A stretch of 64,000 nt of DNA from a phage: sequence record PZ452584.1, one strand, 5' to 3'. This document shows, in pieces, positions 1 to 64,000 of the stretch. Each line of letters starts with the position of its first letter. The stretch's first letter is position 1. The notes under the pieces were generated by a model, which worked only from the letters and a program-made list of their open reading frames with translations, searched no databases and was not told the origin of the DNA. The translations under genes and the position numbers were made by a program.

Positions 1-641
1 ACATCTTTTATAACTTTTTCACTATCAAAACTTTCTTTATTTTCCTTCGATGGAAAAAGCTTATTCTCTACATCATTCCATGTATAAACTCGCTGCGCAG
101 TTTTTGGAATACTGTCACGCTCCCCTCGAGCCATCCAATAAACAGGAACATTTAATATTTCACTCGCATGATCGCAGTGGTGAGCGAGATCGTCAATATA
201 ACAAATTACGTTATATTTCTCTTTTGCCTTTTTGAACAACTCTTCTTTTGAAGAATCATGACCACACATCAATACTTCTGAGAAGGCACCAGGAAAAAGA
301 GCATTCAAATTAAATTGACGATTCAGCAGAGCGTCAATAGAATCACCCAATGCTGTAACAGCTACAAAATTATAATCTTCTTTTAATTTGTTAATTACAC
401 ACAGGGCATCTTTATACGGAGACAAGTAACGAATAAAATCTGAACGATTGTATTTTTCAATTAACTTGACGCCAAGTTCTTCGTCACAATTAAAGAGTTT
501 ACCTGGAGAAATAAATTTCTCATCTTGGATCATTTTTAAAATATGTTCTAACGGAAGATTATATTTCTGAGCAAAATAAGGAAGGCCTGATTGCCAGCTT
601 AAACATACTCCATCAATATCAGTTAAAATAGTAGGCTTCAT
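1..641 (-). CDS. HAD-superfamily phosphatase / 5'(3')-deoxyribonucleotidase-like protein (N-terminal ~213 codons; 3' end beyond window)
   Basis: ATG at 641-639 overlaps upstream stop (ATGA); N-terminus MKPTILTDIDGV has HAD motif I (DxDG); frame open to position 1; absent from ORF track because no stop in window. Confidence 0.5.
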   Translation of the reverse strand, partial: MKPTILTDIDGVCLSWQSGLPYFAQKYNLPLEHILKMIQDEKFISPGKLFNCDEELGVKLIEKYNRSDFIRYLSPYKDALCVINKLKEDYNFVAVTALGDSIDALLNRQFNLNALFPGAFSEVLMCGHDSSKEELFKKAKEKYNVICYIDDLAHHCDHASEILNVPVYWMARGERDSIPKTAQRVYTWNDVENKLFPSKENKESFDSEKVIKD

Positions 642-1096
642 AGAGAGTCTCTTAATAGGTTTAACACATCAATAAATTCAGCTTCGGTTAGTATTGTATC
701 ATCTTTTGTTAGACCACTAGCCATGCTGTGCTTCAAAACTTTTCCTTTCGAGGCTAGTAATGCATCACGAAAGCCCTTGTTTTGAATCGCTGCTTCAAAA
801 TATGCATTTGTGTATAATTCTTTCCACGCTGTGGAGTATCTTGAAAACGGAACTCCAAGCCAGAAGAGGGTCCCACGGTCCTGAGCTCTAGCATAAGACC
901 TTCCAGCTTGTTGGGCGGCAAGCCCGGATAACCCAAATACACGACGTTGTTGTTCAACATTTTTCACCTTGCATCCTTGGAGGAATCCTTCAAGACCTCC
1001 AAATTGAATACCATCCATGACGAAAGGCCATTGGGCAAAATTACTTAATGCGCATGATGGCCATCTAAAATTGCTTCTAATCTCTAACTCAGACAT
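638..1096 (-). CDS. YbiA/NADAR-family (DUF1768-like) protein
   Basis: Track ORF 638-1102 trimmed to first ATG; motif LSNFAQWPF..DG..EGFLQGCK resembles FSNF..WP..DG core of YbiA-type NADAR domains; start uncertain. Confidence 0.5.
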   Translation of the reverse strand: MSELEIRSNFRWPSCALSNFAQWPFVMDGIQFGGLEGFLQGCKVKNVEQQRRVFGLSGLAAQQAGRSYARAQDRGTLFWLGVPFSRYSTAWKELYTNAYFEAAIQNKGFRDALLASKGKVLKHSMASGLTKDDTILTEAEFIDVLNLLRDSL

Positions 1097-1295
1097 TTTC
1101 AATACTTATAATTTCAACATCAGCCCAATGACCATAGCAAGGAAGACGAAATTCAACTGGCCAGTTAGGGTCCTTTTCTAATATAATAGACTTAACTTGC
1201 GGTTCTTCGTGTTCATCAGTATACGGATTTTTATCTGTTACTTTATATGTTACCTTAATGTACTGAATTCCAAAAATCTTATTAATTATATTCAT
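1089..1295 (-). CDS. hypothetical protein (68 aa)
   Basis: Track ORF in minus-strand array, overlaps neighbours by a few nt; start codon not verified. Confidence 0.45.
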   Translation of the reverse strand: MNIINKIFGIQYIKVTYKVTDKNPYTDEHEEPQVKSIILEKDPNWPVEFRLPCYGHWADVEIISIENV

Positions 1296-1489
1296 ACTAA
1301 TTCCTTTAGTCCGTAGATAGGAGATAATTCATCGCCCATACGAAGGTCTTCATTTCCATCTACCCAAGAAACAATATAAGCCTCTTTTACTTGAACATTT
1401 CCCAATTTAAATGCGGGTAAAACCTTAGAAATTAATCCAGGTATACCAACTCCCTTTAATTCAACGGTTTGGCCTAAAAAGAATTTCAT
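1292..1489 (-). CDS. hypothetical protein (65 aa)
   Basis: Track ORF in minus-strand array; 4-nt overlap with neighbours typical of T4 coupling. Confidence 0.45.
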   Translation of the reverse strand: MKFFLGQTVELKGVGIPGLISKVLPAFKLGNVQVKEAYIVSWVDGNEDLRMGDELSPIYGLKELV

Positions 1490-1776
1490 TAGAACCTCAT
1501 CTGAAAACCATGTGATTTAACATTACCGCCATTAATATCAGAACTATTAATTTCACGTGCAATTGAGGGATCAATGTCAATTTCGCCATTAAGTTTAATG
1601 ATAGACAAAGTATCACGCCCATTTACTGTGCGGAACTCTAAAGGACAAACTACATCAACGTAGTTTTTAATCGATTCACTGGTAGGCTGCAAATGAGCAG
1701 GAAGGTCTTTAGGCGCCTTTGAGAAAACTACTTCACAGAAATTTTTGCGGGTGTCAAAATAAGTAGTCATAAACAT
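1489..1776 (-). CDS. hypothetical protein (95 aa)
   Basis: Track ORF 1489-2058 trimmed to ATG at 1776-1774 preceded by GAGGAAAA; longer frame would run through a promoter and terminator. Confidence 0.5.
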   Translation of the reverse strand: MFMTTYFDTRKNFCEVVFSKAPKDLPAHLQPTSESIKNYVDVVCPLEFRTVNGRDTLSIIKLNGEIDIDPSIAREINSSDINGGNVKSHGFQMRF

Positions 1777-1794
1777 AACATTTTCCTCAGTAAA

Positions 1795-1820
1795 GGGCCG
1801 AAGCCCTTTTCTTTTGTTTG
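1795..1820. other. GGGCCGAAGCCC hairpin in 5' leader, followed by T-run on plus strand
   Basis: Same hairpin sequence as at 38701 and 38929; strand of action ambiguous. Confidence 0.35.
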
Positions 1821-1829
1821 TGTAAGATA

Positions 1830-1859
1830 ATACTATCACAAAGGAACCGTACTGTAAAC
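1830..1859 (-). promoter_or_regulatory. T4-type early promoter (-35 GTTTAC, 18-bp spacer, -10 TAGTAT)
   Basis: gtaaac at 1854-1859 and atacta at 1830-1835 on plus strand. Confidence 0.5.
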
Positions 1860-1877
1860 AACTTTGTGCAATCTTTG

Positions 1878-1907
1878 GAAAATAAAAAAGGACTCCCGAA
1901 GGAGTCC
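1878..1907 (-). terminator. intrinsic terminator (GGACUCC-UUCG-GGAGUCC hairpin + U-run on minus transcript)
   Basis: ggactcc cgaa ggagtcc at 1890-1907 preceded on plus strand by A-run 1881-1889. Confidence 0.65.
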
Positions 1908-1912
1908 TCAAC

Positions 1913-2089
1913 TTATGCTTTCTGCTTACCAAAACGAGAAGCATCATCTCGAAGAACCGCACGTGCTCGGCGCATGATCTTCTCAACAGTTTGATTGATA
2001 CGAGAGTTCGACCCACGCTTGTAACCAGCGCGTTTAGAATCACCAACTTTCTTTTCAACTGCTTTCTTTGCTTTAGCTTGTTTTGCCAT
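1913..2089 (-). CDS. small highly basic protein (58 aa, MAKQAKAKKAVEKK...)
   Basis: Track ORF 1913-2131 trimmed to ATG at 2089-2087 with AAGAGA upstream; followed by intrinsic terminator 1878-1907. Confidence 0.5.
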   Translation of the reverse strand: MAKQAKAKKAVEKKVGDSKRAGYKRGSNSRINQTVEKIMRRARAVLRDDASRFGKQKA

Positions 2090-2487
2090 TATAAATTCTC
2101 TTTTAAATGAAAATGCAGGACTTATTGGCATTGCCTGCGCAAGCCCTCAAGGGGAACATAGGTTTTTGGATATTTAACGACCAGGATAACCATAAACCCG
2201 TCATCATACCTTATAGCTCTTATCTGTTGCACACCGTTAGCTTAAAGGTTCCGGGTTCGATTTCTCGAGGATAAGATATATACTGATGGATATATAGGCC
2301 TTGAGGCGTACTCCCGATTGGCCATCACCTCGGGGTAGCATGCACTTGCCGCTATAAGAATAACATTCAAGAGGTACACCATAAAACTGCCGAGGTCTTA
2401 AAACTATAATGATTCGCAAATCATTAATCAGACAGTTCGATGGCTCCTCGATTTTAGCTCACACTAAGGCAGTGAATCTCCAATAAA

Positions 2488-2736
2488 TTACTTCAATGTT
2501 ACCACAAAGTGACGAACTGCTTTTCGTGCAGCAGAAGCCAGAGGCTTAGCATACTTAAGTTCATCTTTTTCCTGAAGCTCGGCAGCTAATGCAGTTTGAG
2601 CAGGATTCAGATGTTTGAAATAACGCAGGATTTCAAGAGCTTCGGCTTCAACATCAATAGATGCGCCATAGTTTTCGTGACCATTATTCCATGCGTTTCG
2701 TTGCAGTTCAAGAGCGTGTTGTAATTGTTTAATCAT
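2488..2736 (-). CDS. rIII: rIII lysis-inhibition accessory protein
   Basis: 82-aa ORF MIKQLQHALELQR... matches T4 rIII in length and sequence; lies downstream of gene 31. Confidence 0.9.
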   Translation of the reverse strand: MIKQLQHALELQRNAWNNGHENYGASIDVEAEALEILRYFKHLNPAQTALAAELQEKDELKYAKPLASAARKAVRHFVVTLK

Positions 2737-2875
2737 TTAAAAATTCTCGTTAGAGATTAAAACTCGGTAGTCACGTTCTTCTGAATTTCATCTTCTTTCG
2801 ACAGATCTCTCAGTTGTAGACTACCACATAGAATTGTTCGGTTAACTTATTATTCCGACACCCAATTCATATTAT

Positions 2876-2883
2876 TATTTATA
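2876..2883 (-). promoter_or_regulatory. late promoter TATAAATA upstream of rIII
   Basis: tatttata on plus strand abutting gene 31 stop, about 140 nt upstream of rIII. Confidence 0.45.
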
Positions 2884-3219
2884 TCACTTATAAAGACACG
2901 GAATAGCTTTATAGTGACAAGTAACAAATTTTTGTTTAATTTCTTTTGGCTGCTTAAGACCCAGAGCTACAAAAGGATGCGGAACATTTCGAATTTGACC
3001 AACTGGAAGAGAAGTCAAATCACCAACTTCGCAGAAACCTTCAGGAACATCAGGACCAACAGAGTGAACTACACACAGTTCAGGAACTTCACCTTGAACA
3101 CGTTTACCGATAATAAGTCCTGATTCTGTAACTTCTTCATCACCAGCCTGTGCGGGTTCAGAAACTAAAATAACATATTCACCGACAGCACGAATTGGTA
3201 GCTGTTGTACTTCAGACAT
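2884..3219 (-). CDS. 31: gp31 co-chaperonin (GroES-like)
   Basis: 111-aa [24 protein letters not shown]...; same length as T4 gp31; synteny 31-rIII. Confidence 0.9.
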
Positions 3220-3249
3220 CGTTTTTCCTTTTTGTTAACAGATGAATTA

Positions 3250-3277
3250 ATAATAACAAATAATTCTTAAAGCATTT
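3250..3277 (-). promoter_or_regulatory. MotA-dependent middle promoter candidate for gene 31
   Basis: AAATGCTTT MotA box (aagca 3270-3274) 12 bp upstream of TATTAT (3250-3255). Confidence 0.45.
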
Positions 3278-3584
3278 ATTTACCAATAAATTGGAGCAAA
3301 TGCTCAACTTTCATACCATTAACGGAAATCAATTTGTCAATAGAAAAACCTCGCCATGCACCAAGCTCAACATCAAATACTGGAATCATGTCAGTAGATT
3401 CTTTCCGAGTAGATTCAGTCAATTTACCGGTTTGCATGGTTGGCATAAAGTCTGCATCACGAGTACCTTTCATAGTACGAATAGTACCATCAGACTTTTC
3501 AAAAACTACGTTTGAAACACCCATTGACAATTTAGTTTTCAAAATTTCACGAATTGCTACTTTTTGTTCAGTCGTCAGTTTCAT
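3276..3584 (-). CDS. hypothetical protein (102 aa; position of T4 31.1/31.2 ORFs)
   Basis: Track ORF between cd and 31. Confidence 0.5.
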   Translation of the reverse strand: MKLTTEQKVAIREILKTKLSMGVSNVVFEKSDGTIRTMKGTRDADFMPTMQTGKLTESTRKESTDMIPVFDVELGAWRGFSIDKLISVNGMKVEHLLQFIGK

Positions 3585-3821
3585 TTATTTACCTATTACA
3601 GTTTTAATATGAGTTGTTCCACGTTCTTTAAGGGTGGAAAGTAATTTTTGGCATTTTTCTAAATCAGATTTCCAACTATATGGTCTATCAATACTAGTCC
3701 AATCAGTTTTATAATACTGCTTCCATTTAGAGAAAAAATACTTCTTATACTCTACAGCAAATGAAATGTTCTCGTTGGAATAAGAACTAATTGCAGTGAG
3801 TTGTACCAAACGAAATTTCAT
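3585..3821 (-). CDS. hypothetical protein (78 aa)
   Basis: Track ORF; stop/start abuts neighbours. Confidence 0.5.
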   Translation of the reverse strand: MKFRLVQLTAISSYSNENISFAVEYKKYFFSKWKQYYKTDWTSIDRPYSWKSDLEKCQKLLSTLKERGTTHIKTVIGK

Positions 3822-4402
3822 TATTCACCACAGAATTCGTTGATATTTTCCCAGTTTAACTTATTCAAGTTTTTCTTAGGAACATTAAACACTTCAATAC
3901 CCGCATTTCGCAGAATATCATCCCAGCCAGGTTTATTTTTATCGTATGTTTCGCAATAAACTAGCTTTTTAATACCAGATTGAGCTATCGCTTTTGCGCA
4001 ATCCGGACAAGGAGAAAGTGTTACATACATAGTAGCACCTTCAATAGAAGAACCATTTCGTGCAGCAAACAAAATTGCATTTAGTTCAGCATGAATTTCA
4101 TTTTTAGACGACCATTCAGAGTGAGCGCTACGGTGTTCTTTCGCCAAGACAAAGCGATCGGTTGAACCAAATGATACGCATTCAGGCTTATGACCTTGAA
4201 TGATAGTGTGTTTAGGCTTATTCAACAACCAACCTTGCTCAGCAGCATAATCACAACAGTTCACACCCCCTGCGGGTGAACCATTATACCCAGTAGAAAT
4301 AATACGTCCATTCTTTTCAATTACTGCTCCTACCTTCCAGGAGCAACATTTTGATTCCTGTGATACTAAATATGCAATTTGAAGTACTGTACTCGCTTTC
4401 AT
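3821..4402 (-). CDS. cd: dCMP deaminase
   Basis: 193-aa ORF with cytidine/dCMP deaminase zinc motifs (HAELNAI...SPCPDCAKAI); same length as T4 Cd. Confidence 0.9.
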   Translation of the reverse strand: MKASTVLQIAYLVSQESKCCSWKVGAVIEKNGRIISTGYNGSPAGGVNCCDYAAEQGWLLNKPKHTIIQGHKPECVSFGSTDRFVLAKEHRSAHSEWSSKNEIHAELNAILFAARNGSSIEGATMYVTLSPCPDCAKAIAQSGIKKLVYCETYDKNKPGWDDILRNAGIEVFNVPKKNLNKLNWENINEFCGE

Positions 4403-4737
4403 TTCATAATCACCAGATAAGCAGATTTAGCAGTTTCAACACGATAAATTTCGTGACGAAGTTTAGTTATACTTTTAATAACAGAACTAATTATATTCTG
4501 CCCATCTTTAAAGCGGTTTTTCTTATCAATAAAAACTGCGCCAGTCATCTTTTTGTGAATCTCAACTGGATACTTCGTCACAATAATAGCATCATACACA
4601 GAAGGATGAATACTATTCACCAGAGCATCATTCATTAAAGTTATTCTAATGAACTGTGCTGTTTCAGAATCAAGCGCTCTATGATCGCCAGTATCATTTT
4701 CAAGACAATTATTAATTATATCAGTTAAATTCATCAT
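4399..4737 (-). CDS. hypothetical protein (112 aa; cd.x position)
   Basis: Track ORF, 4-nt overlap coupling. Confidence 0.5.
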   Translation of the reverse strand: MMNLTDIINNCLENDTGDHRALDSETAQFIRITLMNDALVNSIHPSVYDAIIVTKYPVEIHKKMTGAVFIDKKNRFKDGQNIISSVIKSITKLRHEIYRVETAKSAYLVIMK

Positions 4738-4973
4738 AGTACGCCATACACCCTTTGTGCTTCAACTAATCCATCAAAATCCAGTTTAAGATGCGATATT
4801 TGATCGCCATCACCTGGATTCACAATTACTAATACTGAACGAGGAGTTTCGGTAATAACACGAACCGATGTTTCAGGAAATCGTTCAGAAACCTTATTTA
4901 CTAATTCCTGTGCAAATAGTTTAACTTTTTCTTGGAATTCTTTAACAGTAATTGGTTTTTCACTTAGCAGCAT
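4734..4973 (-). CDS. hypothetical protein (79 aa; cd.x position)
   Basis: Track ORF preceded by early promoter 5003-5032. Confidence 0.5.
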   Translation of the reverse strand: MLLSEKPITVKEFQEKVKLFAQELVNKVSERFPETSVRVITETPRSVLVIVNPGDGDQISHLKLDFDGLVEAQRVYGVL

Positions 4974-5002
4974 TTTGTTTTCCTCATTTGTTTGGTAGAG
5001 CT

Positions 5003-5032
5003 ATAATATCACAACTCTACCGTAAAGTAAAC
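5003..5032 (-). promoter_or_regulatory. T4-type early promoter (GTTTAC / TATTAT)
   Basis: gtaaac 5027-5032, ataata 5003-5008; -10 sits in loop of inverted repeat GGTAGAG..CTCTACC. Confidence 0.5.
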
Positions 5033-5034
5033 TA

Positions 5035-5340
5035 TTAAATCGCTTTGAATTCCGCAGTTTGAGATTCAAAACGAATATCGCCTTTGATGACTAGCTCAGC
5101 ATCAAGACCGAATACAACAATGATATGCGCAGAACCTGGATACAGCGTAATGGCAACAGAATCCACTTGGTCTGGAAGCAAAGTATTCAATACATGAGTC
5201 ACTTGAGCATGAATTCGAAGCTCGGCTGCGTTATCAAGTTTTTCAAACATGTTATTAGCGATAATTTGGCTAAACACTACTTCTACGATTTTAGAGTAAG
5301 TCGGAAACATATTTACCTCACATAATTTTCTTCGAGCCAA
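5035..5340 (-). CDS. hypothetical protein (101 aa; cd.x position)
   Basis: Track ORF. Confidence 0.5.
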   Translation of the reverse strand: MARRKLCEVNMFPTYSKIVEVVFSQIIANNMFEKLDNAAELRIHAQVTHVLNTLLPDQVDSVAITLYPGSAHIIVVFGLDAELVIKGDIRFESQTAEFKAI

Positions 5341-5513
5341 TCAATAACATCCAACGCATTATCAAAAGTTGAACCATCTACTTTGTCTTCTGTTTCATAA
5401 TCAAGAACATCTAAACCTACTCTTCCATCAACAATAGGCCATAAACAAAATAGATATTTCTTTTCTTTTTCAATTTTATCACAAAGACGATAAATCTTTT
5501 CTATGTTATTCAT
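5313..5513 (-). CDS. hypothetical protein (66 aa)
   Basis: Track ORF; start not verified. Confidence 0.4.
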   Translation of the reverse strand: MNNIEKIYRLCDKIEKEKKYLFCLWPIVDGRVGLDVLDYETEDKVDGSTFDNALDVIDWLEENYVR

Positions 5514-5702
5514 AAGTTTTCCATGGTAAAGGCAGTTTAGTTTTCTTTACTGTTAGTTCAATATCAGGATTCTTTTCTCTTAATTTAAGGCATTCCTCCC
5601 AAGCTCTGATTTCACTAGTGAATACACAAAATTGCCCATTACTAGTACCGACTAAACCACTATTTACAATAATAATAGCCCAAGTTTCATGATGCCACGC
5701 CA

Positions 5703-5703
<1 letters not shown>
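5506..5703 (-). CDS. hypothetical protein (65 aa)
   Basis: Track ORF immediately downstream of pseT. Confidence 0.45.
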
Positions 5704-6906
<1,203 letters not shown>

Positions 6907-6910
<4 letters not shown>

Positions 6911-7137
6911 TTATTTTTCTCAACCAATGATTGAATATAATCATGCAGGTCTTTAGATGCTTTACCCCACTTATTTTGATATTCATTTTTAAGATTAGCC
7001 CGAGATTGAGCTAATAAAACATCATTAGTTGGAGGTAAAGATTCTAATCGTTGAATCTGACGTCCATAAATCATTGCAGCCATCTCAGATTCATAAATCA
7101 ATCCTTTGAGATGTTCAAATTGATGCCATGAAATCAT
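6907..7137 (-). CDS. hypothetical protein (76 aa)
   Basis: Track ORF. Confidence 0.45.
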
Positions 7138-7433
7138 TTACATTTATCCTCTTTTAACTCTTGACGATAATAACATATCATAGTTTTTTGGTCATGTACA
7201 TATCGTTTTACATCATTAAGCCAAATACGAAATTCCTGGGAATCTTCAAATGGCATACCGACCCAAGCTTTACCATCAATAACTTTAACTTGCCAAGATA
7301 GTTTAGCTTCATCATATGACTTTATTTGTACAGGCCAATTAGGATGAACTGTTTCTTTCTTTACTTCTAGAGGCTTTGTCGAACAACCAACTAGAAGACC
7401 AATAGATAATATTACTGCCGATAGTTTAATCAT
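7134..7433 (-). CDS. putative lipoprotein (99 aa)
   Basis: N-terminus MIKLSAVILSIGLLVGCS has signal peptide and lipobox. Confidence 0.5.
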   Translation of the reverse strand: MIKLSAVILSIGLLVGCSTKPLEVKKETVHPNWPVQIKSYDEAKLSWQVKVIDGKAWVGMPFEDSQEFRIWLNDVKRYVHDQKTMICYYRQELKEDKCK

Positions 7434-7783
7434 TTAGAAAGGTCCTGGATGTCTTCTGCGAACTTGTTGAAGGAGTTGTTGATTTGTTTTTCAACCAATC
7501 CTGGCTTATGAGCCACCACATCCGCCTTCTTTGCATCTTTGCGCAGTTTTTCATTTTCACGCTCAATAGCAGCAATTGCCTCACGATTTTTATTATTCAT
7601 CGCATCAATATAATTATACTGAATTCGCAAATTATCTAATGCTAAAGCGTTTTCATTGGCTGTTTTTGTAATTTCAGTAACTGATGTTTCTAATCTTTCT
7701 ACCTTATTTTTTAAAATAATAGATGTTCCACCCAATGCTATTACAATTAATAGTAAACCTGCTGTCGTATTACTTAATTGCAT
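7430..7783 (-). CDS. hypothetical membrane-anchored protein (117 aa)
   Basis: Hydrophobic N-terminal segment then charged helical region. Confidence 0.45.
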   Translation of the reverse strand: MQLSNTTAGLLLIVIALGGTSIILKNKVERLETSVTEITKTANENALALDNLRIQYNYIDAMNNKNREAIAAIERENEKLRKDAKKADVVAHKPGLVEKQINNSFNKFAEDIQDLSK

Positions 7784-8277
7784 AAAGTTTTAATAACCTC
7801 TATAATATCGTCTTGAGAAAGACCGTTAATTAAAATATGATGTTCAGCTGGAGATTTAGAAATTTTAAAGCATGCCTCAACATCTTCTGCCATATCCGAT
7901 GCACTACGATTTGGATTACTAATTCCAAGACGATGCTTTCCAGTCAAAGGATTAACGATGATATAGCATTTGCAGCTATTGATATGAACATTGGGCTGAG
8001 TCTGATTAATGAACACTTCGCAATCATACTTAGCGAGTTGATTTTCTAAAAAGACTTTCATCTCTTCAACCGCATCAGGAAGCATATCACGGGCTTGCTC
8101 AAGACGACGATTTCGATATTCTTTAATGGTCGTTTTCCGCTTGACTTGCTTAGCTAAATCTTTCTTAAGATCGGTGATATATCCAACTCGACGATTTCCT
8201 TTGAATACAGAAATCCCATCTGTAGTATCACCGTATGCTTCAACGACCATTTCAGTAGTAATAAGCTGCAAATCCAT
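7774..8277 (-). CDS. alc: Alc, inhibitor of transcription on cytosine-containing DNA
   Basis: 167 aa from second Met (MDLQLITTEMVVEAYGD...); T4 position between 63 and pseT; early promoter 8309-8338 upstream. Confidence 0.75.
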   Translation of the reverse strand: MDLQLITTEMVVEAYGDTTDGISVFKGNRRVGYITDLKKDLAKQVKRKTTIKEYRNRRLEQARDMLPDAVEEMKVFLENQLAKYDCEVFINQTQPNVHINSCKCYIIVNPLTGKHRLGISNPNRSASDMAEDVEACFKISKSPAEHHILINGLSQDDIIEVIKTLCN

Positions 8278-8308
8278 CATAAAGTCCTCATGTTATGTCA
8301 GTAAGACT

Positions 8309-8338
8309 ACTATAACACAACACGAGGGACTTGTAAAC
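8309..8338 (-). promoter_or_regulatory. T4-type early promoter upstream of alc (GTTTAC / TATAGT)
   Basis: gtaaac 8333-8338, actata 8309-8314. Confidence 0.55.
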
Positions 8339-8341
8339 AGC

Positions 8342-9929
<1,588 letters not shown>

Positions 9930-9937
9930 AATAAAAT

Positions 9938-9951
9938 GGGCCTTGCGGCCC
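9938..9951 (-). terminator. hairpin between nrdB and denA (possible attenuator)
   Basis: gggcc ttgc ggccc followed on minus transcript by AUUUUAUU then denA ATG. Confidence 0.35.
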
Positions 9952-9956
9952 ACTCC

Positions 9957-11135
9957 TTAAAAGTATTTTTTAAAACTCATCATAACTTTATCATCAACAT
10001 CATTATCAATCTGTGCAACAAGGTAAGATGACAGTTCTACTTCTTGTGGCGCGGATTGAACATTATCAGAATTAAGATATTCACGAATCCAAGGATATGG
10101 ATGTTTAACCGGAGCATCGGTAATTGGGCATGGAAGACCACACTGTTTCATACGAGATACAGTTAAGTAATCAATAAAGCTCCACATGCTATTTGTATTT
10201 AATCCAGGAACATCGCCATCTTTAAATAAATGAACTGCCCAATCTTTTTCTTGGCGGTTAACTTCCATGAAAATATCAACTGCTTCTTGTTCACACTCTT
10301 GAGCAATTTTAACCCATTCATCACCATCAGTGCCAAGTTGAAGTTGACGAATAATATATTGTGTGCCTTTAAGGTGAAGCTGTTCATCACGTGCAATGAA
10401 CTTCATAATCTTGGCATTACCTTCCATGATTTCCATGTTCTTATGGAAGTTAAAGGTACATGCGAAAGATACATAAAAACGAATAGCTTCCAATGCGTTG
10501 ATTACATGCAAACAGAGGTAAAGAGATTTCATTAAAGCACGTTTAGCTTCGGCTTCTTGTTTAATAGCTCTGTTTAAACGAAAGTCGGCATCAGGAGATT
10601 CTTTAGCTAGTTCTACAAATTCTTTAGCATTTTCCCATTCACGGGTTTTAATCAGAACATCATCATAATAACGTCCAATTGATTCAGCACGTTTCATAAT
10701 AGCTTCATCTAATACAATCTCATCAAATACCTTTGACGGATCAGTATAAAGATTTCGCATGATATGAGTATATGAACGACTATGAATAGTTTCACTAAAA
10801 GTCCATGTAGCAACCCATGTATCAAGGCTTGGGTCTGAAATTAATGACATAAGTACAGCAGACGGCGCACGACCCTGAATGCTATCCAAAAGTGATTGAT
10901 ACTTCAGATTATTAGTAAAAATATTCTGCTGATACTGAGGAAGCTTATTAAACTGTGCAGCATCCATCATTAAGTTTACTTCTTCCGGGCGCCAGAAAAA
11001 TGATAAGGACTTTTCTGTGAGTTCTTCAAATACTCGATGCCGTTGAATATCATAACGCGCAATACCAAGACCTGAACCAAAAAACATAGGTTCTTTTAAA
11101 ACATCAACTGGGTTTGTATTAAAAACTGTGCTCAT
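9957..11135 (-). CDS. nrdB: ribonucleotide reductase small subunit (aerobic, class Ia)
   Basis: 392-aa continuous ORF; diiron R2 fold expected; no intron interruption. Confidence 0.9.
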   Translation of the reverse strand: MSTVFNTNPVDVLKEPMFFGSGLGIARYDIQRHRVFEELTEKSLSFFWRPEEVNLMMDAAQFNKLPQYQQNIFTNNLKYQSLLDSIQGRAPSAVLMSLISDPSLDTWVATWTFSETIHSRSYTHIMRNLYTDPSKVFDEIVLDEAIMKRAESIGRYYDDVLIKTREWENAKEFVELAKESPDADFRLNRAIKQEAEAKRALMKSLYLCLHVINALEAIRFYVSFACTFNFHKNMEIMEGNAKIMKFIARDEQLHLKGTQYIIRQLQLGTDGDEWVKIAQECEQEAVDIFMEVNRQEKDWAVHLFKDGDVPGLNTNSMWSFIDYLTVSRMKQCGLPCPITDAPVKHPYPWIREYLNSDNVQSAPQEVELSSYLVAQIDNDVDDKVMMSFKKYF

Positions 11136-11186
11136 AAATTTTCCGCTTAGTTAATAGTTAGTGACTCGTCCGTGAGTCAAATTATA

Positions 11187-13451
11187 TCATAATTTACAGG
11201 ATGAACAATCTTCAGCTTTTGGAGTTTCTATTTCATAATCATCAGTACCAGAACCATCACGGGTATTATGATAATAGAAATTTTTAATGCCATAATACCA
11301 TCCGTATAGCATATCATCAATCATTATTGACATTGGAACCTTTCCTTTTGGAAAAATCTGTGGGTCATAATATGTATTCGCCGAAGCTGATTGACATACC
11401 CATTTCAGCATAATAGCTACCTGCGTAAGATAAGGTTTATTACCTTTCTTAGCTAATTTCCATGTATAATCATATAGGTCTATGTTATGTTCAATATTGG
11501 GCACGACTTGATTAAAGGAACCCTCTTTTGATTCTTTAACAGAGACTGGTCCACGTGGAGGCTCGATACCGTTTGTACTGTTAGAAACTTGGGAAGATGA
11601 CTCACATGGCATAAGTGCTGATAGTGTGCTATTACGGATGCCAAAGAGCTTAAGGTCTTCCCGCAGCGACGACCAGTCACAAACGTATTTTGGAGCTGCG
11701 ATTTGGTCAATCTTTTTATTGTACCAGTCGATAGGTAATTCGCCTCGAGACCAACGAGTGTCTGAATAATATTCGCAAGGTCCTTTTTCTTTGGCGAGCT
11801 TAATGGATGCTTTAATGAGTCCATACTGTAATCTCTCAAATAGTTCATGTGTTAAATCGTTAGCATCTTCATAAGAAGCAAAGTTACTTGCCAGCCAAGC
11901 TGCATAGTTAGTAACACCTACACCAAGGTTACGACGCTTTTTAGCTTTTTCTGCTTCAGGAACTGGATATCCTTGGTAATCCAAAAGATTATCAAGAGCA
12001 CGAACTTGAACTTCTGCCAATTCATTAATTTTATCTTGGTCTTGCCAATCGAAGTTATCCAACACAAATGCAGATAACGTGCACAATCCAATTTCAGCAT
12101 CAGGGCTATTCACATCATTTGTTGGAATAGCAATTTCACAACACAAGTTACTCTGACGAATAGGTGCCTTTTCACGAATAAACGGAGTATAGTTATTCGT
12201 ATTATCAATGAACTGCACATAAATCCTTGCTGTTCCTGAGCGTTCAGTCATGAGCAATTCAAATAGTTCACGGGCTTTAATACGCTTTTTACGAATATTA
12301 GGGTCTTTTTCTGCTGCTTCGTATAATTCACGGAAACGGTCTTGGTCTTTAAAATAAGAATAATAAAGCTCACCACCCATTTCATGCGGACTGAACAAAG
12401 TAATGTAATCATTCTTTCCGAATCGTTCCATCATCAAATCATTCAGCTGAACACCATAATCCATATGACGAATGCGGTTTTCTTCTACGCCTTTGTTATT
12501 TTTCAAAACGAGAAGATTTTCAACTTCCAAATGCCAAATAGGATAATAAGCAGTAGCAGCGCCGCCACGAATTCCACCCTGTGAACATGATTTAACTGCG
12601 GTCTGAAAATGTTTCCAAAAAGGAATAACACCAGTATGGCGTACTTCACCCATGCCAATCTTAGAACCTTCGGCACGAATCATACCAACGTTAATACCAA
12701 TTCCAGCGCGTTTAGAGATATATTCAACAATTGAAGCGGAAGCCTTATTGATAGACTTTAATGAATCACCTGCCTCAATAACAACGCATGAACTAAACTG
12801 TCGAGTCGGAGTACGACAACCAGCCATAATAGGAGTTGGCAATGAAATCTGTCGAGTAGATACTGCTTCATAAAAACGGATAACATGTTTTAATCTATCA
12901 ACAGGTTCATCTTGATGCAGTGCCATTCCAATAGTCATAAATGCAAACTGTGGAGTTTCATAAATTTGACCAGTGGTTTTATCTTTGACTAGATATTTTT
13001 CTTTTAATTGCATCGCCCCGGAATAAGTAAATTCCATATCCCGCTCGTGCTTAATTTTTGATTCTAAAAATGTAATTTCTTCTGCTGAATATTTTGACAA
13101 TAATTCAGGGTCATATTTACCTTCATTTACACAGTAAGAAATATGGTCAATAAATGAACGTGGTTCATACTGCCCATAAACATGCTTACGAAGAGCAAAC
13201 ATTAAACAGCGTGCAGCTACATATTGATAATCAGGTTCTTCAACCGAAATAGAATTCGCAGCGGCCTTAATGACAATAGTCTGAATATCATCAGTTGTCA
13301 TTCCATCACGGAGATATGATTTAATATTTTCATATAATTCATAAGGATCTACTGATGTTCCCTCAGCTGCCCAAGATAAAACTTTAATAATTTTTTGTGG
13401 ATCAAAGCTCTGAGAAACACCACTACTTTTGATAACATTAATTAATTGCAT
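11187..13451 (-). CDS. nrdA: ribonucleotide reductase large subunit
   Basis: 754-aa ORF with ATP-cone N-terminus and active-site NxCxE region (SNLCCEIAIP); same length as T4 NrdA. Confidence 0.93.
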   Translation of the reverse strand: MQLINVIKSSGVSQSFDPQKIIKVLSWAAEGTSVDPYELYENIKSYLRDGMTTDDIQTIVIKAAANSISVEEPDYQYVAARCLMFALRKHVYGQYEPRSFIDHISYCVNEGKYDPELLSKYSAEEITFLESKIKHERDMEFTYSGAMQLKEKYLVKDKTTGQIYETPQFAFMTIGMALHQDEPVDRLKHVIRFYEAVSTRQISLPTPIMAGCRTPTRQFSSCVVIEAGDSLKSINKASASIVEYISKRAGIGINVGMIRAEGSKIGMGEVRHTGVIPFWKHFQTAVKSCSQGGIRGGAATAYYPIWHLEVENLLVLKNNKGVEENRIRHMDYGVQLNDLMMERFGKNDYITLFSPHEMGGELYYSYFKDQDRFRELYEAAEKDPNIRKKRIKARELFELLMTERSGTARIYVQFIDNTNNYTPFIREKAPIRQSNLCCEIAIPTNDVNSPDAEIGLCTLSAFVLDNFDWQDQDKINELAEVQVRALDNLLDYQGYPVPEAEKAKKRRNLGVGVTNYAAWLASNFASYEDANDLTHELFERLQYGLIKASIKLAKEKGPCEYYSDTRWSRGELPIDWYNKKIDQIAAPKYVCDWSSLREDLKLFGIRNSTLSALMPCESSSQVSNSTNGIEPPRGPVSVKESKEGSFNQVVPNIEHNIDLYDYTWKLAKKGNKPYLTQVAIMLKWVCQSASANTYYDPQIFPKGKVPMSIMIDDMLYGWYYGIKNFYYHNTRDGSGTDDYEIETPKAEDCSSCKL

Positions 13452-13768
13452 AAGTCCTCAACTTGAAAATCGTCTTTAAACAATCGGTTAACTATATGAG
13501 CTATTATATCACCATGACACGGCTTTGGTTTACATGTGCATCCTAGCCTCATTCCACGTAAAGGCTCTAAATGTGCTTTAGTTATTTCTCCGGATTTAAT
13601 TCGACGTATAAAATCTTTTTTGAATAATTCAATGGCAGCCTCCCGGCTGCCAGCATCTTTACCGACGTAATTTCCCCAAAATGTACCACGGTGAATATTA
13701 ACATCAAAGTCGGATTTATATTTATTCACTACCTGGCATAGACGGCCCGCGCGGCGATAATTCGTCAT
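13442..13768 (-). CDS. hypothetical protein with CxC..PxPCHGD motif (108 aa)
   Basis: Track ORF; motif [15 protein letters not shown] suggests a small metal-binding domain (DUF4326-like is a guess). Confidence 0.5.
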
Positions 13769-13985
13769 ATTGTTTTTCCGTTAAAACAGTAATATCATAG
13801 TAACAATCTGAAGAAGTTTTAACTGTAGAAATTTTATTATCAAAATACTCACGAGTCATTTTATGAGTATAATATTTTTTGCCATAAATGATAATAGGCT
13901 GATTTGGTCCTGGAACTTCTAACTCGCTTGGATTAGGAAGTGTAAAAAGAACTACACCAGAAGTATCTTTAAATCGTAAAATCAT
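13722..13985 (-). CDS. hypothetical protein (87 aa)
   Basis: Track ORF trimmed to ATG at 13985 with GAGGAT RBS; 3' end overlaps next ORF by 47 nt in a different frame. Confidence 0.4.
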
Positions 13986-14008
13986 ATATCCTCGCAATTA
14001 AATTAAAA

Positions 14009-14869
14009 TTATACCGCCATTTTTCCTTTCAAGACACCGTAGGACTGATAATCTTTGAGAACGAAATCTTTAGGCCTGAGTTTAAGAACATATTCCAATT
14101 GTTCTTTAGTAGAAAGATAACGGAATTTATAAGGCAATCCGCCTATTACCAGTTCACAAAGCTCTTTAGGTTCACGACGCAAAATTTCTTTGCATTGTTC
14201 TACATGATTCATATAGATATGAGTATTACCACCAGAAAATATCAAATCTCCTGGAGTAAGATTACACATCTTAGCTATAATATGAACTAACGCAGCATAT
14301 GATGCAATATTAAATGGAAGGCCGAGAAAAACATCTACTGATCGTTGATACCACTGCAAATCCAAATAGCCATTACGCACATTAAACTGATAGAACATAT
14401 GACAAGGCGGTAATGCCATCTGCTTGATTTCAGCTGGATTCCATGCTGAAACGATTTGACGTCGATCAGTTGGTAATTTTTTAATACGATCAATAACTTC
14501 TACAATTTGGTCTACACCGCCAAAATCACGCCACTGTTTTCCATAAATTGGACCAAGTTCACCGCTATGGTATCCTAAATCTTTTGCTTGATTTTCGTAA
14601 TTTTCATCCCAGACTGTTTTGCCTTGGATTAACGAATCATGCTGAATTAATCGTAAATCATTGACATTTGTGCTTCCTGATAAAAACCATATTAACTCAG
14701 CAATGCAAGCTTTCCAAGCGAGCTTTTTAGTTGTTACCGCAGGAAAACCTTTAGTTAAATCCCAACGCAATTTAGTACCGAACAAAGCAATTGTTCCTGT
14801 GCCTGTTCGGTCATCGGTTTCATAACCATTTTCAAAAATGTCTTTAATTAAATCTTGGTATTGTTTCAT
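14009..14869 (-). CDS. td: thymidylate synthase (intron-less)
   Basis: 286-aa uninterrupted ORF with TS active-site region (LPPCHMFYQF); same length as spliced T4 Td. Confidence 0.93.
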   Translation of the reverse strand: MKQYQDLIKDIFENGYETDDRTGTGTIALFGTKLRWDLTKGFPAVTTKKLAWKACIAELIWFLSGSTNVNDLRLIQHDSLIQGKTVWDENYENQAKDLGYHSGELGPIYGKQWRDFGGVDQIVEVIDRIKKLPTDRRQIVSAWNPAEIKQMALPPCHMFYQFNVRNGYLDLQWYQRSVDVFLGLPFNIASYAALVHIIAKMCNLTPGDLIFSGGNTHIYMNHVEQCKEILRREPKELCELVIGGLPYKFRYLSTKEQLEYVLKLRPKDFVLKDYQSYGVLKGKMAV

Positions 14870-14914
14870 TTAGTACCTTATATAAATTATAATACATTTT
14901 ATGAAGCTAAATAA

Positions 14915-15274
14915 TCAATACGGTTTAGCATCAAATTTTCTCTCAATTTCAGGTGTGAAATATAATTCTTTACCGCGTTTGGAAAAGCGACCAATAATAT
15001 GATAATTATTCTCATCAAACGTAATATTACCAATATCCATAGCTTTCAACCAAATATCGATATTTCTATCCAGCTTTATGTCAAAATTCCAATACGGAGA
15101 ACTATTACCAAAAATACTACAAGCGGATTCAGTGAAACAGCTACTATAAATCTTGTCTTTAGGAACTACTAATTGATAGACACCTTTAATAAACTGAGGA
15201 CCTTGCCATTTTGGCTGTTTCGCGTCTTTTTCTAATAGAATAGGATAATAATTAAAATTCATATTTTCCGCCAC
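14915..15274 (-). CDS. hypothetical protein (115-119 aa) inserted between frd and td
   Basis: Long ORF in AT-rich DNA; first ATG at 15262 with weak SD, track start is GTG. Confidence 0.45.
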   Translation of the reverse strand: MAENMNFNYYPILLEKDAKQPKWQGPQFIKGVYQLVVPKDKIYSSCFTESACSIFGNSSPYWNFDIKLDRNIDIWLKAMDIGNITFDENNYHIIGRFSKRGKELYFTPEIERKFDAKPY

Positions 15275-15282
15275 GCGTTATT

Positions 15283-15867
<585 letters not shown>

Positions 15868-16110
15868 TCAAAACCCCCTTTCAATAAACCATTCAGTGGC
15901 TTTATTAGCATCAAAGAATAATTCTTCATATGTCTTTTCTTTGTTTTCAAAAACTGTCACACAAACACGTTGACATTCTCCACAGTATTCTTCTGACATA
16001 CTTAAAGCGTCAGAAAACATTTCTTTAAATTCATTTAAATCAGGATTATGCAATGCGTTAAAAATTGCATAATCAAATTCATCATTCATAAATTCAAATA
16101 CAAAAATCAT
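15868..16110 (-). CDS. hypothetical protein (80 aa)
   Basis: Track ORF; Cys-rich (CGECQRVC). Confidence 0.45.
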   Translation of the reverse strand: MIFVFEFMNDEFDYAIFNALHNPDLNEFKEMFSDALSMSEEYCGECQRVCVTVFENKEKTYEELFFDANKATEWFIERGF

Positions 16111-16120
16111 ATTGTTTTCC

Positions 16121-16363
16121 TTAAACAGACTTTTTCACAATTTTCCAATCAGCTTTAAACTGCTCGACGTCAGAGTGATGAATCCAGAAACCAGATGAGC
16201 TACCATCTTCATAAAGAGGACAACCATCGCACTCATCTTTCCAACCCATCGCGCATAAAGTTTCTTCAGCTTTTTCCAGAGCTTCTGGATTGTTACCCTG
16301 GATTGTAAAGTACCATTTGCCTTTAACTTCTGAATCTTTGATGCTCTCACGTTGTAATTTCAT
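16121..16363 (-). CDS. hypothetical protein (80 aa)
   Basis: Track ORF; CDGC motif. Confidence 0.45.
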   Translation of the reverse strand: MKLQRESIKDSEVKGKWYFTIQGNNPEALEKAEETLCAMGWKDECDGCPLYEDGSSSGFWIHHSDVEQFKADWKIVKKSV

Positions 16364-16440
16364 TTTATTCTCCAGTGTTTTAGTTGTTAACTCAGTATGG
16401 GACCATTATGTCATAGCCCCATTTGGTTGTACACTACTTT

Positions 16441-16812
16441 TTACTGAATATTAAAAGTTGCTTTAATCAGTGCAATGACTTCTGCCGCATTTTTATGATT
16501 TACCTGCACATGAATGGTTTGGGTATCAATATCAGGAGCATCGCCATCAACTTCCAGGAAGTGACAGAATTCCCATTCAGCGAGTTCAAAGTACTCGTCA
16601 GCATTATCATAAACAGACTTCAGGATGGTGCCATCTTTCATTTCAACTTTTTCGACAAAATAATCACCGTCGATATAACACATGTCCAGGACTTTAAAGG
16701 AACTGCCATGTTGTTCCATAATCTTAATCATGCGCGAATTGTTATCAGGACTACCAGCGATGAATTGTTTTTTGGCAGCAGGGTCTAATACGTAAAATTT
16801 ACCAATTTCCAT
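16441..16812 (-). CDS. hypothetical protein (123 aa), paralog of 16871-17251
   Basis: Track ORF trimmed to ATG 16812 with GAGGAAAA RBS; early promoter 16842-16871 upstream. Confidence 0.5.
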   Translation of the reverse strand: MEIGKFYVLDPAAKKQFIAGSPDNNSRMIKIMEQHGSSFKVLDMCYIDGDYFVEKVEMKDGTILKSVYDNADEYFELAEWEFCHFLEVDGDAPDIDTQTIHVQVNHKNAAEVIALIKATFNIQ

Positions 16813-16841
16813 TTTATTTTCCTCATGTAGTTGATAGGGTA

Positions 16842-16871
16842 ATAGTATCACACTACTACCCTACTGTAAAC
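16842..16871 (-). promoter_or_regulatory. T4-type early promoter (GTTTAC / TACTAT)
   Basis: gtaaac 16866-16871, atagta 16842-16847; flanked by TAGGGTA/TACCCTA inverted repeat. Confidence 0.55.
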
Positions 16872-17251
16872 TACTTTTTGAAAGTTTTTCGCAAAAGTTC
16901 AATGATTTCATCTACATTGTTTTCATCTACAATGCAGTGAATTTTTGTTACGCCAGAAACCTTGTCTTTGACTTCAACTTCTTCAGAAGTCGGTTCTTTA
17001 TACTCACGAAAACAATGAAATTCGTCTTCGCAAATTTCTAAAAGTCTATCTTTGAGGTAAAAATGCTTTCCATTTGCGCATTCAATGTGTTTTACTGCTT
17101 TATATCCATTAGCGACGGAAACTTCTTTAACTTCAAACCATCCGCCATTATCTCGAATCGCTTTAACTATTGATGAATTAGAACGTGGGCTATAATTAAT
17201 AAATGTATCAATAAGTCTTGGAACAAGCTCATACTTTTTACCGGTATACAT
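16871..17251 (-). CDS. hypothetical protein (126 aa), paralog of 16441-16812
   Basis: Shared architecture with neighbour (G-K-x-Y-x-L N-terminus; C-terminal IH..V...N..E.I.L...TF). Confidence 0.5.
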   Translation of the reverse strand: MYTGKKYELVPRLIDTFINYSPRSNSSIVKAIRDNGGWFEVKEVSVANGYKAVKHIECANGKHFYLKDRLLEICEDEFHCFREYKEPTSEEVEVKDKVSGVTKIHCIVDENNVDEIIELLRKTFKK

Positions 17252-17296
17252 TACGTTTTCCTCATTTTAATAGGGGCTGTAATAGCCCCTCGATAA

Positions 17297-17527
17297 TTAT
17301 TGTTCAATCAGTCCCATGTAAAATTCTGCGTCTTCAGAATCCATGCCATCACAATATTCATTAGCCATAAAGCGGGTAAGGTCTTCAAGAGGACCTTCAA
17401 TGACAATAGAAAAATTGCAATAATTGGGATCATCATGAATACTTGTGATACTAAGTTCAGGATAACGATTACGAATAATTTCTTCGATATATTCAAAATC
17501 AACGATGTCAATATCAACTTTAGCCAT
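17297..17527 (-). CDS. hypothetical acidic protein (76 aa)
   Basis: Trimmed to ATG 17527 with AAAGAGGAAAA RBS; promoter cassette 17571-17600 upstream. Confidence 0.5.
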
Positions 17528-17570
17528 ATTATTTTCCTCTTTAATCATCAGCAGTATTGCCGATAGTTGT

Positions 17571-17600
17571 ATAGTACCATGGAAGAACAGGGATGTAAAC
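17571..17600 (-). promoter_or_regulatory. T4-type early promoter, member of repeated promoter-leader cassette
   Basis: gtaaac 17595-17600, atagta 17571-17576; upstream A/T tract. Confidence 0.6.
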
Positions 17601-17620
17601 CGTTTTGTGAAAAAATTTTA

Positions 17621-17648
17621 AAATAAAAAAAGGGACCTCTAGGGTCCC
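17621..17648 (-). terminator. intrinsic terminator downstream of gene 32
   Basis: gggacc..ggtccc hairpin 17632-17648 with A-run 17621-17631 on plus strand. Confidence 0.6.
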
Positions 17649-17671
17649 CGATTAATTAGTAATATAATCTA

Positions 17672-18580
17672 TTAAAGGTCATTCAAAAGGTCATCCAGGT
17701 CCGTGTCATCAGCACTAGATGAACTGCCAGAGCTTGAGCTCATAAAATCATCTTCAGTTTTTGTATTGAAGTCATCAACATTGAATGCATCCAAATCATC
17801 AGCAACTTTATCAGCTTTCTTAGCAGCAGTTGCAGCGGCACCGCCCATCACAGCAGTTCCCATAACTTGACCGAATTTAGTATTCAGTTCTTCAAACGAT
17901 TTGAATTTATCTTTAGAAGTCATTTCAGAAAGGTCAACCATTTGTTCGAACAGTTCTTTCTGGAAAGATTCATCGTCAATGTTTGGAATCGCAGATTGAT
18001 TCAGGAATTTAGATTCGTCGTAGTTACTAAATCCGGAAACTTGTTTAACTTTCAGTACAAAGTTAGCACCTTCCCACGGACAAGTTACATCAACCGGAGT
18101 TTCACCCATTTCAACATCAACTGCAATCATTGCGTTGATTTTATCCCAGATTTTCTTACCGAAACGGTATTTAAATACTTTACCTTCATTTTCTGGAGCA
18201 GCTGGGTCTTTTACTACAAGAATGTTAGCCCAGTAAGAAGTTTTACGTTTAACAAGACCGTACTCTTTATTGTCAGTGTTGTACAAATCATTTTTACTGA
18301 TGTACTGACATACTGGGCAAGAATCGTAATCACCATGGGTAGATGAACATGTTTCAATATACCATTTACCATTTTTCTTGAAACCGTGATTTACAAGAAT
18401 TGCGAATGGTGCTTGTTCATCATTTTTAGACGGAAGAAAACGAATTACTGCTTGACCGTTACCCGCATTATCGAGTTTCAGTTTCCACTCGCCTTTATCT
18501 TCAGAAGAAAAACCACCTTTATTTCCAGCCAGTTTAGCCATTTGTGCAGCGAGTTCAGCAGTAGATTTACGTTTAAACAT
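17672..18580 (-). CDS. 32: gp32 single-stranded DNA-binding protein
   Basis: 302-aa [20 protein letters not shown]... with acidic C-terminal tail; matches T4 gp32. Confidence 0.95.
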
Positions 18581-18663
18581 TTTTATTTCCTTTTTAATTT
18601 AATTAACAGTTGGTGCTATGACGATGTATGACCTCATAGCTGGTCAGTGAGATAATTATAATC
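18581..18663 (-). promoter_or_regulatory. gene 32 5' leader (candidate autoregulatory translational operator)
   Basis: Unusually long A/U-rich leader ...uuaauuaaauuaaaaaggaaauaaaaAUG preceding gene 32. Confidence 0.45.
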
Positions 18664-18671
18664 TATTTATA
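18664..18671 (-). promoter_or_regulatory. late promoter TATAAATA upstream of gene 32
   Basis: tatttata on plus strand about 85 nt upstream of gene 32 start, inside gene 59 3' end. Confidence 0.5.
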
Positions 18672-18679
18672 ATAAGCAA

Positions 18680-19333
18680 TTAATACTTGCAAGATTTCAC
18701 AGTTTCAATGAAAACACTTTTAGCTTTCTGTGAATCAATATTTAAAATTTTTCTATAAGCTTTTAACTTTATAGAATAATTATTCCAAACTAAATTATCA
18801 GTCTGTTCATCATGTTTATCAATTATATTTAAAAACGAATCAAGTAAGATAAACGTCTCAAACGAAATTATATTCGATTGAAGCAGTTTAAAAATATAAC
18901 TTGACTGAACTTTTGGATTATATTCAAAGATTTCTTTAAAAGCAGAAACTTCAACTTTCTTACTAAAATAATAAATGTTGCGAATATCTTCTTCAAACTT
19001 AAATTTAATTTGCTTTAAGCGTCCGATATATTCACGATAAAACACAAGTGCATCAGCGTCAGAGATGTCACCAATCCAAGCATCTTGGTTAGCAACAAGA
19101 TTGCTTATAAAGATTAAAGCAAGTTCCTTTAATTTATATTTTTCTGATAACTTCTGGAAAAAATACTTATCCCTTCGCTTTTGATAAGCGGCATCAGACA
19201 CCCGCATGCACCAATTATACTTAATTACATCATACTTTCCATTCATATGCTGTTTTATCATTAAGTATAATTTATAAACTGATTTACCATCAATGTATCT
19301 TTCACCACCAGCAGGCATGCGGAGTTTAATCAT
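18680..19333 (-). CDS. 59: gp59 helicase-loading protein
   Basis: 217-aa ORF MIKLRMPAGGERYIDGKSVYKLYLMIKQ...; same length as T4 gp59. Confidence 0.9.
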   Translation of the reverse strand: MIKLRMPAGGERYIDGKSVYKLYLMIKQHMNGKYDVIKYNWCMRVSDAAYQKRRDKYFFQKLSEKYKLKELALIFISNLVANQDAWIGDISDADALVFYREYIGRLKQIKFKFEEDIRNIYYFSKKVEVSAFKEIFEYNPKVQSSYIFKLLQSNIISFETFILLDSFLNIIDKHDEQTDNLVWNNYSIKLKAYRKILNIDSQKAKSVFIETVKSCKY

Positions 19334-19668
19334 AGCAGAAAATCTAATGTATTAGTTTTTTCACAACGAACAACAGAAGGACGTAAAAGATTTTCGTCAA
19401 TAGCTTCTGACTGAATTTTTTCAATTATACCCGAAGGAATAAATTTAGCAAATTGAGTTTCAGGAATAGAGTTTTCTTCCAAGAATGCTGTTGTAGCTTC
19501 AAGATAACTCATTCCAAACTCTTCTACCATTTTTTCAATAATAAATCCATTTTCTTGACGATCAAGAAGCTTTGCTATTTCATCCTTTTCTTTCTTAATT
19601 GAAAGTTCTTTTTCTGAAAGACCGGTCTCATCGACCGGACGAATATCATTTAGAGAAAACTGTGTCAT
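19330..19668 (-). CDS. 33: gp33 late-transcription co-activator
   Basis: 112 aa from ATG at 19668 (MTQFSLNDIRPVDETGLSEKELSIKK...); matches T4 gp33. Confidence 0.9.
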   Translation of the reverse strand: MTQFSLNDIRPVDETGLSEKELSIKKEKDEIAKLLDRQENGFIIEKMVEEFGMSYLEATTAFLEENSIPETQFAKFIPSGIIEKIQSEAIDENLLRPSVVRCEKTNTLDFLL

Positions 19669-19915
19669 AAAGTTCAACTACCTCTTCAGTTTCAGCTTCA
19701 AACACATCACGATTATCTTTATGATACAAAGCTAATAGACGATTAAACATCTTACCATCAACGCCAAGTTCATCTTTAGCACGAATTCGAATATCTTTAA
19801 TCAGTTCATTATAACCGGAAATTTTCAGTTTATGATCAGATGCTTCTTTAATAAATTTAGCCAAGTCTTCGCCATGGATAGCTTCATCAAATTCAACCAT
19901 TTCTTTTTTAGCCAT
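19646..19915 (-). CDS. dsbA: DsbA double-stranded DNA-binding protein
   Basis: 89-aa ORF MAKKEMVEFDEAIHGEDLAKFIKEASDHKLK...; overlaps gene 33 start by 23 nt. Confidence 0.85.
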   Translation of the reverse strand: MAKKEMVEFDEAIHGEDLAKFIKEASDHKLKISGYNELIKDIRIRAKDELGVDGKMFNRLLALYHKDNRDVFEAETEEVVELYDTVFSK

Positions 19916-19923
19916 TATTCACC

Positions 19924-20841
19924 TCAAAATTCATTAATGCTATTAGTTAATTTAGAAAGACCCGCTTTTACAAAATATGAATAAATTTTGCCACGCGGTG
20001 GTAATTTATATGAATTATAGTAATTCACAATGTTTGAAGCAATATTATCAGGAATATAATCAAAATCAATTAGAACTAAATTTTCTTTATAACGATTATA
20101 TTCAGATTCTGTGAGAAGCACCTTAGCTTGCTCACGGTCATTAGCAATAGCTTCAACGATTGAAGTTTTCATTGAAGGAGTTCGTTCACCTTCAACTCTG
20201 GTAAACCAAAAGTCAGATCGTACTTTAACTGAAGCAACGTTATCCTTTTTGTCGCCTTTAAGGATTTTAGTCATACAGTCAATTTCAGCAGAACCGCTTT
20301 TAATTTTAACCCATTTCTTGTGCATCGGTGACCATTGCTTAACATTTGGGTATTTGTGAAGCTGTGTAAAGTCACCATCCGATGAAATGATTAAAATCTT
20401 ATGTCCTTCTAAAGAGAACTTTTTAACAAGAACAGCAATGTGGTCATCTGCTTCATACTTATCAATATCCATAACAATGTATGGCATATAAGCTTTCAAT
20501 TCATCTATAACTTTATGACTGGATTCAAAATAACCTTCCCAGTCCCAAGTAGATTCTTCTCGTGCTTTTCCACGGTTTTTCTTATAATAATACGCGAAAT
20601 CACGACGCCAGTATCCAGATTTCGCATTATCAATACACAGTACAATTTTAGTGTATCCAAGCGTTTTTGCTTTTTTGACATTAAACTTAATTGAGTTCAA
20701 TATCAAATGACGAACCATTGATAAATTAATTTTTTCTTTATCTGGGAAGTTTACTAAAGCAGTTGAAAGCGCAATTTGACTAAAGTCAATAAAGCAAATT
20801 CCTTCTTTGTAATCTTCATCCAGCATCATTTCTAAATCCAT
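19924..20841 (-). CDS. rnh: RNase H (5'-3' exonuclease / flap endonuclease)
   Basis: 305 aa from ATG at 20841 (MDLEMMLDEDYKEG...); matches T4 RNase H. Confidence 0.9.
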   Translation of the reverse strand: MDLEMMLDEDYKEGICFIDFSQIALSTALVNFPDKEKINLSMVRHLILNSIKFNVKKAKTLGYTKIVLCIDNAKSGYWRRDFAYYYKKNRGKAREESTWDWEGYFESSHKVIDELKAYMPYIVMDIDKYEADDHIAVLVKKFSLEGHKILIISSDGDFTQLHKYPNVKQWSPMHKKWVKIKSGSAEIDCMTKILKGDKKDNVASVKVRSDFWFTRVEGERTPSMKTSIVEAIANDREQAKVLLTESEYNRYKENLVLIDFDYIPDNIASNIVNYYNSYKLPPRGKIYSYFVKAGLSKLTNSINEF

Positions 20842-20903
20842 ATGAACCTCGTTCAATTAGTGAGATTTCTATTATATACCATCCAAATCTTAAAGTAAAC
20901 AAG

Positions 20904-20911
20904 TATAAATA
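20904..20911 (+). promoter_or_regulatory. late promoter TATAAATA for gene 34
   Basis: Exact TATAAATA 35 nt upstream of gene 34 ATG. Confidence 0.7.
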
Positions 20912-20945
20912 CTTATTATTGAAAACACAATAGGAGCCCGGGAGA

Positions 20946-23900
20946 ATGGCCGAGATTAAAAGAAAGTTCAGAGCAGAAGACGGTCTGGACGCAGGTGGTG
21001 ATAAAATAATCAACGTAGCTTTAGCTGATCGTGCCGTAGGAACTGACGGTGTTAACGTTGATTACTTAATTCAAGAAAACACAGTTCAACAATACGATCC
21101 AACTCGTGGATATTTAAAAGATTTTGTAATCATTTATGATAACCGCTTTTGGGCTGCTATAAATGATATTCCGAAACCAGCAGGAGCTTTTAATAGCGTA
21201 CGCTGGAGAGCATTACGTACTGATGCAAACTGGACAACTGTTTCATCAGGACCTTATCAATTAAAGTCAGGCGAATCAATTTCAGTTGATACTGCAGCCG
21301 GTAATGACATTACATTTACTTTACCATCTACCCCAATTGACGGTGATACTATCGTTCTCCAAGATATTGGAGGAAAACCTGGAGTTAATCAAGTTTTAAT
21401 TACAGCTCCGGTACAAAGCATTGTAAATTTTAGAGGTCAGCAAGTACGTTCAGTACTAATGACTCATCCAAAATCACAGATAGTTTTAATTTTTAGTAAT
21501 CGTCTGTGGCAAATGTATGTCGCTGATTATAGTAGAGAAGCTGTAGTTGTAACGCCTGCGAGTCTCTATCAGGCTCAATCAAACGATTTTATCGTACGTA
21601 GATTTACTTCTGCTGCACCAATTAATGTTAAACTTCCAAGATTTGCTAATCATGGCGATATTATTAATTTCGTTGATTTAGATAAATTAAATCCTCTTTA
21701 TCACACAATTGTTACTACATATGATGAAACAACTTCAGTACAAGAAGTTGGAACTCATTCCATTGAAGGTCGTACATCGATTGACGGTTTCTTGATGTTT
21801 GATGATAATGAGAAATTGTGGAGATTGTTTGACGGGGATAGTAAAGCGCGTTTACGCATTATAACGACTAATTCTAATATTCGTCCAAATGAAGAAGTTA
21901 TGGTATTTGGTGCGAATAACGGAACAGCTCAGACAATTGAACTTCAGCTTCCGACTGATATTTCTGTTGGTGATACTGTCAAAATTTCCATGAATTACAT
22001 GAGAAAAGGACAAACGGTTAAAATCAAAGCTGCAGGTGAAGATAAAATTGCTTCTTCAGTTCAATTGCTGCAATTCCCAAAACGCTCAGAATATCCACCT
22101 GAAGCTGAGTGGGTTACAGTTCAAGAATTAGTTTTTAACGGTGAAACTAATTATGTTCCAGTTTTGGAGCTTGCTTATATTGAAGATTCTGATGGAAAAT
22201 ATTGGGTTGTACAGCAAAACGTTCCAACTGTAGAAAGAGTAGATTCTTTAAATGATTCTACTAGAGCAAGATTAGGGGTAATTGCTTTAGCTACGCAAGC
22301 TCAAGCTAATGCTGATTTAGAAAATTCTCCACAAAAAGAATTGGCAATTACTCCAGAAACGTTAGCTAATCGTACTGCTACAGAAACTCGTAGAGGTATT
22401 GCAAGAATAGCAACTACTGCTCAAGTTAACCAGGATACTACATTCTCTTTTGCTGATGACCTTATCATTACTCCTAAAAAGCTGAATGAAAGAACGGCTA
22501 CTGAAACTCGTAGAGGTATTGCTGAAATTGCTACACAGCAAGAAACTAATACAGGAACCGATGATACTACAATCATTACTCCTAAAAAGCTTCAAGCTCG
22601 TCAAGGTTCTGAATCATTATCTGGTATTGTAACCTTTGTATCTACTGCAGGTGCTACTCCAGCTTCTAGCCGTGAATTAAATGGTACGAATGTTTATAAT
22701 AAAAACACTAATAATTTAGTTGTTTCGCCTAAAGCTTTGGATCAGTATAAAGCTACTCCAACGCAGCAAGGTGCAGTAATTTTAGCAGTTGAAAGTGAAG
22801 TAATTGCTGGACAAAGTCAGGAAGGATGGGCAAATGCTGTTGTAACGCCAGAAACGTTACATAAAAAGACATCAACTGATGCAAGAATTGGTTTAATTGA
22901 AATTGCTACACAAAGTGAAGTTAATACAGGAACTGACTATACACGTGCAGTCACTCCTAAAACTTTAAATGACCGTAGAGCAACTGAAAGTTTAAGTGGT
23001 ATAGCTGAAATTGCTACGCAAGTTGAATTCGACGCAGGCGTCGACGATACTCGTATCTCTACACCATTAAAAATTAAAACCAGATTTAATAGTACTGATC
23101 GTACTTCTGTTGTTGCTCTATCTGGATTAGTTGAATCAGGAACTCTCTGGGACCATTATACACTTAATATTCTTGAAGCAAATGAGACACAGCGTGGTAC
23201 ACTTCGTGTAGCTACACAGGTCGAAGCTGCTGCAGGAACACTAGATAATGTTTTAATAACTCCTAAAAAGCTTTTAGGTACTAAATCTACCGAATCGCAA
23301 GAAGGTGTTATTAAAGTTGCAACTCAGTCTGAAGCTGTGGCTGGAACGTCAGCAAATACTGCTATATCTCCAAAAAATTTAAAATGGATTGTGCAGAGTG
23401 AACCTACCTGGGCAGCTACTACTGCGATAAGAGGTTTTGTTAAAACTTCATCTGGTTCAATTACATTCGTTGGTAATGATACAGTCGGTTCTACTCAAGA
23501 TTTAGAACTGTATGAGAAAAATAGCTATGCAGTATCACCATATGAATTAAACCGTGTATTAGCAAATTATCTGCCGTTAAAAGCAAAAGCTGTAGATAGT
23601 AATTTATTGGATGGTCTAGATTCATCTCAGTTCATTCGTAGGGATATTGCACAGACGGTTAATGGTTCACTAACCTTAACCCAACAAACGAATCTGAGTG
23701 CCCCTCTTGTATCATCTAGTACTGGTGAATTTGGTGGTTCATTGGCCGCTAATAGAACATTTACCATCCGTAATACAGGAGCCCCGACCAGTATCGTTTT
23801 CGAAAAAGGTCCTGCATCTGGGGCAAATCCTGCACAGTCAATGAGTATTCGTGTATGGGGTAACCAATTTGGCGACGGTAGTGATACAACACGTTCTACT

Positions 23901-24815
23901 GTATTTGAAGTTGGCGATGATACATCTTATCACTTTTATTCTCAACGTAATAAAGATGGTAATATAGCGTTTAGCATTAATGGTACTGTAATGCCAATAA
24001 ATGTTAATGCTTCAGGAACATTGAATGCAAATGGTGTAGCAACATTTGGTAATTCAGTCACTGCAACTGGTGAAATTATTTCTCGAAGCGCAAATGCTTT
24101 CCGTGCTATTAACGGAAATTATGGTTTCATTGTTCGCAATGATGGATCAGTAACGAATTTTATGCTTACTGCATCGGGTGATCAGACTGGCGGATTTAAT
24201 GGATTGCGTCCTTTAGCTATCAATAATGCATCTGGTCAAGTAACGATTGGTGAAAGCTTAATTATTGCCAAAGGTGCTACTATAAATTCAGGCGGTTTGA
24301 CTGTTAACTCGAGAATTCGTTCTCAGGGTACTAAAACATCTGATTTATACACCCGCGCTCCAACATCTGATACAGTAGGATTCTGGTCAATTGATATTAA
24401 CGATTCAGCCACTTATAATCAATTCCCTGGTTATTTTAAAATGGTTGAAAAAACTAATGAAGTGACTGGACTTCCATACTTAGAACGTGGTGAAGAGGTT
24501 AAATCTCCTGGTACACTGACTCAGTTTGGTAACACACTTGATTCGCTTTACCAAGATTGGATTACTTATCCAACAACACCAGAAGCGCGCACCACTCGCT
24601 GGACACGTACATGGCAGAAAACCAAAAACTCTTGGTCAAGTTTTGTTCAGGTATTTGACGGAGGTAACCCTCCTCAGCCATCTGATATCGGTGCTTTACC
24701 ATCTGATAATGCTATAATGGGTAATCTTACTATTCGTGATTTCTTACGAATTGGTAATGTTCGCATTATTCCTGACCCAGTGAATAAAACTGTTAAATTT
24801 GAATGGGTTGAATAA
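20946..24815 (+). CDS. 34: gp34 long tail fibre proximal subunit
   Basis: 1289-aa ORF, same length as T4 gp34; repetitive ATETRRGIA / ITPKKL segments; late promoter upstream. Confidence 0.93.
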   Translation: MAEIKRKFRAEDGLDAGGDKIINVALADRAVGTDGVNVDYLIQENTVQQYDPTRGYLKDFVIIYDNRFWAAINDIPKPAGAFNSVRWRALRTDANWTTVSSGPYQLKSGESISVDTAAGNDITFTLPSTPIDGDTIVLQDIGGKPGVNQVLITAPVQSIVNFRGQQVRSVLMTHPKSQIVLIFSNRLWQMYVADYSREAVVVTPASLYQAQSNDFIVRRFTSAAPINVKLPRFANHGDIINFVDLDKLNPLYHTIVTTYDETTSVQEVGTHSIEGRTSIDGFLMFDDNEKLWRLFDGDSKARLRIITTNSNIRPNEEVMVFGANNGTAQTIELQLPTDISVGDTVKISMNYMRKGQTVKIKAAGEDKIASSVQLLQFPKRSEYPPEAEWVTVQELVFNGETNYVPVLELAYIEDSDGKYWVVQQNVPTVERVDSLNDSTRARLGVIALATQAQANADLENSPQKELAITPETLANRTATETRRGIARIATTAQVNQDTTFSFADDLIITPKKLNERTATETRRGIAEIATQQETNTGTDDTTIITPKKLQARQGSESLSGIVTFVSTAGATPASSRELNGTNVYNKNTNNLVVSPKALDQYKATPTQQGAVILAVESEVIAGQSQEGWANAVVTPETLHKKTSTDARIGLIEIATQSEVNTGTDYTRAVTPKTLNDRRATESLSGIAEIATQVEFDAGVDDTRISTPLKIKTRFNSTDRTSVVALSGLVESGTLWDHYTLNILEANETQRGTLRVATQVEAAAGTLDNVLITPKKLLGTKSTESQEGVIKVATQSEAVAGTSANTAISPKNLKWIVQSEPTWAATTAIRGFVKTSSGSITFVGNDTVGSTQDLELYEKNSYAVSPYELNRVLANYLPLKAKAVDSNLLDGLDSSQFIRRDIAQTVNGSLTLTQQTNLSAPLVSSSTGEFGGSLAANRTFTIRNTGAPTSIVFEKGPASGANPAQSMSIRVWGNQFGDGSDTTRSTVFEVGDDTSYHFYSQRNKDGNIAFSINGTVMPINVNASGTLNANGVATFGNSVTATGEIISRSANAFRAINGNYGFIVRNDGSVTNFMLTASGDQTGGFNGLRPLAINNASGQVTIGESLIIAKGATINSGGLTVNSRIRSQGTKTSDLYTRAPTSDTVGFWSIDINDSATYNQFPGYFKMVEKTNEVTGLPYLERGEEVKSPGTLTQFGNTLDSLYQDWITYPTTPEARTTRWTRTWQKTKNSWSSFVQVFDGGNPPQPSDIGALPSDNAIMGNLTIRDFLRIGNVRIIPDPVNKTVKFEWVE

Positions 24816-24823
24816 GAGGTATT

Positions 24824-25942
24824 ATGGAAAAATTTATGGCAGAGTTTGGACAAGGATATGTCCAAACGCCATTTTTATCGGAAAGCAATTCAGTAAGATA
24901 CAAAATAAGTATAGCGGGTTCTTGCCCGCTTTCTACTGCAGGACCACCATATGTTAAATTTCAGGATAATCCTGTAGGAAGTCAAACATTTAGCGCAGGC
25001 CTTCATTTAAGAGTTTTTGACCCTTCCACCGGAGCATTAGTTGATAGTAAGTCATATGCTTTTTCGACTTCAAATGATACTACATCTGCTGCCTTTGTTA
25101 GTTTCATGAATTCTATTTCAAGCAATAGACTTGTTGCTATATTAACTAACGGAAAGGTTAATTTTCCTCCTGAAGTACTATCTTGGTTAAGAACAGCAGG
25201 AACGTCTGCTTTTCCATCTGACTCTGTATTGTTAAGATTTGATGTATCATATGCTGCTTTTTACACTTCTTCTAAAAGAGCTATTGCATTAGAGCATGTT
25301 AAATTAAGTAATAGAAAAAGCACAGATGATTATCAAACTATTTTAGATGTTGTATTTGACAGTTTAGAAGACGTTGGAGCTACCGGGTTTCCAAGAAGAA
25401 CATATGAAAGCGTTGAGCAATTCATGTCAGCAGTTGGTGGAACTAATAACGAAATTGCGCGTCTACCAACTTCATCCGCGATAAGTAAACTTTCTGACTA
25501 CAATTTAATTCCTGGTGATGTGCTTTATCTTAAAGCACAACTATATGCTGATGCAGATTTACTCGCTCTTGGAACTACGAATATATCTATTAGATTTTAT
25601 AATGAATCGGATGGATATATTTCTTCAACACACGCTGAGTTTACTGGTCAAGCTGGGTCATGGGAATTAAAGGAAGACTATGTAGTTGTTCCTGAAAATG
25701 CAGTAGGATTTACGATATATGCACAAAGAACTGCACAAGCAGGTCAAGGTGGCATGAGGAATTTAAGTTTTTCTGAAGTATCAAGAAATGGCGGAATTTC
25801 AAAACCTGCAGAATTTGGCGTCAATGGTATTCGAGTTAATTATGTCTGTGAATCTGCTTCACCTCCAGATATAATGGTACTTCCTACACAAGCATCGTCT
25901 AAAACTGGTAAAGTGTTTGGACAAGAATTTAGAGAAGTATAA
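24824..25942 (+). CDS. 35: gp35 long tail fibre hinge connector
   Basis: 372-aa ORF directly after gene 34; same length as T4 gp35. Confidence 0.88.
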   Translation: MEKFMAEFGQGYVQTPFLSESNSVRYKISIAGSCPLSTAGPPYVKFQDNPVGSQTFSAGLHLRVFDPSTGALVDSKSYAFSTSNDTTSAAFVSFMNSISSNRLVAILTNGKVNFPPEVLSWLRTAGTSAFPSDSVLLRFDVSYAAFYTSSKRAIALEHVKLSNRKSTDDYQTILDVVFDSLEDVGATGFPRRTYESVEQFMSAVGGTNNEIARLPTSSAISKLSDYNLIPGDVLYLKAQLYADADLLALGTTNISIRFYNESDGYISSTHAEFTGQAGSWELKEDYVVVPENAVGFTIYAQRTAQAGQGGMRNLSFSEVSRNGGISKPAEFGVNGIRVNYVCESASPPDIMVLPTQASSKTGKVFGQEFREV

Positions 25943-25947
25943 ATTGA

Positions 25948-25972
25948 GGGAGCCTTCGGGTTCCCTTTTTTC
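25948..25972 (+). terminator. intrinsic terminator downstream of gene 35
   Basis: gggagcc ttcg ggttccc hairpin followed by TTTTTTC. Confidence 0.65.
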
Positions 25973-25974
25973 TT

Positions 25975-25982
25975 TATAAATA
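25975..25982 (+). promoter_or_regulatory. late promoter TATAAATA for gene 36
   Basis: Exact TATAAATA 24 nt upstream of gene 36 ATG, just after terminator. Confidence 0.7.
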
Positions 25983-26005
25983 CTATTAAAATAAAGGGGC
26001 ATACA

Positions 26006-26671
26006 ATGGCTGATTTAAAAGTAGGTTCAACAACTGGAGGCTCTGTCATTTGGCATCAAGGAAATTTTCCATTGAATCCAGCCGGTGACGATGTACTCTA
26101 TAAATCATTTAAAATATATTCAGAATATAATAAACCACAAGCTGATGATAACGATTTCGTTTCTAAAGCTAATGGTGGTACTTATGCATCAAAGGTAACA
26201 TTTAACGGCGGTGTCCAAGTCCCGTATGCTCCAAACATCATGAACCCATGCGGTATTTATGGGGGTAACGGTGATGGTGCTACTTTTGATAAAGCAAATA
26301 TCGATATTGTTTCGTGGTATGGCGTAGGATTTAAATCGTCATTTGGTTCAACAGACCGAACTGTTGTAATTAATACACGCAATGGTGATATTAGTACAAA
26401 AGGTACAGTGGCTGCATCAAAACAAGTAAAAAGTGATGCGGCTGCTCCTATAGCAGCGAATGATCTTACTAGAAAGGACTATGTTGATGGAGCAATAAAT
26501 ATTGTTACAGCAAACGCAAACTCTAGGGTATTACGCTCTGGAGACACTATGACAGGAAATTTAACTGCGCCAAACCTTTTTTCACAGAATCCTGCATCTC
26601 AACCCTCACATGTTCCACGATTTGATCAAATTGTTATTAAGGATTCTGTTCAAGATTTCGGCTATTATTAA
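26006..26671 (+). CDS. 36: gp36 long tail fibre distal connector
   Basis: 221-aa ORF; same length and position as T4 gp36; own late promoter. Confidence 0.88.
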   Translation: MADLKVGSTTGGSVIWHQGNFPLNPAGDDVLYKSFKIYSEYNKPQADDNDFVSKANGGTYASKVTFNGGVQVPYAPNIMNPCGIYGGNGDGATFDKANIDIVSWYGVGFKSSFGSTDRTVVINTRNGDISTKGTVAASKQVKSDAAAPIAANDLTRKDYVDGAINIVTANANSRVLRSGDTMTGNLTAPNLFSQNPASQPSHVPRFDQIVIKDSVQDFGYY

Positions 26672-26679
26672 GAGGACTT

Positions 26680-29600
26680 ATGGCTACTTTAAAACAAATA
26701 CAATTTAAAAGAAGCAAAACCGCAGGAGCACGTCCTGCCGCTTCAGTATTAGCCGAAGGTGAATTGGCTATAAACTTAAAAGACCGTGTACTTTTTACTA
26801 AAGATGACCAAGGAAATATTATTGATCTTGGTTTTGCTAAGGGCGGTAGTATTGACGGGAATGTTATTCATATAGGAAACTATAACCAAACTGGTGATTA
26901 TACTTTAAATGGCGCATTAACTCAGACAGGTAATTTTAATTTAACTGGTATTGCTCGAGTAACTCGCGATATTATTGCCGCTGGGCAGATTATGACTGAA
27001 GGCGGAGAACTTATTACAAAAAGTTCAGGTACAGCACATGTTCGTTTTTTCGATGGCAATAGCCGCGAACGTGGAATCATTTATGCCCCGGCTAATGATG
27101 GTTTAACTACACAAGTACTTAATATCAGGGTTCAAGACTATGCCGCTGGTAGCGAAAGCACTTATGCATTTTCAGGCAGTGGCCTATTTACTTCACCTGA
27201 AGTATCAGCATGGAAATCTATTTCGTCTCCACAAATTCTGACCGACAAAGTTATTACAAACGGGAAGAAGACAGGCGATTATGATATCTATTCATTATCA
27301 AATAACACTCCATTGGCAGAAAGCGAAACGGCTATTAACCACCTCCGTGTTATGCGAAATGCTGTAGGAGCAGGTATTTTCCACGAAGTTAATGTTAATG
27401 ACGGAATAACCTGGTATTCCGGAGATGGCTTAAACACTTATCTTTGGTCGTTTAACTGGTCCGGTGGATTGAAAGCGGGTCATTCTATTTCTGTAGGTCT
27501 TCCTCACGGTTCTAAAAATTATTCAGAAATGGGCACGGCTTCTATTGCTTTAGGAGATAATGATACTGGGTTTCAATGGCATCAGGACGGATATTATTTT
27601 AGCGTTAATAATGGAATAAAAACGTTTTTATTTAGTCCCAGCGAAACAACTAGCCTAAGAAAATTTGTAGCTGGATATTCTACTAACGGAACCGATTTAA
27701 CTACTCCTCCGACTGAAAACTATGCTCTTGCTACTGTCGTGACATATCACGATAATAACGCGTTTGGAGATGGCCAGACTCTTTTAGGATATTATCAAGG
27801 CGGTAATTATCATCACTATTTCCGTGGTAAAGGTACTACAAACATTAATACTCACGGCGGTTTGTTAGTTACTCCCGGTAATGTAGATGTGGTCGGCGGC
27901 ATGGTTACCATTGATGGTAAAAATTATGCTTCTAGTGTGCTTTTTAAAGGAAATACTACAGGATATAGTTCAGTTGATAATATAGAGCTCAAAGTTTGGG
28001 GTGACACTTTTAATACGGTAGGTGGTACTCGTAAAAACGTAATGGAAACATCTGATGCTACTGGCTGGATGCATTATATTCAACGAACTACAGCAGGTAA
28101 AGTTGAGTCCTATTTAAATGGTACCATGAATGTAAATGAAAGCATCAACGTCAGTAAAGAAGTTAACGCCTCTGGCACTATTGCTAGTAATGCTGTCAAT
28201 GCGCTTCGCATTTGGAATGCAGATTATGGAGCCATTTTTAGACGTTCAGAAGGCAGTCTTCATATTATTCCAACTGCTTATGGTGAAGGCAAAAATGGTG
28301 ATATCGGTCCACTTCGCCCGTTTAGTATGGCTTTAGATACCGGTAAAGTTACTATTCCAGATTTACAATCAAGTTACAATACGTTCGCTGCGAACGGCTA
28401 TATTAAATTTGTTGGTCATGGAGCGGGTGCTGGCGAATATGATATTCAATACGACCAAGCAGCTCCCATTTTCCAGGAAATCGATGATGATGCCGTAAGT
28501 AAATATTACCCAATTGTTAAGCAAAAATACCTTCAAGGTAAAGCTGTGTGGTCTTTAGGTACTGAAATAGAATCTGGTACTTTTATTTTACATCATTTAA
28601 AAGAAGATGGAACACAAGCCCATACCTCAAGATTTAATGCTGATGGTACAGTTAACTTCCCTGATAACGTGCAGGTTGGTGGGGGTGAAGCTACTATTGG
28701 CAAAAATGGTAACATCTGGTCTGATATCTGGAAAACGTTTACTTCTGCCGGTGATGTAACCAATCTTCTTGGTGCTGTCTATAGCCGTGTTTCAAAAGAA
28801 GGCGATACGCTGACAGGCCGCTTAACTATTAATGCCAACTCGGATGCTATTGTTATTAACAGTGCTGCAACCGAATCTGGTTATGTGAAAGGACAAAAAG
28901 CAGGCGTTGATAACTGGTATGTAGGTAATGGCGGCGCCGATAATGCTCTATCGTTTTATAGTTTCAGAACCAATTCAGGCGTTAATATTCATAATAGTGG
29001 AGAAATTGCTTTAGCTCCTCAAGGGTCGGATACTTTTTATTTTAATAGGGACCGTCTTTATATAAAGGGTTCGCACTGGGTTGCACATAAATCTGGCGCT
29101 TGGGCCGACCAATGGGGCTTAGAAGCTCCTGTGTTTGTGGATTTTGGTAATGTTGGTAATGATAGTTATTATCCTATTATTAAAGGAAGATCTGGTATTA
29201 CGAATGAAGGATACATATCTGGTGTTGATTTTGGTATGCGACGCATTACTAATAACTGGGCACAAGGTATTATCCGTGTAGGTAATCAGGAAAACGGTTC
29301 CGACCCACAAGCTATCTATGAATTTCACCACAATGGAGTTATGTATGTTCCTAACATGGTTAAAACCGGAGCAAGATTATCAGCTGGCGCTGGTGACCCG
29401 GTGTGGCAAGGCGCATGCGTTGCTATTGGTGATAATGATACCGGATTAGTTCATGGTGGTGATGGGCGAATTAATATGGTTGCAAATGGAGTGCATATTG
29501 CTTCATGGTCTTCATCCCATCATGAACACACTGGGCTTTGGGGCACCGACGGCGCGTTTTGGACTGAAACCGGAAGAGCTATTATTTCATTTGGACATTT

Positions 29601-29988
29601 AATTCAACAGAATGACAGCTATTCAACATATGTCCGCGATGTTTATGTCCGCTCTGATATTCGTGTTAAAAAGAACCTCGTTAAATTTGAAAATGCTTCT
29701 GAGAAGCTTTCTAAAATTAACGGTTACACTTATATGCAGAAGCGAGGCCTAGATGAAGAAGGTAATCAGAAATGGGAACCTAACGCCGGTTTGATAGCTC
29801 AAGAAGTTCAAGCTATTTTACCAGAATTAGTTGAAGGTGACCCGGATGGTGAAGCTTTACTTCGTTTGAACTATAATGGTATAATTGGTTTAAATACAGC
29901 TGCAATCAATGAGCATACTGCAGAAATTGCAGAACTTAAGTCAGAGATTGAAGAGCTTAAAAAATTAGTTAAATCATTGTTAAAATAA
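26680..29988 (+). CDS. 37: gp37 long tail fibre distal subunit with C-terminal intramolecular-chaperone-like domain
   Basis: 1102-aa ORF following gene 36; N-terminus conserved with T-even gp37; C-terminus DIRVKKNL...coiled-coil resembles self-cleaving chaperone domains. Confidence 0.88.
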
Positions 29989-29993
29989 TAAGA

Positions 29994-30007
29994 GGGGCTT
30001 CGGCCCC
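29994..30007 (+). other. GGGGC-UUCG-GCCCC hairpin between genes 37 and 38
   Basis: No T-run; directly followed by gene 38 RBS, so probably a stabilising or processing hairpin. Confidence 0.4.
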
Positions 30008-30019
30008 TTGGAGGTTTAT

Positions 30020-30793
30020 ATGGCAGTTGAAGGACCGTGGGTAGGATGGTCTGCGAGGGTACAAACTGGAGACCCTTGGATGGGTGGTGCCGCGCAGAGA
30101 TTGAGAATGGGAATTCCGTTTTGGATGAGTAATATGATAGGTCGATCTGTTGAAGTAATTCACACCCTTGGAGCAGACCATAACTTCAATGGTCAATGGT
30201 TCCGAGACAGATGTTTTGAGGCAGGTAGTACACCTATAGTGTTTAATATCACTGGAGATTTAGTATCATATTCTAAAGATGTTCCTTTATTCTTCATGTA
30301 TGGAGATACACCGAATGAATATGTTCAGTTGAATATACACGGCGTAACGATGTATGGACGTGGCGGTAATGGCGGTAGCAATAGTCCTGGCTCAGCTGGA
30401 GGTCATTGTATTCAAAACGATATTGGTGGGAGACTAAGAATTAATAATGGTGGAGCTATTGCAGGCGGCGGTGGCGGCGGTGGCGGTGGTAACAGGGGTA
30501 GACTAGTATTTGGTGGTGGCGGTGGTCGCCCATTCGGCGGTGGCGGGTCTTCCTCTCATATGAGTTCTGCTGCAACCGCTGGCACCATTTACGCTCCGGG
30601 TGCAGGATCTGTCGGTGAGGGGTCTCTTAGTGCATATACAGGCGGGTCTGGTGGTGAAGTTGGCTCCGCAGGAGGTAGATGTAATACTCACGGTACCGGT
30701 ACAGAATATGACGGCGGTGCTGCTGGTTATGCCGTCATAGGGTCTGCTCCAACGTGGATAAATGTTGGAGCAATATATGGTCCAAGAGTATAA
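30020..30793 (+). CDS. 38: gp38 receptor-recognising adhesin (T2/T6 type, glycine-rich motifs)
   Basis: ATG 30020 with GGAGG 5 nt upstream; 257 aa with poly-Gly blocks ([26 protein letters not shown]); too long for T4-type gp38 chaperone (183 aa). Confidence 0.8.
30464..30547 (+). repeat. (GGY)n glycine-codon tracts inside gene 38
   Basis: ggcggcggtggcggcggtggcggtggt and two further GGY runs encoding poly-Gly blocks. Confidence 0.8.
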
Positions 30794-30823
30794 TTTGAAT
30801 AAATATCCTTAAAAGGAGGGTCT

Positions 30824-31480
30824 ATGGCAGCACCTAGAATATCATTTTCGCCCTCTGATATTCTATTTGGTGTTCTAGATCGCTTGTTCAAAGATAACGC
30901 TACCGGGAAAGTTCTTGCTTCCCGGGTAGCTGTCGTAATTCTTTTATTTATGATGGCGATTGTTTGGTATAGGGGAGATAGTTTCTTTGAGTACTATAAG
31001 CAATCAAAGTATGAAACATACAGTGAAATTATTGAAAAGGAAAGAACTGCACGCTTTGAATCTGTCGCCCTGGAACAACTCCAGATAGTTCATATATCAT
31101 CTGAGGCAGACTTTAGTGCGGTATATTCTTTCCGCCCTAAAAACTTAAACTATTTTGTTGATATTATAGCATACGAAGGAAAATTACCTTCAACAATAAG
31201 CGAAAAATCACTTGGAGGATATCCTGTTGATAAAACTATGGATGAATATACAGTTCATTTAAATGGACGTCATTATTATTCCAACTCAAAATTTGCTTTT
31301 TTACCAACTAAAAAGCCTACTCCCGAAATAAACTACATGTACAGTTGTCCATATTTTAATTTGGATAATATCTATGCTGGAACGATAACCATGTACTGGT
31401 ATAGAAATGATCATATAAGTAATGACCGCCTTGAATCAATATGTGCTCAGGCGGCCAGAATATTAGGAAGGGCTAAATAA
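30824..31480 (+). CDS. t: holin T
   Basis: 218-aa ORF MAAPRISFSPSDILFGVLDRLFKDNATGKVLASRVAVVILLF...; matches T4 holin. Confidence 0.92.
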   Translation: MAAPRISFSPSDILFGVLDRLFKDNATGKVLASRVAVVILLFMMAIVWYRGDSFFEYYKQSKYETYSEIIEKERTARFESVALEQLQIVHISSEADFSAVYSFRPKNLNYFVDIIAYEGKLPSTISEKSLGGYPVDKTMDEYTVHLNGRHYYSNSKFAFLPTKKPTPEINYMYSCPYFNLDNIYAGTITMYWYRNDHISNDRLESICAQAARILGRAK

Positions 31481-31753
31481 TTATTTGTTCGTATACATCT
31501 CTAGATATCGATATACACCCTCAAAACCCTCGTTGAATTCGTCGATGAGGGTTTTCTTATCTTCTTGGGTTAATTCAGAAACAATTTTACGGAATGAATT
31601 CTGATTTAACTTTCTACATTCATGCGTTACTCCAATCTCATTCAGAAATGCAATAAAATTAGCACGATTCTCAACAATATCTTCTCTGGAAAATTTAATC
31701 AAAATAGACGCAACAGTAATAATTTCACGAACTGTATCAATGTTTTTATTCAT
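31481..31753 (-). CDS. asiA: AsiA anti-sigma-70 factor
   Basis: 90-aa ORF MNKNIDTVREIITVASILIKFSREDIVENRANFIAFLNEIGVTHE...; matches T4 AsiA. Confidence 0.92.
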   Translation of the reverse strand: MNKNIDTVREIITVASILIKFSREDIVENRANFIAFLNEIGVTHECRKLNQNSFRKIVSELTQEDKKTLIDEFNEGFEGVYRYLEMYTNK

Positions 31754-31765
31754 TAACTATACCAC

Positions 31766-31918
31766 TCAATTAGTTGACTTTGTTATAATATCATCAGACG
31801 CTTGATTTGTAAACTGGTCTGTGTTATTTTCTTCAAAAATTTTTTCTACGAATTCCTTGAACGACTCACGTTCCTGAGCTACATTATGCTCGATTACCTT
31901 TTCAAGATTATGACTCAT
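31766..31918 (-). CDS. small acidic ORF (50 aa), unlisted in track
   Basis: ATG overlaps stop of upstream ORF (ATGA at 31915-31918); contains the asiA early promoter; reality uncertain. Confidence 0.3.
   Translation of the reverse strand: MSHNLEKVIEHNVAQERESFKEFVEKIFEENNTDQFTNQASDDIITKSTN
31785..31814 (-). promoter_or_regulatory. T4-type early promoter upstream of asiA (GTTTAC / TATTAT)
   Basis: gtaaac 31809-31814, ataata 31785-31790, A5T6 tract upstream. Confidence 0.55.
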
Positions 31919-32193
31919 TCGAAATAATCTTCAATTTCGTAATCATGGACATAAAACATTATAGTTTTTAATATATCATCAATACTTTTTCCTGGAGCTG
32001 GAATTACGTAGAAATATCCTGCTTTTGAGAGGTCTTTATAAGTTCCAATCAAGAAATCGTTATTCTCAAGATGTAGTTCTTCAACTAATTCATTAACAAT
32101 TGAGTGGTATAAATTTGGTAGAAACTTATATAGCTTTTCTAGAATATCAATTTTGATTGTATATTGAACCGCAGATTGAGAATCAATAATCAT
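31915..32193 (-). CDS. arn: possible Arn (anti-restriction nuclease) homolog, 92 aa
   Basis: 92-aa acidic ORF next to asiA; length and position match my recollection of T4 arn; no motif confirmation. Confidence 0.4.
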   Translation of the reverse strand: MIIDSQSAVQYTIKIDILEKLYKFLPNLYHSIVNELVEELHLENNDFLIGTYKDLSKAGYFYVIPAPGKSIDDILKTIMFYVHDYEIEDYFE

Positions 32194-32276
32194 AGACCTT
32201 CCCCTTATGTTTCTGTTTGCGATTAGATTCTTTAAACGCTTTCTTCTTATCTTTATGGACAGAAGCTTTATTAAAA

Positions 32277-32495
32277 TTATGTTTTGCGACTAAATTGTTC
32301 ATAATGCTGAATTACCTCTCTTAAACATTTGCATGTGAATGAAAACTTTTTAGCTACACCACATTCAAATATATGTTCTCTTAAATCACGTGTATCAGTA
32401 TATTCCATCTCAACAATAAAATGCCGTATTAGATTTTTATCTTTATCATTGAGAGAATTAAAATAATCCGACTTTGAATTAATTTCCCTGGCCAA
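32277..32495 (-). CDS. hypothetical protein (72 aa)
   Basis: Track ORF. Confidence 0.45.
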   Translation of the reverse strand: MAREINSKSDYFNSLNDKDKNLIRHFIVEMEYTDTRDLREHIFECGVAKKFSFTCKCLREVIQHYEQFSRKT

Positions 32496-32775
32496 ATTGA
32501 ATCACCTTCAGTTGACGTTTTAGCTCTTTTATCATCTCTTCGTTCATCGCAATATAAAGATCACGTAAAGCAGGTTTTAGCATTCCATTTATTGGGGAAC
32601 TAAATGGACATACATAATCTTTTCCTACGAGCTTTTTAGTGAATTCCATGTCACAAAACTGAAATGCAGGTTCATTAGCATAAATTCCCCAATTGGTTGA
32701 CATCATTTTATTGGCATATTCCAATGCTTGGATTTGATTAGTAATTCCATCAATTTGAAACTTTTTAATATTCAT
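32479..32775 (-). CDS. hypothetical protein (98 aa)
   Basis: Track ORF. Confidence 0.45.
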   Translation of the reverse strand: MNIKKFQIDGITNQIQALEYANKMMSTNWGIYANEPAFQFCDMEFTKKLVGKDYVCPFSSPINGMLKPALRDLYIAMNEEMIKELKRQLKVIQFGQGN

Positions 32776-33236
32776 TAGTAAAGGTCCTCAGAGTAAAGTT
32801 CTTTTTCACTACCACCGCGTTCAATACGTACTTGTCCAGCGTAAGTTGCAATAATCATTGCTTCTTCACGTGTCCAATAATTACTATATTGGTCAATAAA
32901 CCCTTGGTCATCATCACAAACTTGCTGAGTAACTAATTGGGGTTTAACTACATCTAAAACTTCTGCCATATCTTTAGAATAATGACGAGCACCCGGAATA
33001 ATAAGAGTTCGTCCATCTTTTAATTTAAAACGGTTGGCTGCGCAAACAATTCGTCGTTGATACTTTTGGTTTTCATCCCAGTATGCAGACTGCCAGCAAA
33101 TTTCAGGAACTTCTTTCAGAATATCTTCTTCTGTGCATTTATAACCATGTGCTTTAAATTTTTGAACAAGACTTTCTGGAGTCTCACGAGATAAAGGAAC
33201 ATTCAACATTTTTAAACGATTAATAAATGGGTTCAT
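32775..33236 (-). CDS. hypothetical protein (153 aa)
   Basis: Track ORF. Confidence 0.5.
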
Positions 33237-33562
33237 TTAAACCATCCTTTAATACGCTGCCACAAAGTTTTCTGTTGAGCTTTGTTAACACCAATCGAGC
33301 GAATAACTGGTTGAGATTCCTGGAATTCTTTATAATCAGCAAGATAAATTTCGTAAGCTGCATCTGTAAAGGAACTTATCGCTGCCATAAAATTATTGCG
33401 AATACCTACTGGAGCATCTTTACTTTCACGAATAATCATGTATTTACCAGTCTTAATCTTTACGATAGTTCCAAGATAAGCTCCATGGTACCAAATATCC
33501 CAACCCTCTTGAGTAGGTTCTGCACAACGACGAAGTTCATTAACAATTTCTAACTTGTTCAT
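33233..33562 (-). CDS. hypothetical protein (109 aa)
   Basis: Track ORF. Confidence 0.5.
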
Positions 33563-33572
33563 TATTTATTCC

Positions 33573-34208
33573 TCACAGTTCAGATGCTACAGTGATTACA
33601 GCTTCAATGTTTTCTGCCGAGCGTTTAATGTCAAGATATACATTACCATTTTTAGCGATTTTACATGACATACCGATATCAGTAAATTTCTGAATATGAT
33701 GTTCCATCATTTTGTATCCAAAAATTCGCATATTTCCATTATTGTTAATTTCAAAATTACGAATTCCGTGAGTGCGTTTTTCTAAAATAGCGAGATAGTT
33801 ACTACGGTAAGTTTCAACTTTTTTAAGAACAAATCCATTTTCATCTAAAAGTTTTAGCATGAGGTCTTTATCTTCTTCCATATCGGAAGTAATCTCGCGA
33901 GCTTTACGAGTTGCTCGTTTTTTCAGCAGTTCCGGAGCATTTTCCTGTGCGTATAAAGTTGCTGCATTTGAAATAATATCCTGAGCTTCACCAGTAATGA
34001 TTAATCCATCACCAGATTTCTCCACCAGGCCTTTTTTAATCAATACCCCAATATTACTATTAACTACTGCATTACCTAAATCTGGATGCACCTCACGAAC
34101 TTCTGCAGCTGTAATGAAATCTTTCTTAGCAATAGTAATTAAAATCGCAGCAGTTTTTTCATTCAGAACATCGTTAGAAGCTTTGATGATGTAAGTTACT
34201 TTAGACAT
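33573..34208 (-). CDS. motA: MotA middle-transcription activator
   Basis: 211-aa ORF MSKVTYIIKASNDVLNEKTAAILITIAKKDFITAAEV...; matches T4 MotA; promoter cassette upstream. Confidence 0.92.
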   Translation of the reverse strand: MSKVTYIIKASNDVLNEKTAAILITIAKKDFITAAEVREVHPDLGNAVVNSNIGVLIKKGLVEKSGDGLIITGEAQDIISNAATLYAQENAPELLKKRATRKAREITSDMEEDKDLMLKLLDENGFVLKKVETYRSNYLAILEKRTHGIRNFEINNNGNMRIFGYKMMEHHIQKFTDIGMSCKIAKNGNVYLDIKRSAENIEAVITVASEL

Positions 34209-34249
34209 TTTCTAATCTCCGTAATTCTGTATCAGTAGTTGATAGTTGT

Positions 34250-34279
34250 ATAGTACCACAGTATGCTTTGGTTGTAAAC
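34250..34279 (-). promoter_or_regulatory. T4-type early promoter upstream of motA (cassette copy)
   Basis: gtaaac 34274-34279, atagta 34250-34255. Confidence 0.6.
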
Positions 34280-34303
34280 CGTTTTGTGAAAAAAATTTTG
34301 AAA

Positions 34304-34330
34304 TAAAAAAGGGAGAGCCTCGGCTCTCCC
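34304..34330 (-). terminator. intrinsic terminator downstream of gene 52 / small peptide gene
   Basis: gggagagcc..ggctctccc hairpin 34311-34330 with A-run on plus strand. Confidence 0.6.
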
Positions 34331-34335
34331 TAAAA

Positions 34336-34485
34336 TTACTGCATGACTGTGATAACTGTCATGATAACACGTTGAATTCCGAACGCAAGAAGACCTCCTG
34401 CTACGGCTGGAACAACGCCTAAACCCGCCAGTAAAATGCTACCGGATACTAATGCAGCGCTTGTAATACCAATGAATGGACTCAT
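34336..34485 (-). CDS. small hydrophobic peptide (49 aa), unlisted in track
   Basis: ATG overlaps gene 52 stop (ATGA); MSPFIGITSAALVSGSILLAGLGVVPAVAGGLLAFG...; followed by terminator 34304-34330. Confidence 0.4.
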   Translation of the reverse strand: MSPFIGITSAALVSGSILLAGLGVVPAVAGGLLAFGIQRVIMTVITVMQ

Positions 34486-35810
34486 TTGATTTCCTCTAAA
34501 TCTTTAGTGTATTCTGTAACTACATCAGTAGTTTTCCAATATTCGTTTTCTTCTTTTTTGGCTTTAGCTTCTTCAGCAAGTTTCTTCGCTTCATCGGAAG
34601 TCATATGAAAAATATTCATTCCAACCAGTTTATCAACATAAGAAGAATACATATTGATTTTCGAAAGTTCTTCGGTCAGTTCTTTACGAGTTTTACCCTG
34701 TACAACAATTTCACCTGAAATTACTTTCTTAATGAAATGTGCCTTGGCAAAGGCTAAACGAAAAGCGGACTCAGTTTCTTTAATTTTGTTATCAATTCGT
34801 TTTTGGACATAAGTTTTACGAACTTCAACAAAGTCTTTAATTAAATCAACTACGTTATCGTAAACTTGTAGTTTTCCTTTCTCATTAATAACCGTAATAT
34901 TCTGAGAACGACGCTCAATCAACCCGAAGTCTTTCATAATTTTTGCATGACGTTCTTCTTCATTATCGCTCAAAGAATATTCTTTGCGGAATTTAACTTT
35001 GAATCCAAAACCATGCTCACCACAAGCATCATCCCATGTAATGAAGCCTTTATCTTCAAGTGGGTCTAAGATTTTACTCACATAAGTTTCACGATCATAC
35101 TTATACGGAATCTCAGTGATATTCATTTGAGTTCGTGAAGTAAACTTGTACGTTCCACGAATTTCATATTGCCCATCAATTTCAACGACTTCACCACGAA
35201 ATTCTGGGAATTCTACCTTCGGTTTAGTTACTTTCTTTCCTTGAAGAGCTTGTAATACAGCTTTCTTGACAGAAGAAACACTATGAGGAAGAATGTAAGT
35301 TGCATAACCAGTTGCAATACCGGAAACGCCATTAAGAAGAACAGTAGGAATAATAGGCAAATAGAAAGCAGGCGGAATGTGTTCTTTATCTTGATGTACC
35401 GGAGCATATTCAGTATCTTTATATACGTTATAGAAATTTTTACTTACACGAGCAAAAATATAACGACTTGCTGCTGCTTTTTGGACGGTACGAGAACCAA
35501 AGTTTCCTTGACCATCTAACAGAGGAAAGTTATTATTCCAAGTGTTAGCCATCAAAGCACCTGCGTCTTGCGCAGAGTTTTCACCATGATGATATCCAAG
35601 GTCCGCTACACCACCTGCAATAGAAGCGAGTTTGTGAAACTTATCTTTATTTCCTCGTGCCAAATCAAGAGCTCGAGCAATAACAAATCGTTGAACTGGC
35701 TTAAATCCGTCAATCATATTTGGGATAGCACGATTTTCAACCGTGTACATAGCATAAGCCAATGCTTCATTATCAATGATACTTTTTAAATCGCGATTAT
35801 TCAGTTGCAT
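34482..35810 (-). CDS. 52: gp52 topoisomerase II medium subunit (GyrA-like)
   Basis: 442-aa ORF MQLNNRDLKSIIDNEALAYAMYTVENRAIPNMIDGFKPVQRFV...; same length as T4 gp52. Confidence 0.92.
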   Translation of the reverse strand: MQLNNRDLKSIIDNEALAYAMYTVENRAIPNMIDGFKPVQRFVIARALDLARGNKDKFHKLASIAGGVADLGYHHGENSAQDAGALMANTWNNNFPLLDGQGNFGSRTVQKAAASRYIFARVSKNFYNVYKDTEYAPVHQDKEHIPPAFYLPIIPTVLLNGVSGIATGYATYILPHSVSSVKKAVLQALQGKKVTKPKVEFPEFRGEVVEIDGQYEIRGTYKFTSRTQMNITEIPYKYDRETYVSKILDPLEDKGFITWDDACGEHGFGFKVKFRKEYSLSDNEEERHAKIMKDFGLIERRSQNITVINEKGKLQVYDNVVDLIKDFVEVRKTYVQKRIDNKIKETESAFRLAFAKAHFIKKVISGEIVVQGKTRKELTEELSKINMYSSYVDKLVGMNIFHMTSDEAKKLAEEAKAKKEENEYWKTTDVVTEYTKDLEEIK

Positions 35811-35947
35811 AAATTTACCATACTAGTGAATGTAGTGCCATAATAACATCAGAAATGAAAAGCACGACTTGAATTAATCCGAACATTACTCCATAATATA
35901 GTGCTACCAATAAAGTAGCAAGGGATAATGAATAGCCCAAGATTTTC

Positions 35948-36106
35948 TTAATCATTAGTAGATAACAACACAAATGTTAAATATGCACACATACCCTGGG
36001 CTAAAGCTTGTGAAAACACACTGCTAGCATCGATACAGATAGTTAAAACACATGCTACTATCCAACAAATAAATGAAATAACTCCTAATAATTTTGCGAT
36101 ATTCAT
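35948..36106 (-). CDS. small membrane peptide (52 aa), paralog of ac
   Basis: Trimmed to ATG 36106 with GAGGAGAA RBS; ...SVFSQALAQGMCAYL shares motif with ac-like peptide. Confidence 0.45.
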   Translation of the reverse strand: MNIAKLLGVISFICWIVACVLTICIDASSVFSQALAQGMCAYLTFVLLSTND

Positions 36107-36116
36107 AATATTCTCC

Positions 36117-36272
36117 TCAACTATTTTTAGAACCAATGTACGCGAATAATGATAAAATCGCTAATACGCCCTGAGCTGATGCTTGCAAAAATACTGAAGT
36201 TTCTCCAGTTATTACTGTTCCGATGCATAAAAAGAACCAACAGAAAAAGGCTATACCGTGAACAAATTTCAT
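36117..36272 (-). CDS. ac: Ac-like 51-aa membrane peptide (acridine sensitivity)
   Basis: Unlisted ORF; ATG 36272 with GAGGAAAA RBS; 51 aa as T4 Ac; position between 52 and stp. Confidence 0.55.
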   Translation of the reverse strand: MKFVHGIAFFCWFFLCIGTVITGETSVFLQASAQGVLAILSLFAYIGSKNS

Positions 36273-36279
36273 ATTTTCC

Positions 36280-36360
36280 TCACTGGCGTCCGAAGACGCC
36301 TTTGGTTTTAAGATTGTTACGATAGAACTGCATCACATGTTCGTTATGGAAATTACTCAT
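36280..36360 (-). CDS. stp: Stp peptide (26 aa; activator of host PrrC anticodon nuclease)
   Basis: Unlisted ORF translating to [26 protein letters not shown], matching T4 Stp as I recall it; start overlaps ndd stop (TAATG). Confidence 0.8.
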
Positions 36361-36803
36361 TAATATGCCTGCAAAACAAATTTAAAGTTATCAGCCAACA
36401 TACGGTTCATTTCTTCAAGTGTTTGATACTCAGAATGATGATTACGAGTAAACGCTAAAGCTAACTGACCTTTTCCAAATCCTGTCGTCAGAGGTTTCAT
36501 CTTAGAAGCAGGCAGATAAAATACTGTGTATACCATATTGTTATTTGCAATAGTACGCGCAAGTTGAGACCGGCGTTGACGAATATGACTTAAAACCGCA
36601 CTAAATCCTTGCTTAGAACGCTGATTACCTACATAAAATCGTGCAGATACGCATGAACCATCGAATTCACTTACTAAAAAGTAAAATCCAGGTTTAGACA
36701 AAATGTCTTTATGCGGGGTTCCCAAAAACCATTCACCACCCTTAATTGTACCAATAACAGTTGCGCCTGCATTATTCAGATCAGTAACAGTCATATATTT
36801 CAT
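36360..36803 (-). CDS. ndd: Ndd nucleoid-disruption protein
   Basis: 147 aa from ATG 36803 ([18 protein letters not shown]...) with GAGGAAA RBS; flanked by stp as in T4. Confidence 0.7.
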
Positions 36804-37193
36804 TTTAATTTCCTCTAAATTATTTTCTACTCCAAGGCCGCATGAATACACACGGCCGATAAATTAATCGTCGCAGTCGACGCTCAATTCCCAAAACTCT
36901 TCTACGGTATAAGTTTCAGTATCATTTTCAATACAGAAACGTTCATTACTGTTATTTGCTAAAGTAGCGTTAACTGTCATTTTCTCGCTAGTCTCTTAAG
37001 AGGTGAAATACGAATTAACTGATCACCATTATCTAAACAAAAAATTTCACCAACTTTTACATCTTTAAAAATTTTCATAATTCACCTCAGGGAGTATAAA
37101 ATCCAAATGCAGTTGTTGACCATCCCATCCAATATGGGATATTTGCGCCAATGTAAAATACAAGAATATAAAACCAAATGCTTAGTAAATTCA

Positions 37194-37391
37194 TTATTTT
37201 ACACCATTCCAAATTGTTTCAACCACAGATTTCAAACCATTTTGGTGAATATCCATTCCGACAACTGCCATCAAATAAATTCCAACTACAACTGAACCTA
37301 AGGCAAAAATCAGCATGAAAATGAATAAAGCCGGAAAAATATTATCGAAAAACCATTCAATAAATGTAAAAGCACTACGTTTACGCTTCAT
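37194..37391 (-). CDS. small membrane protein (65 aa)
   Basis: Trimmed to ATG 37391 with GAGGAAAA RBS; hydrophobic core. Confidence 0.4.
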   Translation of the reverse strand: MKRKRSAFTFIEWFFDNIFPALFIFMLIFALGSVVVGIYLMAVVGMDIHQNGLKSVVETIWNGVK

Positions 37392-37398
37392 ATTTTCC

Positions 37399-37512
37399 TC
37401 ACATAAATCCAAAATAAGCGTTTAATACATCAATCATTAAAACGATTGGGAATATACTCAAAACTATTAGTATTATAACTACATTCCATATAGCTTTAAT
37501 AATCTTTTTCAT
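37399..37512 (-). CDS. small hydrophobic peptide (37 aa)
   Basis: ATG 37512 with GGAGGAA RBS directly downstream of promoter cassette 37541-37570. Confidence 0.4.
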   Translation of the reverse strand: MKKIIKAIWNVVIILIVLSIFPIVLMIDVLNAYFGFM

Positions 37513-37540
37513 TTTCTGTTCCTCCATAGTTGATAGGGTA

Positions 37541-37570
37541 ATAGTACCACGGAGGAACAGTCTTGTAAAC
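37541..37570 (-). promoter_or_regulatory. T4-type early promoter (cassette copy)
   Basis: gtaaac 37565-37570, atagta 37541-37546. Confidence 0.55.
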
Positions 37571-37577
37571 CACTTTT

Positions 37578-37676
37578 TTAAAAATATTCGTAATAAATGT
37601 GAATACCAATCACTACCGCCGAAACTTGCGCAACCCACCACGCACAAGCAATAAGTACAGAATTCAAAATTTTCAT
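37578..37676 (-). CDS. small hydrophobic peptide (32 aa), unlisted
   Basis: MKILNSVLIACAWWVAQVSAVVIGIHIYYEYF; GAGG upstream; start overlaps stop of next peptide (ATGA). Confidence 0.3.
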   Translation of the reverse strand: MKILNSVLIACAWWVAQVSAVVIGIHIYYEYF

Positions 37677-37759
37677 AATAACCTCATTACAAAAGTAAAT
37701 GTTAAACAAATTACTGGAATACTAATTAACCAAATAAAACACCACCATAGTGAACTCAT
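37673..37759 (-). CDS. small hydrophobic peptide (28 aa), unlisted
   Basis: MSSLWWCFIWLISIPVICLTFTFVMRLL; weak RBS; ndd.x-like position. Confidence 0.25.
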   Translation of the reverse strand: MSSLWWCFIWLISIPVICLTFTFVMRLL

Positions 37760-37787
37760 AGTTCAATCTCAACGATTTTCATTTTAC

Positions 37788-37994
37788 TCAATAATCCGCT
37801 AAAAGATCGACGATTGCATCACGAAGACACTTATTCGCAATACGTTTAAGAGCAATTTCAGTTTCTGGAGCATTTTGAATAATCATTGAATTCAATTCAG
37901 CCTCAGCAAACTGAAGTTCTTTAACTAATTCAGCTTTATATTTTCCTTGCCCTTTCTTAGCTTTTGCTCGTTTTAATTCAGCTGTAGTAAACAT
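37788..37994 (-). CDS. hypothetical protein (68 aa)
   Basis: Trimmed to ATG 37994 with GGAG RBS downstream of promoter cassette 38029-38058. Confidence 0.5.
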   Translation of the reverse strand: MFTTAELKRAKAKKGQGKYKAELVKELQFAEAELNSMIIQNAPETEIALKRIANKCLRDAIVDLLADY

Positions 37995-38028
37995 TTTATT
38001 CTCCAAATCCGTATCAGTTGATAGTTGT

Positions 38029-38058
38029 ATAGTACCACGGTCCTTGTGGTATGTAAAC
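38029..38058 (-). promoter_or_regulatory. T4-type early promoter (cassette copy)
   Basis: gtaaac 38053-38058, atagta 38029-38034. Confidence 0.6.
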
Positions 38059-38074
38059 TGTTTTGTGAAAATTT

Positions 38075-38632
38075 TTAAATGGAAAGATACCATCCGTTGT
38101 AGTTGCTTTTTCTTACAACCTTACGAAGGTCTTCTCTATCACCGATGAACTTCGGAGTGTACTGGATGACACCTGGATGAATTTCTTTAGTGTTGAATAT
38201 AATTATACAGTCAGCGACTTGATGATTCAGAATGGGCCCTAGATTTATTCCAGAGCCATATGGATACTCTCCGCTGCATCCGGTTGTTACCGAAATCCAA
38301 CGCGAGTCAGTTTGATGTGTTTTGACTTCTACACGAAGCCCACAGTATTTTGGATGCGCCAATACATCCCATGCATATGTATATGGGTCATTAACATCCT
38401 CTTGGCCTTTGTTAACATACCCACTCAACCAATCTGCTACCACATACTCGGCATACACAGCAATACGACATCTTTCGATAACTTCTGCCTTATCCTGATT
38501 TGGATTTTGTTTTAAAGAGTATCTTGCAGTATCAGCAATTTTGGCCTTCATTTCACTAGTCAAGTCACTGTTAGATAGGGTAAATAACGGAATCTGAAAT
38601 AGTCTCTGCAAACCCGGATTCGTTTTCTGCAT
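38075..38632 (-). CDS. denB: endonuclease IV
   Basis: 185-aa ORF, same length and position (between ndd region and rIIB) as T4 DenB. Confidence 0.7.
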   Translation of the reverse strand: MQKTNPGLQRLFQIPLFTLSNSDLTSEMKAKIADTARYSLKQNPNQDKAEVIERCRIAVYAEYVVADWLSGYVNKGQEDVNDPYTYAWDVLAHPKYCGLRVEVKTHQTDSRWISVTTGCSGEYPYGSGINLGPILNHQVADCIIIFNTKEIHPGVIQYTPKFIGDREDLRKVVRKSNYNGWYLSI

Positions 38633-38691
38633 TTAAACTTTCCTTTATGTCGGAATCACTGATATTCATATAATAAATCATAATTTCTCTT

Positions 38692-38712
38692 AAAACAAAA
38701 GGGCCGAAGCCC
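38692..38712 (-). terminator. intrinsic terminator (GGGC-CGAA-GCCC type)
   Basis: gggccgaagccc 38701-38712 with A-rich tract upstream and T-rich tract downstream (bidirectional appearance). Confidence 0.5.
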
Positions 38713-38717
38713 TTATT

Positions 38718-38912
38718 TTATTTGAATTGTGCAATTCTTTTCTCTAGACATTCAGCATAAGATTTCATTGAGATGAATTGTGAAAGCAGCAGTTCTTGCT
38801 CAACTGCACTAACCGTTAGAAACTTTGCGCTTTCTAAAAATTTGCTCAGTGCATTAATTTTGAGCATTAATTGATCGTATTCTTCTTTTACTCGTGCTTG
38901 ATAACCTAACAT
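38718..38912 (-). CDS. hypothetical protein (64 aa)
   Basis: ATG 38912 with GAGGAAAA RBS; terminator 38692-38712 downstream. Confidence 0.5.
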   Translation of the reverse strand: MLGYQARVKEEYDQLMLKINALSKFLESAKFLTVSAVEQELLLSQFISMKSYAECLEKRIAQFK

Positions 38913-38940
38913 AATTTTCCTCAGTTAAGGGCCGAAGCCC

Positions 38941-39879
38941 TTATTTAAATTGTTCAGTAACGTCTTCAACTACTTCGTATTGGCAGGTACGCATTTTAGC
39001 ATCGTTGTAATCAATCGGAATTGATACTACATCACGTGGATGTACTTTAACTTTTACAACTCGGCTGGTTGAACTGCCAAAGTGACGAATATAAGATTTA
39101 GAACACACATGCAGACCACGAGAACAAGTTTGTGTATCATCGTCATTCACACGAGTACGTGGCATTTTAACTACTTTACCCGGACTGTTATCAAAGGTAT
39201 TTGAGTGACAGTCAAAGTAATTGCTGCGAACTACTTTCCAAGCATAGAAGTAACCATCTTCTGTAATTTCAATATCGTTTGCTACTAAGAAATCAAAGAG
39301 TCGAGATACCGCTTTTTGGCTTGGGTTTTCCAACAGATTTTCCAGGAACGGAAAATAAAATTCAAAGTTTTCACCTTTTTCCATCGAATCGAGAATACGA
39401 TCAACCAAACCAGACCGCAATTCAATATTTTGATAGAACAAGCTTCCACCTTCAATTCGAACATCACCGGAAATATATTTTTCAACAGCGCGACGAACAT
39501 TAATTTTTTGTGCCGCTTCTTCTAACTTATCTGCTACGAGCAGATTAAGAATTTCCTGGAAGTTTGAATGAGTATTAGGAGTTGCGTTATAAGTTACACC
39601 ATCGACAGTAATTGAAATGAATTTTTTAGATGCATTCCAAATAATGTCAGATTTAGCAACTGGAGCAATAACTGCATCGCTATTAACTTTAACTGTAATA
39701 TCACCGCTAATAGTAACTTTAGAGTGTTTAGCTTCTTCAGCATTTTTCAAAACACGACGGATTGTGTCAACCGATACACCTTGCCAATCAGCCAATTCCT
39801 GTTGGGTGTAATTACCACTTGAATACAGCTTAACAATTTCAGCTTGTTCGTTTTTGGTCAGGCATTTAATATTGTACAT
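38941..39879 (-). CDS. rIIB: rIIB rapid-lysis protein
   Basis: 312-aa ORF MYNIKCLTKNEQAEIVKLYSSGNYTQQELADWQGVSVDTIRRVLKNAEEAK; matches T4 rIIB. Confidence 0.95.
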   Translation of the reverse strand: MYNIKCLTKNEQAEIVKLYSSGNYTQQELADWQGVSVDTIRRVLKNAEEAKHSKVTISGDITVKVNSDAVIAPVAKSDIIWNASKKFISITVDGVTYNATPNTHSNFQEILNLLVADKLEEAAQKINVRRAVEKYISGDVRIEGGSLFYQNIELRSGLVDRILDSMEKGENFEFYFPFLENLLENPSQKAVSRLFDFLVANDIEITEDGYFYAWKVVRSNYFDCHSNTFDNSPGKVVKMPRTRVNDDDTQTCSRGLHVCSKSYIRHFGSSTSRVVKVKVHPRDVVSIPIDYNDAKMRTCQYEVVEDVTEQFK

Positions 39880-39890
39880 AATTTTCCTTA

Positions 39891-42068
39891 TTAGGCCGCA
39901 AGGGCCTTCATAGTTTTAGCGATTTGGGAAACTTCATCATCACTTAAAGAGTTGCGATAACCGATGAAGTCGGAAACAATACGGAATTTCTTGGTAAACT
40001 CAGCAACCATTTTATCACTATTTTTTGAAGCATTATTTGATAATACATCAAAAAGATTAGTTACTGTCCAGATGTCATGACCGATGGTATCTTTTCCACC
40101 GTTGAAATATACACCCTGTAATGAACTAACCATATTAGCGAGTCGTGTATATTCTTCAGAAACTTCATCTACACTGAAGTACTTCATCATAAAATCTAAC
40201 TCAGGATACTTGATAATTTTATCAATATATCGTTTAGCTGAACTTGAATAACCTACATACTTATCATAATCTACATCATCAAAAGCATCTACATATAAAT
40301 CACGCAGAGTTTCAAAAATACATTGGCACTGACCAAGTTCTTTTACCTTTTTCTGTAAAAGCGGACGAATAACATAAAATTCATTAATGCCAATAAGATT
40401 AGCCATACGAATCAAAATATTCATAGATGGATGACAAAGAGATGTAGTACCATCCATAGAGAAAATATCAGAACGATGCATGTATGCTACATAACCAGTA
40501 ATTTCATCTGCTTCTGATGTGAGCGTAAATAGTTCCTCTTTTTCCCATCGCCCATCTTTAATTTCAAACTTAAATGCTGTAGCAGCTTTAGGACGAGGAG
40601 CTTTACTTTTAACTACCTTTGGAATATAGCTTTTAACTAAAGCTTCGATTTCTGACAAATAATGAATGTTAACTTCATCACTTTCAAACATCGCCATAAT
40701 ATCAGGAAGCAAATCAATCTGCGATTCTACTTCCGGATTAATAAACAGAAGACGCTCATTGTGATGAATATTTAAAGTGTTATTAAATTCACTATCATCT
40801 AACGCATGTGCTAATCCACGGACAATATTAACACGATTTTTAATATTATCAATAACAATATTAATTTTTGTCGTATTAATACCAAACAGACGATAACTTG
40901 ATGCAACGGCTGAAGTTTCATGACTTTGTTTAATGCGTTTCAGTCGAGGGTCAAGATTTACTTCATACACAACTCCTGCATTGCATAACTTACTATCAGG
41001 TTCAAACATACTCTGCATCTTCTTATATGACAGATTTTTAGTCGTGAATTTGACTGAATTACTAATCATATAATCTCGAGCAGAATACCCCATCTTCATC
41101 AATTCACGATATGTATGACGGGGAGATGTAGATTCTTTAAATCGTTTTACATCTTCATTAAATGCTTTCTCACTGAGTTCTTTAACTCGTTCAATAATAT
41201 TTTTACGAGTACGATCATCCAATGAAAGAGCCTCACGAGATGGAGCAATATCAAGTGAACCCATTGGAAACTTAATGTAATTCACTTCATTACGGATGCT
41301 TAGCCAGTTACGGTCTCTAATAACACCGTCGATAGGATAAACAATACCGCCATAGATAGCATATAATCCACCACGATCAGGCCAGTATCTTTCTGGATTT
41401 ACGCCGTAATAATCATCAAAATCCGGAAAATAATCAATTTCGCGGTCAAGACCATTAATGATAGCCAAATCTTTGAACGGTCGCATGATATAAGAAACTT
41501 CATAAGCAAAGTTTCTAAAGTCTTTTTCTTCAACTGGAACTACGATTTCAATACCAGTTTTATCATCTGGACCCATTTCTTTTACGAATGTAGGTTTAAT
41601 CTGCGGACCGTCACCATCCATGTAAGCTACATAACCACGAATTTCGCCTTTATGATATGAAGTAATACTAAATGTATCAGTATAACTAAACGGAGATTTA
41701 GAACCTAAACCAAATCCGCCAATGAAATCGTTAGATTCAGCCTTAGATGAACTGAAGTATGAATTATACAGACCAGGAGAATTATCATCACCCTGAATAT
41801 CAAAATCACTCATACCCGGACCAAAATCTCGGCAAACAAATCGTGGATCTAAACGTCCAGGAACTTGAATGATAAATTTTTCAGGATTTCCATTGAGAGC
41901 ATGGGCATCAATCATGTTGGTAATCAATTCACGGACTACTGCGCGAATTTTGTTTGTATACAAATCAGATGACAGAATTTTAAATACTTTAGGAGATGCT
42001 GTGATGCTAAATGCTTTTGATTTAGAACCATTACCAAGAATTGTTTCTTTTTCAGTGGTGATAATCAT
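39891..42068 (-). CDS. rIIA: rIIA rapid-lysis protein (GHKL-type ATPase-like)
   Basis: 725-aa ORF immediately upstream of rIIB; same length as T4 rIIA. Confidence 0.93.
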
Positions 42069-42078
42069 AATTTCCTCA

Positions 42079-42282
42079 TTAATTCATATTACGCTTAATA
42101 ACTTCAGCAACTTCTAGTAGTTCGTCTTTAGTTGCGGTGTCGGATTGAATTTTATCTCTAATATCTTTAAAGCGGTTTTTAAATTCTTCGGCTTCTCCCA
42201 TATCGAAAAAGCGTTGAATGATTCTATATTCTCGATGAACTGCTTTATCAAAAAGTTCTAAATTTACTTTATATGATTTCAT
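42079..42282 (-). CDS. hypothetical protein (67 aa)
   Basis: ATG 42282 with GAGGA RBS; early promoter 42308-42337 upstream. Confidence 0.5.
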
Positions 42283-42307
42283 TTCAATATCCTCATTTGC
42301 CCAATTA

Positions 42308-42337
42308 ATTATACCACATCCTTGTGGTAAAGTAAAC
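42308..42337 (-). promoter_or_regulatory. T4-type early promoter (GTTTAC / TATAAT)
   Basis: gtaaac 42332-42337, attata 42308-42313. Confidence 0.55.
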
Positions 42338-44154
42338 TACTGGCTCATCCATTCTTTACGAAGGTCAGCATTATCTCCCATGAGCATTTCAAAAAGCTCT
42401 TTCCAGTTCTCAGGAAGTTTAACAACATCATATACTGGGTTTTGAATCATCTCACGATATTCAGATTTTTCCAAAGAGCCAAGTCCTTTAATATAACGGA
42501 TGCTATGTTTAGGTAGAGCATCTTTGGCACTCTCATATTCAGCGACTGTATAAAACCATTCTTGTTTTTTACCGACCTGAGCGATGATTACAGGAGTTTT
42601 GACAAAGCGAATTCGTCCTTGCTCAAACAATTCTGGCCAATTACTAAAAAATCCGAGCAGAGAAGGATAAATGCTTCCTAAACCATCATGGTCAGCATCA
42701 GTCATAATAGCAATATTATGATAATTCAAGTTTTCAGCTTTTTCACCAAGAACTAATCCAGTGATTGCGCAAATATCAAACAATTCTTTGTTTTTAAGCA
42801 TATCGGCATATGACATACCCCAGCTATTAAGAACTTTACCGCGCAATGGATAACCACCATGAAGTTCTTTATCACGAACATCAATAAGATATCCGATAGC
42901 AGAATCACCCTCAGTCAAGAAAAGAGTAGTATCAGCATCTTTACCACAAAGATTCGCTTTAATATGTTTATGAACCTTAGCTTTAGAAGCCTTTTTAGCT
43001 GCTTTAGTTTCTGCTGCTTTTTCTGCCGCCAATTTACGAGCCAAGGCAGCTTCAATAATTGGCATTAAAATTGCTTCATTATTTAGAATAGCACGTGAAA
43101 TCTTTTTAGCATCAAGCTGAATATGACTACGAATTTCACCAAATGGAGAAGTAAGTCGTTCTTTAGTTTGAGAATCAAATCGCATGTTTTTCATATCACG
43201 AACAAACATAACGATAGTCAAACATTCTTTAACGCGTGCTTTAGTTACATCAATTTTGAACTTACGTTTGATTTGTGGAATAAGGTCTTCACAAATATCA
43301 TCCATAACACAATCAATGTGATGGCCACCATTCTTAGTATGAATGTTATTCACATAAGTTAATTGACGAAATCCATCAGGTGAACGACCAACCGCAATAG
43401 AACAATTTTCTTGTTCTTGAACGATAGCATGTTCATCATACTGCCGTGCATATTTCTTAAAATTACCCTGAACCTTTTTACCATTAAAGGTAAATTGAAT
43501 ATCAGGATAAACAACAGCAAGTGTCTGGAGACGATCTAGTGTAATGTCAAGATAAACTTGGGACAGCTCATTAGTTTCAAATGACATAAAATCAGGAATG
43601 AAAGTAACACGGGTTCCTTTCCATTTTCCAGGAATAGTTTCCCAGGATTTATTTTCCATGCCATTTGAACAACGAACTACAATATTATTTTGACCATCGC
43701 CAGTTTCACCGACAAACATCACAGAAAAAATGTTAGTTAAACTAGAACCAACACCATTCATACCACCGGTGACACGTTCTTTATCATCACCAAAGTTACC
43801 ACCCGCTTTTGGAATAGTCCAAGCAGCAACTGGACCAGGAATTTCTTCACCGGTAGGTGTTTTAACCATCGCTTGTGGAATACCACGACCGTTATCTTCA
43901 ACTGTTACTTGATTGTTTTTGATAGTAACATTAATTTTATTTGCGAATTTAAACTTAGTACGAATACCTTCATCTACTGAGTTATCGATAATTTCATCAA
44001 TAAGCTTAACAAGACCAGGTACATACTGAACACTTTCCCATTTACCAAACAGAAAGCGCTCATGCATTTCATTAGCTGAAGAGCCAATGTACATGCCACT
44101 ACGCTTTTTGATATGTTCAATATCGCTCAGAATTTTAATTTCATTCTTAATCAT
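42337..44154 (-). CDS. 39: gp39 topoisomerase II large subunit (uninterrupted GyrB-like ATPase + Toprim)
   Basis: 605 aa from ATG 44154 (MIKNEIKILSDIEHIKKRSGMYIGS...); single ORF covering what T4 splits into genes 39 and 60. Confidence 0.92.
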   Translation of the reverse strand: MIKNEIKILSDIEHIKKRSGMYIGSSANEMHERFLFGKWESVQYVPGLVKLIDEIIDNSVDEGIRTKFKFANKINVTIKNNQVTVEDNGRGIPQAMVKTPTGEEIPGPVAAWTIPKAGGNFGDDKERVTGGMNGVGSSLTNIFSVMFVGETGDGQNNIVVRCSNGMENKSWETIPGKWKGTRVTFIPDFMSFETNELSQVYLDITLDRLQTLAVVYPDIQFTFNGKKVQGNFKKYARQYDEHAIVQEQENCSIAVGRSPDGFRQLTYVNNIHTKNGGHHIDCVMDDICEDLIPQIKRKFKIDVTKARVKECLTIVMFVRDMKNMRFDSQTKERLTSPFGEIRSHIQLDAKKISRAILNNEAILMPIIEAALARKLAAEKAAETKAAKKASKAKVHKHIKANLCGKDADTTLFLTEGDSAIGYLIDVRDKELHGGYPLRGKVLNSWGMSYADMLKNKELFDICAITGLVLGEKAENLNYHNIAIMTDADHDGLGSIYPSLLGFFSNWPELFEQGRIRFVKTPVIIAQVGKKQEWFYTVAEYESAKDALPKHSIRYIKGLGSLEKSEYREMIQNPVYDVVKLPENWKELFEMLMGDNADLRKEWMSQ

Positions 44155-44203
44155 CACTTATCCTCGTTTGGTTTCGGGAATATTATACTCCGGTAATCAT
44201 AAA

Positions 44204-44224
44204 GCTAAAGGCCCGAAGGCCTTT
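44204..44224 (-). terminator. intrinsic terminator upstream of gene 39
   Basis: aaaggcc cgaa ggccttt hairpin 44207-44224 flanked by A/T runs. Confidence 0.5.
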
Positions 44225-44484
44225 TATTTAAAACGAATAGTTGAATCCTTAAAGAACAGCCCAGAACATACTGTTCCTTCTACTTTCTGCCCAGTAGGTC
44301 CAATAGCACGAAATCCAGTATGCTGGAAATCATTTTCAGAGCAACCGAACCAATTATATCCAGTGATTTCAATATTAGTAAAACCGCTTGAAGACAAAAC
44401 TTTAGTTGCATTATCAGCATCAGTACATCCTACTAAAGACACTACTAATACTAATGCTGCAATAGAACGATTAATATATTTCAT
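44224..44484 (-). CDS. putative lipoprotein (86 aa)
   Basis: MKYINRSIAALVLVVSLVGCTD signal peptide plus lipobox. Confidence 0.55.
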   Translation of the reverse strand: MKYINRSIAALVLVVSLVGCTDADNATKVLSSSGFTNIEITGYNWFGCSENDFQHTGFRAIGPTGQKVEGTVCSGLFFKDSTIRFK

Positions 44485-44486
44485 AA

Positions 44487-44663
44487 TTACCCTTTAAGCA
44501 AGTCGTAAAATCCGCCATTCACATGCTTAGGAGCGGAAACTAACCGAATAGCAATCCGATGACAATCAGGACATACATCAGTATCCCTTTCAGAAATTTT
44601 CTTGATTTTTTCGTATTCTTTTGCACAGTCTTTGGATTGACATTTATAATCATAAAGAGGCAT
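44487..44663 (-). CDS. zinc-ribbon protein (58 aa), unlisted in track
   Basis: MPLYDYKCQSKDCAKEY...CPDCHR: two CxxC pairs; AAGGAA RBS; abuts neighbours. Confidence 0.5.
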   Translation of the reverse strand: MPLYDYKCQSKDCAKEYEKIKKISERDTDVCPDCHRIAIRLVSAPKHVNGGFYDLLKG

Positions 44664-44665
44664 AA

Positions 44666-45085
44666 TTATTCCTTAAAGTGAGCTTTCAACATCTGATACA
44701 AGGACCATGCCTGTTCATTATTTTCAATAGTAACTTTCATGACCGGGAATTCTGTGAAATCTTCTATTTGTTCTTGCTCTTCCTGTTCTTGCTCTTCAGC
44801 TGCCTGATATGGATTTTCCACTTCATCAAAGAACCCAGCTTCGTTAGTAGAAAGCCAGATAAAGTTTTCGTCAAGGATATCAGCGCCGGCACAACGTTTG
44901 AGTACACCTGTGGATGTCATAATTTTAGTAGGACGCCCAAGATAATCAGCATCTAAAATTTTAAAAGGTTTCATACCTAAACGCCGTGCGTAGATTCCGT
45001 TATCAGTATGGTCTTTAATAAAATTTTCTTGAGCTTGTTTATTTTTAAATTGATACCATTTATTAACTTCAAATTTAATAGCCAT
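44666..45085 (-). CDS. hypothetical protein (139 aa) with acidic [10 protein letters not shown] tract
   Basis: Track ORF. Confidence 0.5.
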
Positions 45086-45300
45086 TAATAAATTTCCTTC
45101 CAGTAAGTTGTGCCATCTTCAGTAATTTCACGAAATACACCGTAAATTGGTTGTTTATCACCAACCTTTTCATACACATAAACCGAAGTCAAGTGAGTAA
45201 ACTTAACGGTATGTTCCTTTTGAACTACTACCAAATCTGGATCGAATAATACATCTTCAAATTCGTCATTAGTACAATTCTGAACAATTTTACGTTTCAT
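45085..45300 (-). CDS. hypothetical protein (71 aa)
   Basis: Track ORF; TAATG overlap with downstream gene. Confidence 0.5.
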
Positions 45301-45313
45301 TACAATTTCCTCA

Positions 45314-45583
45314 TTAATTGAACAGTGGAGCGATGCGTTTCAGAAGAGCAGCAGCACCTTTGGCAAATTTTACATCATGAAAAACAGTTTCTTCTTCCGT
45401 TACAACACGAGCTTTAATGTTTTCACAATCCCAATTTTTGCGAACAATCTTCAAAAGCTGCAGTAAATCTTTACATTCAGCAATATCGATAACACATCCA
45501 CGAGAATCTTCCATTATCGCACGATAACCGTAAGCCATACCATAATCGTTGAAAGATTGCTCGATGATAATTAAGTTTTCCAT
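45314..45583 (-). CDS. hypothetical protein (89 aa)
   Basis: Trimmed to ATG 45583 with GGAGAA RBS in promoter-leader cassette. Confidence 0.5.
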   Translation of the reverse strand: MENLIIIEQSFNDYGMAYGYRAIMEDSRGCVIDIAECKDLLQLLKIVRKNWDCENIKARVVTEEETVFHDVKFAKGAAALLKRIAPLFN

Positions 45584-45626
45584 TTTATTCTCCAAGTTGT
45601 TTTCTGTATCAGTAGTTGATATTGAT

Positions 45627-45678
45627 ATAGTACCATAATCAACTACTGATGTATATAGTTTTATGAAAAATTTTAAAC
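45627..45678 (-). promoter_or_regulatory. degenerate copy of promoter-leader cassette with 13-bp inverted repeat
   Basis: atagta 45627-45632 but -35 replaced (GTTTAA at 45673-45678); inverted repeat 45608-45620 / 45638-45650. Confidence 0.3.
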
Positions 45679-45679
45679 T

Positions 45680-46168
45680 TTATGCATAGAGAGCATTGCT
45701 ATAGTGTTTAATCCAACTTTCAGGAATGACTTTGTATGTTCCTAAAAATACCACGTTGTACAACTTAACGCCATCTTCTACCCATTGATCGGTAATGTAT
45801 CCACACATAGCGCGAGTATAAACAGCCTTTCCATCATCTTTGATAAATTTAAATTCGCAAGGAGCAATGAACTTAATAGCTTGACCGAGTTTCCACTTAA
45901 AGTCTACACCTACATGCGAAGTATCAATCGTTTCAATTCCTTTAGCGGGAACAGCTTTCAAAAACGCAGATTCAAGAAATTTCGCGCGAACATAACCAAA
46001 CTGAGGTTTAGACTTTCCATCTTTAGGAATGATACGAACTTTTACTTCAGAATCTTCATCTTTAACACCATGTTTAAGCTGAATGCTTACAATTTCAACC
46101 AATTTTCCTGCTGCTTTAGAGCGGGATTTATCAGATACACGAGCTAATTCACCAATATTAATAATCAT
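45680..46168 (-). CDS. hypothetical protein (162 aa; MotB-sized), paralog of 46245-46784
   Basis: C-terminal motif YITDQWVEDGVKLYNVVF shared with neighbour; size matches my recollection of T4 MotB but unconfirmed. Confidence 0.5.
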   Translation of the reverse strand: MIINIGELARVSDKSRSKAAGKLVEIVSIQLKHGVKDEDSEVKVRIIPKDGKSKPQFGYVRAKFLESAFLKAVPAKGIETIDTSHVGVDFKWKLGQAIKFIAPCEFKFIKDDGKAVYTRAMCGYITDQWVEDGVKLYNVVFLGTYKVIPESWIKHYSNALYA

Positions 46169-46212
46169 AGTTATCTCTCACTTGTTAAAAAGATTTTATA
46201 CTCCATAGGACC

Positions 46213-46242
46213 ATTATACTCTGGTCCCAAGAGTTTGTAAAC
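46213..46242 (-). promoter_or_regulatory. T4-type early promoter (GTTTAC / TATAAT)
   Basis: gtaaac 46237-46242, attata 46213-46218; GGACC/GGTCC inverted repeat around -10. Confidence 0.55.
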
Positions 46243-46244
46243 TA

Positions 46245-46784
46245 TTAATTTAAAATAGCTACCACCGCACTACGAGGTACTACGCTAAAATCACCTGCAT
46301 GAACAACGTTCAGAAGTTCAACACCATCTTCAATCCATTGGTCTGTTACCCAACCACAGACCGAAATAAATGGAGTCTTGATAGCTACCGCATGAGTTAG
46401 AAGGTCAGTAGGATCGCATTCTTGAAAGAGGATGAACTCTGCTTCAAAAACTATAGTTTTAATTACTTCATCATTATCTAAACGGCGTACTCGAATCACG
46501 TAAGCTTTATTCTTATCATACCAGTTACTTTTTGAAAAGCTTTTAACCACAAACTCGCCTTCACCAAAAACATTAGTCAATGCTTTATAACCCAAATTTA
46601 GTTCAGTAGTTTTAATTTCAGTTTCAACCAGTTTGTAGGTTTTGCCGATTTCAATAGCGGTAGTCATAGTAGGTTCCTTAATTTCCAGTGGTTTAACAGG
46701 GCATACATAAGTGCTTACAACATCAAAATCAATCAGTTTAGCTACCGGATTTGGTATGTATTCAGGATTATAATTAAATTTCAT
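46245..46784 (-). CDS. hypothetical protein (179 aa), paralog of 45680-46168
   Basis: C-terminal motif WVTDQWIEDGVELLNVVH. Confidence 0.5.
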   Translation of the reverse strand: MKFNYNPEYIPNPVAKLIDFDVVSTYVCPVKPLEIKEPTMTTAIEIGKTYKLVETEIKTTELNLGYKALTNVFGEGEFVVKSFSKSNWYDKNKAYVIRVRRLDNDEVIKTIVFEAEFILFQECDPTDLLTHAVAIKTPFISVCGWVTDQWIEDGVELLNVVHAGDFSVVPRSAVVAILN

Positions 46785-46786
46785 AA

Positions 46787-47287
46787 TTATCTCATTTCAA
46801 TAAAATCTACGAGTTCAGCATGCGATTTGCGGAACATTACTTGATGCCCACCAATGATAACTTCATCTTCAGGAACTTCGTATACAGCGAGATAAAATCC
46901 TTTAGAAGATAATTCTTCCCGCTCTTCTTGTGTGAACCATCTCATCATATCATATTCGCTAGCGAAAGCAAAATGATAAAGAGCTATAAACCATCCTGGA
47001 ATATGATATTCTACTCCAACATAATCTTTCTTGAACTTAGTATTAATTACTATATTAGCGTTTTTAACTAATAGTTTATCTTCGTGTGGTAAAGGAATTC
47101 TTTTATTATTATCGCTATGATGCATAAAATTAGGTCTGTCATAACCTACGTGTAATAACCACTCTTCGCTCCATGAATCTATTATACTCCTGTACGGCGT
47201 TATTTGAACACAAAGATTTCGACGTATTGTTATAGCATCTTCATAATCAAGAATACTAAACGATGATTCAACACGATAAATTTTCAT
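46787..47287 (-). CDS. hypothetical protein (166 aa)
   Basis: ATG 47287 with GAGGA RBS; early promoter 47315-47344. Confidence 0.5.
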   Translation of the reverse strand: MKIYRVESSFSILDYEDAITIRRNLCVQITPYRSIIDSWSEEWLLHVGYDRPNFMHHSDNNKRIPLPHEDKLLVKNANIVINTKFKKDYVGVEYHIPGWFIALYHFAFASEYDMMRWFTQEEREELSSKGFYLAVYEVPEDEVIIGGHQVMFRKSHAELVDFIEMR

Positions 47288-47314
47288 TTTATTATCCTCA
47301 GTAGCTATGGTGTT

Positions 47315-47344
47315 ATAATACCATAACTAACCGAGGAAGTAAAC
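47315..47344 (-). promoter_or_regulatory. T4-type early promoter (GTTTAC / TATTAT)
   Basis: gtaaac 47339-47344, ataata 47315-47320. Confidence 0.55.
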
Positions 47345-47350
47345 AACTTT

Positions 47351-48034
47351 TTATCGTTTAGTTGGAAGAGATAGAGGATCGCATTCTTCCTCTGATGGAG
47401 CGTCTTCAAGACCCATAGCATATCGCAAAGCATACTTCATCATCAGGATGTCTTTCGCACAGTCATGAATAGAATCATGTGCAACGAATCCATCTAAAGT
47501 TCCCTTTGGAAGAGGACACGTGGTCATATCACGAACAAGCAGAAGTGCTTCAATTCTGGTACGAATATCACGCTGATTCCAGAATTTACACGGTTCTAAC
47601 TTAAATGTGTCAAGCTCATTCTCAGAAACACCATTAAAACGTTGAATATCACGAATAAGATCGACTAAAATTGGAAAATCAAACGACATTCCACGGCACC
47701 AGCCTTGAGATTTCCAAGGATCGATATTATGTGCATTGATGTAATCATTAAATTTTGCAATACCATCGATAGTGCTTACATCTTCATCTGATGGTGCAAT
47801 ATTTTTTCTAGCTTCAGGTGATTGATTTTTCCACCATTCGATAGTGCTTTTAGTAAAAAGACGATGTCCTTTTTGGCTTTTTAAATCAAATTTGATTTTA
47901 ATGCCACGTGAAACTAATTCATCAAACGTTTCAACGACTTCTGGATTAGGGTCAAAAGCAATTACAGCCAAATCAATAACAGCTGCTTTTTCACCACTTC
48001 CCATTGTTTCAAAATCTATAATAAAATCAAACAT
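47351..48034 (-). CDS. dexA: exonuclease A (DEDDh 3'-5' exonuclease)
   Basis: 227-aa ORF MFDFIIDFETMGSGEKAAVIDLAV... with exonuclease motifs; same length as T4 DexA. Confidence 0.88.
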   Translation of the reverse strand: MFDFIIDFETMGSGEKAAVIDLAVIAFDPNPEVVETFDELVSRGIKIKFDLKSQKGHRLFTKSTIEWWKNQSPEARKNIAPSDEDVSTIDGIAKFNDYINAHNIDPWKSQGWCRGMSFDFPILVDLIRDIQRFNGVSENELDTFKLEPCKFWNQRDIRTRIEALLLVRDMTTCPLPKGTLDGFVAHDSIHDCAKDILMMKYALRYAMGLEDAPSEEECDPLSLPTKR

Positions 48035-48309
48035 TAAACTTTCCTCGCTAAATCGCGAATTTGGCCTACAGTATAGTCTTGAATATAAACTTTATTAATA
48101 GGTTCATCAATAAATTTTGCCATAGATTCAATATCTTTTTGCATCTCTTCAAGACTGTATATTATCTTTAAAGCTTTTTCGCGAATAGTAATATTTTCAG
48201 GACCAGAATTTTTCTCAATGACAGCTTTAACATTTGTCATAAGAGATTTAAACTGACACCAACTTAATTCAATCATTAATAACCGCCTTATAAAGATGGC
48301 TAATTTCAC
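48034..48309 (-). CDS. hypothetical protein (91 aa), paralog of 48269-48529
   Basis: Shares LEE(M/I)(Q/E)(K/R)D...DY(T/I)(V/L)G(Q/E)I pattern with neighbour. Confidence 0.45.
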   Translation of the reverse strand: MKLAIFIRRLLMIELSWCQFKSLMTNVKAVIEKNSGPENITIREKALKIIYSLEEMQKDIESMAKFIDEPINKVYIQDYTVGQIRDLARKV

Positions 48310-48529
48310 CTAAAATGTAATCACTGATTGTAACAGTTTTTACTTCACCACAAAAGAATTCTAACGCAATCAAATCTCGTTCAATTTCTTCCAATTGAAG
48401 CATTAACTTGCCTGATTCAGTTTTCACATTTTTGCGATTTTTGCTATAAGCTATTTCATAAATTTCGCTTACTTTATCTTGAAGAAGATAAAACTGATCT
48501 TTAGTTATTTCCACGAATAGCTTCCTCAA
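48269..48529 (-). CDS. hypothetical protein (86 aa), paralog of 48034-48309
   Basis: Track ORF; overlaps neighbour by 41 nt. Confidence 0.45.
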   Translation of the reverse strand: MRKLFVEITKDQFYLLQDKVSEIYEIAYSKNRKNVKTESGKLMLQLEEIERDLIALEFFCGEVKTVTISDYILGEISHLYKAVIND

Positions 48530-48535
48530 ATTTAA

Positions 48536-49855
48536 TCATACATAAAATACATCATAACGACCACGTGTTACACCAACATAAAGAAGCTGCTGAGCTAGTT
48601 CAACATCTGCATAATGAATACAAGGCGTATAAATGAAAGCACGGTCTACAGACATGCCCTGCGCTTTATGGAATGTTGATGCAGGAAGTGCTTTCACTTT
48701 ACTAAACTGTGATTTAGCATCCCAAAAATCACTCCATGGAGCTTTTCCGCCTTTGTTCCAATTTTTATAAGTTTCTGCCGTTTTACCTAAAAATAAGTTA
48801 AACTTATACAGTTCTTCATCAGATGAAATTATTTTAATCTTTTCACGATAATATTCATCATCACCGTAAGTTTCTACTGTTAAATCCCAATGACGAATTA
48901 GATATTCCCCAGAAACACCACGAGCTTTAACAAAGGTTGATGTATACTTTGCTTCTATAATACGAACTAATTGTCCGTTATTAAAAATAATTTCTGACAC
49001 AGGCTTTCCATCAATTTTATATGTTTTAATTAATGGTTCCTGCATTACAATAATTTCACCGACAATAAAATCTTTATCAGTTTCAAAAATCTTTTTACGA
49101 ATAATGCTATTTAACTTGTCAACAGATTTATTCGTAAATGCCATTACGCGATTTTCAAACAAATCATCTAGAGATTTGACGATTGAAAAATAATTTACCA
49201 TAAAATCGCGTAAAGCGGTATCACCAGTAAATCCACGTACTCCATGCCCGTCAACAACTTTATCATAAATCCACTTACCGTTACGAACGTCAGTAGCTAC
49301 ATCAATAATAGGAGCATTACTGCGTTTAACTTCAGTGAGTTCACACTGATAAAAATCTTTATGTGTAAAGAATGGACTGATATAAGCAGTGTTTTCTCCT
49401 GGGTCAACAGGTCTGATTTGCTTATTATCCCCTATTCCAATTATAGTACACCAAGGTGGAATAGTTGAAAGCAGAATTTTAAATAGCTTTCTATCATACA
49501 TTGACACTTCGTCGCAGATTAATACCCTGCATTTAGCTAAATCTGGTACTTCTTTTTGTTCAAAAAGAACATTTTCTTCATATGTTACCGGGTTAATTTT
49601 AAGAATACTATGAATAGTACTCGCTTCTTTCCCTGATAGTTTTGAAAGAATCTTTTTAGCCGCATGTGTAGGAGCTGCTAAAATAATACCAGTTTCACCC
49701 GTAGATATTAAAGCTTCAATGATGAACTTAGTAAGAGTAGTCTTACCAGTACCAGCAGGTCCATTAATAGTTACATGATGTTTCTTTTCTTTAATAGCCT
49801 TCATAACAATGTTAAAGGCATTTTTCTGGCCTTCGGTCAAATCATCAAATGTCAT
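48536..49855 (-). CDS. dda: Dda DNA helicase (SF1B)
   Basis: 439-aa ORF with Walker A (GPAGTGKT); same length as T4 Dda. Confidence 0.92.
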   Translation of the reverse strand: MTFDDLTEGQKNAFNIVMKAIKEKKHHVTINGPAGTGKTTLTKFIIEALISTGETGIILAAPTHAAKKILSKLSGKEASTIHSILKINPVTYEENVLFEQKEVPDLAKCRVLICDEVSMYDRKLFKILLSTIPPWCTIIGIGDNKQIRPVDPGENTAYISPFFTHKDFYQCELTEVKRSNAPIIDVATDVRNGKWIYDKVVDGHGVRGFTGDTALRDFMVNYFSIVKSLDDLFENRVMAFTNKSVDKLNSIIRKKIFETDKDFIVGEIIVMQEPLIKTYKIDGKPVSEIIFNNGQLVRIIEAKYTSTFVKARGVSGEYLIRHWDLTVETYGDDEYYREKIKIISSDEELYKFNLFLGKTAETYKNWNKGGKAPWSDFWDAKSQFSKVKALPASTFHKAQGMSVDRAFIYTPCIHYADVELAQQLLYVGVTRGRYDVFYV

Positions 49856-50163
49856 CGGAAAGTCCCTGCAATTGGAATACTAACAATACGACCAGTATCT
49901 AAAATTCGCTGATATAATCTTTGTGTGTCTACGTCAGGCTTAACATGTTTAACTTCTATTTTATTAAACCAAAATTTACGTGGAGTCTCAACTAATCTTG
50001 GAATTCCCTTACCTAAAGCTAGTTGATACTGCTCTTTAAGAGTGGTAAATACTTTATCAGCAATCTTCCATTCAAAAAATACAGCAGGACGATGTTCATC
50101 AAGCGGAACTGGCGCAGTAAATCCGTCTTTGTCTCGGTAAACTATCGCATATACATAAACCAT
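49852..50163 (-). CDS. hypothetical protein (103 aa; dda.1 position)
   Basis: Track ORF, 4-nt overlap with dda. Confidence 0.5.
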   Translation of the reverse strand: MVYVYAIVYRDKDGFTAPVPLDEHRPAVFFEWKIADKVFTTLKEQYQLALGKGIPRLVETPRKFWFNKIEVKHVKPDVDTQRLYQRILDTGRIVSIPIAGTFR

Positions 50164-50164
50164 A

Positions 50165-50911
50165 TTATCCTCGGATAAGTTTAAAAATTGAACAATTTAG
50201 CGGGTATCCTCTTTTCAGTTTAAGTTTATCAATAAAAGACAAATTTTGATACCGCTCTACACCTTGAATAATTTTATCACACATATCATATTGCATTTCT
50301 GCTTCTGACAACTTTTTCACAATTTTCCAATCCGAACCTTTAAGAAGAACGTTCAGTTTAACAACTTCAGCGCCTTCTGCTATGCGAGAACCATCAATAC
50401 GAGCTTTAAGTGCTATAATTCTTAGCTTAATGTCAGAGGTCTGTTTTGATTTAGAAAGCTGAGAAATGTGTTCAATTCGGTTTTCACGTTTTTTCTGTAT
50501 AGCTTTAATTTGATTATAAGTCTTTTTGATTTTAGCCCATTTCTTTTCATCTAAATTTAGTTTATGAACTTTTTTCGCAGATGAACGACCAATTCGCAAA
50601 GCAAATAAATCACGCTTTTCAATCAACTCTTCTAAAGTATAATCAGAACGAAATGTATTATACTTTTTCTTTACTGCAATAACATTCCCTTTAATGTATC
50701 CAACGTTATTATCAAAACGTTCTAATGATAATTTCTCTCCTTCAATACGATTATCAAAAGGTTCTCCCGAGTAAGCGCAAACTTTTTGGTCTAAAATGTT
50801 CTTAATGTAATTGAAGTCTAAGTTAAAATCTTTAGAACGTCTTTTTGCAGATGCCTGAGTGTGCTCTAAACGACGTTTAATTTTACGAATTTGATTATTA
50901 GACAGTTTCAT
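50165..50911 (-). CDS. srd: possible Srd (sigma-70-related) protein, 248 aa
   Basis: Basic 248-aa ORF between dda and modA as in T4; identity by position and size only. Confidence 0.4.
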   Translation of the reverse strand: MKLSNNQIRKIKRRLEHTQASAKRRSKDFNLDFNYIKNILDQKVCAYSGEPFDNRIEGEKLSLERFDNNVGYIKGNVIAVKKKYNTFRSDYTLEELIEKRDLFALRIGRSSAKKVHKLNLDEKKWAKIKKTYNQIKAIQKKRENRIEHISQLSKSKQTSDIKLRIIALKARIDGSRIAEGAEVVKLNVLLKGSDWKIVKKLSEAEMQYDMCDKIIQGVERYQNLSFIDKLKLKRGYPLNCSIFKLIRG

Positions 50912-50949
50912 ATTTTTCTCACATCTTACGGACGATTTAATACTTTATT

Positions 50950-50979
50950 ACTATAACATTTTTACCTTAACTTGTAAAC
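50950..50979 (-). promoter_or_regulatory. T4-type early promoter upstream of srd candidate (GTTTAC / TATAGT)
   Basis: gtaaac 50974-50979, actata 50950-50955. Confidence 0.5.
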
Positions 50980-51036
50980 AACTTTATGTAAAAATGCTTT
51001 AAAAATTTCATGGTATAATGAATCTAAGTCCTTCCA

Positions 51037-51639
51037 TTATAGATTAAATCCTTCAAAATCAAGAGTATAGATAGTGTATGTTGAATACTTTTTGTACTCA
51101 TATCTATCTGCAATTCTAAATACACTTCCAGCTGGTATCATTACTTCTTGTTCATCTGAAACTAATTCCATATTACGATAACGATGACTATCCGGAAACT
51201 TAAAGTTTGGATTGTATTCTTTACAGCGTAGAGCTTTTATAGCATACTCCTGGAAATTGAATACCATAGGAGCTTTGAATTCAAAAATAACTTGTGTGTT
51301 ATACTCTAAACCGGAAGCAAAATGTAGAGCTATATTTTTATCATATGAAGCTGATACGACTTTATCAAATGTAATAATATCAATTCCTTGATTTAACACT
51401 TGCTTAGTCTCGACTGGAACACCTCTCCAAAGAGGTTTATCGTTTGGGACCAAACGAGATTTGATTATTTCATTTAACCAAGAATGATCGTCTGGTTTAT
51501 TAGTAATACAATGAATTAAAAGTTCAATTTCAGATAAATTAAACCCTTCAGAAAGTAATTCTTCACGAATAGAAGCACGCACCGATGCATCCATTGATTT
51601 TATTTTAAAATCTTTTAGTTGTATTACTGAGTATTTCAT
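51037..51639 (-). CDS. modA: ModA ADP-ribosyltransferase
   Basis: 200-aa ORF with R-S-E type motifs (LWRGVP ... DEQEVMIPAG); same length as T4 ModA. Confidence 0.8.
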   Translation of the reverse strand: MKYSVIQLKDFKIKSMDASVRASIREELLSEGFNLSEIELLIHCITNKPDDHSWLNEIIKSRLVPNDKPLWRGVPVETKQVLNQGIDIITFDKVVSASYDKNIALHFASGLEYNTQVIFEFKAPMVFNFQEYAIKALRCKEYNPNFKFPDSHRYRNMELVSDEQEVMIPAGSVFRIADRYEYKKYSTYTIYTLDFEGFNL

Positions 51640-52259
51640 TCAACTACCTCAATATCATAAACTTTAAATGTTCCAAATGAATCGTGTAATTTTTCTTTTG
51701 AAATAGAAGTTATTCTATACTTTCCAATTGGAATCATCCATTCTTGTTCATGCACAATCATCATTAAGTTATCAGTACGCTCTGAATCTAGCCCATCAGT
51801 ATCTTCATACGTGTACTTAAACTCAGTATTAGGAGAAGAAAGTATAATATCGCTGATATGGTCAGAGTAATTAAAAGCTTTATCAGTTTTTAAACGAAGT
51901 ATTGTTTCAGTGAAATATTCAGCATAAGAAAAAGAACATGCTGTGTGCAAACTAGTAGTAAATGAATCTACCCTGTTCGTTGAAAACACTTCTCCAACTT
52001 GTAAATCTTTAATAAGTTCTTTTGTCGATTTTGATATACCACGATATAACTGATAAGGCGATTTAGTTAAATGCTTTTTAATGATTTTATTCAATTGCCG
52101 ATGAAGAGCTTCATTCTTTTTAGCTTCCATACATTGCCAAAGAATTGACTGCTCAAAGTCAGTAAATTTTTCACAGACTTTTTTATACATATCATATTGA
52201 AAATCAACGCTTTCAGCTTTTATAGATAACTGTTCAACATCTGCAGGATTAATAATCAT
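51636..52259 (-). CDS. modB: ModB ADP-ribosyltransferase
   Basis: 207-aa ORF with LYRGIS ... HEQEWMIPIG; same length as T4 ModB; 4-nt overlap with modA. Confidence 0.8.
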   Translation of the reverse strand: MIINPADVEQLSIKAESVDFQYDMYKKVCEKFTDFEQSILWQCMEAKKNEALHRQLNKIIKKHLTKSPYQLYRGISKSTKELIKDLQVGEVFSTNRVDSFTTSLHTACSFSYAEYFTETILRLKTDKAFNYSDHISDIILSSPNTEFKYTYEDTDGLDSERTDNLMMIVHEQEWMIPIGKYRITSISKEKLHDSFGTFKVYDIEVVE

Positions 52260-52285
52260 GATAGCCTCCGTATACTTCAGAAGCT

Positions 52286-52315
52286 ATCATATCATCGTTA
52301 GAAAGGAAAGTAAAC
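52286..52315 (-). promoter_or_regulatory. T4-type early promoter upstream of modB (GTTTAC / TATGAT)
   Basis: gtaaac 52310-52315, atcata 52286-52291. Confidence 0.5.
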
Positions 52316-52326
52316 AACTTTTTGAA

Positions 52327-52509
52327 TTATTTTGCCCAGGGAGCCCAGGGCGGAGGGTCAAGATGGTATGAAGCTAGTTCTTCTAGAAGAGCATCTGGGG
52401 CTTCAATTCCATAATTCTGTAATACTATACGGTATTCTTTCTTATAATCACTAGAATCATTCTGGATATTCGTAGAATGATTATCTTCTAACATCTCAAA
52501 TAAATCCAT
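52327..52509 (-). CDS. hypothetical protein (60 aa)
   Basis: Track ORF. Confidence 0.4.
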   Translation of the reverse strand: MDLFEMLEDNHSTNIQNDSSDYKKEYRIVLQNYGIEAPDALLEELASYHLDPPPWAPWAK

Positions 52510-52517
52510 ATTAATTC

Positions 52518-52988
52518 CTAGCGATAAAAACCAAAGTGACGATTAGCTTCAACAATCTTTCTTTCTTCTTCAGACATTCTCCAGCGTAGTCCAACATCAA
52601 AATGAGCCCAGACCATCCTAACAAATGCATTTATATCTTTAATATCTTCAATAATGAATGTTTTACTTTTGGAAGGCTGACTTGCCAATTTAACTTTATC
52701 GTCTTCAAACATGTCAAAAAGACCATATTCATGAGCTCTTTTATAGCCTTTAATAGTTAAAGCTTCAGAAGAAGAAAACGGTGAATCAGTATTCTGCAAA
52801 ATATCTTCAGTATGCTTTATAATTAGAATAACATTTTCTGGATATTTTCTTTCTTTTATATCTTTAATTAAAAAATCCGGATTTTCTGCTAAAGGAATAA
52901 TTAATGAGCAGTTTTTATCAAGTGTATTTACTGATTTACCTTCTTTAGACATAAATTCTATTGAATAATGTTTTGCTACTTCAATCAT
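52518..52988 (-). CDS. hypothetical protein (156 aa)
   Basis: Track ORF in modB-soc interval. Confidence 0.5.
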
Positions 52989-53141
52989 GGGATTTCCTTT
53001 TGCCTACTAATGGACCATCAGGAATTTTGTTTTCCTGGATATATTTCTCATTTTCTTCCATCATTTTACTACCTATTTTAAGAAGCAAATCCATTGCTTC
53101 ATTTGCTTTTGCTTTAGCCTCTTCCAATGTTATATCTTTGT

Positions 53142-53345
53142 TCATGATTTATCACCATAGATGTCTCTCATCAATTTAAGCGCTGAGCGTTCTAATTTCT
53201 TTTCTTTCTCAGCACTAATCATTGATTTCATCCATTCTTCCGATTCGTTCTGCATTTCTTTATTTGCCTGTTCAACCCAACCATCATCAATATACATTGA
53301 GTTTGGTCTACTGAACCATTCAAGAATCTTCTTGAGAGCTTTCAT
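53142..53345 (-). CDS. hypothetical protein (67 aa)
   Basis: Track ORF. Confidence 0.4.
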
Positions 53346-53817
53346 TTATTTTACCTAAAACAATAGTAGGAGCATCGTCAAATTTATGAATTTTTAGCAA
53401 ATTTGGATTTAAATTATTCCATAAAGAGGTAATAAAATATGATAGCGCACTTTCGTCTGTAATTATAAATTTATTTCCTTTATCTATTTTCCAATCATAT
53501 ATTGAATCATATGAATAGAAGGACAATGGTTTATTATTATAATACGCTTCACTAACATCAATATAGTTAGATTTAGTAAATGCTTGAATTGACATAAATG
53601 GAGAATTTTGTACAGTTTCAATAATTCCGATCTTTTTGAGTTTTATTTCAACATCTTCTGGAACTGGCATTGAAATAAAATCTTCTACTAGATACATGTT
53701 ATTGTCATATCTTTTATCAATCATTACTGCTACGGTAATTGGAACATCCTTGACAAACGCCATACTAATACTATTGATAGACATTTCAAACAAAATTGCT
53801 TCCATAATTTTCCTCAA
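53320..53817 (-). CDS. hypothetical protein (165 aa)
   Basis: Track ORF. Confidence 0.5.
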
Positions 53818-54146
53818 TCACAAGATGTAGATGAACAACTAGAATCACAAGAACTTCCGCATGAATCACCTGCCCATATGTGAACAGGGACATTTGTATC
53901 ATATGAAGAATTAGAACTTTTAACTTCGTTAGAAGATGCAGGTACTGACCAGCGCCAAGGATTTTTATAATATTCTTGGGCTTCTTCATAAGTCATAGTG
54001 ACTGCTTCTACTGTTCCATCTCCCATATAAACATATTCAACTACAGTTAAAGGAAGGTAGTCATTTGAAATAGGAACTACACCTTCTCCAGGAGTCGTAG
54101 AGAAAAAATTCGTAAAGAAACTTTTAAACCAATTAAAGATAAACAT
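53814..54146 (-). CDS. hypothetical protein (110 aa) with C-terminal Cys/Ser-rich tail
   Basis: Track ORF; ...[18 protein letters not shown]. Confidence 0.45.
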
Positions 54147-54358
54147 TACAAAAAGCCTCTTTGAAATTCGACTCTTTGAAATCCATCCCAGTCAGTGTAT
54201 CGCATTTCAGCATTGAACTCGACTGAACCATCTGCATGCATCATGAATGAATGCGTGACGATATCACAATCCCAGCTTTTCATACCCCATTTATCAGAGA
54301 TAGCTTTATCAAGAACCTTCTGGAGGTCTTCATTTGGTTTAATCCAACGATTTAACAT
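54146..54358 (-). CDS. hypothetical protein (70 aa)
   Basis: ATG 54358 with GAGGAGAA RBS; early promoter 54386-54415. Confidence 0.5.
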   Translation of the reverse strand: MLNRWIKPNEDLQKVLDKAISDKWGMKSWDCDIVTHSFMMHADGSVEFNAEMRYTDWDGFQRVEFQRGFL

Positions 54359-54385
54359 GGTGTTCTCCTCTATAAGATATTTTTA

Positions 54386-54415
54386 TTATACCATACTCAT
54401 TTTGGAAAGTAAACC
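54386..54415 (-). promoter_or_regulatory. T4-type early promoter (GTTTAC / TATAAT)
   Basis: gtaaac 54410-54415, attata 54386-54391. Confidence 0.55.
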
Positions 54416-54423
54416 ATAAAATG

Positions 54424-54447
54424 AAAAAGGACTCCCGAAGGAGTCCT
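54424..54447 (-). terminator. intrinsic terminator downstream of soc
   Basis: ggactcc cgaa ggagtcc at 54430-54447 (same hairpin as 1890-1907) preceded by A-run. Confidence 0.65.
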
Positions 54448-54454
54448 TGAATTA

Positions 54455-54700
54455 TTAACCACCAGTTACTTTCCACAAATCTTCGTTTGCAGCAATCCAT
54501 TCAGTACGCTGATTTTCTTCATATACAGTAGTATATGCTGCTTTTTCTGAAGGGAACGTCTGGTAATGAGCACCAGAAATTTTGTGAACGTCAGAATAAA
54601 GAGGGAAAGCTACTGAAATTTCCTTTCCTTCAATTTTCTTATTTCCATCTAATTTCTGCTCAAATGTTTTGATATTAACATAACCGCGAGTACTAGCCAT
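54455..54700 (-). CDS. soc: Soc small outer capsid protein
   Basis: 81-aa ORF MASTRGYVNIKTFEQKLDGNKKIEGKEISVAFPLYSDVHKISGAHYQTF...; late promoter upstream, terminator downstream. Confidence 0.9.
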   Translation of the reverse strand: MASTRGYVNIKTFEQKLDGNKKIEGKEISVAFPLYSDVHKISGAHYQTFPSEKAAYTTVYEENQRTEWIAANEDLWKVTGG

Positions 54701-54730
54701 GTAATTCTCCTTTTATTTAAATTACATGAT

Positions 54731-54738
54731 TATTTATA
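54731..54738 (-). promoter_or_regulatory. late promoter TATAAATA for soc
   Basis: tatttata on plus strand about 30 nt upstream of soc start. Confidence 0.65.
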
Positions 54739-54768
54739 ATAAATTCTCGCGGCTTTTAAGACGAGCTG

Positions 54769-55287
54769 TTAATAACCTCGGTCTTGACGAGCGAAATTTT
54801 CAGCATTTTTCAGATAATAAAGTTTAAAGATTTCTTCAGCTGTAAGACCAAGACCCTGGAACATATTCAGAACGAAATGAAGAATATCAATCATTTCAAA
54901 TTTAATTTCTAACTGGTCTTGCGGAGACAAATCAGTAATCAGAGTTTCACGACGTTCACCATGCTGCGACTTCCAAGGTTTCCATACAGCAGATGCATCT
55001 TTTTCGCCATTGCTCATACCACCAAGAGAAGTCAGAAGTTCGCGGAATTCATCATCAATATAATCTTTCTGATTACGCAGCCAATCAACAACTTCACCTG
55101 CAGTAGCCAAATCATCAGGATGACGGTTATATTCAGGTTTATCTTTAGCTAAACGAATCTGTAGAGATTTCTGCATATCAAGCATTACCTGCAGCGGGTC
55201 TTTTTCATCACCGAGAATATCCCAATATTCATTTTGAGCTTTATCAGCGCCTTCAATCAGTTGTGAACATTCATTAAAGTATGCCAT
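54769..55287 (-). CDS. 56: gp56 dCTPase/dUTPase (MazG-like)
   Basis: 172 aa from ATG 55287 (MAYFNECSQLIEGADKAQNEYWDILGDE...); AAGGA RBS; MotA-type promoter upstream. Confidence 0.85.
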   Translation of the reverse strand: MAYFNECSQLIEGADKAQNEYWDILGDEKDPLQVMLDMQKSLQIRLAKDKPEYNRHPDDLATAGEVVDWLRNQKDYIDDEFRELLTSLGGMSNGEKDASAVWKPWKSQHGERRETLITDLSPQDQLEIKFEMIDILHFVLNMFQGLGLTAEEIFKLYYLKNAENFARQDRGY

Positions 55288-55321
55288 TATTTTTCCTTTC
55301 AATTCATGGGTTAGTAGATTA

Positions 55322-55347
55322 ATTATACAATAAATATATAAAGCAAT
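55322..55347 (-). promoter_or_regulatory. MotA-dependent middle promoter candidate for gene 56
   Basis: ATTGCTTTA box (55339-55347) 11 bp upstream of TATAAT (55322-55327). Confidence 0.45.
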
Positions 55348-55358
55348 AAGGAGGACAT

Positions 55359-55559
55359 ATGGTACAAAAATTAATGGCACTTGTTAATGCCATAAAAGGT
55401 AATAAAAAACGTATAGCTTTTACTATTTCTGCTATGATAGGAATTTTACTCTGGAATTTTGTTTTATCACCAATTGCTATTGCTCATGGTGTTAATATTC
55501 CAGTAATTACTCTTGATACATTCGTAGATTTAGCATTTGCTTTGGTTGGGTTAATTTAA
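55359..55559 (+). CDS. small hydrophobic ORF (66 aa) convergent with gene 61
   Basis: ATG with AAGGAGG 4 nt upstream; two hydrophobic segments; lies in the 56-61 intergenic region opposite to all neighbours. Confidence 0.3.
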   Translation: MVQKLMALVNAIKGNKKRIAFTISAMIGILLWNFVLSPIAIAHGVNIPVITLDTFVDLAFALVGLI

Positions 55560-56584
55560 ATCTTAGCATATTTAGATAGCCGCATTTTAGCCATCAACCC
55601 TTGGGCAATATTATTTTTCATATATTCCATAATTTGTTTAGGGGTTGCACCTTCCTTTCTAATCATATCATTAACATCTTTTGATTTCCAGGGAGATTTA
55701 TCCCAAAACATAACCCTTTCTCCTGCATCAACTAATTTAGTCATTCGCTTAATAGTGTCAGGGTGACGAGGTTCATTATCTAAAACCCACACTCGTCTAT
55801 CTTTAAATGGAACAACTTCTAGGTCTAATTGACCACCCGTAATAGCTATACCATTTTCAATAAAAAGTGAATCTATAGGTCCTTCTAGAACATATACATC
55901 GCCATCTTTAACTCGTTCGACTCCATATATTTTTGTTGCCTCAGGATAAGCTTTAATGGTGATATATTTTTGAGGAGCATCTTTCTTTAATGCGCGTCCT
56001 TGAAAAGACTCAGCCTTTCCGTCAGCATTATAAATTGGAATAACAAGACGAGGCTCAGAAATTTCCTTTTTATATGTTCCCGGTACTATGCTATTAACTA
56101 ATTTAGGCCATTCGGTTGTAAACCAAAGATATTTCCATTTATCCTTTGGAATACAACGAGCTTTTACATATTTTATAATTGGATGGTCTTCCGCCAGTTT
56201 ATCTAATCTAACACATGACGGAAGAGATTTAATTATTTTCTTCTCAGGTTGTTTAGGAAGTTCTTTAGGTTTTTCTACTGGACGACTTTTACCTTTTTCT
56301 TTTCTTATTTCAAAGATATACTCACGATATAAATCAGGTTCAAACTCCTTTAAATATATTCCGATTGGTGCATGATAGTTACAGTTATAACAATGAATAT
56401 TTCCTTCATTATTATCACCATAATACCATCCACGCGCTTTATTTTGGTCGGTTTTTGAATCTCCACATACTGGACATCTAAACCGCAATTTAAAAGTTGA
56501 ACTATTATTTACTTGTGTGAATTTAGGTAAATGAGCTAATGCACGATACGCAAACTCATTATCAATCCAAGGTATTGATGACAT
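55556..56584 (-). CDS. 61: gp61 DNA primase
   Basis: 342-aa ORF with zinc ribbon CPVCGDSKTD...CYNCNYH; same length as T4 gp61. Confidence 0.92.
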   Translation of the reverse strand: MSSIPWIDNEFAYRALAHLPKFTQVNNSSTFKLRFRCPVCGDSKTDQNKARGWYYGDNNEGNIHCYNCNYHAPIGIYLKEFEPDLYREYIFEIRKEKGKSRPVEKPKELPKQPEKKIIKSLPSCVRLDKLAEDHPIIKYVKARCIPKDKWKYLWFTTEWPKLVNSIVPGTYKKEISEPRLVIPIYNADGKAESFQGRALKKDAPQKYITIKAYPEATKIYGVERVKDGDVYVLEGPIDSLFIENGIAITGGQLDLEVVPFKDRRVWVLDNEPRHPDTIKRMTKLVDAGERVMFWDKSPWKSKDVNDMIRKEGATPKQIMEYMKNNIAQGLMAKMRLSKYAKI

Positions 56585-56586
56585 TT

Positions 56587-56751
56587 TTACTCTTCTTTTT
56601 CTTTAGATTCCTCTTTTTTCTTTTTAGGAATCTGTTCAGGACCTTTATTTACTACAGCACCTGATGTTGTTCCAGTAGAGATATTTTCAGGATTACCACC
56701 TGAATCTCCAGCAACCATATCTTCTTTGATAAATTCTTTATATGTTTTCAT
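56587..56751 (-). CDS. hypothetical protein (54 aa), unlisted in track
   Basis: MKTYKEFIKEDMVAGDSGGNPENISTGTTSGAVVNKGPEQIPKKKKEESKEKEE; fills gap between 61.x ORF and gene 61. Confidence 0.4.
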   Translation of the reverse strand: MKTYKEFIKEDMVAGDSGGNPENISTGTTSGAVVNKGPEQIPKKKKEESKEKEE

Positions 56752-56752
56752 A

Positions 56753-57109
56753 TTAACCTCTATTCATAAAAGCATTAAAAATTTGGTCATCAATAGATGG
56801 AATAACAACCTTTTCGGCATCATTTAGCAAATCATTAATTTCATCAGATAGCATAACACATGTACCTTTATTTCCTGTAATTGTTACTGCGCAATTACGA
56901 ACGTTTTCTTTATTAAATTTTAGGTTAATATTTTCGTAATGAAAATCCTTTAATGCTGAATATATTTTTAAAATGAAATTGTCTTTTACTACAATAAACC
57001 CAACCTCACTATTAAAACGCGGTTCATGGAAACTGTAATAAACCTTTTCATCTATAAAATCGTATGAAATTTTTTCCATTTTTAAATATGAAAATTCAGA
57101 ACTATACAT
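56753..57109 (-). CDS. hypothetical protein (118 aa; 61.1-like position)
   Basis: Track ORF. Confidence 0.5.
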   Translation of the reverse strand: MYSSEFSYLKMEKISYDFIDEKVYYSFHEPRFNSEVGFIVVKDNFILKIYSALKDFHYENINLKFNKENVRNCAVTITGNKGTCVMLSDEINDLLNDAEKVVIPSIDDQIFNAFMNRG

Positions 57110-57121
57110 ATTAACCTCTAA

Positions 57122-57415
57122 TTATTCACCTACCACTTCAGTGATGATATTTTTATTATTAAAGTTTTTATCGCAATACAAAACATAATTATACTGCATT
57201 ACACCACCAGACTTAAGCTGTTTTTGTACTTCAGCTTTCATTTCAGGGCGATCACGCTCAACGATATTCATAATATCTGCTTCAATCTGAGTTTCAACTT
57301 CAGTCTGATCCGCAGTCATAGACCATTCACACAAATCTTTATCATAACCTGCCATAGCAGGCTGAGCAGCACAAGAAGCTAAAGCAAAAATTGCAGCAAA
57401 AACAAATTTTTTCAT
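57122..57415 (-). CDS. sp: Spackle periplasmic protein (superinfection exclusion)
   Basis: 97-aa ORF MKKFVFAAIFALASCAAQPAMAGYDKDLCEW... with signal peptide; same length as T4 Sp. Confidence 0.8.
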   Translation of the reverse strand: MKKFVFAAIFALASCAAQPAMAGYDKDLCEWSMTADQTEVETQIEADIMNIVERDRPEMKAEVQKQLKSGGVMQYNYVLYCDKNFNNKNIITEVVGE

Positions 57416-57475
57416 GATAATCTCCTCAGTAGTTTATGTTTATATAGTATCTCAATTTCCAACAAAAGTAAACAG

Positions 57476-57733
57476 TTATTTTAAAACTTCTGCATAATCA
57501 CATGTTACAAACTGTTTCTCTAACTTGACGATTTTACGAAAGTATCTTTTGCATTGACGAATCTGTCGCTTCGTAGGGCGCACAGCAAACTTAATAAATT
57601 CCACTCGACCAAATGGAGGACTTTCTTCTGGTGGAATATCTAACACCAATTCCCACGTATCTGCAATAAGTGCTTTGAATTGCGTATTTTTCCTGACGTT
57701 ATACGGAGTAGGTTTAAATAAAACAATATGCAT
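57476..57733 (-). CDS. hypothetical protein (85 aa; 61.4-like position)
   Basis: Track ORF. Confidence 0.5.
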   Translation of the reverse strand: MHIVLFKPTPYNVRKNTQFKALIADTWELVLDIPPEESPPFGRVEFIKFAVRPTKRQIRQCKRYFRKIVKLEKQFVTCDYAEVLK

Positions 57734-57734
57734 A

Positions 57735-57917
57735 TTATCCTCGGCAATCTACTTCACATACTTGCTTGTCATCAACGAAAGCTTTAACTAATGCTTTATT
57801 AACTTCAGCATATTGAGTAGTAGCCCATTGAACGTCATCTTTCATCATTGTGATTTCTTTAGTAAACATGCTTTCATTCTTAAACCACCCCATAAAAACT
57901 ACCTTTACCAATTCCAT
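57735..57917 (-). CDS. dmd: Dmd (antitoxin against host RnlA/LsoA RNases)
   Basis: 60-aa ORF MELVKVVFMGWFKNESMFTKEITMMKDDVQW...; matches T4 Dmd; AAGGAG RBS. Confidence 0.8.
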   Translation of the reverse strand: MELVKVVFMGWFKNESMFTKEITMMKDDVQWATTQYAEVNKALVKAFVDDKQVCEVDCRG

Positions 57918-57946
57918 AACAATCTCCTTATTTAACCAACAAGACT

Positions 57947-57976
57947 ACTATACCATAGTCTTGTCAGCTTGTAAAC
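57947..57976 (-). promoter_or_regulatory. T4-type early promoter upstream of dmd (GTTTAC / TATAGT)
   Basis: gtaaac 57971-57976, actata 57947-57952; CAAGACTA/TAGTCTTG inverted repeat around -10. Confidence 0.55.
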
Positions 57977-59403
57977 TAAAATTTTAATTCATTTGCCAAA
58001 GCATCTAACTGAGCTCGAGTGGATTCATTTCTTTGATAGCGATTCTGTTCAGCTTGAATCTGTTGTGAACCTGCTACTTCACTCACTTCAGTTGGAGTAG
58101 AATCTTGTTCAATTTCTACCCATTTCTGATTTCCTTTTTGAACACCCATCAAAAACTTATTCCACTTATTCTTATCACCATATCGTGATTTGATTTGCTT
58201 AATGAGTTGTTGTTCAGCAGCTGCTAGCTCCTCGGTTTCAATGACCGCAAGCATAAAATCAGCTGTTGCTGGAAGACCAGCAGATTCTGCGATATCACTC
58301 ATGTTAACATCAGAAGAGTCCCAAGCTTGTTTACCGACCTGTGCCGCAGTCCAAAGAACAGTTTCTGTTTCAACAGCCAAAGCACGCAATTCCTCTGCAA
58401 TAGCTTTAACAGTTGTATAACTATTTTCTGAATAAACTCTAATGCGGCAAGATTTACAAATACCTAGATAGTCGACAATAATGATTGTTGGAACAAAATT
58501 CTTTTTGAGCTTCAATTCATTCAAGAGAGACCTGAATGTATTAGCGTCTGCTCCACCAGTAGGATACTGTTTAACGATTAAACGACCGAGAGTAGATTTC
58601 TCACGCCATTTTTCCATTTTTCCTTTATACTCAGCGTAAGAAATATGCCCATCATCAATGTCATCAAGAGAAACATCGAGCATATTAGCGTCAATACGTT
58701 TAGCACAGACTTCTTCTGCCATTTCCATGGAGATATAAAGAACGTTATGTCCGAGCTGTAAATAATCTGCTGCTAATGAACAAAGTCCTAATGATTTACC
58801 AACGTTAACGCCAGCCATTAAAACGTTCAGTGTTCCAGTCTCAGCTCCGCCTTTAGTAATTTTGTTTAGAATTCTGAGTTTAAATGGAACCTTACGAGCT
58901 TTATTCATATAAGATAGCCAACGTGCTTCATAGTCATCCATCCAATCATGGCCAACGTAGCTATCAAATGAAATTGATAATGCTTGGCGCATGATGTCAG
59001 GAATAGCACCTACATCTGGCATTTTCTTATTTCGTTTTTCCGGAGGAAGCTCAGCATTAGTTTGAATTTCGATTATTTTAGAAGTAGCATTAAACATCGC
59101 CCTTTGCTGAACATATTTTTCTGTTTCTTTTACTAACCAACTGTGGTCTTCTGGAGAATCGGCTAGTTTTGAAATAAGTGTTTTTACACCAGAATATTCC
59201 GTTTCAGTAAATGAACTATTTTCTAATGCAACATTTAACGCATTAATAGATGGAACGCTATGATACTCATTAACATGAGATTTAATTAATTTGAACGTAT
59301 TTTTAGCTGGACCACTTTCAAAATATTCTGAATCCATATATGGCCAAACTTTTGAAAAATAAGCTTGATCAAATATGAGATGAGAAAGAATAATTTCTAC
59401 CAC
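57976..59403 (-). CDS. 41: gp41 replicative DNA helicase (DnaB-like)
   Basis: 475-aa ORF MVEIILSHLIFDQAYFSKVWPYMDSEYF...; apparent GTG start with AAGGAG RBS; same length as T4 gp41. Confidence 0.93.
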   Translation of the reverse strand: MVEIILSHLIFDQAYFSKVWPYMDSEYFESGPAKNTFKLIKSHVNEYHSVPSINALNVALENSSFTETEYSGVKTLISKLADSPEDHSWLVKETEKYVQQRAMFNATSKIIEIQTNAELPPEKRNKKMPDVGAIPDIMRQALSISFDSYVGHDWMDDYEARWLSYMNKARKVPFKLRILNKITKGGAETGTLNVLMAGVNVGKSLGLCSLAADYLQLGHNVLYISMEMAEEVCAKRIDANMLDVSLDDIDDGHISYAEYKGKMEKWREKSTLGRLIVKQYPTGGADANTFRSLLNELKLKKNFVPTIIIVDYLGICKSCRIRVYSENSYTTVKAIAEELRALAVETETVLWTAAQVGKQAWDSSDVNMSDIAESAGLPATADFMLAVIETEELAAAEQQLIKQIKSRYGDKNKWNKFLMGVQKGNQKWVEIEQDSTPTEVSEVAGSQQIQAEQNRYQRNESTRAQLDALANELKF

Positions 59404-59412
59404 ACTTACTCC

Positions 59413-59775
59413 TTAAAAGAATTTAAACTTTTTCTTTGACCTTTTATTAAATGCATCTTGTAGTTGCATTGTAATACATTTTTCTACATGAGGAGCTAAC
59501 TCAGCTTTTCTTTCTTGGTCAAGAACAGCAAAGTCCATTACAACCTTTCCATTAACCCAATCTAATTTTGTCACATACACAATGTGTGTAGAACCATCTT
59601 CTAGTTTAATGACAATCTCCTGGATAACATTTTCCATAGCGGATTTAATTATCTTAAGAGACTCATTAAAAAGACGTTCTTTTCTTTCTTCTTCCCCCTC
59701 CGAAGAGGGGGATTCATCGATAATTTCTAGATCTAAATCTAAATCATCTTTATTCATTAAATTCTTCCATATCAC
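59413..59775 (-). CDS. 40: gp40 head vertex assembly chaperone
   Basis: 120-aa ORF between uvsX and 41 as in T4; assignment by position and size. Confidence 0.65.
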   Translation of the reverse strand: MIWKNLMNKDDLDLDLEIIDESPSSEGEEERKERLFNESLKIIKSAMENVIQEIVIKLEDGSTHIVYVTKLDWVNGKVVMDFAVLDQERKAELAPHVEKCITMQLQDAFNKRSKKKFKFF

Positions 59776-60931
59776 TTAGCTGATCTAGGTCAGTTTCTAA
59801 ATCAGCCGCTGATTTACTTTTACTTTCTGGAGATTTAAATTTTTCAACTTTTGAGTTAATTAATTCATCAACTTCCGCTTCAACAATTTCATTACTATCA
59901 ATAGCACCTAACTGATAAGCACGTTTAATAGCATCTCGGAATGGTTGATGCTTAAATAAAGGACCCCAGAATGTAGTGCAGTTAGTATCTTTTGCACGCC
60001 AAGATTTTTCTTCGCGAATCATCTCGCCGGTTTCTTCGTCAAGAAATTCACGAGCATACCAACCATTCTTAGGTTTTACAACAAATCCTAATTCTAGAGC
60101 CATATCTAACAATCCAGAATAAGGATCGATACCACCGTCAAATTTAACATCAATAAAGAATTTACTTTTTTCTTTAACGGTACGAGATTTTTCTACATTT
60201 AGAACAAATTGATACCCCTGAAGATCAGAACCATCTTTAATCTGACGTTTACCGATAATGAATACAGTATCAGCCGAATACATTACGCCTGTACCACCTG
60301 TCATCACGGTTTTACTAAACATTTCAATTGTTTCAATTGTATGGTTAACCGCAACACATGGAATATTTTTAATGCTAAAGTAAGGAGTAACAATACGGAA
60401 TAATGACTTCAGTGATTTAGCACGAGTCATATCTGCCACAGATTTTTCATTCAAGGCATCTTCCGTTTCTTTCTTAGAAGCCATATTACCGATTGAGTCG
60501 ATGAATACAATAACTTTTTCACCGCGCTCAATAGCTTCAAGCTGATTCACCATATCAATTTTCAGCTGTTCAACTGACTGGATTGGCGTATGAATTACTC
60601 GTTCCGGGTCAACTCCCATGGATCGCAAATAAGCTGGAGTAATACCAAATTCACTATCATAGAATAGACAAACCGCGTCAGGATATTTGTTTAAATATGC
60701 CGCAACCATAGTCAAAGACATATTTGATTTAAAGTGTTTAGAAGGACCTGCAAAAATGGTTAAACCAGACTGCATACCGCCATCAATCGCACCAGAAATA
60801 GCGATATTAAGCATTGGGATTTTTGTACGGATTACATCCTTTTCATTAAAGAATTTAGATGTAGTCAGTTCAGCAGTCATTTTAGAAGTGGAAGCTTTAA
60901 TCAAACGGGATTTTAAATCTGCAATAGACAT
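59750..60931 (-). CDS. uvsX: UvsX recombinase (RecA-like)
   Basis: 393-aa ORF MSIADLKSRLIKASTSKMTAELTTSKFFNEKDVIRTKIPMLNIAISG...; close to T4 UvsX with substitutions. Confidence 0.93.
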   Translation of the reverse strand: MSIADLKSRLIKASTSKMTAELTTSKFFNEKDVIRTKIPMLNIAISGAIDGGMQSGLTIFAGPSKHFKSNMSLTMVAAYLNKYPDAVCLFYDSEFGITPAYLRSMGVDPERVIHTPIQSVEQLKIDMVNQLEAIERGEKVIVFIDSIGNMASKKETEDALNEKSVADMTRAKSLKSLFRIVTPYFSIKNIPCVAVNHTIETIEMFSKTVMTGGTGVMYSADTVFIIGKRQIKDGSDLQGYQFVLNVEKSRTVKEKSKFFIDVKFDGGIDPYSGLLDMALELGFVVKPKNGWYAREFLDEETGEMIREEKSWRAKDTNCTTFWGPLFKHQPFRDAIKRAYQLGAIDSNEIVEAEVDELINSKVEKFKSPESKSKSAADLETDLDQLSDMEEFNE

Positions 60932-61008
60932 TCATTTTTTCCATAGGCATCATTATATTTTCCTCACTGGTTAAAGATAGAGTAATTATAACACAATAAA
61001 TTTAGGCA

Positions 61009-61851
61009 TTAATCAACTGCTATTGGATGAATAGCATTAAACTTATGAAATGCTTCTGATTTTTCTTTACGCGAAACACACATGCGAAGAACCTTTAATG
61101 GCTCGTCTTCTTCACCCAACGATTTTCGTTTTTCAATATTAGAAGTTTTCCAACGAGCTTGCTCTGGAAACTCTCTATTGATTTGCTCAAGCGCTCTATT
61201 ATGTTTAGAATTACTACGAATTGAACTACACCCACCAGGAGCTTGTGCTTTTCCAGATACAACCAGATATTTGAACAAGGCCAAATGCGGATAACCTTGA
61301 TTAATTAAATTGAGAAATGCATACATATCTTCGCACAAATCAATTTTTCCATACCCAATTTGTTCTGTCGTAAGTTTTCCAAGGTCATACCATGTATTCG
61401 TGAATCCATATGAATTTTCACGATAATTACCCCAAGATGAAGTAATTTTAAAAATTGGTAGGCGAGCATGACCGTGATAATACCCGCAATCCATGGCATC
61501 TTCGACGTATTGAATCAATTCATAGAACTGTTCATGAGTCAATTGATTGACTTTATCCACGCAACGACGGTCATCTCTTTTTCGCATTGAACTCATACGA
61601 ATAGTAGTATCATCGTCAATCATCCAGATTCGTTGGCCTGCATACATATCAGTAATTGCTTTACGAGTACCGGCAATTCCGTTTACATCATCAGGAATAG
61701 TTATAATTTTAGCTCTAGACCCATAGGCATCATAATAAGCTTTTTCTTCATGTTCACGCACTACAATATGGGGTTCATAATCAGTCGGAAACATATCAAG
61801 GGCAGAAACTGCCCCGACACGCTGATAACTTGGAATTACGAATTGAATCAT
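61009..61851 (-). CDS. DxD glycosyltransferase at the beta-gt locus (possible beta-alpha glucosyl-HMC glucosyltransferase)
   Basis: 280 aa from ATG 61851 (ATGA overlap with gene 42 stop); WMIDDDTT DxD motif; too short for T4 beta-gt (351 aa). Confidence 0.45.
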   Translation of the reverse strand: MIQFVIPSYQRVGAVSALDMFPTDYEPHIVVREHEEKAYYDAYGSRAKIITIPDDVNGIAGTRKAITDMYAGQRIWMIDDDTTIRMSSMRKRDDRRCVDKVNQLTHEQFYELIQYVEDAMDCGYYHGHARLPIFKITSSWGNYRENSYGFTNTWYDLGKLTTEQIGYGKIDLCEDMYAFLNLINQGYPHLALFKYLVVSGKAQAPGGCSSIRSNSKHNRALEQINREFPEQARWKTSNIEKRKSLGEEDEPLKVLRMCVSRKEKSEAFHKFNAIHPIAVD

Positions 61852-62588
61852 TTCCACTCACCTTTATAGTCTTTTTTCACAATATGAGTTTCGCCAGTAT
61901 TCCACCAATGATCAACCAAGTAAAAATGACGAGAATATACATGAAGACTTCCAACATTCCATATAATAGAACCTGCTTTATACTGACGAGTTGAATCGCC
62001 GACATTCAAATCAGATACTAATTTATCTAATACGTATTTTTGCCATGCATAATCATTACGGAATCCGAAGACCACGTCATTTGAGCGCATGCTTACTACT
62101 GCATTGACTTTCTTATCACGAATCAGGTACTGTACTGTATTAGTACACATGAAATCTGACATACCATCTTTATTGTAGTCAAATTGCATGGATGGACGAG
62201 TATAAATCATGATACCACGTCGAGAATCAGGATTTTGACCAAGTTCAGCTAAACACATATCATACTGGGCATAGTTATCTTCTGACCAAATAGCCCAACC
62301 ATAATTCGAGTTAATTTCGCCTTTAGAAGATGCTACCTGCTGCCAAATCTTTGGTGTTTCGCCTGGAATATCTTTAACAAACAAGCTCTTAGATTTATAC
62401 CATTCAAGTTCACGCTGAATGTATTCATCATTAAGAGCGCCAAAAATAAACGGTTCATCTGCTACAAATGATGCGCCAATAATTTCAATAGTTTTAACAC
62501 CAGTTTTATCAACTACGAAATCTTTTTCTTTTAATGCAAGCCCCAAATGAAGACGGATTTCTTCAACTGTCATAGAGTCACTAATCAT
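61848..62588 (-). CDS. 42: gp42 dCMP hydroxymethylase
   Basis: 246-aa ORF MISDSMTVEEIRLHLGLALKEKDFVVDKTG...; same length as T4 gp42. Confidence 0.93.
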   Translation of the reverse strand: MISDSMTVEEIRLHLGLALKEKDFVVDKTGVKTIEIIGASFVADEPFIFGALNDEYIQRELEWYKSKSLFVKDIPGETPKIWQQVASSKGEINSNYGWAIWSEDNYAQYDMCLAELGQNPDSRRGIMIYTRPSMQFDYNKDGMSDFMCTNTVQYLIRDKKVNAVVSMRSNDVVFGFRNDYAWQKYVLDKLVSDLNVGDSTRQYKAGSIIWNVGSLHVYSRHFYLVDHWWNTGETHIVKKDYKGEWK

Positions 62589-62741
62589 TTAAACCTCAAT
62601 TGATACATTCATATTTAAATTGTAACAGTAATAAACCCCAACCTAAAATAATAGTTGGAATCATAAGAGGAACCGTTACACTATAGTATATACTTATTAT
62701 AATCATCAAGATTAAAAGCAACACTGTTATAATTTTGCTTT

Positions 62742-62993
62742 TCATTCCTTCTCTCTGATGATAATTACCTGATTTGGCTGTGCAGACTTTTTAGTTTCAC
62801 CCGCAATTGACCAAATAAATGTAATAAACCAACCAATAATTGACCAGTTAAACAGTAAAGATGTGAAAAAGATTCCTACTGTCGATTTTGACCCACGCAT
62901 CAAGGCGATAAACCATGGAAGCATGTATATAATAATAGCCAACACACCTGAAACTAAAACCATAAAAATTGAACCTGCTACTAAAGTTTCCAT
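62742..62993 (-). CDS. imm: Imm immunity (superinfection exclusion) membrane protein
   Basis: 83-aa ORF with two TM segments METLVAGSIFMVLVSGVLAIIIYMLPWF...; T4 position between 43 and 42. Confidence 0.85.
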   Translation of the reverse strand: METLVAGSIFMVLVSGVLAIIIYMLPWFIALMRGSKSTVGIFFTSLLFNWSIIGWFITFIWSIAGETKKSAQPNQVIIIREKE

Positions 62994-63000
62994 GTTTTCC

Positions 63001-63381
63001 TCACTTAATCAAATTTTTTACACATGAATTATAAGAATTCACTACATACTCCATCGGAGCATTTTTACCAGTACGCCATTGGTAATTATTAGCCCAATTT
63101 GCCCAAAGCTCGGCGCAGTAGTTTTCAATTTTTTCTTCGCGTGTAATTACATCCGAATTACGATATGCTTGAGCAGATTCATCTGGACGAATAGCTTCGT
63201 CAAAATTCGCCTGCATTTGTTCTACTGTTTGCTTTGGAGCTTCTTTATAACACTTGACATTAGGATTATAAAATTTGCTTGAACAGTTTACAATTTTTCC
63301 TACATCAGACTGATTTACTACCGGTCCTTGAGCTACACAACCAGTAAGACCTAATGCAATAACCAAAATAGCGATTTTCAT
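63001..63381 (-). CDS. putative lipoprotein (126 aa)
   Basis: MKIAILVIALGLTGCVAQ signal peptide plus lipobox. Confidence 0.55.
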   Translation of the reverse strand: MKIAILVIALGLTGCVAQGPVVNQSDVGKIVNCSSKFYNPNVKCYKEAPKQTVEQMQANFDEAIRPDESAQAYRNSDVITREEKIENYCAELWANWANNYQWRTGKNAPMEYVVNSYNSCVKNLIK

Positions 63382-63391
63382 AATAATTTCC

Positions 63392-63628
63392 TCAAATGCA
63401 AGTAGTAATTACTCCAGTAGTGCTTATGCAGGTATTACCCATTTGCACACCTAAAGATCCATTTGTATTCACATGAAGATTATCATCAATTTTAACTGAT
63501 ATTTTACCATTAGTGTGAATAACGGTGCTAGATTCAATCACAGGTTGAGTATCATTTTCAACACTAACAAATGGAACTGCTGCTAATGCAACTAAACAAA
63601 CTGCTAAGCATCCCATAACAATTTTCAT
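63392..63628 (-). CDS. putative secreted protein (78 aa)
   Basis: Trimmed to ATG 63628 with GGAGAA RBS in promoter-leader cassette; MKIVMGCLAVCLVALAAVPFV signal peptide. Confidence 0.5.
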   Translation of the reverse strand: MKIVMGCLAVCLVALAAVPFVSVENDTQPVIESSTVIHTNGKISVKIDDNLHVNTNGSLGVQMGNTCISTTGVITTCI

Positions 63629-63665
63629 TTTATTCTCCAAATCTGTATCAGTAGTTGATAGTTGT

Positions 63666-63695
63666 ATAGTACCATGGAAGAACAGTCTTGTAAAC
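63666..63695 (-). promoter_or_regulatory. T4-type early promoter (cassette copy)
   Basis: gtaaac 63690-63695, atagta 63666-63671. Confidence 0.6.
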
Positions 63696-63775
63696 AGTTT
63701 TGTGAAAATTTTTTAGGGAATTCTAAAGGTCCAGAATCATCTGTTTTTCATAAGTATAGATTTATATTACTTGTA

Positions 63776-63798
63776 TGAAAAAGGGACCCGGAGGTCCC
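63776..63798 (-). terminator. intrinsic terminator downstream of gene 43
   Basis: gggacc cgga ggtccc at 63783-63798 preceded by A-run. Confidence 0.6.
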
Positions 63799-63811
63799 TA
63801 GATTTATTCTA

Positions 63812-64000
63812 TCAGCCAAACAGGAAGTCTAACGAAGCTTTTTCTTCATAGTCCATACCAGCCGATTCACACATGCCTGCAAGCGGTTTAACAAACGATT
63901 TTTGGAACAAAGTTGAGTAGTCAATCCAAGACAGTACGTCAGAACGAATTTCTTTTGGAAGTTCTGTACCCGATGGCCAAGCAATGCACTTGTCACCAAA
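63812..64000 (-). CDS. 43: gp43 DNA polymerase, C-terminal 62 codons (5' part beyond window end)
   Basis: Open minus-strand frame ending ...EKASLDFLFG then TGA at 63814-63812; T4 position upstream of imm; terminator follows. Confidence 0.5.
   Translation of the reverse strand, partial: FGDKCIAWPSGTELPKEIRSDVLSWIDYSTLFQKSFVKPLAGMCESAGMDYEEKASLDFLFG

What the first reader, a model, noticed from the sequence alone, without database searches (positions are those of the whole stretch)
61009..61851. Short DxD glycosyltransferase where T4 has beta-glucosyltransferase
The 280-aa ORF carries WMIDDDTT, a DxD motif typical of GT-A fold enzymes, which is a different fold from T4 beta-gt. It is translationally coupled to gene 42 (ATGA), the enzyme that makes hydroxymethyl-dCMP. 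This fits a T2/T6-type beta-alpha glucosyltransferase that adds a second glucose (gentiobiosyl-HMC), which would alter sensitivity to modification-dependent restriction.
Basis: partly seen in the sequence, partly recalled or inferred. Interest (0 to 1): 0.45.

Follow-up and report, generated by a model that had tools for sequence, protein, structure and literature searches.

The report
Known T2/T6 second-glucose DNA glucosyltransferase

Summary
The ORF is real. It runs 61851 to 61009 on the minus strand and encodes 280 aa. Its ATG overlaps the stop of gene 42 (dCMP hydroxymethylase) as ATGA. It lies between gene 42 and uvsX, where T4 has segA plus beta-gt.

The protein is about 99% identical to the beta-glucosyl-HMC-alpha-glucosyltransferases (ba-gt, also called g-gt or TAGT) of T2 and T6. 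It matches PHROG 842 at 6e-89 and Pfam PF20691 above threshold. About 475 phage records carry it at this position. It has no similarity to T4 beta-gt.

Published work supports the function:
- A T6 ba-gt deletion leaves only alpha-glucosyl-hmC and raises sensitivity to the Brig1 glycosylase.
- Phage NR1, whose enzyme differs from this one by 2 residues, carries about two-thirds gentiobiosyl-hmC by LC-MS.

The alpha-gt gene that makes the acceptor lies outside the window.

In passing: T2 has a private R11H change at a family-invariant arginine, and both deposited T6 genomes carry private lesions in this gene.

The parts
61009..61851 (-). ba-gt (g-gt / TAGT) coding sequence, 280 aa plus stop: beta-glucosyl-HMC-alpha-glucosyltransferase
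   Evidence: ORF. PHROG 842 at 6e-89. Pfam PF20691 at 39.1 bits against a cut-off of 27.5. About 99% identity to T2 and T6 proteins. 475 phage records cover at least 80% of the 1001-nt query, annotated with this name where named.
61848..61851 (-). ATGA overlap: start codon of ba-gt (61851-61849) overlaps stop codon of gene 42 (61850-61848)
   Evidence: Read from the sequence. The same 4-nt overlap is annotated in T2, NR1, NBEco003 and RB32. Coupling is inferred, not shown.
61857..61864 (-). Shine-Dalgarno-like AAGGTGAG inside the end of gene 42, 5 nt before the ATG
   Evidence: Read from the sequence. Inference only.
61609..61617 (-). Codons for D79-D80-D81, the DxD metal/nucleotide-sugar binding motif within WMIDDDTT (61603-61626)
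   Evidence: Invariant in 48/48 homologues. Directly follows strand E74-78 of the GT-A model.
61819..61821 (-). Codon for R11 (CGT) in the N-terminal IPSYQR motif, after the first beta-strand
   Evidence: Invariant in 48/48 homologues. Replaced by His only in T2 records.
61327..61332 (-). Codons for E174-D175 (CED), candidate catalytic-base motif of an inverting GT2-like enzyme
   Evidence: D175 is conserved in 42/48 homologues. The role is inferred by analogy with the acidic 'ED' motif of GT2-like GT-A enzymes (own knowledge) and was not tested.
60920..61865 (.). 946-bp segment with no DNA homology to T4. It replaces T4's 1,941-bp segA + beta-gt segment.
   Evidence: blastn of window against T4: homology stops at 60919 (start of uvsX) and resumes at 61866 (last codons of gene 42). 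T4 annotation.
61848..62588 (-). Gene 42, dCMP hydroxymethylase (makes the hm-dCMP precursor)
   Evidence: PF00303 thymidylate synthase family. Annotated as dCMP hydroxymethylase in matching records. 96% DNA identity to T4 gene 42.
59750..60931 (-). uvsX, RecA-like recombinase (downstream neighbour)
   Evidence: PF21134 T4_UVSX_C and PF00154 RecA.

Best explanation
The ORF encodes the T2/T6-type beta-glucosyl-HMC-alpha-glucosyltransferase (ba-gt, g-gt, Pfam TAGT) of a Tequatrovirus phage.

The pathway runs as follows. Gene 42, immediately upstream, makes hydroxymethyl-dCMP, which is incorporated into DNA. An alpha-glucosyltransferase encoded about 11-12 kb away, outside this window, puts alpha-glucose on hmC. 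This enzyme then uses UDP-glucose to add a second glucose in beta-1,6 linkage to that alpha-glucose, giving gentiobiosyl-hmC.

The enzyme is a small GT-A fold enzyme. The invariant D79-D80-D81 presumably holds the divalent metal and UDP-glucose diphosphate. The N-terminal IPSYQR motif and R63 presumably contact the nucleotide. An acidic residue, with E174/D175 as candidates, presumably acts as the base in an inverting transfer.

What is shown: the gene identity, the fold, the conservation and the position are shown here. The chemistry and the effect on defence are shown in the literature for near-identical proteins. The residue roles, the translational coupling to gene 42 and the fraction of hmC that is diglucosylated in this particular phage are inferred.

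This allele keeps R11 and is 2 residues from NR1's enzyme. I therefore expect a T6/NR1-like high gentiobiosyl content rather than T2's ~5%.
For: - The ORF and the ATGA junction are present.
- PHROG 842 'beta-glucosyl-HMC-alpha-glucosyltransferase' matches at 6e-89 over residues 1-275. Pfam PF20691 TAGT matches above its gathering score.
- The protein differs from T2 by 3 residues, from T6 by 2 residues plus a lesion, and from NR1 by 2 residues.
- A megablast search with a 1,001-nt query found 568 phage records. In 475 of them the match covers at least 80% of the query, and the listed records annotate uvsX and gene 42 at its two ends.
- R11, R63, D79, D80 and D81 are invariant in 48/48 homologues.
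- Literature: T6 delta-ba-gt carries only alpha-glucosyl-hmC and is more Brig1-sensitive (PMC11078745). T6 delta-g-gt DNA becomes a BapA substrate (PMC13160076). Durham Tequatroviruses with alpha-GT plus TAGT, including NR1, carry gentiobiosyl-hmC by HPLC/MS (PMC13390438). T6 TAGT has a GT-A fold, sister to GT2 (PMC13216743).
- The T2 and T6 genes were cloned by Winkler and Ruger, NAR 1993 (reference seen).
- The best-matching record over window 40000-64000 (NBEco003) and T6 both encode alpha-gt 11-12 kb beyond gene 42.
Against: - Nothing in the sequence argues against the assignment.
- The alpha-gt gene that supplies the acceptor is not in the window (tblastn negative), so the full pathway is not verified for this genome.
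- No solved structure or direct enzymology exists for this exact protein (no PDB relative by sequence).
- T2 and T6 enzymes are about 98% identical yet give ~5% and ~72% gentiobiosyl-hmC, so the extent of diglucosylation cannot be read from gene presence.
- The promoter and terminator scans are at chance level, so expression signals are not established here.
Confidence: 0.93

Rival explanations
1. Same enzyme, but weakly active as in T2. Virion DNA would be mostly alpha-monoglucosyl-hmC with only a few percent gentiobiosyl-hmC, so the gene would have little effect on defence sensitivity.
For: T2 carries a 99%-identical gene yet has only ~5% gentiobiosyl-hmC according to the literature. Three Durham phages with the gene show an intermediate 1:2:2 profile. 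The extent may depend on factors outside the gene.
Against: The window allele has R11. T2 alone has H11, at a residue invariant in 48/48 homologues. NR1, with ~two-thirds gentiobiosyl-hmC, differs from the window protein only by D24N and H106R, both at variable positions.
Confidence: 0.12
2. A TAGT-family enzyme with a different specificity in this phage, for example another sugar donor, or acting directly on hmC or on beta-glucosyl-hmC.
For: The TAGT family is diverse. Some members co-occur with beta-GT or with no other GT, so specificities vary across the family (PMC13216743).
Against: The protein is 99% identical to the genetically characterised T6 enzyme and to enzymes of phages with measured gentiobiosyl-hmC. 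It sits in the same genomic slot.
Confidence: 0.03
3. A shortened or diverged orthologue of T4 beta-glucosyltransferase (GT-B fold) that puts a single beta-glucose on hmC.
For: It occupies the same position between gene 42 and uvsX. Several GenBank records label it 'b-gt' or 'putative beta-glucosyltransferase'.
Against: There is no sequence similarity to T4 beta-gt (best BLASTP E 0.28 over 10 residues) and no PF09198 hit. The fold is GT-A, not GT-B. DNA homology with T4 stops exactly at the borders of the gene.
Confidence: 0.01

Closest known systems
Beta-glucosyl-HMC-alpha-glucosyltransferase of phages T2 and T6 (ba-gt / g-gt / ggt; Winkler and Ruger 1993; Pfam PF20691 TAGT; PHROG 842)
   Same: Same length (280 aa) and same slot between gene 42 and uvsX with the ATGA overlap. 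277/280 residues are identical to T2. The window protein differs from T6 by 2 substitutions. All family-invariant residues are present.
   Different: It differs only in a few substitutions at variable positions. Unlike T2, it keeps the invariant R11. Unlike the two deposited T6 sequences, it has neither the codon-10 amber nor the one-codon deletion in DDD.
T4 beta-glucosyltransferase (b-gt, GT63, GT-B fold, PF09198)
   Same: It uses the same genomic position, presumably the same UDP-glucose donor, the same DNA substrate class, and forms a beta linkage.
   Different: The sequence is unrelated and the fold differs (GT-A against GT-B). The acceptor is the 6-OH of alpha-glucose already on hmC rather than the hydroxymethyl group. 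T4 also has the segA homing endonuclease in the swapped segment.
GT2-type inverting GT-A glycosyltransferases (e.g. TarS, TarP, RmlT, SpsA)
   Different: Structural alignments give only 8-16% identity. There is no Pfam GT2 hit. The acceptor is modified DNA. The protein is much smaller than most relatives, with a C-terminal extension of its own.
TET/JBP-associated glycosyltransferases of other phages and the arabinosyltransferases of RB69-like Mosigvirus
   Same: They have the same general role, adding a sugar to a modified cytosine in DNA. TET-associated members share the PF20691 family.
   Different: Those enzymes act on other base or sugar combinations and share only 13-50% identity. Membership of the RB69 enzymes in PF20691 was not tested here.

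Membership tests
T2/T6 beta-glucosyl-HMC-alpha-glucosyltransferase (PF20691 TAGT, PHROG 842) | Sequence match to the family profiles above curated threshold, over the full length | tested here: met
   PF20691 at 39.1 bits (cut-off 27.5), residues 3-207 on profile 2-205/205. PHROG 842 at 6e-89, residues 1-275 on profile 4-269/270.
T2/T6 beta-glucosyl-HMC-alpha-glucosyltransferase (PF20691 TAGT, PHROG 842) | Near-identity to the enzymes of T2 and T6 that define the activity | tested here: met
   3 substitutions against T2 (two independent records). 2 substitutions against T6.
T2/T6 beta-glucosyl-HMC-alpha-glucosyltransferase (PF20691 TAGT, PHROG 842) | GT-A fold with a DxD motif after the fourth strand | tested here: met
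T2/T6 beta-glucosyl-HMC-alpha-glucosyltransferase (PF20691 TAGT, PHROG 842) | Location between gene 42 and uvsX in a Tequatrovirus genome that lacks b-gt | tested here: met
   The flanking genes are identified. The same arrangement is seen in T2, T6, NR1, NBEco003 and RB32. No b-gt was found in the window. The rest of the genome is not available.
T2/T6 beta-glucosyl-HMC-alpha-glucosyltransferase (PF20691 TAGT, PHROG 842) | Co-occurrence with alpha-glucosyltransferase, which makes the acceptor | not testable with these tools
   alpha-gt is absent from the 64-kb window, as expected. It lies 11-12 kb beyond gene 42 in T6 and NBEco003, past the window end.
T2/T6 beta-glucosyl-HMC-alpha-glucosyltransferase (PF20691 TAGT, PHROG 842) | Transfers glucose from UDP-glucose in beta-1,6 linkage to alpha-glucosyl-hmC in DNA | not testable with these tools
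   Literature only: the T6 deletion phenotypes and HPLC/MS of phages carrying near-identical genes.
T4 beta-glucosyltransferase (PF09198, GT-B) | Sequence similarity to T4 b-gt / PF09198 | tested here: not met
   BLASTP best E 0.28 over 10 residues. The Pfam scan of the ORF gives only PF20691, whereas T4 b-gt gives PF09198 at 9e-98.
T4 beta-glucosyltransferase (PF09198, GT-B) | GT-B two-domain fold | tested here: not met

The most novel reading that the evidence does not exclude
The gene itself is known. The most novel reading left open concerns what sets the extent of diglucosylation. T2's enzyme carries a private R11H change at an arginine that is invariant in 48/48 family members, next to the first strand where GT-A enzymes bind the nucleotide. 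This could be the unexplained cause of T2's ~5% against T6's ~72% gentiobiosyl-hmC. Under that reading the window's R11 allele predicts a T6-like, heavily diglucosylated genome, and residue 11 becomes a one-residue predictor of sensitivity to alpha-glucosyl-hmC-specific defences such as Brig1 and BapA.
Probability: 0.3. Interest if true: 0.35.

Novelty: already known. Interest (0 to 1): 0.08.

Why it matters
It matters only as correct annotation. A phage with this gene is expected to carry gentiobiosyl-hmC rather than T4's mixture of alpha- and beta-monoglucosyl-hmC. That changes which host defences can attack it: Brig1 and BapA act on alpha-glucosyl-hmC but not on gentiobiosyl-hmC, while GmrSD-type enzymes still cut. 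It also affects how the DNA behaves with restriction enzymes and in sequencing. None of this is new. The gene was cloned in 1993, is annotated in hundreds of genomes, and has been knocked out in T6.

Tried and rejected
- Single-sequence AlphaFold2 gave an unusable model (pLDDT 39). It was replaced by a run with 48 homologues.
- A sequence search of the PDB found no relative (best E 1.5), so the fold had to be tested by structure comparison.
- The T4 beta-gt orthologue reading was tested and rejected.
- The GTG at 61857, which would give a 282-aa product, was considered as the start. It was rejected in favour of the ATG at 61851, which the T2, NR1, NBEco003 and RB32 annotations use and which has the SD-like AAGGTGAG 5 nt upstream.
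- Promoter and terminator consensus scans around the gene were at chance level and add nothing.
- The viral-contig scan returned only 5 loci, too few for a population survey of residue 11. Short megablast queries were used instead.
- The Winkler and Ruger 1993 paper is not held in the library and is cited only through another paper's reference list.

Full report
**Observation**

The ORF list shows a minus-strand ORF at 61009..61857 (282 aa from a GTG). An ATG two codons in, at 61851, gives a 280-aa product beginning MIQFVIPSYQR.

On the minus strand the junction reads GGT GAG TGG AAA TGA TTC. The ATG of this ORF (61851-61849) therefore overlaps the TGA of the upstream ORF (61850-61848) as ATGA. 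An AAGGTGAG lies 5 nt before the ATG.

The upstream ORF (61848..62588) belongs to the thymidylate synthase family and is annotated as dCMP hydroxymethylase, gene 42, in the matching phage records. The downstream ORF (59750..60931) is UvsX.

WMIDDDTT is residues 76-83. By itself a DxD means little: 72% of shuffles of this protein contain one.

**Identity**

- The protein hits PHROG 842, 'beta-glucosyl-HMC-alpha-glucosyltransferase', at 6e-89 over its whole length.
- It hits Pfam PF20691, TET-associated glycosyltransferase (TAGT), at 39.1 bits against a cut-off of 27.5.
- A 1-kb DNA query across the gene finds 568 phage records. In 475 of them the match covers at least 80% of the query. They are nearly all Tequatrovirus phages of Escherichia, Shigella, Yersinia, Citrobacter and Salmonella. 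Where the gene is named, it is called beta-glucosyl-HMC-alpha-glucosyltransferase or glucosyl transferase, and it is flanked by uvsX and gene 42.
- Against two independent T2 records the protein differs at 3 positions: R11H, H106R and P251S. Against T6 it differs at 2 (Y40N, D55G). Against phage NR1 it differs at 2 (D24N, H106R).
- Window 40000-64000 is about 96% identical to many Tequatroviruses and matches none of them closely, so the window is an ordinary mosaic member of that genus.

**Relation to T4**

T4 has uvsX, segA, b-gt and 42 at this place. DNA homology between the window and T4 runs to window 60919, at the start of uvsX. It resumes at 61866, in the last codons of gene 42. A 946-bp segment here therefore replaces a 1,941-bp segment (segA plus b-gt) in T4.

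The protein has no similarity to T4 beta-gt (best BLASTP E 0.28 over 10 residues). T4 beta-gt belongs to a different Pfam family, PF09198.

**Fold**

No PDB chain is related by sequence, and a single-sequence AlphaFold2 run failed (pLDDT 39).

Two rounds of homologue search gave 51 relatives, almost all carrying PF20691. I aligned 47 of them with the window protein. Their identity to it ranges from 77% down to 13%. R11, R63, D79, D80 and D81 are invariant, and I6, P7, R32, Y39, T62 and R212 nearly so.

With this alignment the model reaches pLDDT 93.4 and pTM 0.91. It has alternating strands and helices, and the DDD directly follows strand 74-78.

- B4GALNT1, GnT-I and GalNAc-T1;
- GT2-type enzymes such as RmlT, TarS, TarP, cellulose synthase and chondroitin polymerase;
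- lower down, SpsA, A197 and sugar nucleotidyltransferases.

No GT-B enzyme appears in the list. This agrees with a 2026 paper that modelled the T6 protein and placed TAGT as a sister group of GT2 within the GT-A superfamily (PMC13216743).

**Function, from the literature**

- T2 and T6 lack beta-gt. They carry this enzyme, which adds a second glucose, beta-1,6-linked, to alpha-glucosyl-hmC, giving gentiobiosyl-hmC at about 5% of cytosines in T2 and 72% in T6.
- Deleting the gene in T6 leaves only alpha-glucosyl-hmC. The DNA then becomes degradable by the Brig1 glycosylase, and the phage becomes more sensitive to Brig1 (PMC11078745).
- T6 delta-g-gt DNA, unlike wild-type T6 DNA, releases glucose on treatment with BapA (PMC13160076).
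- HPLC/MS of ten newly isolated Tequatroviruses that encode alpha-GT plus TAGT and no beta-GT found hmC, alpha-glucosyl-hmC and gentiobiosyl-hmC, but no beta-glucosyl-hmC. Seven of them, including NR1, had about two-thirds gentiobiosyl-hmC (PMC13390438).
- The T2 and T6 genes were cloned and sequenced in 1993 (Winkler and Ruger, reference seen; the paper itself is not held).

**Mechanism**

These points are shown:
- the gene identity, the fold, the invariant residues, the position, and the overlap with gene 42;
- the chemistry and its consequences for defence, for near-identical proteins, in the cited papers.

These points are inferred:
- D79-D81 bind the metal and the UDP-glucose diphosphate, as in other GT-A enzymes.
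- R11 in the IPSYQR motif and R63 contact the nucleotide.
- E174/D175 (D175 conserved in 42/48) supply the catalytic base of an inverting transfer.
- Translation is coupled to gene 42.
- This phage is heavily diglucosylated.

The last inference rests on the intact invariant residues and on the 2-residue distance from NR1. The acceptor-making alpha-gt is not in the window. In T6 and in NBEco003, the best-matching record over window 40000-64000, it lies 11-12 kb beyond gene 42, which is past the window end.

**Verdict**

The feature is an already known, widely annotated gene. Interest is low.

**Seen in passing**

1. All T2 records, plus SV76 (same record length as T2 AP018813), carry CAT (His) at codon 11. 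They are the only 8 of 446 records identical to T2 over the first 80 nt. The nearest alleles examined (RB32, EC.W14-2) differ there by exactly that one base and have CGT (Arg). R11 is invariant in 48/48 homologues. This is a candidate, untested, for T2's low gentiobiosyl content.

2. The two independent T6 genome records each carry a private lesion in this gene.
   - MH550421 has CAG to TAG at codon 10 and is annotated from Met20 as 261 aa.
   - AP018814, and its RefSeq copy NC_054907 (protein YP_010067197.1), lacks one GAT of the GAT-GAT-GAT that encodes the DDD motif in T6. That RefSeq protein is the one used as the TAGT query in PMC13216743.
   - Whether these lesions are stock mutations or sequence errors is unknown.

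3. A 49-aa hydrophobic ORF between imm and gene 42 (62596-62745, minus) is intact in T4 but not annotated in the T4 RefSeq record.

4. An 82-aa signal-peptide-like ORF (63392-63640, minus) sits in a segment absent from T4, between imm.1 and gene 43.

Noticed in passing
L003:4283-5125 and L005:4286-5128 (T2 ba-gt), codon 11; corresponds to window 61819-61821: T2's enzyme has R11H (CGT to CAT) at a residue invariant in 48/48 TAGT homologues. Only T2 records and SV76 (same record length as T2 AP018813) are identical over this stretch (8 of 446 records). The nearest alleles, RB32 and EC.W14-2, have Arg. This is a possible cause of T2's ~5% against T6's ~72% gentiobiosyl-hmC. The window has Arg.
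   Followed up: partly
L001:7951-7953 (T6 MH550421, codon 10 of ba-gt): This T6 record has an amber codon (CAG to TAG) at codon 10 of ba-gt. The gene is annotated as a 261-aa product from Met20, which would lack the first strand and R11. The lesion is private to this record among 445 matches.
   Followed up: partly
L002:4135-4974 and L015:135-974 (T6 AP018814 / RefSeq NC_054907, YP_010067197.1): The other T6 record lacks one GAT of the GATGATGAT that encodes the invariant DDD, giving WMIDDTT and 279 aa. The lesion is private to this record and its RefSeq copy among 474 matches. This RefSeq protein was used as the TAGT reference query in a 2026 paper.
   Followed up: partly
window 62596-62745 (-): A 49-aa very hydrophobic ORF (MKSKIITVLLLILMIIISIYY...) lies between imm and gene 42, and its ATG overlaps the imm stop. 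It is intact in T4 (45/49 residues identical) but not annotated in the T4 RefSeq table. RB32 annotates a gene 42.1 at the corresponding position just upstream of gene 42, and NBEco003 a 150-nt hypothetical protein.
   Followed up: partly
window 63382-63614, ORF 63392-63640 (-): This segment is absent from T4, between imm.1 and gene 43. It carries an 82-aa ORF with a signal-peptide-like N-terminus. T2 and NBEco003 annotate a hypothetical protein at the same place.
   Followed up: no
window 60932-61008 (-): The 77-nt spacer between ba-gt and uvsX contains TGCCTAAA, then 11 nt, then TATAAT on the minus strand. This looks like a T4 middle (MotA-type) promoter for uvsX. I recognised it by eye from memory of the consensus, and the sigma-70 scan did not list it.
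   Followed up: no
window 59413-59775 (-) against T4/T6 gene 40: The mechanical ORF for gene 40 starts at a GTG and is 120 aa. T4 and T6 annotate 345 nt (114 aa). This is probably only a start-codon choice.
   Followed up: no
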